From contig OZ241841.1 in assembly GCA_965202665.1 (NCBI GenBank), forward strand, positions 800,001-864,000: a stretch of 64,000 nucleotides of DNA. Direction: 5' to 3'. Under the pieces are notes generated by a model, which worked only from the letters and a program-made list of their open reading frames with translations, searched no databases and had not been told where the DNA came from. Positions 1-64,000 of this stretch are shown here, in pieces; positions within the stretch are counted from its first letter, which is position 1, and each line of letters begins with the position of its first letter. Source of the DNA: Candidatus Spongiisociaceae bacterium (GTDB lineage: Bacteria > Actinomycetota > Acidimicrobiia > Spongiisociales > Spongiisociaceae). Made by a program: the position numbers and the translations under genes.

Positions 1-170
1 GCGGGGCGGATGTACTCCAAGGTGGCCTGCAGCAGTTTCATGTCCACCGGGCTGTCCGCCGCCGGTTGTTCCGTTCCCGACGGCGCGTCCGGCCGCCCGG
101 TATCCGATGCGCCGGGCGGAGCGGGCAGGTCCAAAGTCACGGTGGCGGGCGAGGCGGTCACGGGGGTCAT
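1..170 (-). CDS. NifU/NfuA-type protein, 5' part only (runs off window start)
   Basis: Own translation MTPVTASP...VDMKLLQATLEYIRP; 'LEYIRP' resembles the start of the NifU C-terminal domain; ATG 2 nt after the stop of the upstream gene. Confidence 0.5.
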   Translation of the reverse strand, partial: MTPVTASPATVTLDLPAPPGASDTGRPDAPSGTEQPAADSPVDMKLLQATLEYIRP

Positions 171-171
171 T

Positions 172-960
172 CTAGCCGGGGGCGGTGGCCCTCATCTCCA
201 AAGACAACCGCTCGGCGTCCAAACCTTCGCTCCGAACCCGCAACTCCAGATAAGCCACCGCCAACACTACGAACAGAAACATCTCAAAAAGGGCCCCTAT
301 CACCGCCGACCATAGGATGGCGAACGGCCGCCCGGTGATGAGCAGGGTGGGCAAAGCCGCCGTCGCGGCCCCCATCACCACCACGATGGCCGCCGCCCCC
401 ACCGCCGTCCCGCACATGTGCCACCAACGGGAACGGACCAGGCGCCATGACCGGCGCAGGGCGCCCCTGATGCCCTGATTTTCCACCGTCATCGGCCCCG
501 GCCACACCGCCCAAGACAGGATGAGGAACAAGCCGGGCAGAATGAACAGTATCGTTCCCAAGACGACCGCCGGCAAGGTGAGCGCATACAGGCCCAAGAT
601 GGGAAGCAGACGGGAGAAGGCGGCGGCCAGGGCGGTGCGCCATCCCTGTTCGGTTCCGGCGTAGGCGTCCGCCGTCAAGCGGAACACGGCCGCCGCGGCC
701 ACCACCGAAACCAGGGAGGTGACCAGGAACTGGAACCCGACGACGGGGGCGGTTTCCGCCATCCATCCGGTCACCTCCTCCAAAGTCGCCTGCTCGGAGG
801 GCGGAACGGGAAGTTCGATCAAGGTCGACAAAAGCACCGACGCCGGAACAGGCAGGACCAGAGCCACCGCCGCCAGCGAACCGAACCGTTGCCGCACCAC
901 CGTCAAAGCATCGGTGAACACCCCTCCGATGTCCAAAGGACGAAGATGCAAAGTTTCCAC
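172..960 (-). CDS. Integral membrane protein (GDPD membrane-domain-like)
   Basis: About 6 hydrophobic helices; N-terminal LRPLDIGGV and C-terminal YLELRVRSEGLD typical of this actinobacterial family. Confidence 0.7.
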   Translation of the reverse strand: METLHLRPLDIGGVFTDALTVVRQRFGSLAAVALVLPVPASVLLSTLIELPVPPSEQATLEEVTGWMAETAPVVGFQFLVTSLVSVVAAAAVFRLTADAYAGTEQGWRTALAAAFSRLLPILGLYALTLPAVVLGTILFILPGLFLILSWAVWPGPMTVENQGIRGALRRSWRLVRSRWWHMCGTAVGAAAIVVVMGAATAALPTLLITGRPFAILWSAVIGALFEMFLFVVLAVAYLELRVRSEGLDAERLSLEMRATAPG

Positions 961-1058
961 GCCCCCGATGGTAATAGGGAGCCCTCAGGCCACCGACACG
1001 CGCGGGCCGCGGGAGCCCGCTAGCCTCGCCGTAAGACAGCGGGGAGGTTGATAACCCA

Positions 1059-1517
1059 ATGCAAGTAGCCATCGGGGCGGACCATGCCGGCGTTTCACTA
1101 AAAAGCTTCCTAGTGGAACATCTGGAGGGACTGGGTTATCAGGTGGCCGACCTGGGAACCCATTCCGAGCAACCGGTGGACTACCCGGATTCGGCGGCGG
1201 CGGTGGGGGAGGCGGTGCGCTCCGGGGCGGCGGAGCGGGGCATCGCCGTGTGCGGGTCGGGAGCGGGGACGGCCATCGCCGCCAACAAACTGCCCGGTAT
1301 CCGGGCGGCGGTGGCCCACGACCACTACACCGCCCATCAGATGGTGGAACACGACGATGTCAACCTGCTGTGCCTGGGGGCCAGGGTGGTGGGCCAAAGC
1401 TTGGCGGCCGAGCTGGCCGAAACGTTCCTGACCGCCGTATTCTCCGGCGAAGAACGCCACCTGCGCCGCCTGCAAAAAATCCACGCCCTGGAAAAAACGA
1501 AACCCGTTGCCGACTAA
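1059..1517 (+). CDS. rpiB: Ribose-5-phosphate isomerase B
   Basis: IGADHAG, DYPD, CGSGAG, ANKLPGIRAA, RHLRR motifs; GGAGG RBS upstream. Confidence 0.95.
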   Translation: MQVAIGADHAGVSLKSFLVEHLEGLGYQVADLGTHSEQPVDYPDSAAAVGEAVRSGAAERGIAVCGSGAGTAIAANKLPGIRAAVAHDHYTAHQMVEHDDVNLLCLGARVVGQSLAAELAETFLTAVFSGEERHLRRLQKIHALEKTKPVAD

Positions 1518-1869
1518 TCAACCTCCGGCCGTATCAGGCAAAGCAAATCGAAAAGGGCGTTATCTACCTTGACTCTGTCCGACGCTGAAAGGCGGCCCAA
1601 GGTTGTTACGTAACGGTTCTGGTTGACGGAACGGATCTGCTCGCACTGCAGGTAGCTGGTTTCCTCGAGCCCGTTTTCCTCGCTTGGCTCCACCTCAATA
1701 TACGAGTCTAAATCGCGGGGCGTAGTCGTAAAGGGCGCCACAACCACATTGGGAACATCCAGCCCGGCGGGGGACCCAGAACCAAAGCTGGGCGGTAACT
1801 AGCGGGGTCCGCCGGGTACTCCGGGTCCCTCGTAACAAAATCCACCAACCCTATTTCGTTGACCGGCAT
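1514..1869 (-). pseudogene. mazF: MazF/PemK toxin copy 3, frameshifted
   Basis: Close DNA match to 2945-3295 but with a 9-bp insertion and a 4-bp deletion near 1760; N- and C-terminal halves lie in different frames. Confidence 0.75.
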
Positions 1870-2276
1870 CCGGCGAAGCAAATCGCGAATGGTGTTATCT
1901 ACCTTGACTCTGTCCGACGCTGAAAGGTAGCCCAAGACGTTGATGTGAGGGTCCTTGTTAACGGAGCGAATCTGCTCGCACTGCAGGTAGCTGATTTCCT
2001 TAAGGCCGTTCTCCTTGTTTGGTTCCACTTCAACATACGAGCGGAGGTCGCGGGGCGTTGTCGTAAAGGGGCCCACAATCACGTTGGGACCCGCTGGCCC
2101 TCTCAGCGGGGGACCCAGGACCAAAGCTGGGCGGAGATCAGCAGGTTCCGCCGGGTACTCCGGACCAAAATCCACCGATAATATTACATTGGTGATCATA
2201 GCTCGCCACGTTAGCAAGCAACCCTTGCCAAACCCCCTGGACCAAAATCCACCAACCATATTTCGTTGACCGGCAT
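1870..2276 (-). pseudogene. mazF: MazF/PemK toxin copy 2, interrupted by a 77-bp insertion and fused in frame to copy 3
   Basis: ATG at 2276 (MPVNEIWLVDFGP) stops inside the insertion; alternative ATG at 2199; RPALVL, PFTT and QCEQIRSV kept; no stop before the copy 3 ATG. Confidence 0.7.
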
Positions 2277-2319
2277 ATCGCTATTCCTGCGACAATGCTT
2301 CGGCTACAAATACCTTTCC

Positions 2320-2850
2320 CTATTCCCGTTCGGGGCCAACCTCTCCCGGGGCGGCGTCCTGCGACATTACCTTGGCTACCAAATCCTTCCATTCATACGG
2401 ATCTACGTACCAAGGGTTCGGTTTTCTCCATTCCAACACAGCTCCGGCCGACCATCCATATCCAAACTGCTCCGTTGCTAAAGCCTCTACCGCTCTGGCT
2501 ACTGCCCTGTAGGCCCGGACGGCTCGGAGGGCCAGCTCCGGGTTCCCTATAATTTCGGCTATCTCATCGAAGCCCGCCAAGGCCTTTTGGAGGGGACCCA
2601 AATCGTAGATGACATACCCGCCCAAATCGCCTTGGGACTCCGCCGTCTGGTTGAATTCAGCCGCCGCCCGGCGAACTTCGTCCAGATCTAAACTCCGGGC
2701 CGCGTCGCGGGCCGACGGGAAGTCGAAGGCTTTGATGGCCGCCAGGACCGCCTCGGCGAGTTCGGCCCCTTCCTCCTCACCGCCCAGCTCCCGTAGCAGG
2801 TTGTGGACATCCGCCACCTGTTGCTCGCGACTCTTCATCAAGGGAAGCAT
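2320..2850 (-). CDS. Hypothetical 176-aa protein, candidate antitoxin/partner of MazF (copy A)
   Basis: AAAGGAG RBS; directly upstream of mazF; near-identical to 3339-3869. Confidence 0.7.
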   Translation of the reverse strand: MLPLMKSREQQVADVHNLLRELGGEEEGAELAEAVLAAIKAFDFPSARDAARSLDLDEVRRAAAEFNQTAESQGDLGGYVIYDLGPLQKALAGFDEIAEIIGNPELALRAVRAYRAVARAVEALATEQFGYGWSAGAVLEWRKPNPWYVDPYEWKDLVAKVMSQDAAPGEVGPERE

Positions 2851-2944
2851 AATACGCTCCTTTCGTCGTTGCGATCTCGTCGAGCGGATTCGCCGGGATT
2901 GGCGCCGCCCCCGTTTCCAACATCAAAACTTTTGGGGGAGACAA

Positions 2945-3295
2945 CTAATCAACTCCCGGCCGCCTCAGGCAAAGCAAATCGAGAATTGCTTTATCCACCT
3001 TGACTCTGTCCGACGCTGAAAGGCGGCCCAAGGTTGTTACGTAACGGTTCTGGTTGACGGAGCGGATCTGCTCGCACTGCAGGTAGCTGATTTCCTCAAG
3101 CCCGTTTTCCTCGCTTGGCTCCACCTCAATATACGAGTCCAAGTCGCGGGGCGTAGTCGTAAAGGGCGCCACAACCACGTTGGGAACATCCACCCAACCC
3201 GGCCGGGGGCCAAGAACCAAAGCTGGGCGGTAACCAGCGGGTTCCGCCGGGTACCCCGGATCAAAATCCACCAACCAGATTTCGTTGACCGGCAT
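2945..3295 (-). CDS. mazF: MazF/PemK-family endoribonuclease toxin (intact copy 1)
   Basis: EIWLVDF...RPALVL...VVAPFTT...NGL...SYLQCEQIRSV...LGRL; catalytic Arg and Thr present; 116 aa. Confidence 0.9.
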   Translation of the reverse strand: MPVNEIWLVDFDPGYPAEPAGYRPALVLGPRPGWVDVPNVVVAPFTTTPRDLDSYIEVEPSEENGLEEISYLQCEQIRSVNQNRYVTTLGRLSASDRVKVDKAILDLLCLRRPGVD

Positions 3296-3338
3296 ATCGC
3301 TATTCCTGCGACAATGCTTCGGCTACAAATACCTTTCC

Positions 3339-3869
3339 CTATTCCCGTTCGGGGCCAACCTCTCCCGGGGCGGCGTCCTGCGACATTACCTTGGCTACCA
3401 AATCCTTCCATTCATACGGATCTACGTACCAAGGGTTCGGTTTTCTCCATTCCAACACAGCTCCGGCCGACCATTTATATCCAAACTGCTCCGTTGCTAA
3501 AGCCTCTACTTCTATGGCTACTGCGCTGTAGGCCCGGACGGCTCGGAGGGCCAGCTCCGGGTTCCCTATGATCTCGGCTATCTCATCGAAGCCCGCCAAG
3601 GCCTTTTGGAGGGGACCCAAATCGTAGATGACATACCCGCCCAAATCGCCTTGGGACTCCGCCGTCTGGTTGAATTCAGCCGCCGCCCGGCGTACTTCGT
3701 CCAGATCGAATCTCTCGGCCGCGTCGCGGGCCGACGGGAAGTCGAAGGCTTTGATGGCCGCCAGGACCGCCTCGGCGAGTTCGGCCCCTTCCTCCTCACC
3801 GCCCAGCTCCCGTAGCAGGTTGTGGACATCCGCCACCTGTTGCTCGCGACTCTTCATCAAGGGAAGCAT
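3339..3869 (-). CDS. Hypothetical 176-aa protein, candidate antitoxin/partner of MazF (copy B)
   Basis: AAAGGAG RBS; ends 43 bp before the mazF ATG; acidic and probably helical. Confidence 0.7.
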   Translation of the reverse strand: MLPLMKSREQQVADVHNLLRELGGEEEGAELAEAVLAAIKAFDFPSARDAAERFDLDEVRRAAAEFNQTAESQGDLGGYVIYDLGPLQKALAGFDEIAEIIGNPELALRAVRAYSAVAIEVEALATEQFGYKWSAGAVLEWRKPNPWYVDPYEWKDLVAKVMSQDAAPGEVGPERE

Positions 3870-3997
3870 AATACGCTCCTTTCGTCGTTGCGGTCTCGTC
3901 GAGCGGGTTCGCCGGGATTGGCGCCGCCCCTGCTTCCAACATACAAAACTTTGGGGGAGACAACTAGGGGGTTGTTTTTTGACGACGGAGCGGGAGC

Positions 3998-4067
3998 CCG
4001 GCCCGAGGGCGACTGCTCCGGAGGGCGGCGAAAGGGGGTAGATTTGGGGCGTTCGGGAGGAGAAGCC
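3998..4067 (+). repeat. 70-bp direct repeat, copy 1
   Basis: ccggcccgagggcgactgctccggagggcggcgaaagggggtagatttggggcgttcgggaggagaagcc; 4 mismatches to 4908-4977. Confidence 0.9.
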
Positions 4068-4341
4068 CGCAATGTTCTAATCGTAGAACAGTAGGCGGAG
4101 GGGCGGCAGGTCGTAAACATCCGCCCGCTGCCACCCCCCCCCCCGTCCGCTACCCGGCGGGAATCCCGCCCCTCGGACCCGGCGGATGGTCGTCATCCCC
4201 CTGGATTCGGCGACTCGGCGGGATGATGTCGCAATCCCCTATCGGAGTAAAGGAATCCCTCCGGCCTGGACGGGCGGGCGGGTTATCCTCCCACCGCCGT
4301 TTGTCCTGCGACCGAACCGAACCCCGGCGGGAATCCGGGAA

Positions 4342-4650
4342 TCATCCCCCGGCGGGATGACCGCCGCCAAGTCCTGCGACCCGCCGCCGTTCGTCATTCG
4401 TGGATTCCGAACCGCCCGCCCGGTCGGTCGCCGTCATCCCAAACAGGCTACGCAGTTCGTCCCGAACCGCCGCCTGCGTCTCCGCCAACTCGGCGGGCGA
4501 CAGGTTAGCCGCCGCCCCTTCCCGGATAGCCGCCCATCCGTCCGTAGTCGGATAATGGCCGCCCACTTCCTGGATGATGGCATTTAATGCCGCCGCCAGT
4601 TCGGCGGGCGACATCCCGCAGTTCGGGTCGTTAATCGGGTTCGTCATCAT
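4342..4650 (-). CDS. Hypothetical protein
   Basis: 102-aa ORF with purine-rich RBS (AAAGGGGGA); internal SPAELA motif occurs twice. Confidence 0.55.
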   Translation of the reverse strand: MMTNPINDPNCGMSPAELAAALNAIIQEVGGHYPTTDGWAAIREGAAANLSPAELAETQAAVRDELRSLFGMTATDRAGGSESTNDERRRVAGLGGGHPAGG

Positions 4651-4907
4651 TCCCCCTTTTCCTAGTTATCGGAATACCCTACCCCCGAATTAAACAGTAT
4701 GGTGGATGGTCTAACAAAGCCTGATTTTCAGACACCTCTGATGATTACTTACAACCACAGGCTGTACCGTGGAATAGATAAGCACCAGGCACCAGAGCAG
4801 ACAGCACAGGATCGTCAGTGTCAGTATCAGGGTCATACGCGGGATCTGCTTTGGCCTGCTTTGTTGTGTGGTTCTGGTTCAGGTCCCGCCCTGCTGTCCT
4901 GCTGGAT

Positions 4908-4977
4908 CCGGCCCGGGGGCGCCTGCTCCGGAGGGTGGCGAAAGGGGGTAGATTTGGGGCGTTCGGGAGGAGGAGCC
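4908..4977 (+). repeat. 70-bp direct repeat, copy 2 (includes dodecin RBS)
   Basis: 910-bp offset from copy 1; ends in GGAGGAG just before the TTG start at 4979. Confidence 0.9.
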
Positions 4978-4978
4978 T

Positions 4979-5197
4979 TTGCAAATAACCAAGACGGTTC
5001 GGATAGCCGGAGAGTCGGAGACCTCCATCGAAGCGGCCATCGGGTCGGTGCTGACGCGGGCCGCCGCCTCGTTGCGGGATGTGCAAACCTATGAGGTGGT
5101 GCGGGTGGGGGGCCGCTTGGGCGACGGCGGGACCTGGGTGCACGAAGTCACCTGCGATGTGACCTTCGGCGTCAAAGAGCCCGCCGCCTACGGGTGA
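4979..5197 (+). CDS. Dodecin-family protein
   Basis: 72 aa; GESETSIEAAI...RAAASLR...EV...V.F pattern. Confidence 0.8.
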   Translation: MQITKTVRIAGESETSIEAAIGSVLTRAAASLRDVQTYEVVRVGGRLGDGGTWVHEVTCDVTFGVKEPAAYG

Positions 5198-6165
5198 GCC
5201 CCGAACCGGTCCCCCTCGGCTCGGGCATCCACCGGGTGACGCTGCAACTGCCCATAATCAGCCCGCCCGCCGTCAACTGCTACATCATTGAAGGCGGCGA
5301 CGGGCTGACGGTGATCGACTGCGGGGTGGAACAACGGGAACGTCTGGACGAACTGGGCTCCGCCCTGTCCGCCATCGCGGGCGGGGAAGCGCCGGTGGAA
5401 CGGTTGGCGTGCACCCACCTGCATTTCGACCATATGGGAGGGGCCGCCTCTTTTGTGCGCCAACACCAGTCGGAGTTCATCATGCACCGCACCGCCGCCG
5501 GCCTGACGGACGAGTACAACGACTGGTCGATCATTATGGAACGGATGTTGCGCTGGGCCCGTCGCAGCGGGGCCCCTCCCGACGACTTGGAGGCGATGGC
5601 GGACTGGCCCCGCCCCGACTACGCGGGCCGGGCCATCGCCCCCACCCGCCCGGTGGAGGACGGCGACCGCATCCCCCTCGGCGGGGACCGGAACTTGGAG
5701 GTCATCCACACCCCCGGCCATCATCTCACCCACATTTGCCTGCGGGACAGCCGCACCGGCCGCCTGTTCAGCGGAGACCACATCCTGCCCCGCATCACCC
5801 CTTTCGTGGCCCATCAGGACGACCGGGACGCGCTGGCCGAATACCTGGATTCCCTGGAACGGATCGAACTGCTGGACCCGGGAACCACCCTGCCCGCCCA
5901 TGGCGACACCGTGGAGCAGGGCCGGGCCCGGGCCCGCCAGATAACCCTCCACCATCAAAGGCGGCTGGGGGCCATGGCCCAGGTAACCCGCGCCCGCCCC
6001 GCCACCGCCTGGGAGGTGATGACCGAAACTTTCCGCCCCGACCTGACCGTCCAGCAACGGTTTCTGGCCTTTCAAGAAACGTTGGCCCATTTGGAGCATC
6101 TGGTCGCCCAAGGCCGCCTGCGCCGGGCGGAAGAAGAAGGCCTGCTGCGCTACGGCCCGCCGTAA
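5194..6165 (+). CDS. MBL-fold metallo-hydrolase
   Basis: THLHFDHMGG, TPGH, SGDH, PAHG motifs. Confidence 0.9.
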   Translation: MSPEPVPLGSGIHRVTLQLPIISPPAVNCYIIEGGDGLTVIDCGVEQRERLDELGSALSAIAGGEAPVERLACTHLHFDHMGGAASFVRQHQSEFIMHRTAAGLTDEYNDWSIIMERMLRWARRSGAPPDDLEAMADWPRPDYAGRAIAPTRPVEDGDRIPLGGDRNLEVIHTPGHHLTHICLRDSRTGRLFSGDHILPRITPFVAHQDDRDALAEYLDSLERIELLDPGTTLPAHGDTVEQGRARARQITLHHQRRLGAMAQVTRARPATAWEVMTETFRPDLTVQQRFLAFQETLAHLEHLVAQGRLRRAEEEGLLRYGPP

Positions 6166-6192
6166 CCCCCGCGCCCGGCCCGGAACCGGAGG

Positions 6193-6405
6193 CTATTTGA
6201 TTTTGACGGGGCGGAACCCCCGGTTGCGGGCTTCCGCCAGCGTGTCCGGCCCGAAGGTTTGGACGAGTTTGCGGCCCGCCAAATCCTCCGCCTCCATCCT
6301 TTCCTCCAAGGCGGCGAACTGCTCCGGGCGGTCGCAGTCGTACACCCGCATCGTGTCCCGCGCGCCCACGAACCGGTTCCCGGAGAAATGGCGCAACCGG
6401 CCCAC
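6193..6405 (-). CDS. Conserved hypothetical small protein
   Basis: 70 aa in operon position; FGPDTLAEARNRGF. Confidence 0.65.
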   Translation of the reverse strand: MGRLRHFSGNRFVGARDTMRVYDCDRPEQFAALEERMEAEDLAGRKLVQTFGPDTLAEARNRGFRPVKIK

Positions 6406-6414
6406 GCCCGCCCC

Positions 6415-6750
6415 CTAACCTCTCCGCCCGGCAACGGCGGCGGACACCGCCGTCACCGCCGACCAGTCGTCGCCGGGGGAGGTCCGGCAACGGCTGACAT
6501 GTCCGCAGTCGGCGCACCGATGGACGATCTTCGTCCGGCCGCCTCCGGTCTCCACCCCCACCGGCTCCATCATCCCCCCACAACGGGCGGCCCGGTCGCC
6601 GGGGCGGACGTCCACATGCCGGGACCACAGGCAACGGCGGCAGTGGTTGGTGTAGCCGTCCCCCGGATTGCGCTCCCCGCACCGGGAACAGGCGAAATCC
6701 TCCACCCGGCGTCGAAACCCGCCTCCGGGGGCCGTCCGCTCCGTCCGCAC
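6415..6750 (-). CDS. RNHCP-domain zinc-ribbon protein
   Basis: FACSRCG, YTNHCRRCLWSRHVD, PGDRAARCGGMMEP, HRCADCG. Confidence 0.85.
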   Translation of the reverse strand: MRTERTAPGGGFRRRVEDFACSRCGERNPGDGYTNHCRRCLWSRHVDVRPGDRAARCGGMMEPVGVETGGGRTKIVHRCADCGHVSRCRTSPGDDWSAVTAVSAAVAGRRG

Positions 6751-6759
6751 CCCGCCCCC

Positions 6760-8400
6760 TCAGATTCGGGAAGGTTCCCGATAGGCGCCGAACACGGCCC
6801 GCAACGAGTCGGTTATCTCCCCCAGGGTGGCCCGCGCCCGGGCCGCCTCCACCAGCAAAGGCATCAGGTTGGCTTCCCCGGCGGCGGCTTTTTCCAAATC
6901 CTGCCGGAGGGCCGCCACCGCCTCCTCATCCCGGCCGGCCCGCACCGCGGCCAGCCTCTCCCGCTGGCCCTCCTCCACTTCCGGGCCGATGCGCAACAGT
7001 TCAATATCGGACGTTTCTTCGCTCTGGTGGCAGTTCACCCCCACCACTTTCCGCTCCCCGCGGTCCACCGCCCGCTCGAAGCGGTAGGCGGAGTCGGCGA
7101 TGGCCGACTGGAAAAACCCTTCTTCTATACCCCGCAACGCCCCGGTCAGCATGGACCCGCCGCCCAGATCCGCCACCTGCTCCATAATCTTCTCCGCCTG
7201 GGCTTCCATCCGGTCGGTCATCTCCTCCACCAGCCACGATCCGCCCAGGGGGTCGATGCTGTCCGCAATCCCCGTTTCCGAAGCGATCACCTGCTGGGTG
7301 CGCAAGGCGATTTCCGAGGCCCGTTCGGTGGGCAGGGCGTACACCTCGTCCAAAGCGTTGGTGTGCAGGCTTTGCGCCCCGCCCAGCGTCGCCGCCAAAG
7401 CTTCGACGGCGGTGCGCACGATGTTGTTCTCCGGTTGCTGGGCGGTCAGCGACACCCCGGCGGTCTGGGCGTGGAAACGGAGTTTCAGGGAACGTTCCGA
7501 ACGGGCCCCGTAGCGTTCCCGCAACCAGCGGGCCCACAGGCGGCGGGCGGCCCGGAATTTGGCGATCTCCTCGAAGAAGTCGATGTGGGCGTCGAAGAAA
7601 AAGGACAGGCGGGGCGCAAAGTCGTCCACCGCCAGCCCGCGGCGCATCCCCGCCTCCACGTAGGCGAACCCGTCCCCCAAGGTGAAAGCCAACTCTTGGG
7701 CGGCGGTGGCCCCCGCCTCCCGGATGTGATAGCCGGACACGGAAATGGTGTTCCACAACGGGGTTTCCGCCAAGCAGTATTCCATCTGGTCGGTGAGCAG
7801 CCGAATGTGCGGTTCGGGCGGAAAAACCCATTCTTTTTGAGCGATGTATTCTTTGAGGATGTCGGCTTGCAGGGTGCCCCGCAACCGCGCCCGGCGGGCC
7901 CCCTGTTCCTCCGCCGCCACCAGGAAAAAGGCGAACAGAATCTGAGCGGGGCCGCTGATGGTCATGGAAACCGAAACCGTCTCCAAGTCAATCCCCTCGT
8001 ACAGGCGGGCCATGTCGTCCACGGTGTCCACCGCCACCCCGCAGTGCCCCACCTCCCCCGCCGCCCGGGGATGGTCGCTGTCGTAACCCATCAGGGTGGG
8101 CATGTCAAAAGCGGTGCTCAGCCCGTCCTGCCCTTGCTCCAGCAACTGGCGGAACCGGCGGTTGGTGGCCCCGGCGTCGGCGAAGCCGGCGAACTGGCGC
8201 ATCGTCCACAACCGGCCCCGGTAGCCGGAGGCGTGGATGCCGCGCGTGTAGGGGTACTGCCCCGGATAGCCGATGGAGGGCGGAACTTCACCCGTCGCCG
8301 GTTCCCCCAGAGCGGGGACCGGCTCGAAGGAAAGCGTGGAAAAAGCGGGGGCCCGTTTGTCCGCCCGGTCGTAGGCGGTACGCCATTCCCGCCCGCCCAT
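6760..8400 (-). CDS. icmA: B12-dependent acyl-CoA mutase large subunit, isobutyryl-CoA mutase type
   Basis: PYTRG, WTMRQFAGF, DILKEYIAQKEW, SGYHIREAG, SLHTNALDE; Phe/Gln specificity residues; no B12-binding domain. Confidence 0.8.
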   Translation of the reverse strand: MGGREWRTAYDRADKRAPAFSTLSFEPVPALGEPATGEVPPSIGYPGQYPYTRGIHASGYRGRLWTMRQFAGFADAGATNRRFRQLLEQGQDGLSTAFDMPTLMGYDSDHPRAAGEVGHCGVAVDTVDDMARLYEGIDLETVSVSMTISGPAQILFAFFLVAAEEQGARRARLRGTLQADILKEYIAQKEWVFPPEPHIRLLTDQMEYCLAETPLWNTISVSGYHIREAGATAAQELAFTLGDGFAYVEAGMRRGLAVDDFAPRLSFFFDAHIDFFEEIAKFRAARRLWARWLRERYGARSERSLKLRFHAQTAGVSLTAQQPENNIVRTAVEALAATLGGAQSLHTNALDEVYALPTERASEIALRTQQVIASETGIADSIDPLGGSWLVEEMTDRMEAQAEKIMEQVADLGGGSMLTGALRGIEEGFFQSAIADSAYRFERAVDRGERKVVGVNCHQSEETSDIELLRIGPEVEEGQRERLAAVRAGRDEEAVAALRQDLEKAAAGEANLMPLLVEAARARATLGEITDSLRAVFGAYREPSRI

Positions 8401-8403
8401 CGC

Positions 8404-8775
8404 CTACCCGCCGCTCCACATCGGGTCCGGCCCCCAGCCGGCCCCGCCGGCCTCGGGGTCGGGTTCCGGGGCGGGACGGGGGCCGACGGCCACCATCGCC
8501 CCGCACATCGGACAGGGGGCTTCGCCGACGTCGCCCACTATGAAACTGAACCCGCATTCTTCGCTTGCGCACCGCACCCGGGCGGAGGGCCTCTCCGGCG
8601 GAAGAGGCGGGGGCGGAGGCTCGGGGCCCGCCGGGGGCATTCCCCCCGGTCCCATGCCGCCGGGGGGCCCGGCCGTTCCCCGCACCTCGTTGGCGGTGCC
8701 GCAGGCCGGGCAGGCGTAACGGCCCGGCCCCATTACTTCAAAGCCGCTCCCGCAACGTCCGCAACGCGCTCTCAT
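8404..8775 (-). CDS. Double zinc-ribbon protein with Pro-rich linker
   Basis: CGRC/CPAC and CASEEC/CPMC pairs; start taken at MRARC with GGAG RBS. Confidence 0.65.
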   Translation of the reverse strand: MRARCGRCGSGFEVMGPGRYACPACGTANEVRGTAGPPGGMGPGGMPPAGPEPPPPPLPPERPSARVRCASEECGFSFIVGDVGEAPCPMCGAMVAVGPRPAPEPDPEAGGAGWGPDPMWSGG

Positions 8776-8973
8776 AGGGTCTCCGCCTCCCTTTCCGCCA
8801 CCGGCTCTTCCCGCAACCCCCAGTCGAAACAACGCCCGGCGGCCGGCCGCCGCCGCAATGTCCTCCGTTGCCCCTCTGATAATATCAGACGGGGTTTCGG
8901 AAACCGATCCAAAGGGACGCTCGGTAGGCATCCGGGGGGCAACCGGCCAACCCGCAAGGCGCAAAAAGGGCGC

Positions 8974-9414
8974 TCATGTGGCCTCCGCCTCCGTTTCCGC
9001 CACCGGCTCCCCCACGGCCCCTATCGAAAACAGGTATTCCGCCTCGGCGGCCAGCACCGTCGCAATGTCCTCCGGCGAATAATCGAAGCCTTTTTTGAGG
9101 AGGGACTCCCGGATGTATTCCACGGCCCCCCCTTCCCCGCCCGCAATCACCCGCAAACCCCGCCGGCGGGCGGCCGGAACCGCCAGCCCCTGCAAATAGT
9201 GGGCCGACCATTCCAGGATGCGCCCCACCCCCGCCTTGCCCAACCGCTCCCGCACCAACGGGTCCACCTGTTGGCAGGCGAAGGCGATTGCTTCGCGAAT
9301 CACGTACTGCGGCTCGGAGGCCGTGCGGCGGTTGCGGGCCTCCAGCAGGGCCACCGCCGCTACCGCCAACACCAAAGCCGCCGCCAACAACGCTCCGATC
9401 GCCAAAACCGGCAT
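8974..9414 (-). CDS. Hypothetical membrane-anchored protein
   Basis: N-terminal TM helix; operon position. Confidence 0.7.
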   Translation of the reverse strand: MPVLAIGALLAAALVLAVAAVALLEARNRRTASEPQYVIREAIAFACQQVDPLVRERLGKAGVGRILEWSAHYLQGLAVPAARRRGLRVIAGGEGGAVEYIRESLLKKGFDYSPEDIATVLAAEAEYLFSIGAVGEPVAETEAEAT

Positions 9415-9423
9415 GTCCGTGCC

Positions 9424-10605
9424 CTAAATCCCGATACGGTCCGCCAGACGGGCCCGGTGGTAGGCGGGGTCTCCGAACATTATCTCCGAACTTTTGGCCC
9501 GTTTGAAAAACAGGTGGGCGTCGTGCTCCCAGGTGAAACCTATCCCCCCGTGAATCTGAATGTTTTCGGCCGCGCACTGAAAATAGGCTTCCGAACAGTA
9601 GGACTTGGCCAGCGGGGCCGCCACCGACAGGTCCTCCCCGCCTTCCCCGGCCGCCGCCCGGGCCGCGTAGTAGGCGGCTGATTTGGCCGACTCCACCGCC
9701 ACCAGCATGTCGGCGCACTTGTGCTTGATGGCCTGAAAGGAGCCGATGGGCCGTCCGAACTGATGGCGGGTGCGGGCGTATTCCACCGCCATATCCAGAC
9801 AGGCCTGGGCCCCTCCCACCTGCTCGGCGGCCAAGGCGACGACCGCCATATCCAACACCCGGTCCACCGCCGCCCAGCCGCCCCCTTCCGGGCCGACCCG
9901 CGCCCCGTCCGGAACTTCCACTCCCGCAAACCGGACTTCGGCCAAAGAACGGGTTTGGTCCATGGACGGGATTTTGGCGGCGTCCACCCCCGGGGCGTCG
10001 GCGGGTACGATAAAAACGGTTATCCCCTCCGCCGGATGGTCGGCGGGGGCGGTGCGGCACACCGCCAGCAGGTTGTGGGCGATGTGGCCGTCCACCACGT
10101 AGGATTTGGTACCGTCCAAAGTCCAGCCGTCCCCGTTGCGAACGGCCGTCATTTGCACCCCGGCGGGATCCCATTTGCCGCCCGGCTCGGTAAGGGCCAG
10201 GGCCCACAGGCTTTCCCCGGCGGCGATGCCGGGCAAATGGGCGGCTTTCTGCTCTTCGGAACCGGCTTCCATGAGCAGTCCCGCCGCCAGGATCACCGTG
10301 GACAGGTAGGGGGCGGGCATCAGGACCCTCCCCATTTCCTCCATCAGCACCGCCGTCTCCACCGGGGTGGCCCCCGCCCCCCCGTACTCTTCGGGAACGG
10401 CCATGGCCTGCCAGCCCATTTCGGCGATGGCCGCCCACGACTCAGGGTCGTATCCGGCCTCGGTTTCCATCAGGGAGCGGGCGGTATCCAACCCGGCCCG
10501 CTCCTCCAGGAACCGGCGGGCGGCGTCGCGCAACATTTGCTGTTCTTCGGACAGGGTCAACCTCAGACGGGACTCCTCGGTAGCTTCCGCCTGATGATAA
10601 CCCAA
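9424..10605 (-). CDS. Acyl-CoA dehydrogenase (start uncertain)
   Basis: LSEEQQMLR, ALTEPG, RHQFGRPIGSFQAIKH, QIHGGIGFTWE. Confidence 0.92.
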   Translation of the reverse strand: MGYHQAEATEESRLRLTLSEEQQMLRDAARRFLEERAGLDTARSLMETEAGYDPESWAAIAEMGWQAMAVPEEYGGAGATPVETAVLMEEMGRVLMPAPYLSTVILAAGLLMEAGSEEQKAAHLPGIAAGESLWALALTEPGGKWDPAGVQMTAVRNGDGWTLDGTKSYVVDGHIAHNLLAVCRTAPADHPAEGITVFIVPADAPGVDAAKIPSMDQTRSLAEVRFAGVEVPDGARVGPEGGGWAAVDRVLDMAVVALAAEQVGGAQACLDMAVEYARTRHQFGRPIGSFQAIKHKCADMLVAVESAKSAAYYAARAAAGEGGEDLSVAAPLAKSYCSEAYFQCAAENIQIHGGIGFTWEHDAHLFFKRAKSSEIMFGDPAYHRARLADRIGI

Positions 10606-10651
10606 CGGCGCGGCGGGTCGTCCGTCCGCCGCGCCGCCGGGGCGTAAAACC

Positions 10652-12739
10652 TCAGAAACCGATCCAGGAGGTTTCCCGGAGGGTGTCCAAGTCGTAGCCG
10701 GCCAGTCCGCCCTCGGACAGGGTGAACAGCGTATCGCCCACCACCAGGGAGCGGCGCAGGGGCAGCCAATCCTCGCCCCAAGGTTCGATCGCCTCCGACT
10801 GCGCCCCGCTCGGCTCGTCCAAGCCGGTGCGTCGGATGGAGCCGTGGCCGCGCAGCAGTTCCCGTTGCCGCACCCGCTCCGGGGAAACCTCCAAAGCCAC
10901 CGCCCCTTGGAACGAATCCTTGATGTTCCCGTCCTCCTCCCAAGTCCAGTATTGAACGGGCAACACCGCCAGATCCTCCGGGGCCCAGTAGAGGAAGGCC
11001 CGGTGGTCGTATTCCGCCTCCGAAAAAGCGTCCCGCATGGTGAGCTGGGCGGTGCGGCGCGGGTTGTCCAAGTCGGACACGTCGAACACCGACACCTGCA
11101 ACCCGGAGATGACCCCTTGTTCGTCGGCGTCCTGCCCCACCCCCAGCAGCACCCCGTCCCCTATCGGATGCAGATAGGAGGAGAAGCCGAGGATTTTCAA
11201 CTCGCCCGTGGTGCGGGGGGCGGTCGGGTCGGACAGGTCGATGGTGTACAGCGGGTCGGTTTGCCGGAAAGTGACCACGTATCCGATCTCGCCTAGGAAG
11301 CGCACCGCGAATATCTGCTCCCCTTTGCCCAAGCCGCCCACCGAACCGACCAGGTTCAACCGGCCGCCTTCCTGGGCCAGCACATCCACCCGGCTCTCCG
11401 ACTTTCCCTCCTCCCCGAACCAGGACGGCTGGTTGGTGGAGGCCGCCCGCAGATAGCCCTGGTGTTCGGACAGGGAAAACTGGTTAAGCAGGAACCCATC
11501 CACCGTCCCGCTGGCCGCATACCGCGCCCCGTCCGGGCCGGCGATGTCGAACTTGTGGATGTCGGTGGTGTAATTCTCCGCCTCCCGGCGCCGGGCGTCC
11601 TCCGGGATCCCCCACCAGTCCACCCACCGTTGCGTCGTCACGTACAGGCTGTCCGAAGAGGCGTAGATGTTATCCGCGCCGGACATCACCGTGGTCACCG
11701 CCCCCGGATCAAGGGAACCGGTTACGTCGGCGGTCAGCACGCTCGCCAAAGCCCGCCCGGAGAAGTTCTGCGGCACATAGGAGGCGGCGCAGTCGATGAA
11801 CAGCCCTTCCTCCACCGTTCCCCCCCGCTCGTAGCGATAGGAGGGAACCCAGTCGGCCAAAGTCGATTCCCGAACCGCCTGCCGGTTGATCTCCTCCGCC
11901 CGGTCCCGGGACTCCTCGGAGTCGGAGGCCGGATAGACGAAGCCGGGCAGGGGAGGAGGATAGTAGGTGAACACCGCGGTGGCCCGTTCCCCCACCAGCC
12001 GGGCCGAAACATAAGACCCGCTCACCTGCAGGCTTTCGGTGATGGCCATCCGGCCGGGGTCGGAAATGTCGATCAGGGCGACCATTCCGTCGTAGTAGTT
12101 GTCGCCGGACCCGGACGCCAACCCGGCGCCGGACAGCAACAGCATCACCGTGTCGCCGCTCATAAAAAGTTCCCGCACCCACCCTTGGGGGAGGAACAGA
12201 GACGACCGCAACTCCGGTTTCTCCCCGGTTGCGTCCACGTACCACAAACGTCCGTTGCCCACCGCCAGTATCCGCCGCCCGTCGGTTTTCACAATGTCCG
12301 GTTCGTCCACCCCGGCCTCTTGGATGTTGGTGGTGGAAAAGTCCTCCCCCGCCTGCGGCGCCCGGGGCGCGGCCGGCACCAAAGAGGCGATGGCCCCCCC
12401 GTCGGACGATTCATCCACCGAGAACATCGCGTCGCCTTCCATTATCATCGGGCCCCCGCCTCCCCCCAGCCCGTAGGGGCCGACTTCTTCCAAGGCTTCG
12501 GCCTGAATGCGTTCCAACAGGGCGGGACAGGTTTTGGTTTCCACCAAGGAGGAGGCGAACAAGCCCACCGGCCCCGCTGAGCCGGGTTCGCTTCCGGCCG
12601 TAGTCGCCGGAGCGGCGGTGGAATCAACGGCGGCCGCGGTGGTGGCCGGGGCGGTGGGAACGGTCAGCAACGGTTCCTCGCCCGCGCAAGCGGCCAAGAC
12701 CATCGCCAACGCGGCTACTAGGACGATATGTTTTTTCAT
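10652..12739 (-). CDS. Secreted beta-propeller-domain lipoprotein
   Basis: Lipobox LAAC; FSTTNIQEAGVDEPDIVKTDG, LLNQFSLSE, VTFRQTDPLYTIDL, GELKILGFSSYLHP. Confidence 0.88.
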   Translation of the reverse strand: MKKHIVLVAALAMVLAACAGEEPLLTVPTAPATTAAAVDSTAAPATTAGSEPGSAGPVGLFASSLVETKTCPALLERIQAEALEEVGPYGLGGGGGPMIMEGDAMFSVDESSDGGAIASLVPAAPRAPQAGEDFSTTNIQEAGVDEPDIVKTDGRRILAVGNGRLWYVDATGEKPELRSSLFLPQGWVRELFMSGDTVMLLLSGAGLASGSGDNYYDGMVALIDISDPGRMAITESLQVSGSYVSARLVGERATAVFTYYPPPLPGFVYPASDSEESRDRAEEINRQAVRESTLADWVPSYRYERGGTVEEGLFIDCAASYVPQNFSGRALASVLTADVTGSLDPGAVTTVMSGADNIYASSDSLYVTTQRWVDWWGIPEDARRREAENYTTDIHKFDIAGPDGARYAASGTVDGFLLNQFSLSEHQGYLRAASTNQPSWFGEEGKSESRVDVLAQEGGRLNLVGSVGGLGKGEQIFAVRFLGEIGYVVTFRQTDPLYTIDLSDPTAPRTTGELKILGFSSYLHPIGDGVLLGVGQDADEQGVISGLQVSVFDVSDLDNPRRTAQLTMRDAFSEAEYDHRAFLYWAPEDLAVLPVQYWTWEEDGNIKDSFQGAVALEVSPERVRQRELLRGHGSIRRTGLDEPSGAQSEAIEPWGEDWLPLRRSLVVGDTLFTLSEGGLAGYDLDTLRETSWIGF

Positions 12740-12936
12740 GGGATTCTCCTTTGAACGAGGTTATCAGTTAGACGACCGCCGCCGCCGGTAAGGTTCCCAC
12801 CTTGTTCCTCCGCCTGCCTACGCCCCGCACCCTCCAGGCGCACTCCCTCCGCCACATCGCCTAGGAGCATCAGAGCGGCGGTGGCAGGAGCGGCCACCAT
12901 CCCAACGAGCAGGAGGGTTAGAACCAGCCGTTTCAT
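12736..12936 (-). CDS. Small hypothetical exported protein
   Basis: MKRLVLTLLLVG signal-like start; 4-bp overlaps with neighbours. Confidence 0.5.
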   Translation of the reverse strand: MKRLVLTLLLVGMVAAPATAALMLLGDVAEGVRLEGAGRRQAEEQGGNLTGGGGRLTDNLVQRRIP

Positions 12937-13334
12937 AGCAGTTTCAGCAGGAACCTGAAACCCACCACCGACACGCGCCCCCACATCAGGTTCCGTCCCG
13001 TCGCGGCGTTAATTATCTCACAGGCGACAATCAGAACAAGAATGCCGGCGCAACCGAAGAAGAACCAAAACATCTTCCACTTGTCGTCCATCGGCGGTTT
13101 CATAGGCCGATACACTGGGTTGCGTTCCTCACGCTCCCAGTAATTCACCGCCTTCTCCCGCTGTGCCTGCCGGTGAGCCTCATAAACGGCAGGCCGTACC
13201 TCGCCGTGGGCGGTGGCCTGCCACTTCTGCGGCAACTCCCACCCTTCCGTCAACTGCCACCGCCAAACCCCCCGCTCACGCTCCCGCCGTTTCGGCAGGG
13301 GCCGCCGATAGAGTTGGATGCCGCGCTCCCCCAT
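12933..13334 (-). CDS. Hypothetical membrane protein
   Basis: Trp-rich N-terminus, C-terminal TM; coupled to the upstream ORF. Confidence 0.55.
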   Translation of the reverse strand: MGERGIQLYRRPLPKRRERERGVWRWQLTEGWELPQKWQATAHGEVRPAVYEAHRQAQREKAVNYWEREERNPVYRPMKPPMDDKWKMFWFFFGCAGILVLIVACEIINAATGRNLMWGRVSVVGFRFLLKLL

Positions 13335-13546
13335 CAGCGTCTCTCCAACCTAAACCGGTCAGGCAACGCTTGCCGCAACAGCCGCATCGCCAGCACCGGT
13401 ATCCCGGCCAGCATCGTCCACTCCATCACCGCCCCCGCGAAGTGGAAGATGGTCTCCACCACCGCGTAGACGGTAACGACAATGAGAGTGAGGGTAGTAA
13501 CCCGGATAATCCAACGGGCTGCCCATTCCCCTAGTAGTTCAAACAT
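13334..13546 (-). CDS. Small 2-TM membrane protein
   Basis: AAAGGA RBS; two hydrophobic helices. Confidence 0.6.
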   Translation of the reverse strand: MFELLGEWAARWIIRVTTLTLIVVTVYAVVETIFHFAGAVMEWTMLAGIPVLAMRLLRQALPDRFRLERR

Positions 13547-13601
13547 CAGGTCCGTCCTTTCACTTGCCGCCCTGCCTTGTCATCTGTCGGGAACCCTTTG
13601 G

Positions 13602-13769
13602 TTATCCGTTCCACAACCGGTCGCCTAACAGGGCCGCTTCCAGCAACACCCAGGCAACCAACGCCGCCCACGGCCACCGCGTCCGCCACCGCTCCGCTAC
13701 CCACAAAACGAACCAGACCGCCAACACCAACCCCTCACCGCAACCCCCGTCGCTGTCCCGTTTAGCCAT
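13602..13769 (-). CDS. Small 2-TM membrane protein (55 aa, not in ORF track)
   Basis: Own translation MAKRDSDGGCGEGLVLAVWFVLWVAERWRTRWPWAALVAWVLLEAALLGDRLWNG. Confidence 0.45.
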   Translation of the reverse strand: MAKRDSDGGCGEGLVLAVWFVLWVAERWRTRWPWAALVAWVLLEAALLGDRLWNG

Positions 13770-13832
13770 CAGATTTGGCCTTAGAGAAGAAATTGCCGCC
13801 CGGCTCGATCAGAGCCGGGCGGCAAGGGTTTG

Positions 13833-15959
13833 CTAAGACGCCAGTTTCGCCTGCGGCTCCATCAAGGCCAGATCGGAGTCGAAACTGATCCAAGAAGTCT
13901 CCCGCAGGGAAGCCAAGTCGTAGCAGGCCAGGCCTCCATCGGACATGGTAAAGAGGGAGTCGCCCACCACTAAGGAGCGAAGCAGGGGCAACCGGCGCCT
14001 GCGTCCGAACCCAGACATCCATCCACCAAGCGCTGATTCGCGGATGGAAGCGTGATTACGCAACAGTTCCCGTTGCCGTACGCGCTCTTTGGAAACCTCC
14101 AAGGCCAAAGCTCCCGTCCCATCTTCCCTGTACCACCGGTGATTCACAGGGAGCACCGCCAGACGTTTCGGGGCCCAGTAGAGGAAGGCCCGGTGGTCGC
14201 GTTCCGCTTCCGAGGAGGCGCCCTCCAAGGTGAACTGGGCGGTGCGGCGCGGGTTGTCCAAATCGGACACGTCGAACACCGACACCTGCGTCCCGGAGGT
14301 CCACCCCCTTTCGTTGGCGTCCTGTCCCACTCCCAGCAACAACCCGTCCCCTATCGGATGCAGATAAGAGGAGTAGCCGAGAATTTTCAACTCGCCCGCA
14401 GTACGGGGGGCGGTCGGGTCGGACAGGTCGATGGTGTACAACGGGTCGGTCTCCCGGAAGGTAACCACGTATCCGATCTTCCCCATGAACCGCACCGCGT
14501 AAATCTCCTCTCCCAGGCCCAAGCCGCCCACCGAACCGACCACCCGCAACCGGTTGCCATCGCGGGCCAGCACATCCACCCGGCTCTCCGAATCTTCGTT
14601 CCACCAGCGGGCGCGCTGGTTGGTGGTGGCGACCCGCAGGAAACCGTCGTGTTCGGACATGGCGAACTGGTTGAGCAAAAACCCATTCACCGTTCCGCTG
14701 GCAACGTACCGGGCCCGGTCCTGCCCGGCGATGTCGAACTTGTGGATGTTGGTGGAGTAGTTCCCCGCCCCGCCCGTCGGTTGCTCGGCGGTCACGTACA
14801 GACTGCGGGAAGAGGCGTAGATGTACCGGGACGAAGCGCGGACATCCTGCTCGCCGGTCATCACCGTGGTCACCCCCTCCGGATTGAGGGAGCCGGTCAT
14901 GTCCACGGTCAGCACGCTAACCATATCCCTCCCGGAGAAGGTTTTCGACACATAGGCGAAGGCGCAGTCGACGAACAAACCTTTCTCAACCGTCTTCCCC
15001 CGCTCATGGATATAGGAGGGAACCCAGTCGGCCAGGGTTGATTCCCGAACCACCTGCCGGTTGAACTCCTTTGCCCGGCTCAACGACTCGTCAGAATCGG
15101 AAGAGGGGAACACGAACTCGGGCAGAGGGGGCGAATGGTGGGTAAACACCGCCGTAACCCGCTCCCCTACCAACCGGGCCGAAACATATTCTCCGCTCAC
15201 CCGCAGGGTTTCGGAGATGTCCATCCGTTCCGGGTCGGAAATGTCGATCAAAACCGCTATTGCCTTGTAGTCGCCCCCCCACTCCTGCAACAGCAACACC
15301 CTGTCGCCGCTCATGAACATCTCCCGCGCCCGCCCATGGGGCAGTTCCAGCGACGACCGCAACTCCGGTATTTCCCCGGCGACGTCCACGTACCACAGCC
15401 GGCCGTCCCCCACGGCCAGGATACGCCGCCCGTCGGTTTTTACTATGTCCGGCTCGTCCACCCCCGCCTCCTGAATGTTGGTGGCGGAAAAGTCCACACC
15501 CTCTTGCGGAGCCCGGAGCGCGACCGATGAAGGTTCGGCGGAAGGAACCGTGCAGTACGCGACCGCCGGATTAATCTCCATATCCGCCATAGCCATCGGT
15601 CGCGGGACCTGATTGTATTGTTCAAAGCCCTGCTCCCGGTAGGCATTCCAACCTCGCCGGTGATTGCGAAGATGTTCGCAGGTCCAACAATCATCGTCCT
15701 CTTCGCACAAGCCGTCTTGGAGGCCGTAGGGGCCTACTTCCTCCATGGCTTCGGCCTGAATGCGCGCCAACAGGGCGGAGGCCGTTTTGGTCGCCACCAG
15801 GGCGGAGGCGGCCATGCCCGCCGGCCCGGCGGCGGTCGGCGGAGCCAGCGTCCGCAACCAGGACCACGGCCCCCTCGCTTGGCTCATCGGCCCCGGGGCG
15901 GAGGGGCGGTCGGCGACAGCTCCCCGCCCGAGGCGGTTCAAAAAGGTTGGTTTCCTCAT
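13833..15959 (-). CDS. Beta-propeller-domain protein, paralog of 10652-12739 without lipobox
   Basis: Same family motifs; AAAGGAGA RBS before MRKPTF. Confidence 0.85.
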   Translation of the reverse strand: MRKPTFLNRLGRGAVADRPSAPGPMSQARGPWSWLRTLAPPTAAGPAGMAASALVATKTASALLARIQAEAMEEVGPYGLQDGLCEEDDDCWTCEHLRNHRRGWNAYREQGFEQYNQVPRPMAMADMEINPAVAYCTVPSAEPSSVALRAPQEGVDFSATNIQEAGVDEPDIVKTDGRRILAVGDGRLWYVDVAGEIPELRSSLELPHGRAREMFMSGDRVLLLQEWGGDYKAIAVLIDISDPERMDISETLRVSGEYVSARLVGERVTAVFTHHSPPLPEFVFPSSDSDESLSRAKEFNRQVVRESTLADWVPSYIHERGKTVEKGLFVDCAFAYVSKTFSGRDMVSVLTVDMTGSLNPEGVTTVMTGEQDVRASSRYIYASSRSLYVTAEQPTGGAGNYSTNIHKFDIAGQDRARYVASGTVNGFLLNQFAMSEHDGFLRVATTNQRARWWNEDSESRVDVLARDGNRLRVVGSVGGLGLGEEIYAVRFMGKIGYVVTFRETDPLYTIDLSDPTAPRTAGELKILGYSSYLHPIGDGLLLGVGQDANERGWTSGTQVSVFDVSDLDNPRRTAQFTLEGASSEAERDHRAFLYWAPKRLAVLPVNHRWYREDGTGALALEVSKERVRQRELLRNHASIRESALGGWMSGFGRRRRLPLLRSLVVGDSLFTMSDGGLACYDLASLRETSWISFDSDLALMEPQAKLAS

Positions 15960-16043
15960 CGGAATCTCCTTTAGTAGAAGTTGCCCGTTAGCTGTTCGTT
16001 TCGGCGTTTCCGCTTTCCCGTTCACTAACGGATTACCAGACCA

Positions 16044-16141
16044 CTAATACCCTTACCCGCAAAAGGTTGTCAAATCAGATTTATTATTTTATTTATTTTA
16101 TTATTATATAAGATTTTATAGCAGTTTTAAAAAATATTTTA
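16044..16141 (-). promoter_or_regulatory. Sigma-70-type promoter TTGACA-N18-TATTAG with AT-rich upstream tract
   Basis: tgtcaa 16068-16073, ctaata 16044-16049; about 65 bp of nearly pure A/T at 16077-16141. Confidence 0.55.
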
Positions 16142-16335
16142 CTCAGGAGCGAAAAACCCTGTCGGTGAGCTGCTTCCCGCAAAACCGGGTCGGCGACATT
16201 CTGGCCGAGCGCGCCCAACCCCAGCGTCGTCGGCGAGCGCGGCCGCCCGGTCGGGGTTTCCCTTTTTTTCCCGTATCATTAGCCTGGGCGATGGCCGCCC
16301 AAGACGGAGCGGCGCCCATCCACTTAGGAGAACCT

Positions 16336-17094
16336 GTGAACGACGAGCATCCGCTCTTGGTAATCGAAGACCTGCACGTTGCGGTGGACGGCTCCCCTAT
16401 CTTGCGCGGAGTGGACCTGACGGTGCGGCTGGGGCAAGTGCACGCTCTGATGGGTCCGAACGGCTCCGGCAAGTCCACTTTGGCCAAAGTTCTGCTGGGC
16501 CATCCCGGTTACGAGGTCACCTCCGGGGCCGTTTACTACAAAGGCGAGGACATCACCGACGCCGACCCGCCGGACCGGGCCATGCTGGGAATGTTTTTGG
16601 CCTTCCAGTATCCGGAGGAGATTCCGGGAGTGTCGGTGGTCAACTTCCTGCGCACCGCCCTCAGCAACCGCACCGGCGTCAACTACACCGTCTTGGAGCT
16701 GCGCCTGCGGGTTATGGACGCCATGAAAGAGCTGGGAATGGACTCCTCCTTCGCCGACCGCTACCTGAACCAGGGGTTCTCCGGCGGGGAAAGGAAGCGC
16801 AACGAGGCGCTGCAGATGGCGGTGCTGGAACCGGAGTTGGCGATTATGGACGAAACCGACTCCGGGTTGGACATCGACGCCCTGCGGGTGGTGGCGGACG
16901 GGGTGAAGCGGCTCACCGGCCCGGAGAGGGCCTTTTTGGTCATCACCCATTATCAAAGGCTGTTGGAATACCTGACCCCGGACGCGGTGCATGTGTTCGT
17001 CGACGGGCGGATAACGGAGTCGGGCGGTCCGGAATTGGCCCAAGCTTTGGAGCGGGAAGGCTACGAGTCCCGCCGGGCGGCGGTCGCCTCGTGA
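16336..17094 (+). CDS. sufC: Fe-S assembly ATPase SufC
   Basis: [47 protein letters not shown]; GTG start with AGGAG RBS. Confidence 0.95.
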   Translation: MNDEHPLLVIEDLHVAVDGSPILRGVDLTVRLGQVHALMGPNGSGKSTLAKVLLGHPGYEVTSGAVYYKGEDITDADPPDRAMLGMFLAFQYPEEIPGVSVVNFLRTALSNRTGVNYTVLELRLRVMDAMKELGMDSSFADRYLNQGFSGGERKRNEALQMAVLEPELAIMDETDSGLDIDALRVVADGVKRLTGPERAFLVITHYQRLLEYLTPDAVHVFVDGRITESGGPELAQALEREGYESRRAAVAS

Positions 17095-18320
17095 CCGACC
17101 TGCGCCGCCTCCGGGACGACTTTCCCATCCTCCGCCGCACCGTCAACGGCCGCCCGTTGGCCTTCTTGGATTCGGCGGCCTCCTCCCAAAAACCGGCGCA
17201 GGTGATCGAGGCCATGGCCGGCCTGTACCGCTCCAACTACGCCAACGTGCACCGGGGGGCCTACACCCTGTCCCAAGAGTCCACCGAAGCCTACGAGGAG
17301 GCCCGGCGCAAAGTGGCCCGGTTCCTGAACGCCTCCGACGAGCGGGAGGTTGTTTTCACCCGCAACACCACCGCCGGGCTGAACCACATCGCCTACGGCT
17401 GGGGGCTGAATCGGCTGAAGGAAGGGGATCGCATCCTGACCAGCGTCATGGAGCACCATTCCAACATCGTGCCCTGGCAGATTATCGCCCGCCACACCGG
17501 GGCCGAGCTGGCCTACGCGGACATCTCCGAAGACTTTCGCGTGGAGCCGGAACGGGTGGAGGCCAACTTGGACGAACGGACCAAACTGGTCACCCTGTCC
17601 GGAATGTCCAACGTGCTGGGCGCCATGCCCGACATCCCCGCCATCGCCCGGATGGCCCATCAAGCGGGAGCGGTGATGGCGGTGGACGGGGCGCAACTGG
17701 TTCCGCACGCCCCGGTGGACGTGCAAACCTTGGGGGCCGATTTCCTGGCTTTCTCCGGGCACAAGATGCTGGGGCCGACCGGAATCGGAGTGCTGTGGGG
17801 GCGGTTGGAGATGCTGGAGGAAATGGAACCGGCCGAAGGGGGCGGGGAGATGATCCGCGACGTGACCCTGTACGAGTCCACTTGGGCGGAGGTTCCCCAC
17901 AAGTTCGAGGCGGGCACCCCCCCGTTCGCGGAGGCGGTGGGACTGGGGGCGGCGGTGGATTACCTGTCGGCGGTGGGGATGGAGGCCGTTCTGGAACACG
18001 ACCGGGAACTGACCGCCTACGCCCTGCGGCGGCTGGGGGAAGTGGAGGGCCTGTCCGTGCAAGGGCCGTCCGAGGTGCGGGACCGGGGAGGGGCGGTGTC
18101 TTTTTCCATGGAGGGCATCCACCCCCACGACCTGGCCAGCATCCTGGACCAGGAGGGGGTGGCGGTGCGGGCCGGACACCACTGCGCCAAACCGCTGATG
18201 CGGCGCCTGGAGTTGCCGGCCACCGCCCGGGCCTCCTTCTACTTGTACAACGTTCCCGAAGAGGTGGACGCGTTGGTTTCCGCCTTGGAGACCGCCCGGC
18301 GAATATTCGGTTTGAACTGA
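17091..18320 (+). CDS. sufS: Cysteine desulfurase SufS
   Basis: LDSAASSQKP, EHHSN, FSGHKMLGPTG, RAGHHCA. Confidence 0.95.
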   Translation: MTDLRRLRDDFPILRRTVNGRPLAFLDSAASSQKPAQVIEAMAGLYRSNYANVHRGAYTLSQESTEAYEEARRKVARFLNASDEREVVFTRNTTAGLNHIAYGWGLNRLKEGDRILTSVMEHHSNIVPWQIIARHTGAELAYADISEDFRVEPERVEANLDERTKLVTLSGMSNVLGAMPDIPAIARMAHQAGAVMAVDGAQLVPHAPVDVQTLGADFLAFSGHKMLGPTGIGVLWGRLEMLEEMEPAEGGGEMIRDVTLYESTWAEVPHKFEAGTPPFAEAVGLGAAVDYLSAVGMEAVLEHDRELTAYALRRLGEVEGLSVQGPSEVRDRGGAVSFSMEGIHPHDLASILDQEGVAVRAGHHCAKPLMRRLELPATARASFYLYNVPEEVDALVSALETARRIFGLN

Positions 18321-18321
18321 G

Positions 18322-18774
18322 ATGTCTTTGGAAGAGCTGTACCGCGAGGTCATCCTGGACCACTACCGCAACCCCCGCAACCGGGGGACGTTGGACGACC
18401 CGGACGCCTCCGCCGACGGCTCCAACCCGCTGTGCGGGGATGATGTTCACATCGATCTGGCTTTGGACGGCGAGGTTATCTCCGCGGTGGCGGTCACCGG
18501 CCAGGGATGTTCCATCTCCCAAGCTTCCGCTTCCATGATGAGCGAAGCCGTCAAAGGCGAAACGGTGGCCGCCGTCCGGGATCTGACCGCCCGCTTCAAA
18601 GGAATGATGAGCATCGGGGAGCAGGCCGATCCCGGTTTGGACCCGGAACGGCCGGGGGCGGCCTTGGGCGACTTGGAGGCTTTGCAGGGGGTGCGCAAGT
18701 TCCCGGTGCGCATCAAATGCGCCGACCTGCCCTGGACCACCCTCGCCCAAGCCTTGGACGGCCAACCCGGCTGA
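18322..18774 (+). CDS. sufU: SUF-system scaffold/sulfur-transfer protein SufU
   Basis: LYREVILDHY, NPLCGD, GCSISQAS, RIKCA. Confidence 0.93.
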   Translation: MSLEELYREVILDHYRNPRNRGTLDDPDASADGSNPLCGDDVHIDLALDGEVISAVAVTGQGCSISQASASMMSEAVKGETVAAVRDLTARFKGMMSIGEQADPGLDPERPGAALGDLEALQGVRKFPVRIKCADLPWTTLAQALDGQPG

Positions 18775-18802
18775 ACCCCCGCCCAAAGGGAGGGCGGAGG
18801 GA

Positions 18803-20194
18803 CTACAGCACCCCCCCTTCGGTCATTTTTTTGATGTCCAAGGCGACGTCCAGTTCCGCTTCGGTCATCAGGCCTTTTTCCAACACCACTTCCCGCACGG
18901 TGCGGCCGGTGGCGTGGGCCTGCTTGGCCACCTCCGCCCCCTGGTCGTAGCCGATGTGGGGGTTGAGGGCGGTAACCACGATCAGGTTGGCTTCCGCCAG
19001 GGCCCGGGCCCGTTCCTCGTCGGCTTCTATCCCCTCCACGCACCGCTCCCGCAATACGGCGGCGGCGTTGGCCAGCAGGTCGATGGCTTCCAGCAGGTTG
19101 TGGGCGATCATGGGCATCATCACGTTCAACTCCAGGTTGCCGTTGGCCGCCCCCCAGGCGATGGCCGCATCGTTGCCCATGATGTGGGCCGCCGCCTGCA
19201 TGGCCATCTCCGGGATGACCGGGTTGACTTTGCCGGGCATTATCGAAGATCCGGGCTGCAGGGCGGGCAGCCGTATTTCGGCCAAGCCGGTGCGGGGGCC
19301 GGAGGACAGCCAGCGCAGATCGTTGGCGATTTTGAACAGGGAAACGGCCGCCGCCCGCAGGGCGCCCGAGGCCATCACCACCGCGTCTTTGGCGGCTTGC
19401 GCCTCAAAATGGTCCTCCGCTTCCCGAAAAGGCAGGTCCGTATCCCGGGCGATGAGGGCGATGGCCCGGGCCGCGAATCCGGCGGGGGCGTTGATGCCGG
19501 TGCCGACCGCGGTGCCGCCCAAAGCCAACTCGTCCAGATCGGGCAGGACCGCCACCAGCCGCTCCACTCCCCGCCGCATCTGGGTGGCGTAGCCGGAGAA
19601 TTCCTGGCCGAGGGTGACCGGGGTGGCGTCCATCAGGTGGGTGCGGCCCGATTTGACCACCTCGGCGAACTGCCCCGCTTTGGCGGCCAGGGAGGCGGCC
19701 AGCTCCTGCAGGGCGGGCAACAGGTCTTCGCGGATGGCGGCCGAAGCCGCCAAATGGATGGCGGAGGGGATCACATCGTTGGAGGACTGCCCGAAGTTGA
19801 CATGGTCGTTGGGATGCACCGGGTGCTCCCCCGGGGCCGAACCCAGCAGTTGACAGGCCCGGGCGGCGATCACCTCGTTGGCGTTGGTGTTGGTGGAGGT
19901 GCCGGAACCGGTCTGGAAAATGTCCAGCACGAACTGGTCGTCGTGGTCGCCCGCCGACACTTCATCGGCCGCCTGGGAGACGGCCCGGGCTATCTCCGGC
20001 GGCAGATGTCCCCCTTCGCCCGCCGCCCGGGCCGCCGCGCTCTTGATAAGGCCCAGGGCCCAGATGAAGCGGCGCCCGAATCGCAGGTCGGAGATGGGGA
20101 AGTTCTCCACCGCCCGTTGCGTGGACGCCCCGTACAAGGCCCCCTCCGGCACCCGCACTTCCCCCATGGAATCGGTTTCAATTCGATAGCCCAC
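18803..20194 (-). CDS. fumC: Class II fumarate hydratase
   Basis: [37 protein letters not shown]; GTG start at 20194. Confidence 0.93.
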
Positions 20195-20273
20195 ATCGCT
20201 CCCTTCGCCGCCGACCTCCCCATCGTACCGGACTCCCCCGCCGCAACCGTCCCGCCGGCCATCGCTTTCAGGA

Positions 20274-21083
20274 TTACACGTCGAAAGGGGTGTCGGTGAA
20301 GAAGTCGGCCGGCTTCCGTTCCGCCGGTTGCGGAGCGGGGGCTTGCAGGCCGAGCCGGGCGCGAACCGCCTCGTAGCCGCCCTCCTCCAAATCGTCGGCC
20401 AAATGCGGGCCGCCCGAATCCACAATCCGCCCCCCCATCATTATGTGCACCCGGTCCGGACGGACGTAGTTCAGGATCCGGTTGTAGTGGGTGATCATCA
20501 CGATCGCCACCTCCTCCCCCCGCATCTCCGACACCGCCCCCGCTACTTTGCGCACCGCGTCGATGTCCAAACCGGAGTCGATTTCATCCAACAGCAGCAC
20601 TTTCGGACGCAACACCGCCGCCTGGAACACCTCCGAGGTTTTCGTCTCCCCGCCGGACAGCCCGCCGTTCACCGCCCGTCCCAGAAACTCCCCCATCCCG
20701 AACCGCTCCGCCTCCGCCGCCATCCGTTTCCGGGTTTCCGCCGGGTCCGTCCCCCGCGCTCCGGCCGCTTCCTCCAAAAACACTTCCAGTTCCAACCCGG
20801 GCACCTCCACCGGATATTGGAAGGCGCACATCAGCCCGGCTTGCGCCCGCTCATCCACCGGCAACCCGTCCAGGGCCGTCCCGTCCACCGTCGCCGAACC
20901 GGACACCCGGTAGCCGGGCTTGCCCGCCAGGGCATGGCAGAAAGTGGATTTGCCGGAGCCGTTGGGCCCCATGATGGCGTGCACCTCTCCGAACGGAACC
21001 CGCAGGTTCACCCCGCTCAGGATTTCCAAGCCGCCCAGCCCGACGTCCAAATCTTCCACAACCAGCGCCGGCCGTCCCATCAT
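20274..21083 (-). CDS. sufC: Second, divergent SufC-like ATPase
   Basis: [45 protein letters not shown]. Confidence 0.8.
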
Positions 21084-21394
21084 TCCTCCTCCAACCCGAT
21101 CAGCACCCGCCCCGCATCCACCAGCACCCGGTAAACGGGCACCGGGCGGGTGGCGGGCAACGACAAATGTTCGCCAGTGCGCAAGTCAAACCCGGCCCCG
21201 TGCAACGGACATTCCACCTCGCAGTCGAACACTTCCCCTTCCGCCAGCGACGCCTCGGCGTGACTGCACCGGTCCCCCAAAGCGTAGAAGTCGTCCTCCA
21301 CGCGGAACACGGCCACCTCCCGCCCTCTTATCTCCACCCGGGTTCCGCCCGGCGGGAAGGCGTCCGCCTCGCCCACATCCAACCATTCCATCAT
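21080..21394 (-). CDS. Rieske-type ferredoxin
   Basis: CSH and CPLH motifs. Confidence 0.92.
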   Translation of the reverse strand: MMEWLDVGEADAFPPGGTRVEIRGREVAVFRVEDDFYALGDRCSHAEASLAEGEVFDCEVECPLHGAGFDLRTGEHLSLPATRPVPVYRVLVDAGRVLIGLEEE

Positions 21395-22680
21395 CCGCTC
21401 CCGGCGGCCCGCTGGGCGGCGGCGAATTTGGCGGCCACCGTCCGCCGGGCCGGTTCGGCCAAGCCCGGTTCGGCCAAGTCGGACAGTATCTCGTCGAAAA
21501 ATCCCCGCACCAGCAACCGTTCGGCCAAGTGGCGGCCCATCCCCCGGCTCATCAGGTAATAGAGTTGCTCCTCCTCCAACGGTCCGGAGGAAGAACCGTG
21601 CCCGCACTGCAGGTCGTCGGTGAGTATTTCCAGGTTGGGCACCGAATGAACTTTGGCCCCGTCGGAGAGAACCAGGTTGCGGTTGGTTTCAAAAGCGGAA
21701 GTGCCCGTTGCTTCTTTTTCGATGCGCATCAGCCCGGTCCAGATGGCCTGCGCCTTGTCGGCCACCGCTCCTTTCAGGAAAATGTTGGAAGTGGTGCGCG
21801 GCCCCCGGTGGGTGACGAACATCCGGTAATCCAACGTTTGGGAGCCGTCCCCGAAGTAGATGCCGCCCATTTCCACCGAAGACCCGGCCCCGGCCAAATC
21901 GATGCCCATTCGTTGCCGGGCGTAGCCGCCGCCCAAGCCCACCTCCCCTATTTTGATGTGGGAATCCCGCCCGGTGGCGTACCGGTGGTGGGCCACCATG
22001 CGCGCCGCCTCCGACAGCCGTTGCACTACCGTCACGTTCAGGCGCGCCCCGTCTCCGGTGAAGGCTTCTATGACCGGGACGGCCAGCAGTTCCGCTCCCG
22101 GGGCCGAACGGTAGGCCGCCACCACCGACGCCTGCGAGTCGGCCCCCGCCACCACGGTTATGTGGGGGAAAACCGCCGCGCCGGGGGTCACCGCGCAGAC
22201 GTCCGCCACCACCGGGGCGGACGCCGCCCGGCCCGGCGGAATGACAATCACCGCCCCCGGCGGGGCGGACGCTTGGTGGGCGGCCGCGAAAATGTCGGCG
22301 TCGATGGGCGTGGCCGACCCGTAACGCCGCACCGCCTCCTCCGCCCAATCGCCGTTGAACAGGGAGTGCGGGGGCCCCGCCGCCACCTCCTTCTCCGTTA
22401 TCTGAACCGCGGTCAGATGGCCGTCCACCAGGCGGATCAGTGCGCCGGGCTCCGGGAGGGCGGACAAGTAGTCGTCTTCGCCCAACGGGTCGGGGTCGGC
22501 GGGCGGGGGGGCGGGGCGGTAATCGGCCAAGTCGAAGTCGATCTCCGCGTAACGCCATTCCTCCAAGGCGGGGGTGGGCATGACGGCCGCCGCCTGCGCC
22601 GTCCGGCCCGCGTTGCGCCGTTCCGCCAACCAGTCCGGTTCGCGTTCGGCGGGCGGGGCGGTTGTGTCGGAGGTTGTCAT
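21391..22680 (-). CDS. sufD: Fe-S assembly protein SufD
   Basis: EEWRY, VPNLEI, LQCGHGSS, YYLMSRG, LLVRGFF. Confidence 0.88.
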   Translation of the reverse strand: MTTSDTTAPPAEREPDWLAERRNAGRTAQAAAVMPTPALEEWRYAEIDFDLADYRPAPPPADPDPLGEDDYLSALPEPGALIRLVDGHLTAVQITEKEVAAGPPHSLFNGDWAEEAVRRYGSATPIDADIFAAAHQASAPPGAVIVIPPGRAASAPVVADVCAVTPGAAVFPHITVVAGADSQASVVAAYRSAPGAELLAVPVIEAFTGDGARLNVTVVQRLSEAARMVAHHRYATGRDSHIKIGEVGLGGGYARQRMGIDLAGAGSSVEMGGIYFGDGSQTLDYRMFVTHRGPRTTSNIFLKGAVADKAQAIWTGLMRIEKEATGTSAFETNRNLVLSDGAKVHSVPNLEILTDDLQCGHGSSSGPLEEEQLYYLMSRGMGRHLAERLLVRGFFDEILSDLAEPGLAEPARRTVAAKFAAAQRAAGSG

Positions 22681-22772
22681 CTCGGCTTTCTCGGTCGTCT
22701 CGCGGGAGCCGGGCGCGGCTCTTCGCCTCCAAAAGGCGGGAGGGCCATCGTACATTGAAAAAGGCGCATCTA

Positions 22773-23501
22773 CTAACCCGGCCGGTGGGCGGAGCGCGGG
22801 CGGGCGAGCAGGCGGGCGGCCCGGGCGAACACCGCGTCCAGCATTTCCTCCGTGAGCAGGCCGGTGAAGGTGTTCTGCTGCGAAGGGTGGTAGCAGGCGA
22901 TGAGCAAGGGGGCGTCCGGGCCGCAGTCCACTTCGGCGCCGTGTCCGAAACGCGGTTTGGGGCGGGGGATCTCCCAGCCCTTCTGCCGTCCCAGCCGGAG
23001 CACCTGATCGTAGGCCATCCGTCCCAGGCACACGATGACCCGCGCCCCGCTCAACTCCAGTTCCTCCCGCAGCCAACGGGCGCACGTTTCCCGCTCCTCC
23101 GGGGTGGGCTTGTTGGCGGGCGGGGCGCACCGCACGATGGCGGTCACCGCCGCATCCATCAGTTCCAACCCGTCATCGGAGGCCGTCGAATGGGGCTGGT
23201 TGGCGAATCCGGCCCGATGCAGGGCCCGGAACAGCCAATCCCCGGAGCGGTCCCCGGTGAACATCCGCCCGGTGCGGTTGGCCCCATGGGCGGCCGGGGC
23301 CAGCCCCACCAGCAACAGGCCGGCGGAGGCCTCCCCCAGCATGGGGACCGGGCGGCCCCAGTAGGCTTGCTCCCGGAAGGCGGCCCGCTTGTCGGTCGCC
23401 GTCCGCTCCCGCCATTCCACCAAGCGGGGGCATCGGCGGCATTCCACCAGTTCGGCCTGCAGTCGGGCGCGGGCGGCCCGGATTCGGCCGGGTTCGCTCA
23501 C
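22773..23501 (-). CDS. Uracil-DNA glycosylase, family 5 (UdgB-like, 4Fe-4S)
   Basis: [33 protein letters not shown]. Confidence 0.9.
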
Positions 23502-25198
23502 GAATCCCCGGCCGGGTCCGCCGGCTCCTCCGCCGCCGGGTCCCCTTCTCCCGCCTCCCCTTCCTGCGCAACTCCCTCGTCTGCCCCTCCCGCTTGGTCG
23601 ACGGCGGGCTGTTCCGCCTCCGGGGCCGGGTCTTCCTGCGGAACCGCATCCAGGGCCGCCCATTGGAAACGGCTGTAGGCGTTCCACAGCATCCATCCCA
23701 TGGAGCGGTTTTCGGCAGCGTCGATCTGGGCGCGCACCTGGGAGGCGTTGTAGTAGAAGTCCTGCAACCAGGGGCGGACGATGGCCGGGCCTTCCAAACG
23801 CGTCATGCCGTCGTCCAAGGCGGAGCCGACCACCGAGCCGGGATGGGAGTTGGGGTCGTCGTATCCGAACCACCCGCTTGAATAGTGGCTGGGATAGACC
23901 ATCGGCGACAGCACATCGGCGGTGGAGGACAGCCGGGTGAATTCCTGGCCGATGCCGCCGTCGTTGTTCACCGAGGTGATGAAGCCGAAAATATCGGCCG
24001 CCACCGCGCACCCCATCGGATGCAAAAGGTCGCCGGCTTTGTTCAGGAAAGAGTCGATGGCTTCCACCCGCACCTCCTCGGAGGAACCCCCGTCGAAGAC
24101 GGCGGTGGACGGATAGCCGTCCGGAAAGCGCACGTAGTCGAACTGGATTTCGTCGAACCCGGCTCCGCACACTTCAACGGCCAAGTCCAGGGCGTAGGCC
24201 CGGGCCTGCTCGTCGGTGGGGTCCAAAAAGTACTGGCCCCGCTTGTTGAACGGCCCGCCGGTGGCGGTGTTGAAAACGGCCAAATCGGGGGCGGCCTGGG
24301 CGGCGACCGGGTCTTGGAAGGTGACGATGCGGGCGATTTTGTACAAGTCGGCTTCGTCCATGTCGGCCGCCACCGTCTCCAAGTCGAAGCGGGGGGTGAC
24401 GGCCCCCACCTCGCGGGCCCGCTCCACCTGGCTGCTGTAATAAATGCGCCCGCTTTCGTTTTTCACGTCCACTACGAAGGAGTTGACCACGGTGGTGGCG
24501 GCCACGTCCAGCATCTCCGCCCAGCGTGCGGCGTCGCCGGGGATGTCGGCCGCAATGTGCAGGGCGCGGACTATGCGGGGCTGCATGACCAGTTCGGTGA
24601 CCAGTGACTCGCCGTCCCAGTCCAGTTGGGCGTCGTGCCAGCCGGGGCGGGAAGAAGTCAGCAACCCTTTGGTGGCCCCCGCCACTTCGAACCGGCCGTT
24701 TTCGTCGGTGCCCGCCTCCTGGTCGTTGAGGGTGACGGTCGCCCCTCCCAGCCCGTTGCCGGCGCGGTCCAGCACCGCCCCCCGCAACAGCACCGGCCGC
24801 AGTTTCAACTCATAGGGTTCCTCCCGGAACTCTTTGACCGCCAAGCCGCTGGGGAAAAAGCCGGGGGCTTTCACCTGCACCGAAATGTCCCTGCCCTCCC
24901 ATTCCACGCCGGCCCGGCCTTGTTCATCGGTGACCAGTTCCCCCCTGCCCGCTATTACCGCCGCCCCGGGGATGGGGTGCCCGGAATCGTTGGTGACCAG
25001 CACCGTCACCACCGGGACGGCCCGCGGGGGGGGCACCGGGGTTTCGCCGACCATCACCACCGACTGGGGGGCGCAGGCCGAGGCCGCCAAACAGAAGGCC
25101 AAGGCGCAGGCTAAACGGACGGGGAACGGGAAACGTTTCCCAGGGTGATCAACCCGCTCCCCGCCTTGACGGGCGGTCCGTTGCGCAACGATGGACAT
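23498..25198 (-). CDS. Putative glycoside hydrolase (DUF4015-like) lipoprotein with carboxypeptidase-regulatory-like repeats
   Basis: Lipobox ASAC; [45 protein letters not shown]. Confidence 0.8.
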
Positions 25199-25316
25199 TT
25201 GCGTCATTTTAGCCCAGAGCCGGGTTTTTGGCGCGCAACCGAATTTCCAGATTTTGCCAATTTTGCGATAGGTGATATTTTGCCGTAGCCATGGGACGGA
25301 GAGAGGGGCGCAGAGA

Positions 25317-26249
25317 GTGACAACACTGGCGCGGGAGGCATTGCCCACCACCGATACGGTAGGGCTTTACTTTGAAGAAGTATCGGCCCACGAACTGTTG
25401 ACCGCCAACGACGAAGTGGATCTGGCCCGCACCATGGAACAGGGCCTGCTGGCCCAAGAGAAACTGGACGCCGCCAAACAGCTGAGCAACACCCAGAAGA
25501 TACGGCTCCGCCGCCAGGTGACGGACGGCCGGGACGCCAAGGCGGTGTTCATCAAGTCCAACCTGCGGCTGGTGATCTCCATCGCCAAACGTTACAGCGG
25601 GCGGGGAATGGACCTGACCGACCTGATCCAGGAGGGCAACCTGGGGCTGATCCGGGCGGTGGAAAAATTCGACTGGCGGAAAGGGTTCAAGTTCTCCACC
25701 TACGCCACCTGGTGGATCCGCCAAGCCATCACCCGCGGACTGGGAAACCAGTCGCGCACCATCCGCCTGCCGGTGCATATGGCCGACATCGTGCGCACCG
25801 TCAACGAAACCTGGCACACCCTGGCCGACCAGCTGAGCCGTCATCCCACCCGGCAGGAGGTCGCCGAAGCCAGCGGGCTGGACATCGAACGGGTGAACGC
25901 CGCCATGGACTCGCCCACCAACACCATATCCCTGGACCGGCCGATGAACGACGACGGGGACGCCACCTTGGGGGACTTCGTGGAAGATCAGACGGCCACC
26001 GACCCGTTCGCCCACGCCGCACTGTCCCTGCGCCGGGGCTACATCGACCAGGCGCTGGAGGTGCTGGAACCGGAGGAGCGGCTGGTGATCATCCTCCGCT
26101 ACGGCCTAGACGGCAAAGACCCCCGCACTCTGTCCGACGTGGGGGCCAACTTCGACATAACCCGCGAACGGGTCCGCCAGATAGAAAACCGCGCCCTGGC
26201 CAAACTGCGCCACCCCAGCTGCCCCCACGACCTGGGCCACCTCCTCTAG
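25317..26249 (+). CDS. RpoD/SigB-like sigma-70 factor
   Basis: NLRLVISIAK, DLIQEGNLGL, GFKFSTYATWWIRQ, TRERVRQIE; no region 1.1. Confidence 0.92.
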   Translation: MTTLAREALPTTDTVGLYFEEVSAHELLTANDEVDLARTMEQGLLAQEKLDAAKQLSNTQKIRLRRQVTDGRDAKAVFIKSNLRLVISIAKRYSGRGMDLTDLIQEGNLGLIRAVEKFDWRKGFKFSTYATWWIRQAITRGLGNQSRTIRLPVHMADIVRTVNETWHTLADQLSRHPTRQEVAEASGLDIERVNAAMDSPTNTISLDRPMNDDGDATLGDFVEDQTATDPFAHAALSLRRGYIDQALEVLEPEERLVIILRYGLDGKDPRTLSDVGANFDITRERVRQIENRALAKLRHPSCPHDLGHLL

Positions 26250-26947
26250 GGCTCTAGTCCGACCTGCCCGCGCCGCTGCCCGGGCAATTCCTTGATCCAA
26301 CGCGAGGCGAGGGCCACCGCCTCTTCCCGCACCTGTTGGGAGGTGCGACCGGCGCGGCGGGGGACGGCCAGGGAATGGTCGGCGTCGGGGATGATTTCCA
26401 CGGTCGCCTGCGGGAGGGGGCGCAGATGCCGGTCGGTCAAAAGGGGATGGGCCAGCGGATCGCGGGAGCCGGTTATGAAAAGCATGGGGACCGCCACTCG
26501 GGGCAGATGCTCCACCCGCAGTTTCTCCGGGCGCCCGGCCGGGTGGAGGGGATAGGAGAAGGCGACCACGCCCGCGCACGGCTCCCCCTCCGCCGCCAGA
26601 ATGGTGGACATCCGCCCTCCCATGGAACGGCCCGCCAGCGCCACCGTCTCAAACCGGCTGCGCAACCAGGAGGCGGCCGCCCGATGGCATTCCAAAAGCC
26701 GGGCCGGCCGGTCCGGGGGACGCCGGGTTCCCCGTTGCGCCCGCTCCTCCATGTAGGGGTAGTTGAAGGTGAGCACCGGGTGCCCCAGCCCGGCCAAGCC
26801 GTCCCGAATGCCGGCCAGCGCCGGGTGATCCTGTCCGGCCCCCGCCCCGTGCGCCAACAGCACCGCCGGTCCCCGGGCTTGACGGGGGCGGCGCCACCGG
26901 CCGGTCACCCCTCCCCCCTCCCATCTGATCGCCACCCGCCTGGCCAT
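26246..26947 (-). CDS. Alpha/beta hydrolase (Tex30/KANL3-like)
   Basis: LAHGAGAG, GRSMGGR, YPLHP, GSRDP, DH. Confidence 0.85.
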   Translation of the reverse strand: MARRVAIRWEGGGVTGRWRRPRQARGPAVLLAHGAGAGQDHPALAGIRDGLAGLGHPVLTFNYPYMEERAQRGTRRPPDRPARLLECHRAAASWLRSRFETVALAGRSMGGRMSTILAAEGEPCAGVVAFSYPLHPAGRPEKLRVEHLPRVAVPMLFITGSRDPLAHPLLTDRHLRPLPQATVEIIPDADHSLAVPRRAGRTSQQVREEAVALASRWIKELPGQRRGQVGLEP

Positions 26948-27036
26948 GGCGCCTCCTCTCCCGCCGGACGCCGGCCCCGAACGGCCGCGCGCGCCGCGCC
27001 CTTGGGCGACAGGTTAGGGAAGGTAAGGTTGGCTCG

Positions 27037-27759
27037 GTGAACATCCAACCGGAAGTGATCATTTTCCCCGATGCGGAGGCTTTGGCCGCGGGGGCGGCCC
27101 GGCGCATCGCCGACTTCATACGCAACCATCCCCGCCCCGGGGTGACCATCGCCTTGGCGGGCGGCTCCACCCCGGCCGGAGCTTACCGGCGGTTGCGGAA
27201 AATGGATGTCCCCTGGGAGCGGGTAACGGCCTGGGTGGGGGATGAGCGCAACGTCCCGCCCGGCCATCCCGACCATAACGGGAGCATGGCCGACCGGTTG
27301 CTCTTGGCCGGGACCGGGGCCGCCCTCCGCCAGATACCCTGGCATGAGGGGGAACCGGAGCGAATGGCCGCCGAATACCGGCGAATGTTGGGCGGGATCC
27401 TGCATATCAGGGACGGGAAGCCCTGCCCGGATCTGGCCCTGGCCGGGATCGGCGACGACGGCCACACCCTGTCCCTGTTTCCCGGCGGCGCCGGTTTGGA
27501 AATCAACGACCGGGATTACGCGGCGGTGTGGGTGGAGTCCAAGCAGGACTGGCGGCTGACCGCCACCTTCCCGCTGATGCACCGGGCGGAGCGGATAATG
27601 GTCCTGGTCTCGGGCGCGGGCAAAGCCGCCGCCTTGGCCGAGATTCTTTCCCCCGATGCAACCCCCGCCCTCCCCGCACGACAACTGATGGACGGGGCGG
27701 CCCCGGTCACCTGGCTGGCGGATGCAGCCGCCGCCTCCCTCTGGGAAGGGACCGGTTGA
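27037..27759 (+). CDS. pgl: 6-phosphogluconolactonase
   Basis: LAGGSTP, GDERNVP, GIGDDGHTLSLFP. Confidence 0.9.
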   Translation: MNIQPEVIIFPDAEALAAGAARRIADFIRNHPRPGVTIALAGGSTPAGAYRRLRKMDVPWERVTAWVGDERNVPPGHPDHNGSMADRLLLAGTGAALRQIPWHEGEPERMAAEYRRMLGGILHIRDGKPCPDLALAGIGDDGHTLSLFPGGAGLEINDRDYAAVWVESKQDWRLTATFPLMHRAERIMVLVSGAGKAAALAEILSPDATPALPARQLMDGAAPVTWLADAAAASLWEGTG

Positions 27760-28625
27760 GCGCCGCTTACCGCTGGAAGCCGGATCATCCCCTGGATCTG
27801 TCGTGGGCCATCCGGCGCCACGTCCGCTGGGGGGAGGATCCGACCAACGCGGTCCGCCGGGACCGCATTTACCGGACCACCGCCGGAGGCTCCCCCTACC
27901 GGGTCCGCCAACTGGACGACGGCCGGGTGGAGGTGGCCGCGGAGCGGGATTTGGAGGCGGCGGTGGCCGAAACCCGGTTTCGGATGGGAGAAACCCTGCC
28001 GCTGGAGCCGTTGCTGCGGGTGGCGGAACGGGTTCCGGCGGTGGCCGAACAGCGGGAGCGGCGTCCCGGATTCCGCCCGCCGCTCAACCCGGCGGTGACC
28101 GACAGCCTGGTTTCCTCCATCTGCGCTCAGCAGATCAACCTGGCCTGGGCGGCCGCCCTCCGCCGCCGGCTGGTGGAACGTTACGGGACGATGGTGGAAT
28201 GGGAGGGGGTGCGGATATGGCGCTTCCCCGACCCGGCGGTTTTGGGGGCGGCCGACCCGGATGAGTTGCGGGGCATGCAGTTTTCCGCCCGCAAGGCGGA
28301 GTACGTAATCGGGGCGGGACGGGCGGTAAGCGAAGGGGTTCTGGACGGGTTGTCGGCGGACGGCAACGAACGGGTAGCGGAGCGGATAACCGCCCTGCGC
28401 GGGATGGGGCGGTGGACCGCGGAATGGTTTTTGGCCCGGTGCCTGGCCCGGCCCGATGTCATCCCCGCCGGAGATCTGGGGGTGCGCAAGGCGGTGTCCC
28501 GGCTGGTGGCCGAAACCGACCGCCTTCTCACCGAGGAGGAAGTGCGGGCGGAGACCGCCGACTGGGGGGAGGGGGCCAACCTGGCCGCGCACTTGCTGTT
28601 GGAAGGCTTGGCCGATCCCGGATAG
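27756..28625 (+). CDS. AlkA-family DNA-3-methyladenine glycosylase
   Basis: ICAQQI, FPDP, HhH motif LRGMGRWTAE, PAGDLGVR; TTG start overlapping pgl stop. Confidence 0.85.
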   Translation: MSAAYRWKPDHPLDLSWAIRRHVRWGEDPTNAVRRDRIYRTTAGGSPYRVRQLDDGRVEVAAERDLEAAVAETRFRMGETLPLEPLLRVAERVPAVAEQRERRPGFRPPLNPAVTDSLVSSICAQQINLAWAAALRRRLVERYGTMVEWEGVRIWRFPDPAVLGAADPDELRGMQFSARKAEYVIGAGRAVSEGVLDGLSADGNERVAERITALRGMGRWTAEWFLARCLARPDVIPAGDLGVRKAVSRLVAETDRLLTEEEVRAETADWGEGANLAAHLLLEGLADPG

Positions 28626-28631
28626 AAGCCT

Positions 28632-29582
28632 TTACAGGGGACGGATGTCGCGGGGCGCGGCCCGGGGGCCGTAGGCGGGGGCGCGCCCCGCGTAACGTTC
28701 CAGAAGCCGCACCACCCGGCCCCGTTGCCCGGCGTAGGGGGCCAGCAGTTCCAGCATCCGTTCATCGGAGGCCCGGGCCTCCCCCGCCAAAGCCCAGGCC
28801 ACGGTGTTGGCTGCGTGAAAATCCCCCACCGGCACCGCGTCCGCATCGCCCCCAACCGCCTGCGCGGCGTTGGCCGAAGTCCACGGACCGATTCCGGGCA
28901 GGGAATGCAGCAACCGGCGCATTTCGTCCAAGCCGCCCCGGGCGGCCGCCTCCAGCCGGGGGGCGGCCCGGCAGGCCCGCAACACGGTCTCCGCCCGCCG
29001 GCGCTCCACCCCCAACGGGTGAAAGTCGTAATAGGCCAGTTGCGCCAGGCGGGAAGGGTCGGGCGGCAGGGGCAGGTTTCCGGGGCCGGGGGCGGGTTCC
29101 CCGTAGCGGGCGGTCAGCAGGCGGTAACTGCGGGAGGATTCAACGCCGGTCACCTTCTGGGCCAAGATGATCGAAACCAGAACCTCCGTCAGCCCGCCCA
29201 CCGCGCACATTCGCATCCCCCGCCCCAGCCGGGCGGCCCGCTTCAACTCCGGGTGCCGGGGAACCAGGGCGTCCGGGTCGTCGTTCTCCCCGATCCATTG
29301 GGGGACATGCTCCAAGGCCCATTCCGCCCCCTCCCCCCACGCCCCGGCGTCAAGTTCCCGGCCCGACAGCCGCATCCGCACCGCGGCCGGACCCTGCGGG
29401 GTGCGGGTGGCCCACCACAACCCGTCCGGGCGGACCCGCAGGCAGGGCCCCTTCACCCCGTCCACCGCCAAAGTGGCCCGCAAATCCAAAGGCCGTACCA
29501 GCCTTATCACCCGCCGGCCGGCCGGTTCATCGGCCATCCCGGAATCCTCCCGGAGAATCCGCAAAGGAGGGGAGCGGGACAA
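28632..29582 (-). CDS. HhH-GPD (AlkA-like) DNA glycosylase, actinobacterial type
   Basis: ILAQKVTG, LPGIGPWT, VGDFH, MLELLAPYAGQRGR. Confidence 0.82.
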   Translation of the reverse strand: MSRSPPLRILREDSGMADEPAGRRVIRLVRPLDLRATLAVDGVKGPCLRVRPDGLWWATRTPQGPAAVRMRLSGRELDAGAWGEGAEWALEHVPQWIGENDDPDALVPRHPELKRAARLGRGMRMCAVGGLTEVLVSIILAQKVTGVESSRSYRLLTARYGEPAPGPGNLPLPPDPSRLAQLAYYDFHPLGVERRRAETVLRACRAAPRLEAAARGGLDEMRRLLHSLPGIGPWTSANAAQAVGGDADAVPVGDFHAANTVAWALAGEARASDERMLELLAPYAGQRGRVVRLLERYAGRAPAYGPRAAPRDIRPL

Positions 29583-29606
29583 GGCCGGCCGCGCCCGCCC
29601 GCATAT

Positions 29607-31166
29607 CTATCCCGTCCCGCCTTCCCCGCCCCCTTCGTCCTTCTCGCCGGGCCGGGGGGTTTTGAGCAGGGACGGCAAGCCGGGTTTGCGGATTTTGCCG
29701 GCGGGGGTGCGGGGAAACTCATCTACGAAGACCACGTAGCGGGGCCGGGCGCGGCGCTCCAGGCTCCCCGCTACCAGGTCTTTCACCTCCTGTTCCCCGA
29801 CTTCCGCCCCGGGGCGCAGTTTGACGGCCGCGGCCGGGGTTTCCCCCCACTCCTCATCCTCCACCCCGAACACCGCCGCCTCCTCCACTCCCGGATGGGC
29901 GGCTATCGCCCGCTCCACCTGCGCCGGATACACGTTTGCCCCGCCGGAAATGATCACCTCCCGGCTGCGGCCGACGATGGTCAGAAAACCCTCTTCGTCC
30001 TCCGTAGCCAAGTCGCCGGTGAGCAGCCACCCGTCCCGGAAAGCGGCCGCCGTTTCCTGCGGGTTTCCCCAGTAACCGGACATCACCTTGCGGCTGCGCA
30101 CCGTGATTTCCCCCACCTCCCCCGGTTCGGAGGCCGTCCCGTCCGGCCGGCGCACCACCGCCTCCACCCCGGGAATGGGCCGCCCCACCGAACCCAGGCG
30201 GGGGTCGTCCGGCCCGGTCAAATTCCGATGGTCGGCGGCGGTGAGGGCGGTCACCACCGTGCACGCCTCGGTCAGCCCGTAGCCGTGGTACAACCCGCAC
30301 GAGGCCTCCTCCCGCATCCGCCGCAGCAGGGAACGGGCGCTGGGGGCGGCCCCGTACACCAGCAGCCGCAAAGACGCCAAGCGTTCCGGGGCGTAGGAGG
30401 GGTGGTCCAAAATGCGGCTGATCTGGGTGGGGACGGCGATGGTACTGGCCACCCGGCCCCCCTCCACCGCCTCCAGCCAATCGGGAACGGTGAAACGGGG
30501 CAGAACCAGATGGGTGTGGCCGCCCAGCGCCATCGTGAACACCCGCAAACCGGCCGAGGCGTGATACAAGGGAGTGGAAGTCAGGTAAACCTCATGCTCC
30601 CCGAACTCTTGGGAGAGGGCCGCTAGGGCGGCGTTGCGGGCGATGGCGTCTTGGCTGAGGCACACCCCTTTGGGATGGCCGGTGGTGCCGCTGGTGTAGA
30701 TGATGAGGGCCGTGTCGGACGGATCCGGTTCGGGCAGCGGAGCGGTGGGCGCGGTCAGGGCCCGCCGGTATTCGGAATCCCCCTCCGCCGCCGTCTCCAC
30801 CCCGGCCGCGGCCAGGGCCTCCGCCCCCGGCTCATCGGCGAACCCCAGGGCGGGGCGGCAATCCCCCACTAGTTGTTCCACTGCGGAGGCGGACAGGCCG
30901 GAGCCCACCGGGACGGCGGCCGCCCCCAGCCGGGAGGCGGCCAGATAGGCGTAAAAGTGGAGCAGGCCGTTGTCGGCCCGCACCATGATCCTGTCCCCCC
31001 GGCCCGCGCCCCGCCCGGCCATCCAGCAGGCCAGGCTTTCCACCCGTTCCGCCAACCGCCGATAGGAGACCGACTCCCCCCCGATTATCCGCACCGCGGT
31101 GCGCTCCGGGAAGCGGGCGGCCGCCTGGCGCAACAGGGCGGGAAGGGCGACGGCGGGCGGGTTCAT
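29607..31166 (-). CDS. Acyl-CoA synthetase (AMP-forming)
   Basis: YTSGTTGHPKG, YGLTE, TGDLA, ISGGANVYP, GKI. Confidence 0.92.
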   Translation of the reverse strand: MNPPAVALPALLRQAAARFPERTAVRIIGGESVSYRRLAERVESLACWMAGRGAGRGDRIMVRADNGLLHFYAYLAASRLGAAAVPVGSGLSASAVEQLVGDCRPALGFADEPGAEALAAAGVETAAEGDSEYRRALTAPTAPLPEPDPSDTALIIYTSGTTGHPKGVCLSQDAIARNAALAALSQEFGEHEVYLTSTPLYHASAGLRVFTMALGGHTHLVLPRFTVPDWLEAVEGGRVASTIAVPTQISRILDHPSYAPERLASLRLLVYGAAPSARSLLRRMREEASCGLYHGYGLTEACTVVTALTAADHRNLTGPDDPRLGSVGRPIPGVEAVVRRPDGTASEPGEVGEITVRSRKVMSGYWGNPQETAAAFRDGWLLTGDLATEDEEGFLTIVGRSREVIISGGANVYPAQVERAIAAHPGVEEAAVFGVEDEEWGETPAAAVKLRPGAEVGEQEVKDLVAGSLERRARPRYVVFVDEFPRTPAGKIRKPGLPSLLKTPRPGEKDEGGGEGGTG

Positions 31167-31176
31167 CCGCCCCAGG

Positions 31177-32397
31177 TTACGACGCCGGATAGAGGGCCAC
31201 CGGCATGCGGGCCGGGGCCCGCAACACGTAACCCTCGTCCTCCGGCGGTCCGTCGGTGAACTCGGCCCGCTCGAACCGGTCCAGCAAGGCCCCCATCACC
31301 ACCTCCATTTCCATTTGGGCCAGAAGCGACCCGGTGCAGTGGTGGACGCCCGCCCCGAAAGGGAGGATGTCCGAGCGGGGCGTGAACTGCCGGAAGGCGT
31401 CGTCTTGGAAGCGGTCCAGCAGAAAACGGTCCGGTTCGGGGAAAATATTCCCGTCCCGGTTGGCCGACCCGACCAACGCGAACATCTTCTCCCCCGGCGC
31501 CAACTCCCGGCCGGCCATTTCCACCGGGGCGGTGACTTGGCGCACCAAGCCGTGGGCGGGGGCGTTGAAACGCAAGGTTTCGGCGCAGGCCGGAACCACC
31601 AGTTCCCGCTCCGCCCGCAACCTCCCCCACAGGTTCCCGGTCAGCAGGGACTTCTGCAGGTTGGAGAGGGCCCGGGAGGTGGTTTCCACCCCGGCCGCCA
31701 ACAGCAAGGAGCAGGCGGAGGCGATGGCCTGGTCGGCGAGGGGCTCCCCCTCGTATTCGGCGGCGCACATTTCGGACAGCAGATCGTCCTCCGGCTGGGA
31801 ACGTTTCCGGCGCAGGACGGGGGCCAGCCACTCCCCCAGGGCCCGGCGGGCCTCCGCCCCCCGCTTTTCCACCTGCGGATCGTTTTTGATGTTGGAGACG
31901 CTGGCCTGGGCGATGGCGTCGTACCAGGGGCGGAAGGCGGCCACCTCCGGGATGCCCATAAAAGTGGCGGTCATCACCATCGGCATTTCCGTGTTGAGGG
32001 CCTGATGCAAATCCACCGGTTGGCCGGCGGGCAACCCGTCCAAGATGGAGTCGGTAATCCGTTCCGCCAGCCGGCGCAACTCCCCGCCCAGGCGCCGGCG
32101 GCTGCGTATCCAGCGGCCCAGCAAGGCCCCGTGGAAGGCGTGCTCCCTCCCCTCCATATGCAGAATCACCCGGCCGTGCACCGCCGACGAGCCGGGGCCG
32201 AAGGGCAGGGGGCGGAAACTGCCGGAGTCGGACAGCGCCCGTTTCACATCCGAGTGGCGGGTGACCACCCAGCTGGCGAGCGGTTCGCACCAGAATATGG
32301 GGTTGCGGGCGCGGGCTTCCCGGTACAGGGGAAAAGGGTCGGCTTCCCCGACCGCCACCGAGGCGAAGCGGGCGGAAATGTCACAGGGGGCGGTCAT
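31177..32397 (-). CDS. Cytochrome P450
   Basis: AGVETT I-helix, ETLR, heme motif FGAGVHHCTG. Confidence 0.95.
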   Translation of the reverse strand: MTAPCDISARFASVAVGEADPFPLYREARARNPIFWCEPLASWVVTRHSDVKRALSDSGSFRPLPFGPGSSAVHGRVILHMEGREHAFHGALLGRWIRSRRRLGGELRRLAERITDSILDGLPAGQPVDLHQALNTEMPMVMTATFMGIPEVAAFRPWYDAIAQASVSNIKNDPQVEKRGAEARRALGEWLAPVLRRKRSQPEDDLLSEMCAAEYEGEPLADQAIASACSLLLAAGVETTSRALSNLQKSLLTGNLWGRLRAERELVVPACAETLRFNAPAHGLVRQVTAPVEMAGRELAPGEKMFALVGSANRDGNIFPEPDRFLLDRFQDDAFRQFTPRSDILPFGAGVHHCTGSLLAQMEMEVVMGALLDRFERAEFTDGPPEDEGYVLRAPARMPVALYPAS

Positions 32398-32447
32398 AAT
32401 CCATGTTCAAATTGGGTCGGCTAACCTTTCGGGGACGCGGCGGCATT

Positions 32448-32460
32448 GTATACGGTATAC
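32448..32460. promoter_or_regulatory. Candidate operator GTATAC-G-GTATAC in divergent promoter region
   Basis: Dyad-symmetric 13-mer between P450 and dctP starts. Confidence 0.45.
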
Positions 32461-32515
32461 TACTAGGACCGTCCCCTGGAGACGCATCCGAAAAAAACCA
32501 AGGAGGCAAAACAAA

Positions 32516-35322
32516 ATGCGCAAACTCACCGTCCTTATTCTCGCCCTGTCTTTACTGGCGGTCGCCTGCGGGGGCGATAGCGGCGAGACTACGACCACCA
32601 CCGCCGCCCAGACCACCACCACGGCCGCCGCGGCCGCCGAAGAACCGGCCGCGACCACGACGGCCGCGCCCTCCCCGGTGGACGATCTGCCGGAGTTGAC
32701 GGTGAATGTTGGGCATTCGGGGGCTCCGGACGGGTTTGCGGATGTGGCTTCGGTGCGGTTCAAGCAGTTGGTGGAGGAACGTTCGCAGGGGAAGATCACT
32801 GTTGAGGTGTTTCCCAGCGGCCAGTTGGGAGGCGAACGGGAGTTGGTGGAAGGGGCCCAGATCGGGTCGGTGGACATGGCGGTGGTCCTGGCCGGGATTC
32901 TGGAATCCTTCGTCCCCGACTTCGGGGTGCTCAACCTGCCCTATCTGTTCGACAACCGGGATCACGTGTTCTCCACCCTGGACGGGGAAGTAGGCGAAGG
33001 GCTCCTGGGCCTGCTCGACGATGTGCAACTGAAAGGATACGCCTTCGGGGAATTCGGGTTCCGGTCCATGATGACCGCCCCCCGGCCGATAAACACCCCG
33101 GCCGACCTGGACGGAATCAAAATCCGGGTCCCCGAATCCGACCTGTATATAGAAACGATGAGCCGGCTGGGGGCCACCCCCACCCCCATCCCCGGCCCGG
33201 AGATTTTCACCTCCCTGCAAAACGGAGTGGTGGAAGCGCCCACTGTCGCTGACCGAGACGCCGCTCTGCTGATGGTCGGATCCCAAGACCTGTGGAACCG
33301 GGCTGGTCAAACAGGCCGCCCACGCGGTCATCGAAGACGACGCCGGTTCGCCGAACTCCGAAACCAAGGATGGAGCATCACCGAAGTAGACAAAGCCCCC
33401 TTCCGCCAAGCAGTCGCCCCCATCTACGACGCCAACCCCGACCTGGAACCTCGCCGGGCACCGACGTGGACGCGTTGCCGGAGTTGACGGTGAATGTTGG
33501 GCATTCGGGGGCTCCGGACGGGTTTGCGGATGTGGCTTCGGTGCGGTTCAAGCAGTTGGTGGAGGAACGTTCGCAGGGGAAGATCACTGTTGAGGTGTTT
33601 CCCAGCGGCCAGTTGGGAGGCGAACGGGAGTTGGTGGAAGGGGCCCAGATCGGGTCGGTGGACATGGCGGTGGTCCTGGCCGGGATTCTGGAATCCTTCG
33701 TCCCCGACTTCGGGGTGCTCAACCTGCCCTATCTGTTCGACAACCGGGATCACGTGTTCTCCACCCTGGACGGGGAAGTAGGCGAAGGGCTCCTGGGCCT
33801 GCTCGACGATGTGCAACTGAAAGGATACGCCTTCGGGGAATTCGGGTTCCGGTCCATGATGACCGCCCCCCGGCCGATAAACACCCCGGCCGACCTGGAC
33901 GGAATCAAAATCCGGGTCCCCGAATCCGACCTGTATATAGAAACGATGAGCCGGCTGGGGGCCACCCCCACCCCCATCCCCGGCCCGGAGATTTTCACCT
34001 CCCTGCAAAACGGAGTGGTGGACGCCACCGAAGCGCCCATCTTCGCCGCGGTGACCCAAAAATATTACGAAACGCCGCTGGAGCACCTGTCGCTGACCGA
34101 GCACATCTACGCCGCTCTGCTGATGGTCGGATCCCAAGACCTGTGGAACCGGCTGGGCGACGCCGGGCAAGCCCTGGTCAAACAGGCCGCCCTCGACGCC
34201 GTCGACCACCAACGGAAGCAAAGCATCGAAGACGACGCCGGATACATCGCCGAACTCCGAAACCAAGGATGGAGCATCACCGAAGTAGACAAAGCCCCCT
34301 TCCGCCAAGCAGTCGCCCCCATCTACGACGCCAACCCCGACCTCGCCCAATGGGTAGAACGCATCCGCGGCGTAATCGGCGGAACCTCGCCGGGCACCGA
34401 CGTGGACGCGTTGCCGGAGTTGACGGTGAATGTTGGGCATTCGGGGGCTCCGGACGGGTTTGCGGATGTGGCTTCGGTGCGGTTCAAGCAGTTGGTGGAG
34501 GAACGTTCGCAGGGGAAGATCACTGTTGAGGTGTTTCCCAGCGGCCAGTTGGGAGGCGAACGGGAGTTGGTGGAAGGGGCCCAGATCGGGTCGGTGGACA
34601 TGGCGGTGGTCCTGGCCGGGATTCTGGAATCCTTCGTCCCCGACTTCGGGGTGCTCAACCTGCCCTATCTGTTCGACAACCGGGATCACGTGTTCTCCAC
34701 CCTGGACGGGGAAGTAGGCGAAGGGCTCCTGGGCCTGCTCGACGATGTGCAACTGAAAGGATACGCCTTCGGGGAATTCGGGTTCCGGTCCATGATGACC
34801 GCCCCCCGGCCGATAAACACCCCGGCCGACCTGGACGGAATCAAAATCCGGGTCCCCGAATCCGACCTGTATATAGAAACGATGAGCCAGCTGGGGGCCA
34901 CCCCCACCCCCATCCCCGGCCCGGAGATTTTCACCTCCCTGCAAAACGGAGTGGTGGACGCCACCGAAGCGCCCATCTTCGCCGCGGTGACCCAAAAATA
35001 TTACGAAACGCCGCTGGAGCACCTGTCGCTGACCGAGCACATCTACGCCGCTCTGCTGATGGTCGGATCCCAAGACCTGTGGAACCGGCTGGGCGACGCC
35101 GGGCAAGCCCTGGTCAAACAGGCCGCCCTCGACGCCGTCGACCACCAACGGAAGCAAAGCATCGAAGACGACGCCGGATACATCGCCGAACTCCAAAACC
35201 AAGGGTGGAGCATCACCGAAGTCGACAAAGCCCCCTTCCGCCAAGCAGTCGCCCCCATCTACGACGCCAACCCCGACCTCGCCCAATGGGTAGAACGCAT
35301 CCGCGGCGTAGTCGGCGGATGA
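32516..35322 (+). CDS. dctP: TRAP substrate-binding lipoprotein with three tandem DctP domains (first domain carries deletions/frameshift)
   Basis: AGGAGG RBS; lipobox AVAC; VFPSGQLGGERE and GIKIRVP repeated 3 times. Confidence 0.8.
32688..35319 (+). repeat. Tandem repeat, unit 936 bp (first unit 788 bp)
   Basis: Units start at 32688, 33476 and 34412; units 2 and 3 differ at only a few bases. Confidence 0.95.
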
Positions 35323-35362
35323 CCTCCCGCGGAGTCGGAGGGCCCGGGGAACGGCCCGACCG

Positions 35363-35908
35363 ATGAACAAAGCCCTCAACGGGTTCCACCTGTTGAGCGC
35401 CGGCCTGGAGCGGGGCCTGCGGGTCCTGCTCGGGCTGGTGTTGGCCGTCCTCACCGGCATACTCTTCCTGCAGGTAATCATGCGGTTCGTGTTCGTCAAC
35501 TCGCTCACCTGGGCGGAGGAAGTGCCCCGCATCATCCTCATCTGGCTGGTTTTCCTCGGGCTGATCCCCACCGTCAAAGGCCAGCACCTGATCATCGACG
35601 TGCTCGGCGACCGGCCCTGGCTGCGCTATCTGAGCACGGCCGTGAAATGGGCGGTGCTGGTGTTCTTTTTGGTGAAAGGCATCGACGTGGTGACCAAGGT
35701 GATCGGCCAGAAAATGCCGGTCACCGGCATCTCCCGGGCCTGGCAGTACGGGGCCGCCCCGGTGGGGGCGGGGATAGCGGCCATCGTGGGCATCGACGAG
35801 TTCATCGGCCTGATCCGCAGCCGGGCCAAGGAAACCTACGAGATGGAGAGCGTGCTGTCGGCGGCCGGAATGGCCGGAGAAGAAACCGAAACCGCGGGCG
35901 CCGGCTAG
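35363..35908 (+). CDS. dctQ: TRAP small permease
   Basis: QVIMRF, WAEEVPR, W.VFLG, HLIID; 4 TM. Confidence 0.88.
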   Translation: MNKALNGFHLLSAGLERGLRVLLGLVLAVLTGILFLQVIMRFVFVNSLTWAEEVPRIILIWLVFLGLIPTVKGQHLIIDVLGDRPWLRYLSTAVKWAVLVFFLVKGIDVVTKVIGQKMPVTGISRAWQYGAAPVGAGIAAIVGIDEFIGLIRSRAKETYEMESVLSAAGMAGEETETAGAG

Positions 35909-35912
35909 CCCA

Positions 35913-37193
35913 ATGGAACTGTTCCTGGTTTTTTTGACCCTGTTCGGGTTGCTCATTCTGCGCGTTCCCATCTTCGCCGCCCTGGCCGGGGCCACCATCG
36001 TGGGGATACTGCTGGAACCCCGCCTGACGCTTTTGGAAGTGGTGCGCAACTCCATCATCGGCATCGACTCGCTGGTGCTGTTCGCCGCCCCCCTGTTCGT
36101 GCTGGCCGGCAACCTGATCCTGGTGGGCGGGGTGTCGGAGCGGCTCATCGGATGGGTGGACAACCTGTTCGGGTTCAGCCGCCTGCGCCTGGCCTACGTC
36201 AACGTGTTCGGTTCCATGTTCTTCGGCGGCATCTCCGGGTCGGCCACCGCCGACTCGGCCGCCATCGGATCGGTGCTGGTCCCGGCGATGAAACGGCAGG
36301 GCTACCCCACCCCCTATGCGGCGTCGGTGACCGCCGCTTCCAGTTCCATCGGCATCATCGTCCCCCCCAGCGTGCCCATGATCCTGGCCGGGGCGGCCAC
36401 CAGCGTGTCGGTCACCAAACTGTTCGTAGGCGGATACGGACCGGGGTTGCTCATCGCCCTGTCGCTGGCGACGGTGGCTTACCTGCGCCGCCCCAAAGGA
36501 TGGCAAGCGGAGCGCATCAGATGGAACTGGAAACGGATGGGGGTGCGCACTTGGCGGGCCCTGCCGGCCTTGGTGTTCCCGGTGGTGATAATGGTCGGCA
36601 TTCTGGGCGGAGTGTTCACCGCCACCGAAGCGGCGGCGGTGGCGGTGGTGTACGCCCTGTTGGTTTCCCTGCTCATCTACCGGGAACTGGGCTGGAAAGG
36701 CCTCATCAAGTCGCTGTCGGATTCGGCCATGTTCGCGGCGGTGCTGTTCATCATCGTGGCCACCGCCCAAGCCTTCGGGTGGTATCTCACTTACACCCGG
36801 GTGCCGCAAAAACTGGCCGACTTCATGCTGTCCGTCTCCGAAAGCCGGGTGGTGGTGATTCTGCTGATGATTCTGCTGCTGCTGGTGGTGGGAACTTTCA
36901 TGGAAACGGTGCCCATCGTGCTGGTTCTCTACCCCATTCTGGAGCCGATCGCCGTCCAAATCGGCATGGACCCCATCCACTACGGAGTGACTTTCATGGC
37001 CGCCATCGCGGTGGGGCTGCTCACCCCTCCCTACGGGGTGCTCTTGTTCGTCAACTCCAAAATCGCGGGCATCCCTTCCGCCCAACTGATCCGGGCGGTG
37101 ATCCCGTTCGTCATCGCCCTCGTCATCGACGCCCTGATCATCGCTTTCGTTCCGGCGTTGGTGCTGGGCCCGGTTGAATTATTCTTCGGCTAA
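35913..37193 (+). CDS. dctM: TRAP large permease
   Basis: FGGISGSATAD, IVPPSVPMI, FTATEAAA, LTPPYG. Confidence 0.93.
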   Translation: MELFLVFLTLFGLLILRVPIFAALAGATIVGILLEPRLTLLEVVRNSIIGIDSLVLFAAPLFVLAGNLILVGGVSERLIGWVDNLFGFSRLRLAYVNVFGSMFFGGISGSATADSAAIGSVLVPAMKRQGYPTPYAASVTAASSSIGIIVPPSVPMILAGAATSVSVTKLFVGGYGPGLLIALSLATVAYLRRPKGWQAERIRWNWKRMGVRTWRALPALVFPVVIMVGILGGVFTATEAAAVAVVYALLVSLLIYRELGWKGLIKSLSDSAMFAAVLFIIVATAQAFGWYLTYTRVPQKLADFMLSVSESRVVVILLMILLLLVVGTFMETVPIVLVLYPILEPIAVQIGMDPIHYGVTFMAAIAVGLLTPPYGVLLFVNSKIAGIPSAQLIRAVIPFVIALVIDALIIAFVPALVLGPVELFFG

Positions 37194-37219
37194 CGGACGA
37201 CAGGAGGCAAGGAGGAACC

Positions 37220-38662
37220 ATGAACCAGGAAACCAACCCCGCGACCGGCCCCGGGCGGGAAACATACCGGATCCTTTCCTTCGTGAACCACGTCCCGGTG
37301 CATCCCGACCTGGGCGGGTTCTTGGAGCGGGCCCGCCGGCTGGGCGTGGACGCGGTGTGCTCGCAGGGCACCGGAATGGACTTCGGCCCCTACATGCTGG
37401 GCTCCGGCACCCAATTCACCACCGACAACTTCAAAGACAACGTGCGCCCCTACCTCAAGTTCGCCCGGGAGTTGGACATTCCCTTCATCCTGTCGGTGGG
37501 AATAGCCGGGGGGCGCATACAACTCGACGCCTGCCTGGAGCGCATCGACGAAATCGCCGCCGAAGAGGACCTGCCGCTGCGGGTGGGGGTGATCGACGGA
37601 GAAGTGGACCGGGAGGCCCTGGCCGAACGGTTGCGGAACGGGGGGCGGGCCCGGCGGGCGGTGGACTCCCCCGCCCTGTCGGAATGGCTCACCCCCGAAG
37701 ACGCGCTGGCCTCCGAACACATCGTGGCCCAGATGGGACCGGAGCCGATCATGGCCGCCCTGGAGGCGGGAGTGGACGGGGTGATCACCGGCCGGGCCTT
37801 GGACGTGGGGGTGTACATGGCCCCGGCCCTTTTAGCCGGGTTCCCCAAAGGCCCGGTCACCCACCTGGCCAAAGTCATCGAATGCGCCGGCCTGGCCCTG
37901 CATCCCGGCGATCCCAGCGAACCCATCTACGGCGTTGCGGACCGGGAGGGGCTGACCGTGTATCCGCTGAGCGGCAACCAGCGGGCCACTCCCCGCTCCA
38001 TCGCCGGCCATTCCATGTACGAACGGGACAACCCGTTCCGGGAGCGCAACCCGGGCGGCTACCTGGACCTGACCGAAGCCTGGTACGAACAGACGGCGGA
38101 CGGCGGGGTGCGTTCGCAGGGGGCGGCGTGGGTGGACGAGCCGTACACGGTGAAACTGGAGGGGGCGCGGCGCAACGGCTACCGCACCGTCTCCTTCTTC
38201 GGGGTCCGCGAACCCCGTTTCATCGCCCAACTGGACGGCTTTTTGGACAACATCCGGGAAACCCTGCGCGCCTCGCGTCGCTTCGGGCATCTGGACGAAG
38301 GCAAGCATTACACGATCACCTTCGACCAGTACGGGCGCAACGGGGTGCTGGGCCCCAACGAGCCCCTGCTGGACCGGGTTCCGCACGAGATCGGCCTGCT
38401 GGTGGACGTGATCGCCGAAACCAAAGAACTGGCGGAAAGCCTGTCATACTACGTTTGCATGGAGTTGTGGATCAAGCCCTATCCGGGGCGGCAGACCACC
38501 GCCGGCAATTTGGCCACCCGCTTCGCCCCGCCCACCATCAACGTGGGCGACGCCTACTCTTTCAACGTGTGGCATCTACTGGAGTTGGACGACCCGACCG
38601 AGCTGTTCCCTTACGAAATAGCGGATTTCCCCCGACGGGCGGGGGCGGGAGGGCCGCAATGA
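37220..38662 (+). CDS. AtuA-like (DUF1446) protein
   Basis: DFGPYMLG, VAQMGPEP, ITGRALD, HLAKVIEC, HSMYE, VKLEGA. Confidence 0.75.
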   Translation: MNQETNPATGPGRETYRILSFVNHVPVHPDLGGFLERARRLGVDAVCSQGTGMDFGPYMLGSGTQFTTDNFKDNVRPYLKFARELDIPFILSVGIAGGRIQLDACLERIDEIAAEEDLPLRVGVIDGEVDREALAERLRNGGRARRAVDSPALSEWLTPEDALASEHIVAQMGPEPIMAALEAGVDGVITGRALDVGVYMAPALLAGFPKGPVTHLAKVIECAGLALHPGDPSEPIYGVADREGLTVYPLSGNQRATPRSIAGHSMYERDNPFRERNPGGYLDLTEAWYEQTADGGVRSQGAAWVDEPYTVKLEGARRNGYRTVSFFGVREPRFIAQLDGFLDNIRETLRASRRFGHLDEGKHYTITFDQYGRNGVLGPNEPLLDRVPHEIGLLVDVIAETKELAESLSYYVCMELWIKPYPGRQTTAGNLATRFAPPTINVGDAYSFNVWHLLELDDPTELFPYEIADFPRRAGAGGPQ

Positions 38663-38976
38663 CCGCCTTGCGCGATCTGGCCGGAACCTTGCGGAGCAAA
38701 AACTCCGACCCGTTCAGCACCACCTTCGACGTCTTCTTCGACGACGAAGCCGCCTACCAGCGGGTGAAGCGGTCGGGGGTGGTCAACGCCCCGGACATCG
38801 CCCGCCTCTACGGGCTGACCGAGGACGGGGTGCTGGGCATCTACTTCCTGGACGCCGCTTTGGCCTTCAAAGTGACGCTGGCCAAAGACATACCCTCCTC
38901 CGACCCGGCCTGCAAAGACGTGTTCGGCGCCCATCAGCACCTGCAGTTGTCCAACATTGAAATTCCGGATCCTTGA
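38659..38976 (+). CDS. DUF4387-family protein
   Basis: LRSKNSDPF..TFDVFF, DVFGAHQH; ATGA overlap with the upstream gene. Confidence 0.75.
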   Translation: MTALRDLAGTLRSKNSDPFSTTFDVFFDDEAAYQRVKRSGVVNAPDIARLYGLTEDGVLGIYFLDAALAFKVTLAKDIPSSDPACKDVFGAHQHLQLSNIEIPDP

Positions 38977-39003
38977 ATCCGGCAAGCGACAGGAGGTAAC
39001 ACT

Positions 39004-39573
39004 ATGACCGTTCTGCTGGATCCCACCGCCGAAGAGTTCCGCCGGTTCGCCGCCGGGGAGGAACTGAAGCCGATCGAAGCGGCCGAGTTGAACGTGGCGG
39101 TGCTCAACTCCCGCTGGGAGAGCATGACCCGCATCTCCCAGATCCTGGACGAGCGGCTGGCCGACCGGCCCGATGTGGGACGGGTGGACCATTGGAAAAT
39201 CAAGCACTCCGAGCCGACTCCCGAAGACGTGCTGGACCAGATAACCGGAACCAGCCACTTCGCCATCCTCGGCTTGGGCAACTGAGGGGCGTGCACCGCG
39301 TGGAGTTGCCACGATGGAACCGAACTGAGAAGAAGGAACATCCCCACCGTGTTGCTGATCACCGAAGCCTTCGAAGAGTTGGCGGCCGCCACCCTGCTCA
39401 GCCGGGGGATGCCCGACCTGCCCATGATCGTCCTGCCCCACGAAACCGAGGTGCTGACCATGGAGGAGTTGCGCCCCATCGTCAACCGGGCCGTCGACTA
39501 CGACCTGTTCCCGCTAATGGACGCGGCCAAAGAAGGGGCCCTCCGGGACATCGGCTCCGCCGTCGAAATGTAA
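39004..39573 (+). CDS. UGSC-family selenoprotein (Sec at in-frame TGA 39283-39285)
   Basis: ORFs 39004-39285 and 39349-39573 share a frame; read-through gives GLGN-U-GACTAWSCHDG...RRNIPTV..ITEAF (UxxC); AGGAGG RBS; hairpin 3' of UGA. Confidence 0.85.
39296..39317 (+). promoter_or_regulatory. Candidate bacterial SECIS element
   Basis: Stem CGTGG (39299-39303)/CCACG (39309-39313), loop AGTTG, 13 nt after the UGA. Confidence 0.6.
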
Positions 39574-39597
39574 ACGGGCGGGGAGGACGATGACTCC

Positions 39598-40653
39598 ATG
39601 AGCGCGGTTTCCTCGCTTACCTCCCGGGCGTTGGAGGCGCCGCCGGGGGCGGACCTGGACGAAATCCAAGACTGGTTTCACGAACGGGACCTGTCGGACG
39701 GACTGCCCGTCATCCCCCCCACCCCGCACCGGGTGGCGGCCATGGTGGAAGGATCGGGCCTGCCCGCCGCGCGCGAAGTGGGGGTGATGAACCCGGAGCG
39801 GGGCCTGGCCACGGTGGAAAAACTGGCCGTAAACGCGGTGATGGCCGGGTGCCGCCCCGAATATATGCCGGTGGTGACGGCGGCGGTGGAGGCGATGTGC
39901 GAGCCGCTGTTCAACCTGCACGCCATCCAATCCACCACCAACCCGGCCACTCCCCTGTTCATCGTCAACGGCCCCATCCGGCGGGCGATAGGAATGAACA
40001 CCGACCGCAACCTTTTAGGGCCGGGCAACCGGGCCAACGCCGCCATCGGACGGGCGGTGCGCCTGGCCATGCGCAACATCGGAGGGGCGTACGTGGGCGT
40101 GGACCAGGCCACACACGGCAGCCCCGCCAAATACACCCTGTGCATCGCCGAAGACGAAGAGTCCAGCCCCTGGGGCCCCCTGCACGCGGACAAAGGGTTC
40201 GAGGCGGCTGATTCGGTAGTGACCGCGGCCGGGGTGGAGTCGGTTATCAACAGCACCGCGGTGTGGTGGACGGCCCCTTCGCTTATGAAAATGCTGGCTA
40301 AGACGATGCGCACCACCGCCACCAGCCAGTTTTTCTCCCGGGGAACCCTCACCCTGATGATGAGCCCCGCCCACGCCGGGGTGTTCGCCCGGGCCGGTTA
40401 CGGCAAGGAACGGCTGCGGGAAGAACTTTGGGAGGCGGGGAAGGTGCCTTTGTCCGATTTCCCGCCGGAGGGGAACATCCCGCAGGGGGAATGGACGACG
40501 GACGGGGACAAAGTGCTCCTGTGCGAGTCGCCCGCCGATCTGAACCTGATCGTGGCGGGCGGAACCGAAGGCAACGCCTCCCATTCGGTGTTTTTCTCCG
40601 GGTTCTGCCTGTCAAAAGGGGTGAGCAAAAAAATAAACTGGAGCGGACGGTGA
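39598..40653 (+). CDS. Conserved uncharacterised protein of the type found next to UGSC proteins
   Basis: DGLPVIPPT, TVEKLAVNAVMAGCRPEY, GNRANAAIGRA, AEDEE.SPW. Confidence 0.8.
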   Translation: MSAVSSLTSRALEAPPGADLDEIQDWFHERDLSDGLPVIPPTPHRVAAMVEGSGLPAAREVGVMNPERGLATVEKLAVNAVMAGCRPEYMPVVTAAVEAMCEPLFNLHAIQSTTNPATPLFIVNGPIRRAIGMNTDRNLLGPGNRANAAIGRAVRLAMRNIGGAYVGVDQATHGSPAKYTLCIAEDEESSPWGPLHADKGFEAADSVVTAAGVESVINSTAVWWTAPSLMKMLAKTMRTTATSQFFSRGTLTLMMSPAHAGVFARAGYGKERLREELWEAGKVPLSDFPPEGNIPQGEWTTDGDKVLLCESPADLNLIVAGGTEGNASHSVFFSGFCLSKGVSKKINWSGR

Positions 40654-41771
40654 GCGGGCTGGGCGAACGGGTGCTGTCGGCCGCCCGGGCCCGGATAAGC
40701 CCGCTGGTGGACGAGTGGGAACGGTCGGGGACCTCTTTGGAAACGATGCGGGAGTTCTCCCGGGAGTTGGGTTTGACCTCTTTGCGCACTCCCGCCCATC
40801 GAGGGGGATCCCCCCGCCCGTGGGCGGAAATAACGGGAGCGGCCCGCAGCCTGGGGCGGGTGTACCGGCTGTTCGGACTGGTGCTGGTCAACAACGTGAT
40901 CGCCTCTTTTCTGGGCGAGCGGGGCTCGGACGGGCAGTGGGAAAAATGGGGGGCCCCCATTCACCGGGGAGACGCCCTGCTGGTGCTGGCCCTGACCGAA
41001 GAGGGGGCGGGCAACGACTTGGCGGCCATCGCGGCTTCAGTGACGGAGGAAGCGGGGGGCGGGTTGCGCCTCCGAGGGGAGAAAGTGTTCGCCCCGGGCG
41101 CCGACCAACTGCCGGGGGTGGTGACTTTGGCCCGGCACGGGGAGGGAACCTCCGTTCTGGCGGTCCCCACCGACGCGGAAGGGGTTTCCGTCCAGCCGAT
41201 GGGAAAGGGAATGTCGTTGCGGGGGGCGGCGATTTGCCGGGTGGCGTTCAACGACTGCCGGTTGCCTTCCGACCATCTGATCGGAACCCCCGGCCGGGGA
41301 TTGGAAGAGTTGCGCCCCCACCTGTTGGGCAGCCGGCTAAACACTTCCGGGCTGGCTTTGGGGGCGGCTGAAGAGGCTTTGGAGTTGGCCGCCGCCCACA
41401 CCGCCTCCACCGTCCGCTTCGGAAAACCTTTGAACCGGCTGGGAGCGGTGCGGCAACGGCTGGGGGACATGGCGTCCCGCGCCTCCGCCGCCAAAGCTTT
41501 GCTGGAGGCGGCGGCGGCGGCCTTGGACGACCGGGGCCCGCAGGCCGAAGCCCTGGTTTCGTCCGCCAAAGCCTTCATCACCGACACGGCGGCGGCGGTG
41601 ACCGGCGGAGCGCTGGAACTGTTCGGCGGATGGGGGTTCTTTGAGAACCGGCGGGTGGAAAGGCTGGTGCGGGAAGCGAAGCTGGGCTTGGCGGTGGACG
41701 GGGCCAACGACATCCACCGCGACATAGTCGCCCGCAGTCTGAGTCGGGGCGAACCCGGGAAAGGAGGCTAA
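40650..41771 (+). CDS. Acyl-CoA dehydrogenase-family protein (divergent)
   Basis: ALTEEGAGNDL, GEKVF, RFGKPL, LFGGWG. Confidence 0.85.
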   Translation: MSGLGERVLSAARARISPLVDEWERSGTSLETMREFSRELGLTSLRTPAHRGGSPRPWAEITGAARSLGRVYRLFGLVLVNNVIASFLGERGSDGQWEKWGAPIHRGDALLVLALTEEGAGNDLAAIAASVTEEAGGGLRLRGEKVFAPGADQLPGVVTLARHGEGTSVLAVPTDAEGVSVQPMGKGMSLRGAAICRVAFNDCRLPSDHLIGTPGRGLEELRPHLLGSRLNTSGLALGAAEEALELAAAHTASTVRFGKPLNRLGAVRQRLGDMASRASAAKALLEAAAAALDDRGPQAEALVSSAKAFITDTAAAVTGGALELFGGWGFFENRRVERLVREAKLGLAVDGANDIHRDIVARSLSRGEPGKGG

Positions 41772-42524
41772 ATGAGCGGCGGAACGGCCATTATCACCGG
41801 AGGGGGCAGCGGCATCGGCTGGAAAATAGCCGAGACCCTGTTGGAGCGGAACCCGGACTTGGGGTGCGCCCTGGTGGATTTGCAGGAGGGTGAGTCCGGG
41901 GCGTTGCGGGAGCGGTTTCCGGAGCGGGTCCTGGTCGTGCCGTCGGACGTAACCGATCATCGGGCGGCGGAGCGGGCCGTGTCGGAAATAGCCGCCTGGC
42001 GTTCCCCGGTGCGATGGCTGGTCACCTGCGCCGGGGTGCAGATCGCGGGGGACAGTTTCGAGATGGACCCGGACGACTGGCGCAAAGTGCTCGACATTCA
42101 CCTGTCGGGGACTTTCTTCTGGTGCCAGGCGGCGGGCCGGGAGATGCGCCGCCACGGGGGCGGGGCGATCGTCACTATGGGTTCGATTGCCATGTGGTTC
42201 GGTTTTCCGGGGCGGGCCCCTTACACGGCCGCCAAAGCGGGCATCGGGGGTTTGACCAAAGTGCTGGCGGTGGAATGGGCCCCGTACGGGATCCGGGTGA
42301 ACGGGATCGCGCCGGGGATGATCCGCACCCCCCTGTGGGAGCGGGCCATGCGCAACGGCCTGGTCAACTTGGAGGACTCCGAGGCCGCCCACGCCATGAA
42401 GCGGCTGGGGGCCGCTTCGGAAGTGGCGGAGGCGGCCGCCTGGCTGCTGTCGGACGCCGCCTCCTATGTGACCGGCGACGTCCTAAAAGTGGACGGCGGG
42501 TTCCGGGCTTACAAGATCGACTGA
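41772..42524 (+). CDS. SDR oxidoreductase
   Basis: TGGGSGIG, YTAAK, VNGIAPG, VDGG. Confidence 0.93.
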   Translation: MSGGTAIITGGGSGIGWKIAETLLERNPDLGCALVDLQEGESGALRERFPERVLVVPSDVTDHRAAERAVSEIAAWRSPVRWLVTCAGVQIAGDSFEMDPDDWRKVLDIHLSGTFFWCQAAGREMRRHGGGAIVTMGSIAMWFGFPGRAPYTAAKAGIGGLTKVLAVEWAPYGIRVNGIAPGMIRTPLWERAMRNGLVNLEDSEAAHAMKRLGAASEVAEAAAWLLSDAASYVTGDVLKVDGGFRAYKID

Positions 42525-42555
42525 TTTCCGAGTTCCGAGGGAAGGGAAAGAAGAC

Positions 42556-43560
42556 ATGAGCGACAAAATCAACTGGGATCGGGTGCAGGCCTATCTGGGC
42601 AGGAGTTCCACCCGGGCGGTGCTCAAGCCGTACGGGTTTCCCGACATCACCAACCCGTTCACGTCCCGCTACGCCGATGTGGATGTGGCCCCCCGCTGGG
42701 ACATCCCCGACGAGACGGCGGTGTCGGTGGCGGTCACCGGCGGGTTTTTCATGACCCGGGACAACCCCAATCAGCCGATAAGCCCGGAGGCGATCGTGGA
42801 GGCTTCCCGTTCCTGCATGGAAGCGGGGGCCACCTCCTTGCATATTCATGTGAGAAACGAACAGGAGTTGTCCATTCTGGATCTGCAGCGGTTCGTAAAC
42901 GTGTTGGAGCCTTTGCACGAGGATTTCCCCGGTTTGTACATTTCGGCGGGCGAGGTGGCGGTGGGAGAAGAAGACTGGGAGGATATGCAGAAGTTGAGCG
43001 GGTCGGGGTTGGTAGCCGGGTCGCCGGTGAACACCACCGCCACCTTCGTGGGGGACACCCTGTTCGCCAAGCCCCCGGCGGTGATGATCGAAAAAGCCCG
43101 CATACTGCAGGATTCGGGGGTGAAACCGGAAATCGCGGTTTACACGGACGCCGATGTGGACAACGCCGACCGTTACCTGATCAAATCGGGGTTGGTGAAA
43201 CCGCCTTTCTTCTGGGTGGTGTTGCCCGCTTTGCCCGGCGGCAGTCCCATGCACAACCCGCACCAGATGGTGCAGGGCCTGAAGCGGATAGTGGATTCCA
43301 TCTTCGACATCGACCGGGAGTCGGTAATTTCAGTGTGCGCGGCCGGGCGGGCCTCGGTGTTTCTGGTTACTTTGGCGGTGTTGATGGGTTTGCACGCCCG
43401 GGTGGGGATGGAAGACACGGTGTGGCGGTTTCCGCATAAGGACGACCTGGTGGCCTCCAACCTGGAAACCTTTCAGACCATCGCCGGGATAACCGAGCTG
43501 CTGGGCCGCCCGGTGATGTCGGGGGCTCGTTTCAAAAGCATGCTGGGCATAGCGGAGTAG
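42556..43560 (+). CDS. Beta-keto acid cleavage enzyme (BKACE/DUF849)
   Basis: VAVTGG, NPNQP, AGATSLHIHVR, KPE, HARVGMED. Confidence 0.88.
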   Translation: MSDKINWDRVQAYLGRSSTRAVLKPYGFPDITNPFTSRYADVDVAPRWDIPDETAVSVAVTGGFFMTRDNPNQPISPEAIVEASRSCMEAGATSLHIHVRNEQELSILDLQRFVNVLEPLHEDFPGLYISAGEVAVGEEDWEDMQKLSGSGLVAGSPVNTTATFVGDTLFAKPPAVMIEKARILQDSGVKPEIAVYTDADVDNADRYLIKSGLVKPPFFWVVLPALPGGSPMHNPHQMVQGLKRIVDSIFDIDRESVISVCAAGRASVFLVTLAVLMGLHARVGMEDTVWRFPHKDDLVASNLETFQTIAGITELLGRPVMSGARFKSMLGIAE

Positions 43561-43568
43561 GAGCCCCG

Positions 43569-43817
43569 GTGGCGACCGAAGCCAAAATCCGGGAGTTGCT
43601 GGCCCCGTTCATAACCGGTCTGGAAGCCGACGGCTACCAGTTGAAAGTGAGCCTGCAACCGGACCGCATCGATCTGCGGGTGGAGGCGGGCCCCAAGGCG
43701 TGCGCCGACTGCCTGATCCCCAAAGGAATGATGGAGGAAATGTTCCGCTCCCGCCTAACCGAAGAAGCCACCGGCCTCCCCCACGCCAACCTAACCCTAG
43801 CCCACCCCCTAGATTAA
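43569..43817 (+). CDS. Small NifU-C-like CxxC protein
   Basis: LEADGYQL...ACADCLIP. Confidence 0.65.
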   Translation: MATEAKIRELLAPFITGLEADGYQLKVSLQPDRIDLRVEAGPKACADCLIPKGMMEEMFRSRLTEEATGLPHANLTLAHPLD

Positions 43818-44329
43818 TTCCGGGCGGGCCGACCGGTAACCGACGGCTCCGCCGCCAAAGCAAACCGGGCTTTTTCAACCTCCTCCCTGTCCCATCCCAT
43901 AGTCGCGCAAACCATTTCATCAAGAGACGCCCGGACGACATCACCGTCCGCCGTCGCGCAAACCGTTTCATCCAGAGACGCCCGCACCAAGTCGCCCTCC
44001 TGGTCCCGCAACCGCAACAAGGGACGGTCGGCAACCCGCTGGAAATGGTCCGCCAAAGCGGAAACCTGAACACGAACCCCCGCCGGAGAGCGGTCATTCC
44101 TGAGTTCTCCTAGCGATCCGTCACCAACATCCTGGTCAAGTACACCTAACAGTTCATCGGCAAACCACTTAGCGGTTGTTTGGATTAATAGGGTGGCAGG
44201 GAATTTAACTGGGGTCCAGTAATTTCTTTCGACCCTTTCCCATCCCTAGGAAACGCACTTGATCCCACCGGAACAGACGCCGTCGACTACGGCTACCGCG
44301 TCGGGGCCTTCATAGGGGTCACCGTCCAT
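43814..44329 (-). pseudogene. Interrupted ORF, possibly the C-terminal remnant of a large R-M protein
   Basis: ATG at 44329 overlaps the MTase stop (TGATG); one in-frame TAG at 44246-44248; internal 51-bp duplication at 43902/43953; ends LAAEPSVTGR. Confidence 0.4.
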
Positions 44330-45867
44330 CAGTTTGTGTCTTTGCGGCAGCTGAGTGCCTTAGCCAACTCCACGAGCAGTCCCCCGGCAGAGGACGTATC
44401 CAGCCCGGCCTCTGCCAGCGCATCTTTCACTTCGGTTGGAACCTCGGACGCCGCTTTGGCGGCCCGGCGTTCCTCCATCTCCCGGACCACCTCGGTCACT
44501 TTTCCCCCGTAAGTTATACCGTGACGCTCCAGCAACTTGGCGGTCAGGTAGCCCATCGGCCGGTCGCCTTTGGTGGCGTTGCATCCTCCGCAGAGAAGTT
44601 GCAGGTTCGAGATATGATCGGAACCGCCTTTGGAACGGGGGATGAAATGGTCCACATGATGCCCTGACTTGGGGAAGAAGTCCCCGCACCCCGCGCACAA
44701 CCCGTCCTGCTCCCCCCACAGCCATGTCTTGTGCGTATTCGGGTCGGGGAGGTCGCCCATATCGGTGCGCTTAGGCAGGTCGGTGCGATGGATGGCCAAC
44801 GTGGAAGGGAGGCCGAGTTGCTCGCCCATCCGCTCATCTGCTAGGCGGGCACACTCCGCTGAGATGTCAATCCCCACCCACCGACGTTCCAGTTTCTCCG
44901 CCGCGATAGCCGCCGTAGCGCACCCAGCAAAGGGGTCTAAGACGACATCCCCCTCGTTGGTGGAGGCTTTGATGATCCGTTCGAGCAACGCGGTGGGTTT
45001 CTGGGTGGGGTAGCCGGTGCGTTCCGGGTGCTGGCGGGCGACCGGGGTAATGTCCGTCCAAACCTGAGGGGCGGACACCCCTTTAGGTTTGTCCGTCAAG
45101 TCCACGATGCGGCCGTAACTTGGATTCTCCCGAACGCTATCCGGCACCTTGCTCCAATCGTACACCAACAGTTGCCGCTCCCCGCTACTGCGATCCCTAT
45201 TGCTGTTATACCCCTTATCAAGTTGCCTTTTCTTAGCATCGGTCATCACATATTGTTTATTGAACGTGTAGTCGTCGGAAACTGAATAAAACAGGATGAT
45301 GTCGTTGTTCTTCTGGAAGTGGCGGGCGGCGTTCGTCCACTTATTGTAATGCCACACAATCTCGTTGCGGAAGTTGTCGCTCCCGAAGATAGCGTCGAGC
45401 GCCAGCTTCAGCGAATGGGACTCCGTCGGGTCGCAGTGCAGATATATGCTCCCCGTAGGTTTCAGCACCCGCCGCATCTCCAACAGCCGCATCGCCATGT
45501 AAATCAGATATGACATTGTGCCGTCGCCACGGGCGTCCCTTGCGGCGAGGATGATGTTGTGGAGTGCCTGGTTGTCATGCTCTAACAGTTCGTGCCACGC
45601 CAGATCGACATCAGACAGATCCCAGAGATCCTTGAAGGCGGCCACCGCACCTTTGCCGCCCACCGGGGCACTCCACTCTTTCTTACTATTGAAAGGTGGG
45701 TCAAGGTAGATAAGGTCGACGCTGTCGGAATTCATGCCCCGCAACACGTGCAGGTTATCGCCGGTGAAAATGGTACGGTTGCGGATGTCGCCGATGGCTT
45801 TGTCGTCCTCGGCACGGGCCGGACGAGTGTCCTGTTTAGTGGCGGTCTTCGCAGGTTTATCCGTCAT
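44329..45867 (-). CDS. Beta-class N6/N4 DNA methyltransferase fused to C-terminal HNH endonuclease
   Basis: IYLDPPF, YPTQKP, LDPFAGCAT; CAGC...HVDHFIPRSKGGSD...NLQLLCGGCN..KG. Confidence 0.9.
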   Translation of the reverse strand: MTDKPAKTATKQDTRPARAEDDKAIGDIRNRTIFTGDNLHVLRGMNSDSVDLIYLDPPFNSKKEWSAPVGGKGAVAAFKDLWDLSDVDLAWHELLEHDNQALHNIILAARDARGDGTMSYLIYMAMRLLEMRRVLKPTGSIYLHCDPTESHSLKLALDAIFGSDNFRNEIVWHYNKWTNAARHFQKNNDIILFYSVSDDYTFNKQYVMTDAKKRQLDKGYNSNRDRSSGERQLLVYDWSKVPDSVRENPSYGRIVDLTDKPKGVSAPQVWTDITPVARQHPERTGYPTQKPTALLERIIKASTNEGDVVLDPFAGCATAAIAAEKLERRWVGIDISAECARLADERMGEQLGLPSTLAIHRTDLPKRTDMGDLPDPNTHKTWLWGEQDGLCAGCGDFFPKSGHHVDHFIPRSKGGSDHISNLQLLCGGCNATKGDRPMGYLTAKLLERHGITYGGKVTEVVREMEERRAAKAASEVPTEVKDALAEAGLDTSSAGGLLVELAKALSCRKDTN

Positions 45868-45878
45868 GATTGTTGCAA

Positions 45879-46136
45879 TTACGTCTCTCGCCGATTACCG
45901 GCAGGCCGGTTCCGAGCATCCGCCAACCCTTGCTCCAGTCGGGCGTCAGCATCTCCGAGCGCCCCTCGGCGATTGCCTATTTCCCCCTCAAGCACCACCC
46001 TGGAACCGTCTACATCCACCAGCACGTCAAGCCGCCGCCCCCCAGGCTGTTTTACCTCCGCCTCAGCCTGAAGCCCCTGTTCCCGCAACAATTGCGTAAA
46101 CGCTATGTTGATCTTTTGCTCGTACCCGGATGCCAC
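45879..46136 (-). pseudogene. Short ORF, probable truncated N-terminal nuclease-like domain
   Basis: RRLDVLVDV...VVLEGE resembles a PD-(D/E)XK core; only 85 aa; GGAGG RBS. Confidence 0.45.
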
Positions 46137-46178
46137 CGAGGACCCTCCGCTGTTGCCCGATTCCAAGAATTGGCAAAA

Positions 46179-46205
46179 ACGCTACCCCCCCCCCCGTTTT
46201 GTCAA
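46179..46205 (-). promoter_or_regulatory. Promoter with G11 tract in the spacer: TTGACA-AAAC-G11-TAGCGT
   Basis: C11 at 46185-46195 on + strand; spacer currently 15 bp. Confidence 0.55.
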
Positions 46206-46388
46206 GTCAATCCCGGTCGGAGGGGAATTGGGAGGCTGCCAAACAGGCCAGGGGCCTACGCGTAAATGGGGTGGTACGGGGTTAGGGTTCCTCCGGTGTA
46301 CTCCGTAACGAACTCACCCCGCAACCAGAATCAGGGCAGGATCGGGCTTACAGGGACGTGAGGAGTGGCTGGTGAACAGCCGACCTGC

Positions 46389-47225
46389 TCAGTAGTATCG
46401 GCGGGGCCTGCGCCGTCGGTTGTTTGACCTGCCTGGTGGCCGCTTGCTATAAGATCGGCCCGACGGCCCTCCCGATGACCGGCCCTTCTGGTGACCGGAA
46501 CTGGTCGATGACCGGCGGTTGCTGGATCTGCTTTTTCTTTCATTGTCCGCCGCCATCTCCGCCAAGCCCGCCAGGGCCATGCCTATTACCGCCACCACGG
46601 CGGCCGCCGCGACTGCCAGCAGGACCACGCACCATAGGACCGTCCGCCACCCGCCGTACGCGATCTCCTCCCCGCGGGCCCGGTGCCGCCAACCGCCGGT
46701 GAACAGGAGGGCCAGCCTGCCCACGGCCCATACCGCCATAGTCGCTATCAGCCCCACCTGGTAATCCGTCATATTAATCAACCCCGTCCCCAAGGCGACC
46801 ATCGCCACGGCTCCCAGGGCCTGCCATCCGCTCCAGCCCGCAAACAATCTCTTCTTCGCCCACTCGCGGAGGCGATGCCGCCAATGGCATTCGCAACCGT
46901 TGCGGATGTAGGAGACGGCGGCGGCTTGCAGGCGCGGGTTGGTCCGGGGCCGGGTTTCCCCCTGCTCCAAAACGCCCACTACCCAATAGTTGCATCGCGT
47001 GCATAACAGCCCCCGGACGGCTTCGCACGAATGACAGTGATCGATGTTGCTTAAACGCCGTTCGGGTTCTCTCCCATGACGTTTCCGGTAGGCCGCCTGC
47101 ACCTCCGGCCAGGTCCGCTCACATATCTGGCAACGGGGGCGGCTGAGAATCTTCTCCTTCTCAGCGGTGGAGATGTTGTATCTTTCCTCCGGCGTGGGGT
47201 ATCGGCCCTTTCGCATAGCGGCCAA
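46389..47225 (-). CDS. Endonuclease VII-like domain fused to transmembrane helices and a basic tail
   Basis: CQIC...IDHCH...VRGLLCTRCN..VG; about 3 TM segments; R/S-rich C-terminus. Confidence 0.75.
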   Translation of the reverse strand: MAAMRKGRYPTPEERYNISTAEKEKILSRPRCQICERTWPEVQAAYRKRHGREPERRLSNIDHCHSCEAVRGLLCTRCNYWVVGVLEQGETRPRTNPRLQAAAVSYIRNGCECHWRHRLREWAKKRLFAGWSGWQALGAVAMVALGTGLINMTDYQVGLIATMAVWAVGRLALLFTGGWRHRARGEEIAYGGWRTVLWCVVLLAVAAAAVVAVIGMALAGLAEMAADNERKSRSSNRRSSTSSGHQKGRSSGGPSGRSYSKRPPGRSNNRRRRPRRYY

Positions 47226-47283
47226 GCGTAGCGAATGTTATGCGATGCCTCCATCTTGCCAACGCTCTAAAGCAGGGGCGGGT

Positions 47284-48204
47284 TTAGAGGCGGGTCATTA
47301 GGTGTTGGACGGACATTAAATCCAAGTGGCCGCCGCCGCCGTTTTTGAAGAGCGTGATGCGGTCGGGGCCGGTGCGGCCCTGCGCGCCCGCGGCCAGTTG
47401 GTAGTGGTCGGCCAAAATGCGTTCGGGTGTTATCACTCCGGAGGCCAGCGGGATGGCCAACTCTCCGGTTTCCAACGCCGAATCCCGGGAGTCTACGAAA
47501 ATGTCCGCTTGGGCGACGGCCCGGTCGTCCGCCTCCCGCATGTGCGGCAGGTAGGAACCGACCAGATCCAGATGGGTTCCGGGGGCCACCCACCCGCCCC
47601 TTATCAGCGGCTCCACCGTCATCGTGGCGCAACTGATGACGTCGGCGGCCCGCACCGCCGGTTGCAGATCCCCGGCGACGGCGATGTCGGCGGGCAGGTT
47701 TCCGTCCGAAAGTTCATCGACCAACCGTTGCGCCCGGGCCGGGGTGCGATTCCAGACGGCCACCCGCTCCAACATTGGGCGGACGGACAGATGAGCCCTG
47801 ATCAGATGAGGGGCCATGGCCCCCGCTCCCACCATCAGCAGAAAGCGGCTGTCCTCCCGGGCCAGAAAACGGGCGCCCAGGGCGGAATCGCAGGCGGTTT
47901 TGAACCAGGTGAGGGCGTTGCCGATGATGACCGCCTCCTCCTGCCCGGTGTCCGGGTTGAACACCGCGTAAAGGGTGTGGACGGTGGGCAAATCCCGGTT
48001 GCCGGGGAAGATGGTGGCCAGTTTGATCCCCAACCCGGATCCGGGCGCAAACCCGGCCCGGGCCAGCAGGCCGTTGCCCCGCCCGTCCCCCGTATAAACA
48101 TCCCCCACCGCCGCCGCCGCCGACCGGTGCCGCTCCTCCAAAAAGTCAATCAGCGGCCCATAATCCAACAGCCCCATAGCCTCCTCATGCGTTATCACCC
48201 TCAT
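47284..48204 (-). CDS. Ornithine cyclodeaminase / mu-crystallin family protein
   Basis: IKLATIFPGN, VGAGAMA, WNRT, GTHLDLVGS, LFKNGG. Confidence 0.88.
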   Translation of the reverse strand: MRVITHEEAMGLLDYGPLIDFLEERHRSAAAAVGDVYTGDGRGNGLLARAGFAPGSGLGIKLATIFPGNRDLPTVHTLYAVFNPDTGQEEAVIIGNALTWFKTACDSALGARFLAREDSRFLLMVGAGAMAPHLIRAHLSVRPMLERVAVWNRTPARAQRLVDELSDGNLPADIAVAGDLQPAVRAADVISCATMTVEPLIRGGWVAPGTHLDLVGSYLPHMREADDRAVAQADIFVDSRDSALETGELAIPLASGVITPERILADHYQLAAGAQGRTGPDRITLFKNGGGGHLDLMSVQHLMTRL

Positions 48205-48222
48205 CAGCTACCACTTACCAAA

Positions 48223-49551
48223 TCAGTCTTTCATTTCTTTTAATTTGCTAGCCAAATTTGTTGACGCAATAAAGGCTTTTTGCTTACCAATTTGTTCCAG
48301 TTCTATAAGATCTATTCCACCTAAATACAGTAAATCATTACGGGCGGTGTTAAGAGAAACATCATGTCTATTAGCGTGACCGCGAAAGGTATACAGCCTG
48401 TCAGGATTTCTAAGAGCATCACTAAGCAATGCACGCTGGCGATAGTTCAATTCTGGAATATCACCTATTATACTGTCGACTTCTTGATTTCTCTTCAATA
48501 CGCTATCTACGTAAGTGGATAATCCTTGGAAAGCCTTGTCTAATACGTTTAGCTGATGAATCAAAAAATATGTCAGGTCATTATCGTTGGTCTCCGAATA
48601 TAAAAAGGAGTCACGATACTGTCCAGGTGCTTTATGCAACACGGCCGAAATTGAAACATATTCCATTAACCAATAGTCCCCCCGTAAGGCAGACCAATAA
48701 AAAAGTCCACGAGCCGTTCTACCATTGCCATCAGCAAATGGATGAATATAAGCTAACCAAAAATGTAACAATATGGAATGTAACAAAGGATGGGTAAATC
48801 CACCATTAGCACCGTTGGCAAAATCACATAACCTTTTTATCCGTCCCATAATCTCCTCTGCCCGCGGCGGCATGAACATTATTTTGTCTAACTCATCGAC
48901 AACTTTTGCTCTGATATCTCCTGGCCTTTGAAATCGGCCACAATCATCTGGATTTTCTAAAGTACCTTCTGTTAATTTTGCATGTATTTCACAAATCAAA
49001 TCTGGCGATAAATCTCTATTTGTTATCTCTCGTATATAGCGTATAGCATTATAATTGTTAGAAATCATCCTCTCAGAAATATCACGAGGTTTTTGTCCGC
49101 TACGAAGCATTTCTTTCGCTCTGACGCGTGTGGTAGCCGCACCTTCCAGTTGTGAAGAGGAAATGGCCTCCTCAATTATTCCTCTTACTCGATAGCTACC
49201 TCTTGTGGTAGGATTCAAAGTAGCGATTGGTGAAGCAAGCCTGCCTGTCGCCCGCATGTCAAGATTATGAAGGTGCTCCAAAACCGGATCAACCAAGCTG
49301 TAACGAAAGTAATCACCTTTTGTATTTAAAATAGGAGATGAACGAGCTATAGTATTCCTATTTAAAGCCAACCCTGCCCACCACTCATCTGTCGTAAGCC
49401 CAGCGGGCGGCGGGCGACGTCGAACCTCTTCCCAATGGAGATACCGACCATCCACAGTCGGACCTACATCTAAAACCCGATTCAAATGAATAGGGTCAAT
49501 CTTGATTAGAACATCATTAATCGCCGGAGGGTCTTCGGGCAACCGAGTCAT
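48223..49551 (-). CDS. Fic-family protein with C-terminal HTH-like region (low GC)
   Basis: Canonical HPFADGNGRTAR; SSQLEG; TARNDL; ATG at 49551. Confidence 0.92.
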   Translation of the reverse strand: MTRLPEDPPAINDVLIKIDPIHLNRVLDVGPTVDGRYLHWEEVRRRPPPAGLTTDEWWAGLALNRNTIARSSPILNTKGDYFRYSLVDPVLEHLHNLDMRATGRLASPIATLNPTTRGSYRVRGIIEEAISSSQLEGAATTRVRAKEMLRSGQKPRDISERMISNNYNAIRYIREITNRDLSPDLICEIHAKLTEGTLENPDDCGRFQRPGDIRAKVVDELDKIMFMPPRAEEIMGRIKRLCDFANGANGGFTHPLLHSILLHFWLAYIHPFADGNGRTARGLFYWSALRGDYWLMEYVSISAVLHKAPGQYRDSFLYSETNDNDLTYFLIHQLNVLDKAFQGLSTYVDSVLKRNQEVDSIIGDIPELNYRQRALLSDALRNPDRLYTFRGHANRHDVSLNTARNDLLYLGGIDLIELEQIGKQKAFIASTNLASKLKEMKD

Positions 49552-49618
49552 TATACCTACCTTTCCATTCCATGAGGTCAGCACTCACCAGACATCCAAT
49601 CCTGCCTGGCACTGCGCC

Positions 49619-49648
49619 AGTATACGATCCGACCATCCTAAATGTCAA
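49619..49648 (-). promoter_or_regulatory. Near-consensus sigma-70 promoter of fic: TTGACA-N18-TATACT
   Basis: tgtcaa 49643-49648, agtata 49619-49624. Confidence 0.7.
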
Positions 49649-49650
49649 AT

Positions 49651-49827
49651 CGCCCCCACCCCCAACTGTCAATTTACTGTCAACAACTGTCAAAATGACA
49701 CTTGGCCGCCCCAACCCCCACCCCCAACTGTCAATTAACTGTCAACAACTGTCAAAATGACACTTGATCGCCCCAAACCCCCACCCCAACTATCAATTAA
49801 CTGTCAACAACTGTCAAAATGACACTT
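49651..49827. repeat. Three tandem 62-bp units, each with three ACTGTCAA sub-repeats
   Basis: ccccaactgtcaattaactgtcaacaactgtcaaaatgacactt three times (aact at 49664, 49726, 49788). Confidence 0.95.
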
Positions 49828-50524
49828 AGGGGGCGGCGGGTGGGAGGTCGAAGGCTAAGACCAGCTCGGCGGAGACGCGGGATTGGCCGTTGGCCCCGGC
49901 TCTCAAGCGGGGGGTTACCACGCGGGCGGCGTCGACTAGGGCGAACCCCATTTCCAGCAGGGTTTGCGTATGCCAGGAGGCTACATTTTGACGTCGGCCC
50001 CTCCGGATGTGGTCGGAGATGTTCAACAGCAACCGCCCGCCCGCCCGCAGCACCCGGGCCGTCTCCCGCCAGGCCCGTTCGTGAAACTCCCGATATTGGG
50101 GTCCCCAGTGCAACACCCCCGAATTGTCCTCCGACAGATTGCGTCCCAGGTCGTGGGTGTAACTGCGACGTAACGACCCGTCCCGGGCGTTGTGATGGTC
50201 GGCCAGCCGGTTTCCGTAGGTCGGCGAGGTGACCACCGCGTCGAACCACCCTTCATCAAAGGGCAGAGCCAAGGCGTTGCCCACCCGCGTGTCGGGGTGG
50301 AGGCGCGCCCATTCCGGTTCCAACTCCACCCCCCAGGTGCGCATCTCCCACTCCACCATCCCCGGCAGTTCGTGCACCCGGCCCACTCCGGCGAAAGGAT
50401 CCAGCACCCGCCGGTGCTCCGGCCCCAGCAACCCGGCCAGCGCGGGCAGGATAGCGGATGAGAACACCGCCGGATGGGCCACCCCCGTCTCATAGAGTTT
50501 TTTCGCCGGGGGCCCTCCGCTCAT
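49826..50524 (-). CDS. Small orphan DNA methyltransferase (N4C/N6A-type)
   Basis: LDPFAGVG followed by VVTSPTY; RVLRAGG. Confidence 0.75.
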   Translation of the reverse strand: MSGGPPAKKLYETGVAHPAVFSSAILPALAGLLGPEHRRVLDPFAGVGRVHELPGMVEWEMRTWGVELEPEWARLHPDTRVGNALALPFDEGWFDAVVTSPTYGNRLADHHNARDGSLRRSYTHDLGRNLSEDNSGVLHWGPQYREFHERAWRETARVLRAGGRLLLNISDHIRRGRRQNVASWHTQTLLEMGFALVDAARVVTPRLRAGANGQSRVSAELVLAFDLPPAAP

Positions 50525-50575
50525 AATCGGAAGCATACCCATGCCCCTCCGCCGGCGGGATGGCAAACTACGGGC

Positions 50576-51469
50576 ATGTCCCGAATCACCAAAGAATGTC
50601 TCTGCATCTGGTGGGCGGCGGCCCGGCCCCGCACCTTGTGGGCGGCGGTGGCCCCGGTTCTGGTCGGAACGGGACTGGCCGTCGGCGACCGGGTTTTCCG
50701 GCCGGATGCGGCGGCGGCCGCCCTGCTGGGGGCGCTGGCCATCCAGATCGCGGCCAACTTCGCCAACGACGCCTCCGACGCCAAACGGGGAGCGGACTCC
50801 CCCGACCGGGTGGGGCCGCCCCGGGCGGTAGCCAGCGGGGCCCTGCCGGAAGGCCGCATCTGGTACGGGGTGTGGATCATGTTCGGGTTGGCGGCGATAG
50901 CGGGCGTTTATCTGACGGCCGTTGCCGGATGGGCGATCCTCGCTTTGGGCGCGGCGTGCGTCCTAGCCGCCTTGGCTTACACCGGGGGCCCGCTTCCCTA
51001 CGGCTACCGGGGGCTGGGGGAAGTGTTCGTGTTCCTGTTCTTCGGGTTGGCGGCCACCGTCGGCTCCCGCTACGTGCATGACATGACCGCCCCCGCCGCC
51101 GCCTGGCTGGCGGCCGTCCCGGTGGGGTTTTTAGCCGTCGCCATCCTGGTGGCCAACAACGTGCGGGACGTTGAAACCGACGCCGCCGTCGGCAAACGCA
51201 CCTCGGCGGTAATACTGGGAGAATCTTTCGCCCGCCGCCTCTACGCGCTGCTGGTAGTCGGGGCCCATGTTTTGGCGGCGGGGCTGGCGGCGGCCGGCCT
51301 CCTCCCCCGTTGGAGCGCCCTGGCCCTGCTGGCCGCGCCCTGGGCGGTGCGGCCGGTGCGGGACCTGATGTCAACTGCCGGGTCCGACCTGACCGGGGCG
51401 TTGGAAACCACCGCCCGCCTCCATCTGCTGTTCAGCCTCGGCTTGGCGATAGGGGCCGCCGTCGGCTGA
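50576..51469 (+). CDS. menA: 1,4-dihydroxy-2-naphthoate polyprenyltransferase
   Basis: [42 protein letters not shown]. Confidence 0.92.
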
Positions 51470-51484
51470 CCCCGCCCGCGCCTT

Positions 51485-52732
51485 TCAGGCGGAGGCCGGA
51501 ACTTGCAACGAGCCCGACCCTGCACCGGGGCGGGGTTCGCCGGGGAGGCCCAATGCCCGTTCGCCCAGAATGTTTTTCTGCACCTCTTCGGTGCCGCCGC
51601 CGATGGTGAGGGCCCGGCTGAACAGGAACCCGCTCATGAACCGGCGCTCCTCCCCCGTCGGATGGCCCTCCCGCAGCAGGCCGTCGCCGCCCATGAGGTC
51701 CACCGCCAAATTCATCACCTTCTGGGCGAACCGATCCGATGCCAGTTTCTGGATGGCCGCCTCCATCCCCACCGGCCCGCCGCCGCCCCCGTTGCCGGAA
51801 CCGCCGCCGCCCACCGCCGCAGCCGTCAAAGCCCGCTCCTCCAAACAGTCGATGACCTTCTGTTCGATGAAGGCCTCCGCCAACCGATCCCGCAACAGGG
51901 GGTCATCCGCCGGCCGGGAGACGGCCCACTTCCAGAAGTCGGCGAAAGGCGGCCCCAGCCCCCACAGCATCCCCAAACCGGTGGACAGGCTGATCCGCTC
52001 GTTGGCCAAAGTAGTGACCGCCGCCCGCCACCCCCCGTCCACCTCCCCCACCACCATGGAAGCCGGAATCCGCACATCGGTCAGGAACACCTCGCAGAAC
52101 TCCCACTCGCCGGTCATCTGCCGGATGGGCCGCACCTCCACCCCCGGGGCGCGCATGTCCAGCAGAAAATAGGTTATGCCGTCGTGCTTGCCCGCCGCCG
52201 GGTTGGTGCGGGCCAGGAGAATCCCCCAGTCGGAATCATCCGCCCCCGAAGTCCAGATTTTCTGGCCGCTGACGATGAACTCATCCCCGTCCCGAATCGC
52301 CTTGGCGCTCAACCCGGCCAGGTCGCTGCCCGCGTCCGGTTCGGAAAACAGTTGGCACCAATGCTCCCGCCCGGCCAGCATCGGCTCCAAAAACCGCTCC
52401 TTCTGCTCCGGCGTCCCATGGGCCAAAATGGCGGGGCCGGCCCAGCCGATCCCGATGACGTTGGAAGGGGCCGGAGCCCCCGCCCGCACCAGTTCTTCGG
52501 TCACCACCCGTTTGTGAAGCAAAGTCAGCCCCCGACCCCCGTACTCCTCCGGCCAGTGGGGGGCCACCAGCCGGGCCTCCTGCAGTTTGGCGTGCCAAGC
52601 CCCCAGCGGGGTGCCGGCGGCGGTGGTGAAATGTCCCGCCTCCGCCGGATAGCGGGCCGGATCCCACTCCCGGCCCACAAACTCCCGCACCTCCCGCCGG
52701 AAAGCCCCCCGGTCGGGCGCCGCGCTGGTCAC
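51485..52732 (-). CDS. Acyl-CoA dehydrogenase
   Basis: WCQLFSEPDAGSDLA, GQKIWTS, TIGGGTEEVQKN. Confidence 0.92.
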   Translation of the reverse strand: MTSAAPDRGAFRREVREFVGREWDPARYPAEAGHFTTAAGTPLGAWHAKLQEARLVAPHWPEEYGGRGLTLLHKRVVTEELVRAGAPAPSNVIGIGWAGPAILAHGTPEQKERFLEPMLAGREHWCQLFSEPDAGSDLAGLSAKAIRDGDEFIVSGQKIWTSGADDSDWGILLARTNPAAGKHDGITYFLLDMRAPGVEVRPIRQMTGEWEFCEVFLTDVRIPASMVVGEVDGGWRAAVTTLANERISLSTGLGMLWGLGPPFADFWKWAVSRPADDPLLRDRLAEAFIEQKVIDCLEERALTAAAVGGGGSGNGGGGGPVGMEAAIQKLASDRFAQKVMNLAVDLMGGDGLLREGHPTGEERRFMSGFLFSRALTIGGGTEEVQKNILGERALGLPGEPRPGAGSGSLQVPASA

Positions 52733-52768
52733 TGAACTCCTCCTCCGCTTGACAACCTACGACCCATT

Positions 52769-53602
52769 TTACAAGGAGCGCAAATGGTCGGCGATTTCAG
52801 CCGCCGTCAAATCCGGCCGTTCCATTACCATCAGATGGCTCTGCCCGGTCATATAGGCGGTGACGATGTTGGGGAAACCGGCGGAAATGGCGGGCATGGT
52901 TTCGCTCAGCATGCTCCGCTCGTCGGAGACCAGCAACCGCACCGGAGCCTCCACCTCCCCGATATGGGCGAAGGCGCCGCATTCGGCGCTGGCTGCGAAA
53001 ACCTCCGACTCCGACTCCGGGGAAAGAACCAGGGCGGCGCCCTGCGGATGGGGACGGAACCCCCCCTCCAGGTAACCGGCGAAGGCCTCCTCGTGCCAGT
53101 CGGCGAACAACGGTTTGGAACGGTAGGAGCGGGCCGCCTCCTCCACCGACGGAAACACCGGTCGGCGCCGGGCGGCCAGAACCGACAGCGGGTTGTCCGG
53201 ACGGCGCCGGTAGGGGGGCGGCATGAGAACCGGCTCCACCAACACCATTCCGGCGAAAGTCCCCGGAGACAGGGTTTCGGCCATAACCACCGCCGCCCCG
53301 CCCATGGAATGGCCCACCCCCACCAGGCGGGCGCCCCCTCCCAACTCCTTCGCCAAGGCGGCCAGGTCCCGCCCAAACGTCCGCCAAGTGACCGGGGTCG
53401 GCAAAGCGGGCGATGAGCCGTGGCCGCGGGCGTCCCAAGCCGCAACGGAAGCCTCCACCCCCAGCTCCCGCAACCCGGCCACCGTCGGCCGCCACACCTC
53501 TTTGCAGAACCCGGTGGCGTGCCCCAGAAGCAACAGGACGTCCGGCGAGCCGGGGTAGCAGTCCGCGGCCAAACCGGCCGCCGTAACCGATTCAACTTTC
53601 AT
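52769..53602 (-). CDS. Alpha/beta hydrolase
   Basis: HATGF, DARGHG, GHSMGG, SHL.VME. Confidence 0.88.
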   Translation of the reverse strand: MKVESVTAAGLAADCYPGSPDVLLLLGHATGFCKEVWRPTVAGLRELGVEASVAAWDARGHGSSPALPTPVTWRTFGRDLAALAKELGGGARLVGVGHSMGGAAVVMAETLSPGTFAGMVLVEPVLMPPPYRRRPDNPLSVLAARRRPVFPSVEEAARSYRSKPLFADWHEEAFAGYLEGGFRPHPQGAALVLSPESESEVFAASAECGAFAHIGEVEAPVRLLVSDERSMLSETMPAISAGFPNIVTAYMTGQSHLMVMERPDLTAAEIADHLRSL

Positions 53603-53655
53603 AGGCGGCTTTCCCGTCGGGCGCCCGCCCCGCCGCCCCGGTAGTCTGAGGGCCC

Positions 53656-53880
53656 ATGACCTCCCCTATCACCAAAACCGTCCGCCTCGCCGGCCAAGCC
53701 GGCACCGTGGAGGACGCCATCTCCACCGTGCTGGGCCGGGCCGCCCACACCATCGAACGCATCCGCTCCTTCCGAGTGGTGGAAATCGGAGGCGAGGTGG
53801 CCCCGTCCGGGGTGGCGGCCGCATACCGGGTGACGGTGGACATCACATTCGAGGTGAAACCCGGAACCGAAGCCCGGTGA
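53656..53880 (+). CDS. Dodecin-family protein (second copy)
   Basis: ITKTVRLAG...EDAI...RA..TI...F.VVE...YRVTVDITF. Confidence 0.8.
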   Translation: MTSPITKTVRLAGQAGTVEDAISTVLGRAAHTIERIRSFRVVEIGGEVAPSGVAAAYRVTVDITFEVKPGTEAR

Positions 53881-53883
53881 CAA

Positions 53884-54672
53884 CTATTCGCCGGTGAAGC
53901 GGGGAGGGCGCTTCTCCAAGAAGGCCCGCACCCCCTCCCGGCCGTCGGCGCTGGCCGACAGGGCCCCGATGGAGCGGGCTTCCATTTCCATCTGCGTCTC
54001 CAACGTGGCCGACGAAGACTCCGCCAGCAATCTTTTCACCGCCCCGTAGGCCAAGGTAGGCCCGGCCGCCAAGCCCTCCGCCAGATCCCGGGCTTCGTCC
54101 AACAACCGTTCGTCTTCCACCACCCGGGTGATCAGCCCCCACTCGACGGCCTCTTCGGCGCTGAGCATCCGGTTGGTCAGCATCAACTCGGCCGCCCGGC
54201 GCATCCCCACCAGCCGGGGAACGAAAAAAGTGGAGCTGCCGTCCGGGGAGAGGGCGGCGGCCGTGTACTGGGAGGCGAAACGGGCCGAGGCGGCGGCCAG
54301 GGAAATGTCGCAGGCGGCGGCCAGGCTGAAACCGGCCCCGGCGGCCATTCCGTTCACGGCCGCGATCACCGGGGCGTCCATCCGGTTGAAACGGGAAACG
54401 GCGGCGTGGAAGTAGACGGTCATCTCTTTGATCAGCGACGCCGGGTCGTCCGTCTCCCCGAACGAGGCCAGGTCGCCCCCGGCGCAGAAAAACCGCCCGG
54501 CCCCGGTGATGATCACCGCCCGCACCTGCGGGGACTCATCGCAGTGCAGGGAGGCGTGCATCAACTCCCGCATCACCTCCATGTCCATGGCGTTGCCCCG
54601 TTCCGGGCGGTCCAAGGTGATGGTCGCCACCCCGTCCCCGGTTTCCATCCGAATCGTCTGAAAATCAAACAT
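53884..54672 (-). CDS. Enoyl-CoA hydratase/isomerase family
   Basis: ITLDRPE, FCAGGDL, AVNGMAAGAG, AFLEKR. Confidence 0.92.
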   Translation of the reverse strand: MFDFQTIRMETGDGVATITLDRPERGNAMDMEVMRELMHASLHCDESPQVRAVIITGAGRFFCAGGDLASFGETDDPASLIKEMTVYFHAAVSRFNRMDAPVIAAVNGMAAGAGFSLAAACDISLAAASARFASQYTAAALSPDGSSTFFVPRLVGMRRAAELMLTNRMLSAEEAVEWGLITRVVEDERLLDEARDLAEGLAAGPTLAYGAVKRLLAESSSATLETQMEMEARSIGALSASADGREGVRAFLEKRPPRFTGE

Positions 54673-54708
54673 TCGCCCCTCCTTTTCTACGCGGCGGCAT
54701 CCCCGGCG

Positions 54709-57408
54709 TCAGCAGTCGATGCGCCATGGGTCGACCGCCTCCGGGTCAATACCATACCGGTCTATGGCCTCGCCCACCGCCGACGGCTCCATCTCCCCCG
54801 ACTCGGCCAACTTGGAAAGCACGGCCACCGTCAAATGCGGGCCGTCCACTTCAAAAAACCGGCGCAGGGACTCGCGGGTGTCCGACCGTCCGAACCCGTC
54901 CGCCCCCAGCGATATGTAAGGCTGGCTGATCCAACGGGACACCTGGTCGGGCACCAATCGCATATAGTCGGTTACCGCCGCCACCGGGCCCTCCACTCCG
55001 GCCAAGTTGCGGGCGACCAACGGAGCCCGGGGCGGAAGCCCGGGGTGGAGCCGGTTCCACCGCTCGGTGGACAGGGCGTCGTCGCGCAACATCCCGTAGG
55101 AGGTGACGCTCCACAACTCCGCCCCGATCCCGTAGCGCTCCCACAGTTCGTCCCGCGCCCAGCGGGCCGCCCCCTGAGCGGGGCCGGAGAACAAAATCGC
55201 CGCCCGGCGGGAGCCGTCGCCGGGGGGGGCGGCGAACCGGTACATTCCCCGGATGATCCCCTCCCGGGCCCCTTCGGGCAGGGCGGGTTGCCGGTAAGTC
55301 TCGTTGTAGATGGTGATGTAGAAGATGATGTCGTCTTCGTCCACGTACATCCGTTGCAGCCCGTGCTCCGCGATCACCGCCAACTCGCAGGCGAAAGCCG
55401 GATCGTAGGAAACCACCCCCGGGTTGGTGGCGGCCAGGATGTGGCTGTGCCCGTCCTGATGTTGCAACCCCTCCCCGGCCAAAGTGGTGCGCCCGGCGGT
55501 GGCCCCCATCAGGAAACCGCGGGCCCGGGCGTCGGCCGCTTGCCAAATCAAATCCCCCACCCGTTGAAAACCGAACATGGAGTAGAAGGCGAAAAAGGGA
55601 ACGGTGGGGACCCCCCGGTCGGCGTAGGAAGTGCCGGAGGCGATGAAACTGCACATGGAACCGGCCTCGGTAATCCCCTCCTCCAGTATCTGGCCGTCCT
55701 GGGCCTCCTTGTAGGACAGAAGCAGGCTGGCGTCGATCGGTTCGTATTTCTGCCCTCCCGCGGCGTAGATTTTCAGCTCCCGGAACAGGGCGTCCATCCC
55801 GAAAGTGCGGGCCTCGTCGGGCACGATGGGCACCACCCGCTCCCCGAACTCCGGATCCCGGCACAGGGCCCGCAACATTCGGGCGAAAGCCATGGTGGTG
55901 GAAGCCTGCATGTCGCCGCTGCCCTCGTGGAACTCCCGGTAGACGGCCGGGTCGGGGAGGCGGAGCGGACGGCTGATGCGAACCTGACGGCGGGGCAGCA
56001 ACCCGTCTAGGAACTTGCGGCGCCCCATCATGTACTGGTATTCGGGGGAGTCCGTGCCGGGCCGGAAATAGGACAGTTCCCGGCCGTCCTCCAAATCTTC
56101 TTCGGGGATGTCCTCTTCCAGGCTGAGGCGCACCCGCAACTCCCGGAACTGCTCGTTGGACATTTTTTTGACCTGATGGGTGGCGTTGCGGCCTTCGATG
56201 TCCGGCCCCAAAGTCCATCCTTTGATGGTTTTGGCCAGGATGACGGTGGGCGCCCCCTCCTGTTCGGTGGCCGCCTTGTAAGCGGCGTACAACTTCTTGT
56301 AGTCGTGGCCGCCCCGGGGCAGTTTCTCCAAGTCGGAGTCGGACAGGTGGGACACCAACCGGCGCAAGCGCGGGTCGGGGCCGAAAAAGTTCTCCCGAAT
56401 CTCGGCCCCGGGGGTGTCGCTCCATCGTTGAAACTCCCCGTCCACGGTGGCGTTGAGCCGGTTCAACAGCACCCCGTCCACATCGCGGGCCAAAAGGTCG
56501 TCCCACCCCCATCCCCAAATCACTTTGATCACATTCCAGCCCGCACCCCGGAACACCGCCTCCAGTTCCTGGATGATCTTGCCGTTGCCCCGCACCGGTC
56601 CGTCCAGCCGTTGCAGGTTGCAGTTCACCACCCAAATCAGGTTGTCCAACTGCTCGCGGGCGGCCAAGGTGATCGAACCCAGCGTTTCCGGCTCGTCGGC
56701 CTCCCCGTCCCCCAGGAAGCACCACACCCGGGATTCGCCGGTGTCGTCCAAGCGCCGGTGGTGCAGATAGCGGTTGAACCGGGCCTGGTAGATGGAGGAT
56801 ATCGGACCCAGACCCATGGACACGGTCGGGTACTCCCAAAACTCGGGCATCAGCCGGGGATGGGGATAGGAGCTCAGCCCGTGGCCGGACAGCTCCCGGC
56901 GGAAGTTGTCCAAATGCTTCTCGTCAAGCCGGCGCTCCAAAAAGGCCCGGGCGTAAATGCCGGGGGCGGCGTGCCCCTGGAAGTAGACATGATCGCCCGG
57001 CTCCCCGTCGCTTTTGCCCCGGAAAAAATGGTTGAAACCCACCTCGTAGAGGGCGGCCGAGGAGGCGAAGGTGGACAGATGGCCGCCGATTCCCTCCGCC
57101 GCCTTGTTGGCCTTCACCACCATCACCGCCGCGTTCCACCGCACGAAACGGCGAATGCGCCGCTCCAAATGCTCGTCGCCGGGGAACCACGCCTGCTCTT
57201 CGGCGGGGATGGTGTTTACGTAGGGGGTGGAGATGGTGGCCGGATATCCGATCTGCAACTCCCGGGCCCGTTGCATGAGCGAGGAAATAAGGAACCGGGC
57301 GCGGGTGCGGCCGCGCTCCCCCGCCACCGCCTCCAACGACTCCATCCACTCCCGGGTCTCGTCGGGGTCGATGTCCGGCAGCTGATGGAAATATCCGTCG
57401 ATCATCAT
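54709..57408 (-). CDS. aceE: Pyruvate dehydrogenase E1, homodimeric type
   Basis: DIDPDETREW, GLSSYPHP, PTVSMGLG, GDGEADEPE, GEGLQHQDG. Confidence 0.96.
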   Translation of the reverse strand: MMIDGYFHQLPDIDPDETREWMESLEAVAGERGRTRARFLISSLMQRARELQIGYPATISTPYVNTIPAEEQAWFPGDEHLERRIRRFVRWNAAVMVVKANKAAEGIGGHLSTFASSAALYEVGFNHFFRGKSDGEPGDHVYFQGHAAPGIYARAFLERRLDEKHLDNFRRELSGHGLSSYPHPRLMPEFWEYPTVSMGLGPISSIYQARFNRYLHHRRLDDTGESRVWCFLGDGEADEPETLGSITLAAREQLDNLIWVVNCNLQRLDGPVRGNGKIIQELEAVFRGAGWNVIKVIWGWGWDDLLARDVDGVLLNRLNATVDGEFQRWSDTPGAEIRENFFGPDPRLRRLVSHLSDSDLEKLPRGGHDYKKLYAAYKAATEQEGAPTVILAKTIKGWTLGPDIEGRNATHQVKKMSNEQFRELRVRLSLEEDIPEEDLEDGRELSYFRPGTDSPEYQYMMGRRKFLDGLLPRRQVRISRPLRLPDPAVYREFHEGSGDMQASTTMAFARMLRALCRDPEFGERVVPIVPDEARTFGMDALFRELKIYAAGGQKYEPIDASLLLSYKEAQDGQILEEGITEAGSMCSFIASGTSYADRGVPTVPFFAFYSMFGFQRVGDLIWQAADARARGFLMGATAGRTTLAGEGLQHQDGHSHILAATNPGVVSYDPAFACELAVIAEHGLQRMYVDEDDIIFYITIYNETYRQPALPEGAREGIIRGMYRFAAPPGDGSRRAAILFSGPAQGAARWARDELWERYGIGAELWSVTSYGMLRDDALSTERWNRLHPGLPPRAPLVARNLAGVEGPVAAVTDYMRLVPDQVSRWISQPYISLGADGFGRSDTRESLRRFFEVDGPHLTVAVLSKLAESGEMEPSAVGEAIDRYGIDPEAVDPWRIDC

Positions 57409-57534
57409 AAGCCCGCTCTCCTTTGCCTCTAACCGGGGAAACCCGGCCCCGCCGATATTCTACCCCGTCCGTTCCCGCCTCCGCCCCGACCGGCCGTTCC
57501 CGTCGCGCCCGGGCGAAACGGGTATCTTGGAGGT

Positions 57535-58713
57535 ATGAAATTTTGGGCCCTCGATCCGACGGTCAGTCATCTCAACCACGGCTCGTTCGGGGCCGTCCCG
57601 CTCCCGGTTCTGGAAGCCCAGCGGCGGTTGCGGGATCGGATGGAGGCCAATCCCACCCGCTTTATGCTGGAAACCTACCAACCGATGCTGGACGCGGCCC
57701 GGGAGCGGCTGGCCGAATACGTGGGTGCCGACCCGGAGGGGCTGGTTTTCGTCCCCAACGCCACCGCCGGGGTCAACGCCGTTTTGCGTTCCTTGGAATC
57801 AACTTTGCGGCCGGGGGACGAAATCCTCATCACCGACCACACCTACAACGCCTGCCGCAACGCGGCGCAGGTGTCGGCCGCCCGCACCGGGGCCGAGGTC
57901 GCCGTCGCCGGTTTCCCCTATCCGATAGCCGGGCCCGAACAAGTGACGGAGGGGGTGATGGCGGCCGTCACCGACCGCACCCGGCTGGTGATGCTGGACG
58001 CGGTGACTTTTTCGTCGGCCATCGTGCTGCCGCTCCGGGAAATCGTCGCCCGGCTGGAACCGGATACGGCGGTGCTGGTGGACGCCGCCCACGCCCCGGG
58101 AATGGTAGATTTCGACGTGGCCGAAATCGGGGCCTCCTACATCACCGCCAACTGCCACAAATGGATGTGCGCCGCCAAAGGGTCGGGGTTTCTCTATGTG
58201 CGCCCGGATCGCCGGAAAAGCATCTACGCGGCGGTGATCAGCCACGGCTACAACGGGGCCTGGCCCTCCACCGGCGGACGGCTGCATCAGCAGTTCGACT
58301 GGACCGGCACCGACGACCCCACCGCCTGGCTGACCATCCCGGAGGCGATCGACGCCATGGCCTCCCTGCAACCGGACGGGTGGGAGGGCGTGCGGCGCGC
58401 CAACCGCCGACTTTGCCTGCAAGGGCGGGATGCGCTTACCGGGGCTTTGGGCATCCCCCCGCCCGCGCCGGACGAAATGCTGGGTTCCATAGCCTCTTTC
58501 CCGTTGCCGGGGCCGGCCGGGTCGGGCGTGTTCGATCCGCTGATGGGGAGGTTGCGCTCGGAGTGGAACATGGAGGTTCCGGTGTTCGCCCACCTGGACC
58601 CCCCGCAACGGCTGTTGCGCATTTCCGCCCAGCAGTACAACCGCCCCGCCGAATACGAACGGCTGGCGGAGGCCCTGGCGGCGGAACTGAAACGGGAATC
58701 CTCTCTCGGGTAA
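57535..58713 (+). CDS. Class V PLP enzyme (isopenicillin-N epimerase/cysteine desulfhydrase-like)
   Basis: HLNHGSFGA, DAAHAPG, NCHKWMC, WTGTDD. Confidence 0.85.
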   Translation: MKFWALDPTVSHLNHGSFGAVPLPVLEAQRRLRDRMEANPTRFMLETYQPMLDAARERLAEYVGADPEGLVFVPNATAGVNAVLRSLESTLRPGDEILITDHTYNACRNAAQVSAARTGAEVAVAGFPYPIAGPEQVTEGVMAAVTDRTRLVMLDAVTFSSAIVLPLREIVARLEPDTAVLVDAAHAPGMVDFDVAEIGASYITANCHKWMCAAKGSGFLYVRPDRRKSIYAAVISHGYNGAWPSTGGRLHQQFDWTGTDDPTAWLTIPEAIDAMASLQPDGWEGVRRANRRLCLQGRDALTGALGIPPPAPDEMLGSIASFPLPGPAGSGVFDPLMGRLRSEWNMEVPVFAHLDPPQRLLRISAQQYNRPAEYERLAEALAAELKRESSLG

Positions 58714-58797
58714 TTCCGTTGCGGACAGAGGCGGGCGGCGGGCCGGGCCGGGTCGGTTTTCAACTTAAAATATTCCGGTGGTAAAGTGGGGCGCGTA

Positions 58798-58953
58798 ATG
58801 ACAACCCCCCCTGACATCACCCGCTTCATCGACGACTGGTTGATGGAGCGCCGAGACCAGATTTCGGAACTCACCGTGGACTTTGCGCTGGATGTGCGCA
58901 ACATGGTCCTGCAACTGGAGGAAGTGGAGGTTCGGGAGCCGGTCGGGGTCTAA
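58798..58953 (+). CDS. Small hypothetical protein (51 aa, not in ORF track)
   Basis: Own translation MTTPPDITRFIDDWLMERRDQISELTVDFALDVRNMVLQLEEVEVREPVGV; fills an intergenic gap. Confidence 0.5.
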   Translation: MTTPPDITRFIDDWLMERRDQISELTVDFALDVRNMVLQLEEVEVREPVGV

Positions 58954-58969
58954 GCCCGCCCGGTCGGAC

Positions 58970-59815
58970 TCAGCGCAGTCCGGCGAACAAGTCGTCCTCC
59001 CGAAACGGAGCCTCCGTCGTGGAGAACACCCGTTGGAAGGTTTCGCTCCCCAACACCTGCGGCCATTCCTCCTCGGGAACCTGCAACATGAACCAGTCGT
59101 CGGGGATCTGGGTGCGATGGGCGCGGGCCGCCTCCACCTTTTGCCGAACCCAGGGCAGGACGTCCACCGTAGCGGTAATCTCCTCGTCGGGAACCCCCCC
59201 TTGGCGGGCCCGCTCGGCTTCCTCCTCGGTCATCCGTCCCTGCTTCACCCAGTTCTCCGCCATCCTCCGCACCCGGGAGCGGGTCCAGGCGCTCATGTAA
59301 AGCTTGGCCGCCCGCCACTCCGCTTGGCCGTCCTCCAGCGGGAAACGGCGCAGGTCGCGGGAACCGAAAAAAGCGGCCATGCCCACCCGATGCACCTGGA
59401 TATGGTCGGGGTGGCCGTATCCGCCGTAGGGGTCGTAGATGGTCATCACCTCCGGCCGATAGCGCCGTATCAGGGCCACCAATCGCCCCACCGCCTCCTC
59501 GAAGTCGGCCCGCCAGAAACAGTCGGGATGGCCGTTGGGTTCGGAATCCATCATTCCCGAATCCCGATATCCGAGGAAATGGTGATGCTCCACCCCCAGC
59601 ACCGCCAAGGCGTCGGCTAACTCCTTTTGCCGTATTTCCACCAGCCGGGGCTTGATATCATCCGGGTTGTCGTAGTTGTGAACCTCCCCTTCGGCCCCGT
59701 CGGTGGCGGTGACCACCACCACCTGCTCGCCCGCCGCCGCGTATTTGGCCAAGGTCCCGCCGGTAGAAGTCACCTCGTCGTCGGGATGGGCGTGAAATGA
59801 GAGCAGTCCGGGCAT
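58970..59815 (-). CDS. PIG-L family deacetylase (MshB/Mca-like)
   Basis: HAHPDDE, LGYRDSGM, GGYGHPDH, AHRTQ. Confidence 0.88.
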   Translation of the reverse strand: MPGLLSFHAHPDDEVTSTGGTLAKYAAAGEQVVVVTATDGAEGEVHNYDNPDDIKPRLVEIRQKELADALAVLGVEHHHFLGYRDSGMMDSEPNGHPDCFWRADFEEAVGRLVALIRRYRPEVMTIYDPYGGYGHPDHIQVHRVGMAAFFGSRDLRRFPLEDGQAEWRAAKLYMSAWTRSRVRRMAENWVKQGRMTEEEAERARQGGVPDEEITATVDVLPWVRQKVEAARAHRTQIPDDWFMLQVPEEEWPQVLGSETFQRVFSTTEAPFREDDLFAGLR

Positions 59816-59908
59816 AGCCTCTCCTGTAGCGGGATGGTGCGCAAGATGCCAGGATACCCCAACCGCCGCCCGGCCCAAACGCGCGCCTGCGCCGCCCGCC
59901 CGGCCCGG

Positions 59909-60916
59909 CTATCCGCCTATGTAGCTCATTTCCACTTTGGGGAGGCGGACGGTGGCTTGGGAGCGCATCTCGGAGTAGCGGTCGGCGCGGGCCTCCCACA
60001 CCGCGGCGGCCGCGGCTGCGATCTCGTCTTCCCGGCCGCCCCGGCGTAGAACGGCGCGCAGATCGGTTCCGGTCGCCGCGAACAGGCAGGTGTAAAGCAT
60101 CCCCTCCGCCGACACCCGGGCCCGGGTGCAAGTGGAGCAGAAAGGGTTGGTGACCGAAGAGATGAAACCCACCTCGCCCGCGCCGTCCGCATACCGCCAG
60201 CGGCGGGCCACCTCCCCCGGATAGTTGGGTTCCACCGGCTCAATGGGGAAACGGGCGTTGACCGCTTCGATCAGCTCCGCCGCCGGAACCACCTCGTCCA
60301 TCCGCCATCCGTTGGTGACCCCCACGTCCATGTATTCAATGAAACGGAGAATGTGGCCGGTGTCTCGGAAATGCTCGGCCATTTCCACCACCCCGTCCTC
60401 GTTCACTCCCCGTTTGACCACCATGTTCACCTTTACCGCCAGCCCGGCCGCGGCGGCGGCGTCGATCCCGGCCAGCACCTCCGCCGCCGGAAACCCGACG
60501 TCGTTCATCGCCTGAAAGACCGCCTCGTCCATGGAGTCCAAAGAAACGGTGATGCGGGACAGCCCGGCCGCGGCCAAATCGGCCGCTTTCCGCTCCAGAA
60601 GCGACCCGTTGGTGGTCAATGTCACCTCGCAGTCGGTGGCCTCCGCCAGCATTTTGACAAGCCGTTCGATGCCTTTGCGCAACAACGGCTCCCCGCCGGT
60701 CAGCCGCAACTTGCGCACCCCCAACCGCTCAAAGGCCCGGGCGATGACGGTCAGCTCTTCGAAGGTGAGCAGCAGGTCGCGGGCCAGAAATTCGTATTCC
60801 CGGTTGAAGATCTCAGCGGGCATGCAGTAGCGGCAACGGAAGTTGCACCGGTCCGTAACGGACAGGCGCAAATCCCGCACCCCGCGGCCTGCGACGTCGA
60901 CTACCCGGTTTTCCAT
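59909..60916 (-). CDS. moaA: GTP 3',8-cyclase
   Basis: LRLSVTDRCNFRCRYCMP, FCSTCTRAR, C-terminal MSYIGG. Confidence 0.96.
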   Translation of the reverse strand: MENRVVDVAGRGVRDLRLSVTDRCNFRCRYCMPAEIFNREYEFLARDLLLTFEELTVIARAFERLGVRKLRLTGGEPLLRKGIERLVKMLAEATDCEVTLTTNGSLLERKAADLAAAGLSRITVSLDSMDEAVFQAMNDVGFPAAEVLAGIDAAAAAGLAVKVNMVVKRGVNEDGVVEMAEHFRDTGHILRFIEYMDVGVTNGWRMDEVVPAAELIEAVNARFPIEPVEPNYPGEVARRWRYADGAGEVGFISSVTNPFCSTCTRARVSAEGMLYTCLFAATGTDLRAVLRRGGREDEIAAAAAAVWEARADRYSEMRSQATVRLPKVEMSYIGG

Positions 60917-61060
60917 GGAAACAGGATACATCATTCAGCGGAAACGCCCTCCGCAACCCCTCTGGGAAAATTTTTTTGCCGCTCTGACCTGGCATTTTGC
61001 GAGAACGCGAAAAAACGCCCTTGAAAAGTTTTTGAAAATTCGTATGTTGGGAATGTAGCG

Positions 61061-61597
61061 ATGAAAATCCTACGACTCTTCGGTTCCGGCAACACGGACG
61101 ACCGCACCGGCCTCAACCCCGTCGCCAGGCGGGTAGTGCGGGTCGCTCCCGGTTGCCGGCCCACACACCCGACGGCGGCGGCCGCTGTTCACCGCGCTGG
61201 CTTGCTTGGGGGCCAGCGCGGGGCCGCCGCCGTTCAGGTGTTGCTGTCCATCGCCGTCGGCCTGCTCTTCACCCTCACTTTGACCAACGCCCTGCTGATG
61301 CTGTACGGCCGCGCCGCTCTGCAACACGCGGCCGACGCCGGGGCGCGGGCGGGAAGCCGGGCCGGCGACGGTAACGAAGCCGCCGTCTGCCAACGGACGG
61401 CCGACCGGGTCATAGCCGACTTGGCCGCCCTTTACATCAGCCACGCCGCGGCCGCCTGCCGGCTGGCGGAGAACGCAGGCGGCGGCGAACTGGTGGCCGC
61501 CGTCGTCCAAGCCGACCTGCCGCCGGTGTTCGACGGGTTGGGACCGAGGTGGAATTTCACCATCCGCTCCGCATCCGTCCGGGAGCCGGGGCAATGA
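61061..61597 (+). CDS. TadE-like pseudopilin
   Basis: QRGAAAVQ + hydrophobic helix + AADAGAR. Confidence 0.65.
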   Translation: MKILRLFGSGNTDDRTGLNPVARRVVRVAPGCRPTHPTAAAAVHRAGLLGGQRGAAAVQVLLSIAVGLLFTLTLTNALLMLYGRAALQHAADAGARAGSRAGDGNEAAVCQRTADRVIADLAALYISHAAAACRLAENAGGGELVAAVVQADLPPVFDGLGPRWNFTIRSASVREPGQ

Positions 61598-62025
61598 ACG
61601 GCCTCCGCCTGCTCATCACCAGCCAGAAAGGCAGCGGGGCGGTGGAACTGCTGTTGATAACCGCCTTCATCCTGGTTCCGGCGGCGATGCTGCTGTTGGG
61701 CCTGCCCGCCCTGCTGGAATACCGCTCGCTGGGGGACGCCGCCGCCCGGGAAGCGGCGCGGGCTTGCGCGATCGCCCCCGACCCGGCCGCCGGCCAGCAA
61801 CGGGCGCAGGACGTAGCCCGCCGGATGCTGGGCGAACGGGGCTTGGACCCGCAACAGGTGGAAACCCGCATCGACTGCTCGCAGGAGTGGTCCCCGGGGA
61901 GCGAAGTCAGCGCCCGCATCTCCTATCTGGTCCCCGCGTTGCGCGTTTTGGGAATAGGGGATGTGGGGAGCATCCGGGTAAGCCGGTCCTACCGGGAAAA
62001 AATCCAGCCCTATCGCAGCCGATGA
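61594..62025 (+). CDS. TadE-family pseudopilin
   Basis: QKGSGAVE + TM + AAAREAAR. Confidence 0.78.
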   Translation: MNGLRLLITSQKGSGAVELLLITAFILVPAAMLLLGLPALLEYRSLGDAAAREAARACAIAPDPAAGQQRAQDVARRMLGERGLDPQQVETRIDCSQEWSPGSEVSARISYLVPALRVLGIGDVGSIRVSRSYREKIQPYRSR

Positions 62026-62984
62026 GACGGCCTTTCCTTTTTACGCGCACCCGGCTTCCGCGGCAAACGGCCCGTCCCGCCGCCCGGACGCGGGCGCGCC
62101 TCCCGATAAGGGGCCTGGCGGCGTTGGCGGGAACGGCGGCGGTGATCCTGGCCCTGCCCGCCCCGCAGCTGGAGGCGGCCGGCGAATGGGGCGCCGTCGC
62201 CTGCGAAATGGTGGACGGGGCGCAGGTGTGCCGCCGTTGCGAATACGTCAACTACGCCTTGGAATGCGTCATAGAAGGAAAATACCGCCCCTCCCCCCGC
62301 CTCTATTGGACCTCCTGGAAGGCGATCGGGCCGTGCGACGGGTCGGTCTGGGACTCGCACGATGTCATCTCCGGGGTTCTTTTCAAGCGCAGCCTGTACC
62401 GGGAGAAAAACGGCCGTCGGGAGTTCATCCGCTCGCAAAACGAATGCGTGGACGACGGCGGACAGCGGGCGTGGGAGGAACTGGAACGCCGCATCGCCCA
62501 ACTGCCCGCCCCCAGTTTCGACCGCTCCCCGCGCCAGGTGGGGGTGACCGGATTGGAAACCAGGCTTTGGTACGAACCGCCCGCCCGCATCGCCCCCGTC
62601 ACCGCCCGCATCCGACGGCCCAACGGCCTCAGTTACCGGGTGCAAGGGCGGTCTTGGATACGCACCCTCACCTGGGATATGGGGGAAGGGGAGGTCACCG
62701 AACGGATCATCTCCTATCCGGACTCCGGCGAAGGGGGCTACGGATCGTCGGGGCGGTGGCTGGCCGGCCACACCTACCGAACCACCGCCCGCCGGGCCGG
62801 ACACGCCGCCGGCGAATACCCGATCCGGGTGACCGCCACCTGGGCCGGACAGTACCGGGCCGACATGGGCCACGGATGGAGCGCCTGGCTGCCCATCCCC
62901 GAAACCTTGCGAGTGAGCCGCTCCTTCACCTACCGGGTGCGGGAAATCACCTCGGTTCTCGGGCCGGTGGAAAGTAAAAAATGA
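62022..62984 (+). CDS. Secreted hypothetical protein (Cys-containing N-terminus, beta-rich C-terminus)
   Basis: Signal-like helix; TGLETRLWY, WDMGEG, HTY; coupled in Tad operon. Confidence 0.7.
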   Translation: MRRPFLFTRTRLPRQTARPAARTRARLPIRGLAALAGTAAVILALPAPQLEAAGEWGAVACEMVDGAQVCRRCEYVNYALECVIEGKYRPSPRLYWTSWKAIGPCDGSVWDSHDVISGVLFKRSLYREKNGRREFIRSQNECVDDGGQRAWEELERRIAQLPAPSFDRSPRQVGVTGLETRLWYEPPARIAPVTARIRRPNGLSYRVQGRSWIRTLTWDMGEGEVTERIISYPDSGEGGYGSSGRWLAGHTYRTTARRAGHAAGEYPIRVTATWAGQYRADMGHGWSAWLPIPETLRVSRSFTYRVREITSVLGPVESKK

Positions 62985-63436
62985 ACAGCGTTATTCTGCT
63001 AGTGCGTTCCCTGCGGAAACTGGTCACGACTGAACGCGGGGCAATGGCGATCTGGGCAATGGGACTTTTGCTCCTGTTGTTCTTCGCCGGAGGCATGGCT
63101 CTGGATCTGTGGCGGGTGCTGTCCCGGCACGGAACGGCGGCCGCCATCGCCGACAAAGCGGCGGCGGCCGGAGCGGGCGAATTGGATGAAGACGCCATGC
63201 GGGCGGGCGAACTCCGCTTAGCGGGCGGGGAGGCCGAACAGGCCGCCCAAAACTTCGCCCGCAGCCAACCGGCGTGGAACCCGGACTCTATGTCCGTGCG
63301 CGCCCAATCCTCCGTTGCCGCGATCGAGGTGATCGTGAGCGACCAAGTGGAGTTGACGTTGCTGGCGATGTTCGCGCCTCCCCAAGGCGTAACGGTGCAA
63401 GCAGCGGCCACCGCCTATCCCCGGTGGGCGGGGTGA
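62981..63436 (+). CDS. TadG/Tad-domain pseudopilin
   Basis: ERGAMA + TM + GMALD...IADKAAAAGA. Confidence 0.75.
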   Translation: MNSVILLVRSLRKLVTTERGAMAIWAMGLLLLLFFAGGMALDLWRVLSRHGTAAAIADKAAAAGAGELDEDAMRAGELRLAGGEAEQAAQNFARSQPAWNPDSMSVRAQSSVAAIEVIVSDQVELTLLAMFAPPQGVTVQAAATAYPRWAG

Positions 63437-63481
63437 TCAGCGATGCGGAACGCGCCTAAGGAAGCGACGCGGAGGTCACTC

Positions 63482-64000
63482 ATGAACAACATTTTCACCT
63501 TGCCCCGGCTGGCGATCGGCGTGATGCTGACGTTGGCGATAACGGCGGCCGCCTGCGGCGGCGCGGGGGAACAGGCGGTCCCGCCCCTGACCACCGAGGT
63601 CCCGGATGCGGCCCCGGCCGCCACCGAGCCGCCCCCCGCCGCGACGACCACTCAAGCGGCGGATGAACCGGAGACGGCGGCCCTGCAACCCGTCAGCCCG
63701 GACACCACCTGGGTAACCACCACCGAGGCGACCACCACTACGGCCGCGCCCGCTACCACCGCGGCAACCGCCGCCACTAGCCCGGCGACGACCACCACCG
63801 AGAAACCCGCTCCAACAACAACAGAAGCGCCCGCCGCCACCAAGAGCGCAACCACTACCACGGAAATAACTACCACCACCAAGGCCGCAACCACCACCAC
63901 GGAGGCGACGACCACGACCGTTGCAACCACCACAACGGAACCACCCGCCACCACCGAAGCACCAACGACAACCACCTCCCCGCCAACCACCGCCGCCAAC
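63482..64000 (+). CDS. Lipoprotein with mucin-like Thr/Ala/Pro-rich region (partial, runs off window)
   Basis: GGAGG RBS; MNNIFTLPRLAIGVMLTLAITAAAC lipobox; repeated TTTT/EA/PA units; open to window end. Confidence 0.8.
   Translation, partial: MNNIFTLPRLAIGVMLTLAITAAACGGAGEQAVPPLTTEVPDAAPAATEPPPAATTTQAADEPETAALQPVSPDTTWVTTTEATTTTAAPATTAATAATSPATTTTEKPAPTTTEAPAATKSATTTTEITTTTKAATTTTEATTTTVATTTTEPPATTEAPTTTTSPPTTAAN

What the first reader, a model, noticed from the sequence alone, without database searches (positions are those of the whole stretch)
1514..3966. Expanding array of MazF toxins with an atypical 176-aa partner
Seen on the minus strand: partner B, mazF1, partner A, mazF2, mazF3, with a 1019-bp duplication offset. 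All three toxin copies keep RPALVL and PFTT. Known: usual MazE/PemI antitoxins are about 70-100 aa with AbrB or RHH folds. This partner is about twice that size and acidic, and I see no DNA-binding motif in it. Inference: a new antitoxin or sensor class caught during duplication and divergence, possibly anti-phage.
Basis: partly seen in the sequence, partly recalled or inferred. Interest (0 to 1): 0.72.

Follow-up and report, generated by a model that had tools for sequence, protein, structure and literature searches.

The report
Stretched MazE antitoxin in decaying array
A sponge-associated bacterium carries a duplicated toxin-antitoxin locus in which only one of three MazF toxin copies is intact, and the odd 176-residue partner is most likely an ordinary small MazE antitoxin that was stretched by internal duplications and lost its predicted DNA-binding strand; it probably still neutralises the toxin, but this is untested.

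Summary
The duplication is real: a 714-bp repeat at 96.9% identity, offset 1019, with junctions also seen in other samples. It is not three working toxins. mazF1 is intact. mazF2 has no stop codon and reads into mazF3, which is frameshifted, and broken at a different place in other strains. A 21-codon mazF stub lies between.

The 176-aa partner has no Pfam, PADLOC or PDB-fold match and was found in one sponge-symbiont Acidimicrobiia genus only. It is probably not a new class. All 37 nearest toxin relatives examined have a 78-aa ribbon-helix-helix (RHH) MazE7-like antitoxin gene upstream. Both ends of the partner match that antitoxin in order. The 43-nt spacer before mazF reads as a relic of the antitoxin's C-terminus, with the toxin ATG in the ancestral overlap position. 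The extra length includes a 28-residue internal repeat. The beta-ribbon and the terminal Asp are lost.

Partner and toxin appear to have diverged together, but a sister genome keeps the partner with no mazF. Whether it neutralises MazF is open (about 55%). No anti-phage evidence was found. Verdict: new variant of a known kind, of modest interest.

The parts
3339..3869 (-). Partner B, 176 aa: lengthened MazE7-like antitoxin derivative. Residues 13-41 resemble the RHH helices, 52-76 and 80-104 form a 28-residue internal repeat, 119-162 resemble the toxin-binding helices
   Evidence: AGGAG-type ribosome site upstream; dN/dS 0.29 vs the G001 orthologue
3296..3338 (-). 43-nt spacer: relic of the ancestral antitoxin C-terminus, in frame with the partner and cut off by stops; a 72-nt-offset degenerate copy of the partner's last helix
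   Evidence: toxin ATG at nucleotide 2 of partner-frame codon 192, the register found in 88 of 92 canonical loci; PSSM score reached by 7-9 of 22,485 genome ATG contexts; 25 of 32 nt identical to the upstream copy, 0 of 1000 shuffles as good
2945..3295 (-). mazF1, intact 116-aa PemK/MazF toxin; keeps E18, R23, T46, R78, R84
   Evidence: (72.5 bits vs cut-off 23.1)
2320..2850 (-). Partner A, second copy, 96% identical to B (10 codons differ, 7 of them non-synonymous)
2277..2319 (-). Second copy of the spacer relic
   Evidence: same translation and register as the first copy
2211..2276 (-). mazF stub: 14 mazF-like codons at the end of the 714-bp repeat, stop after 21 codons, out of frame with mazF2. 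A similar N-terminal duplication is in frame in P0072
1870..2199 (-). mazF2, 110 codons, 68% identical to mazF1; no stop, reads in frame into mazF3
1514..1869 (-). mazF3, frameshifted at codon 38 in this strain. Other strains are in frame there but broken further on (P0096 also lacks the catalytic Arg). Its stop overlaps the stop of the convergent rpiB
2235..2947 (.). Copy 2 of the 714-bp direct repeat
3254..3966 (.). Copy 1 of the 714-bp direct repeat

Best explanation
This is a duplicated, partly decayed mazEF locus whose 176-aa partner most likely descends from the 78-aa RHH MazE7-type antitoxin of the toxin's sister clade and probably still inhibits the one intact toxin, MazF1. Shown: one intact mazF, two partner copies, a stop-less mazF2 running into a broken mazF3, a 28-residue internal repeat in the partner, and a spacer that preserves the ancestral antitoxin-toxin overlap register. 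Inferred history: short tandem duplications inside the antitoxin gene added the 28-residue repeat and a second copy of the last helix. A nonsense codon then cut off the original C-terminus and uncoupled the toxin start. The N-terminal beta-ribbon decayed, so operator binding was probably lost. Later whole-cassette duplications added toxin copies that are being inactivated while both partner copies stay intact. Inferred mechanism: residues ~119-165 would lie across the MazF dimer groove, as the C-terminal half of alpha2 and alpha3 of MazE-mt9 do, and block RNA access. With two partner genes per intact toxin and no autorepression, dosage would keep the toxin off.
For: Sister-clade toxins have the RHH antitoxin gene directly upstream in 37 of 37 toxin-fetched loci, 4 of them partial or frameshifted. 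The window MazF clade is one group (98/98) next to that clade. hhalign of 56 partner rows vs 96 antitoxin rows: residues 119-162 match antitoxin 33-69, E 6e-4; 0/100 column, 1/100 block and 0/100 reversed-block shuffles reach the score. Residues 13-39 match antitoxin 10-35, E 0.003, 0/40 shuffles. A partner C-terminal HMM puts 88 of 96 antitoxins above the 99th percentile of 12,514 genome windows, against 1 of 96 when reversed; the N-terminal HMM gives 59 of 96 against 1 of 96. Spacer relic and ATG register. The antitoxin family's best PDB sequence hit is MazE7, 6a6x, E 0.023. No canonical antitoxin match was found in G000, and its only PemK genes are in this array. 17 of 27 MazF sequences of this clade share a contig length with a partner, including the most divergent pair P0005/P0080 at 61%/69% identity to the window proteins.
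Against: Each homology signal is weak alone: hhalign probability 4-60%, and the window's own partner was equalled or beaten by 153 of 4,639 genome windows in a PSSM test. An HMM of the antitoxin does not find the partner in a genome search. The Asp invariant in 96 of 96 antitoxins is absent from the partner in register; in MazE-mt9, D74 gives key contacts and deleting the last helix abolishes binding (the equivalence of that Asp is my inference). G001 keeps the partner with no mazF found, with dN/dS 0.29-0.35 between the two genomes. None of 6 contig lengths of G001-type partners of 5 kb or more (clusters 6-7 and the G001 cluster), and only 1 of 7 for cluster 5, matches a listed MazF (listings incomplete). 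Some MazF alleles have lost the catalytic Arg or the adjacent Pro (P0063, P0065), which suggests relaxed selection on toxicity.
Confidence: 0.55

Rival explanations
1. The partner descends from MazE but has been repurposed and no longer binds MazF. MazF1 is weak or silent and is being lost, and the pair stays together only because it sits in one duplicated cassette.
For: Standalone partner in G001, divergent from dodecin and convergent with another operon, with no PemK match in that 91%-complete single-contig genome; dN/dS about 0.3; beta-ribbon, terminal Asp and translational overlap lost; long branch (0.76) to the window MazF clade and many changes at positions conserved in relatives; broken or substituted toxin copies.
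Against: mazF1 keeps E18, R23, T46, R78 and R84, and 12 of 13 clade sequences keep R23. The best-conserved antitoxin-like part of the partner is the toxin-binding end, not the DNA-binding end. Pairwise identities of 16 inferred partner-toxin pairs correlate (Spearman 0.69; kin are not independent).
Confidence: 0.3
2. The partner is an unrelated genus-specific protein, either a new antitoxin class or a bystander next to which a mazF landed.
For: No hit in Pfam, PADLOC, PDB folds, the Atlas or 1.84 billion representatives beyond its own small family; individual similarities to the RHH antitoxin are in the twilight zone.
Against: Two colinear segments and the spacer register each point to the toxin's own sister-clade antitoxin, and outgroup antitoxins L018-L021 score lower.
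Confidence: 0.08
3. The locus is an anti-phage abortive-infection module in which the inserted repeat lets the partner sense a phage protein and release MazF, by analogy with ChAD-extended antitoxins of TAC systems.
For: Clustered non-synonymous differences between copies A and B at residues 52-54 and 115-132 and allele variety in the same regions; copy-number variation between samples; a precedent for antitoxin extensions used in phage sensing (abstract of 10.1101/2024.02.24.581848).
Against: No PADLOC hit for 6 proteins tested; neighbours are rpiB, dodecin and an MBL-fold hydrolase; no SecB-like or other third gene seen; no relative in viral contigs or plasmids; A-versus-B dN/dS is 0.69, not above 1, on few sites.
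Confidence: 0.07

Closest known systems
MazEF-mt9 (MazE7/MazF7) of Mycobacterium tuberculosis, PDB 6A6X; bioRxiv 10.1101/432989 (abstract, introduction and results in parts 1-2 of 4 read)
   Same: Best PDB sequence hit of the 78-aa antitoxin family from which the partner is inferred to descend (E 0.023). Layout of one beta-strand and three helices, with toxin contacts in the C-terminal half of alpha2 and in alpha3, which is the region best retained in the partner.
   Different: The partner is more than twice as long, has no beta-ribbon, has an internal repeat, lacks the terminal Asp in register, does not overlap the toxin start, and occurs in two copies.
Uncharacterised 78-aa RHH antitoxin + 112-aa MazF operon of Acidimicrobiia (loci L007-L017, L030-L139)
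   Same: Toxin 41-51% identical to MazF1 and sister group in the tree; partner ends and spacer match this antitoxin; RHH_1 Pfam hit in 9 of 11 members at E<=1, best E 7e-4.
   Different: A compact, overlapping, two-gene operon with intact ribbon and invariant Asp75; none of the 37 loci checked has a long partner.
MazF9 (MazF-mt1) and Bacillus/Staphylococcus-type MazF endoribonucleases
   Same: Best PDB sequence hits of MazF1 (E 3e-7 to 5e-6); conserved Arg and Thr.
   Different: Low identity; the cleavage specificity of MazF1 is unknown.
Toxin-antitoxin-chaperone (TAC) systems with ChAD-extended antitoxins (10.1101/2024.02.24.581848, abstract and outline only)
   Same: An antitoxin carrying extra sequence beyond its neutralising part.
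   Different: No chaperone gene seen, different toxin family, internal helical repeat; analogy only.

Membership tests
PemK/MazF toxin | PF02452 score above the curated cut-off | tested here: met
   72.5, 56.9 and 40.6 bits vs 23.1 for mazF1, mazF2 and the mazF3 3' part
PemK/MazF toxin | Catalytic Arg and Thr (roles recalled from E. coli and B. subtilis MazF, not from a call) | tested here: met
   R23 and T46 in mazF1, aligned to solved MazF9
PemK/MazF toxin | Intact single-domain reading frame | tested here: inconclusive
   Met for mazF1; not met for mazF2 (no stop) or mazF3 (frameshift)
PemK/MazF toxin | Endoribonuclease activity and toxicity | not testable with these tools
   needs expression and an RNA cleavage assay
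MazE7-type RHH antitoxin | Gene directly upstream of mazF on the same strand | tested here: met
   43 nt upstream of mazF1; not so in G001
MazE7-type RHH antitoxin | Sequence homology to the RHH helices and to the toxin-binding helices | tested here: met
   weak but colinear and above shuffle and reversal controls
MazE7-type RHH antitoxin | N-terminal beta-ribbon for operator binding | tested here: not met
   the alignment starts at antitoxin position 10 and the conserved ribbon residues are not matched; no strand in two low-confidence models; no RHH Pfam hit
MazE7-type RHH antitoxin | Length about 70-85 aa, with the stop overlapping the toxin start | tested here: not met
   176 aa and a 43-nt gap; the overlap survives only as an untranslated relic
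MazE7-type RHH antitoxin | Terminal Asp, invariant in the 78-aa family | tested here: not met
   96 of 96 in the family; Pro or Ser in register in the 171-176-aa partners, and the 158-162-aa forms end before it
MazE7-type RHH antitoxin | Binds and neutralises the MazF dimer | not testable with these tools
Known anti-phage defence system | Match to PADLOC models | tested here: not met
   0 families for 6 proteins at E<=1
Known anti-phage defence system | Located among defence or mobile genes | tested here: not met
   flanks are rpiB, dodecin and an MBL hydrolase, syntenic with G001

The most novel reading that the evidence does not exclude
A working type II antitoxin rebuilt by internal tandem duplication into a 176-aa helical-repeat protein that has given up DNA binding, neutralises MazF through a substitute C-terminal helix, and uses the inserted, fast-varying repeat as a new input surface for a ligand or a phage protein. 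It would be useful enough to be kept after the toxin is lost. That would be a traceable case of a new protein family arising from an antitoxin.
Probability: 0.12. Interest if true: 0.65.

Novelty: new variant of a known kind. Interest (0 to 1): 0.4.

Why it matters
It shows step by step how a small antitoxin can turn into an unrecognisable orphan protein. The relic spacer, the internal repeat and a toxin-less sister genome are all visible. Because near relatives carry the ancestral 78-aa form, two questions can be tested directly: can an antitoxin neutralise MazF without its conserved terminal Asp and without autoregulation, and what does an orphaned antitoxin go on to do? The scope is narrow, one genus of uncultured sponge symbionts, and nothing suggests a new defence mechanism.

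Tried and rejected

AlphaFold2 monomer models: mean pLDDT 51 and 48, all helical. ESM Atlas: best score 0.83 for the whole protein, nothing usable for the C-terminal part of P0052.

Searches for distant partner homologues. The profile against 1.84 billion representatives returned 6 hits: 3 relatives or fragments and 3 long repetitive proteins judged chance. JGI metagenome contigs: none. GTDB contigs: one locus. Family: 2 of 29 genomes, counting G000. Class: G000 plus 3 short weak hits inside long ORFs among 401 genomes, not followed up. Viral contigs and plasmids: none.

Idea that the partner is two whole antitoxins fused head to tail: rejected. Residues 78-118 vs the antitoxin N-half were equalled by 19 of 40 shuffles, and 44-77 vs the C-half by 13 of 40.

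Idea of an intact single-chain MazF2-MazF3 fusion: not found. The cluster holds only 163-aa and 212-aa broken products, and a search of longer proteins found none, which is weak evidence. X8 is in frame at 1758, but 1606 was not covered, so that allele stays open.

Idea that an acidic MazF1 could not bind an acidic partner: dropped, because relatives with canonical antitoxins are also acidic (mean -3.4, range -8 to +3, against -7).

The 109-of-115 co-occurrence count is circular, since 80 loci were fetched with the antitoxin; it was replaced.

No RNA holder was listed. No Rfam match at gathering threshold and no sigma-70-type promoter match. X12 covered the region too thinly to use.

Literature searches that found no description of this locus or of a lengthened RHH MazE: (listings only; the library lacks most subscription papers).
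Full report
Setting. The window lies in a 2.77-Mb single-contig genome, G000. Its one same-genus relative, G001, is the record whose title gives the family Candidatus Spongiisociaceae. Of the 17 runs that hold the stretch or part of it, those with a habitat label are marine or sponge metagenomes. The array sits between rpiB (1059-1517, +) and a dodecin and MBL-hydrolase pair (4979-6165, +), an order shared with G001.

What is in the sequence. On the minus strand: partner B (3869-3339), a 43-nt spacer, mazF1 (3295-2945), partner A (2850-2320), the same spacer, a 21-codon mazF stub (2276-2211), mazF2 (ATG 2199) and mazF3 (1869-1514). A 714-bp repeat at 96.9% identity and offset 1019 covers leader, partner, spacer and the first 14 toxin codons. 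mazF1 is intact and keeps E18, R23 and T46. mazF2 has no stop and joins the mazF3 start in frame. mazF3 has a 9-nt insertion and a 4-nt deletion relative to mazF1, so it is frameshifted at codon 38. These three are the only PF02452 matches in the genome.

The duplication and the breaks are real. Of 8 runs laid, X1 and X3 match the window across the frameshift. X4, X5 and X8 are in frame at 1758, but X4 and X5 have a 1-nt deletion at 1606; X8 was not covered there. X11 and X16 join the end of rpiB directly to the end of partner A, so they lack mazF2 and mazF3. A second complete genome encodes a 212-aa read-through whose mazF3 half is frameshifted late and has Cys in place of the catalytic Arg (P0096). 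The collapsed partner unitig has about twice the depth of single-copy unitigs in X1, X5 and X8 (98 vs 54-57, 75 vs 41-45, 23 vs 8-15), supporting evidence only. Eight contig lengths carry two partner sequences. The locus is a duplication-and-decay site: partners stay intact and extra toxin copies break.

The partner family is tiny. It comprises seven clusters with 70 members (15 of the 30 members of cluster 1 were listed). It was found in 2 of 29 family genomes, both in one genus, with nothing convincing in the other genomes of a 401-genome class sample, in viral contigs or in plasmids. It is a real gene: dN/dS against G001 is 0.29-0.35, against 0.18-0.27 for three neighbours, though dS is about twice theirs. 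Pfam, PADLOC, Foldseek and Atlas searches were blank, and both AlphaFold2 models are low-confidence and all helical.

Where it comes from. The nearest outside relatives of MazF1 (41-51% identical) have a 78-aa antitoxin gene directly upstream in 37 of 37 loci fetched by the toxin, 4 of them partial or frameshifted. Nine of 11 members hit Pfam RHH_1 weakly, and the best PDB sequence hit is MazE7, 6a6x, at E 0.023. The window MazF clade is a supported group (98/98) next to this clade (112 columns, many forks unresolved, midpoint root). I noticed the resemblance of the partner to this antitoxin by eye and then tested it in three ways.

(1) C-terminus. Residues 119-162 align with antitoxin 33-69 (hhalign E 6e-4; 0/100, 1/100 and 0/100 in three shuffle types). 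A partner HMM of residues 100-176 ranks 88 of 96 antitoxins above the 99th percentile of 12,514 genome windows, against 1 of 96 when they are reversed.

(2) N-terminus. Residues 13-39 align with antitoxin 10-35, the RHH helices (E 0.003, 0/40 shuffles), and 59 of 96 rank above the 99th percentile. The middle gives 7 of 96 and contains a 28-residue internal repeat, 52-76 vs 80-104 (E 3e-4, 0/100 shuffles).

(3) Spacer. In 88 of 92 canonical loci the toxin ATG starts at nucleotide 2 of the antitoxin's Asp75 codon. Read on in the partner's frame, the window spacer resembles antitoxin positions 62-74, and the toxin ATG falls at nucleotide 2 of the codon equivalent to 75. Only 7-9 of 22,485 ATG contexts of the genome score as well, the window's own included. 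The spacer is also a 72-nt-offset copy of the partner's last helix, 25 of 32 nt identical.

Against this, single-sequence signals are marginal. Window partner B was equalled or beaten by 153 of 4,639 genome windows in a PSSM test, while P0052 beat all of them. The antitoxin HMM finds nothing in G000 or G001. Reversed antitoxins also score somewhat on the last 40 residues, so composition contributes. The antitoxin sequences are related to each other and count as one test. I put common descent at about 85%.

Does it still neutralise MazF? For: G000 has an intact toxin and no other antitoxin of this family was found. The retained similarity is strongest in the part that corresponds to the toxin-binding helices; in MazE-mt9 the contacts lie in the C-terminal half of alpha2 and in alpha3 (10.1101/432989, parts 1-2 of 4 read). 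Seventeen of 27 MazF sequences of this clade (17 of 23 on contigs of 5 kb or more) share a contig length with a partner, including the most divergent pair, and pairwise identities of 16 such pairs correlate at 0.69. Shared length implies one contig but does not show adjacency, only the longest contig per protein is given, and kin are not independent.

Against: the family's invariant Asp75, which I infer corresponds to the D74 that the paper finds most important, is gone, although its invariance may partly reflect the overlapping start codon. G001 keeps the partner as a standalone gene, convergent with an rpiB operon, with no PemK match in the genome (91% complete). Several toxin alleles have lost conserved residues. 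Solo toxins and antitoxins are common in general, over 50% in the largest families (PMC2701414, passages read). The complex prediction could not be run. I estimate 55% for a working antitoxin, 30% for a repurposed descendant, 8% for an unrelated protein and 7% for a phage-sensing module.

Comparison and novelty. It likely works like a MazEF-mt9-type pair. It is not a member of the RHH MazE family in the strict sense, because the ribbon, the length, the overlap and the terminal Asp tests fail. Six paper searches (listings only) showed no description of this locus or of such a lengthened antitoxin. PMC7472061 was read in passages and added nothing specific. Supplements were not consulted; the interaction table S1 of the MazEF-mt9 preprint would bear on the residue mapping.

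Verdict: observation partly confirmed, first reading partly supported, new variant of a known kind, interest 0.4.

Noticed in passing
window 3998-4067 and 4908-4977: A 70-bp direct repeat (94%) of the dodecin leader flanks a 910-bp segment with a 102-aa ORF (4650-4342, minus). The segment is absent in X11 (joint 4026 to 4937) and apparently in X5, X8 and X16 (loose ends that read as the dodecin start). A 62%-identical paralogue of the ORF lies at G000 1,137,645-1,137,812.
   Followed up: partly
L004 9423-10055 (G001): In place of the mazF genes, G001 has two small Cys-rich ORFs (126 and 78 aa) that resemble each other, downstream of rpiB on the opposite strand to the partner; no Pfam hit for either.
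   Followed up: partly
L004 6231-7632 (G001): The 3' part of the MBL-hydrolase gene is duplicated, with a 128-aa ORF without Pfam match between the copies: the same duplicate-and-insert pattern as in the window.
   Followed up: partly
window 1514-1517: The stop codons of rpiB and mazF3 overlap on opposite strands. In X11 and X16 the last codons of rpiB and of partner A are replaced at the joint, which would fit the 171-aa partner variants.
   Followed up: partly
P0072 (related lineage): A MazF with an in-frame duplication of its first ~25 residues, similar to the window's stub plus mazF2, which are out of frame here.
   Followed up: partly
L007-L017, L030-L139: A widespread, apparently uncharacterised Acidimicrobiia mazEF clade in which the toxin ATG lies inside the antitoxin's invariant Asp-Gly codons (88 of 92 loci).
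   Followed up: partly
window 48001-50000: A low-GC stretch (45-50% against about 65%), possibly recently acquired DNA.
   Followed up: no
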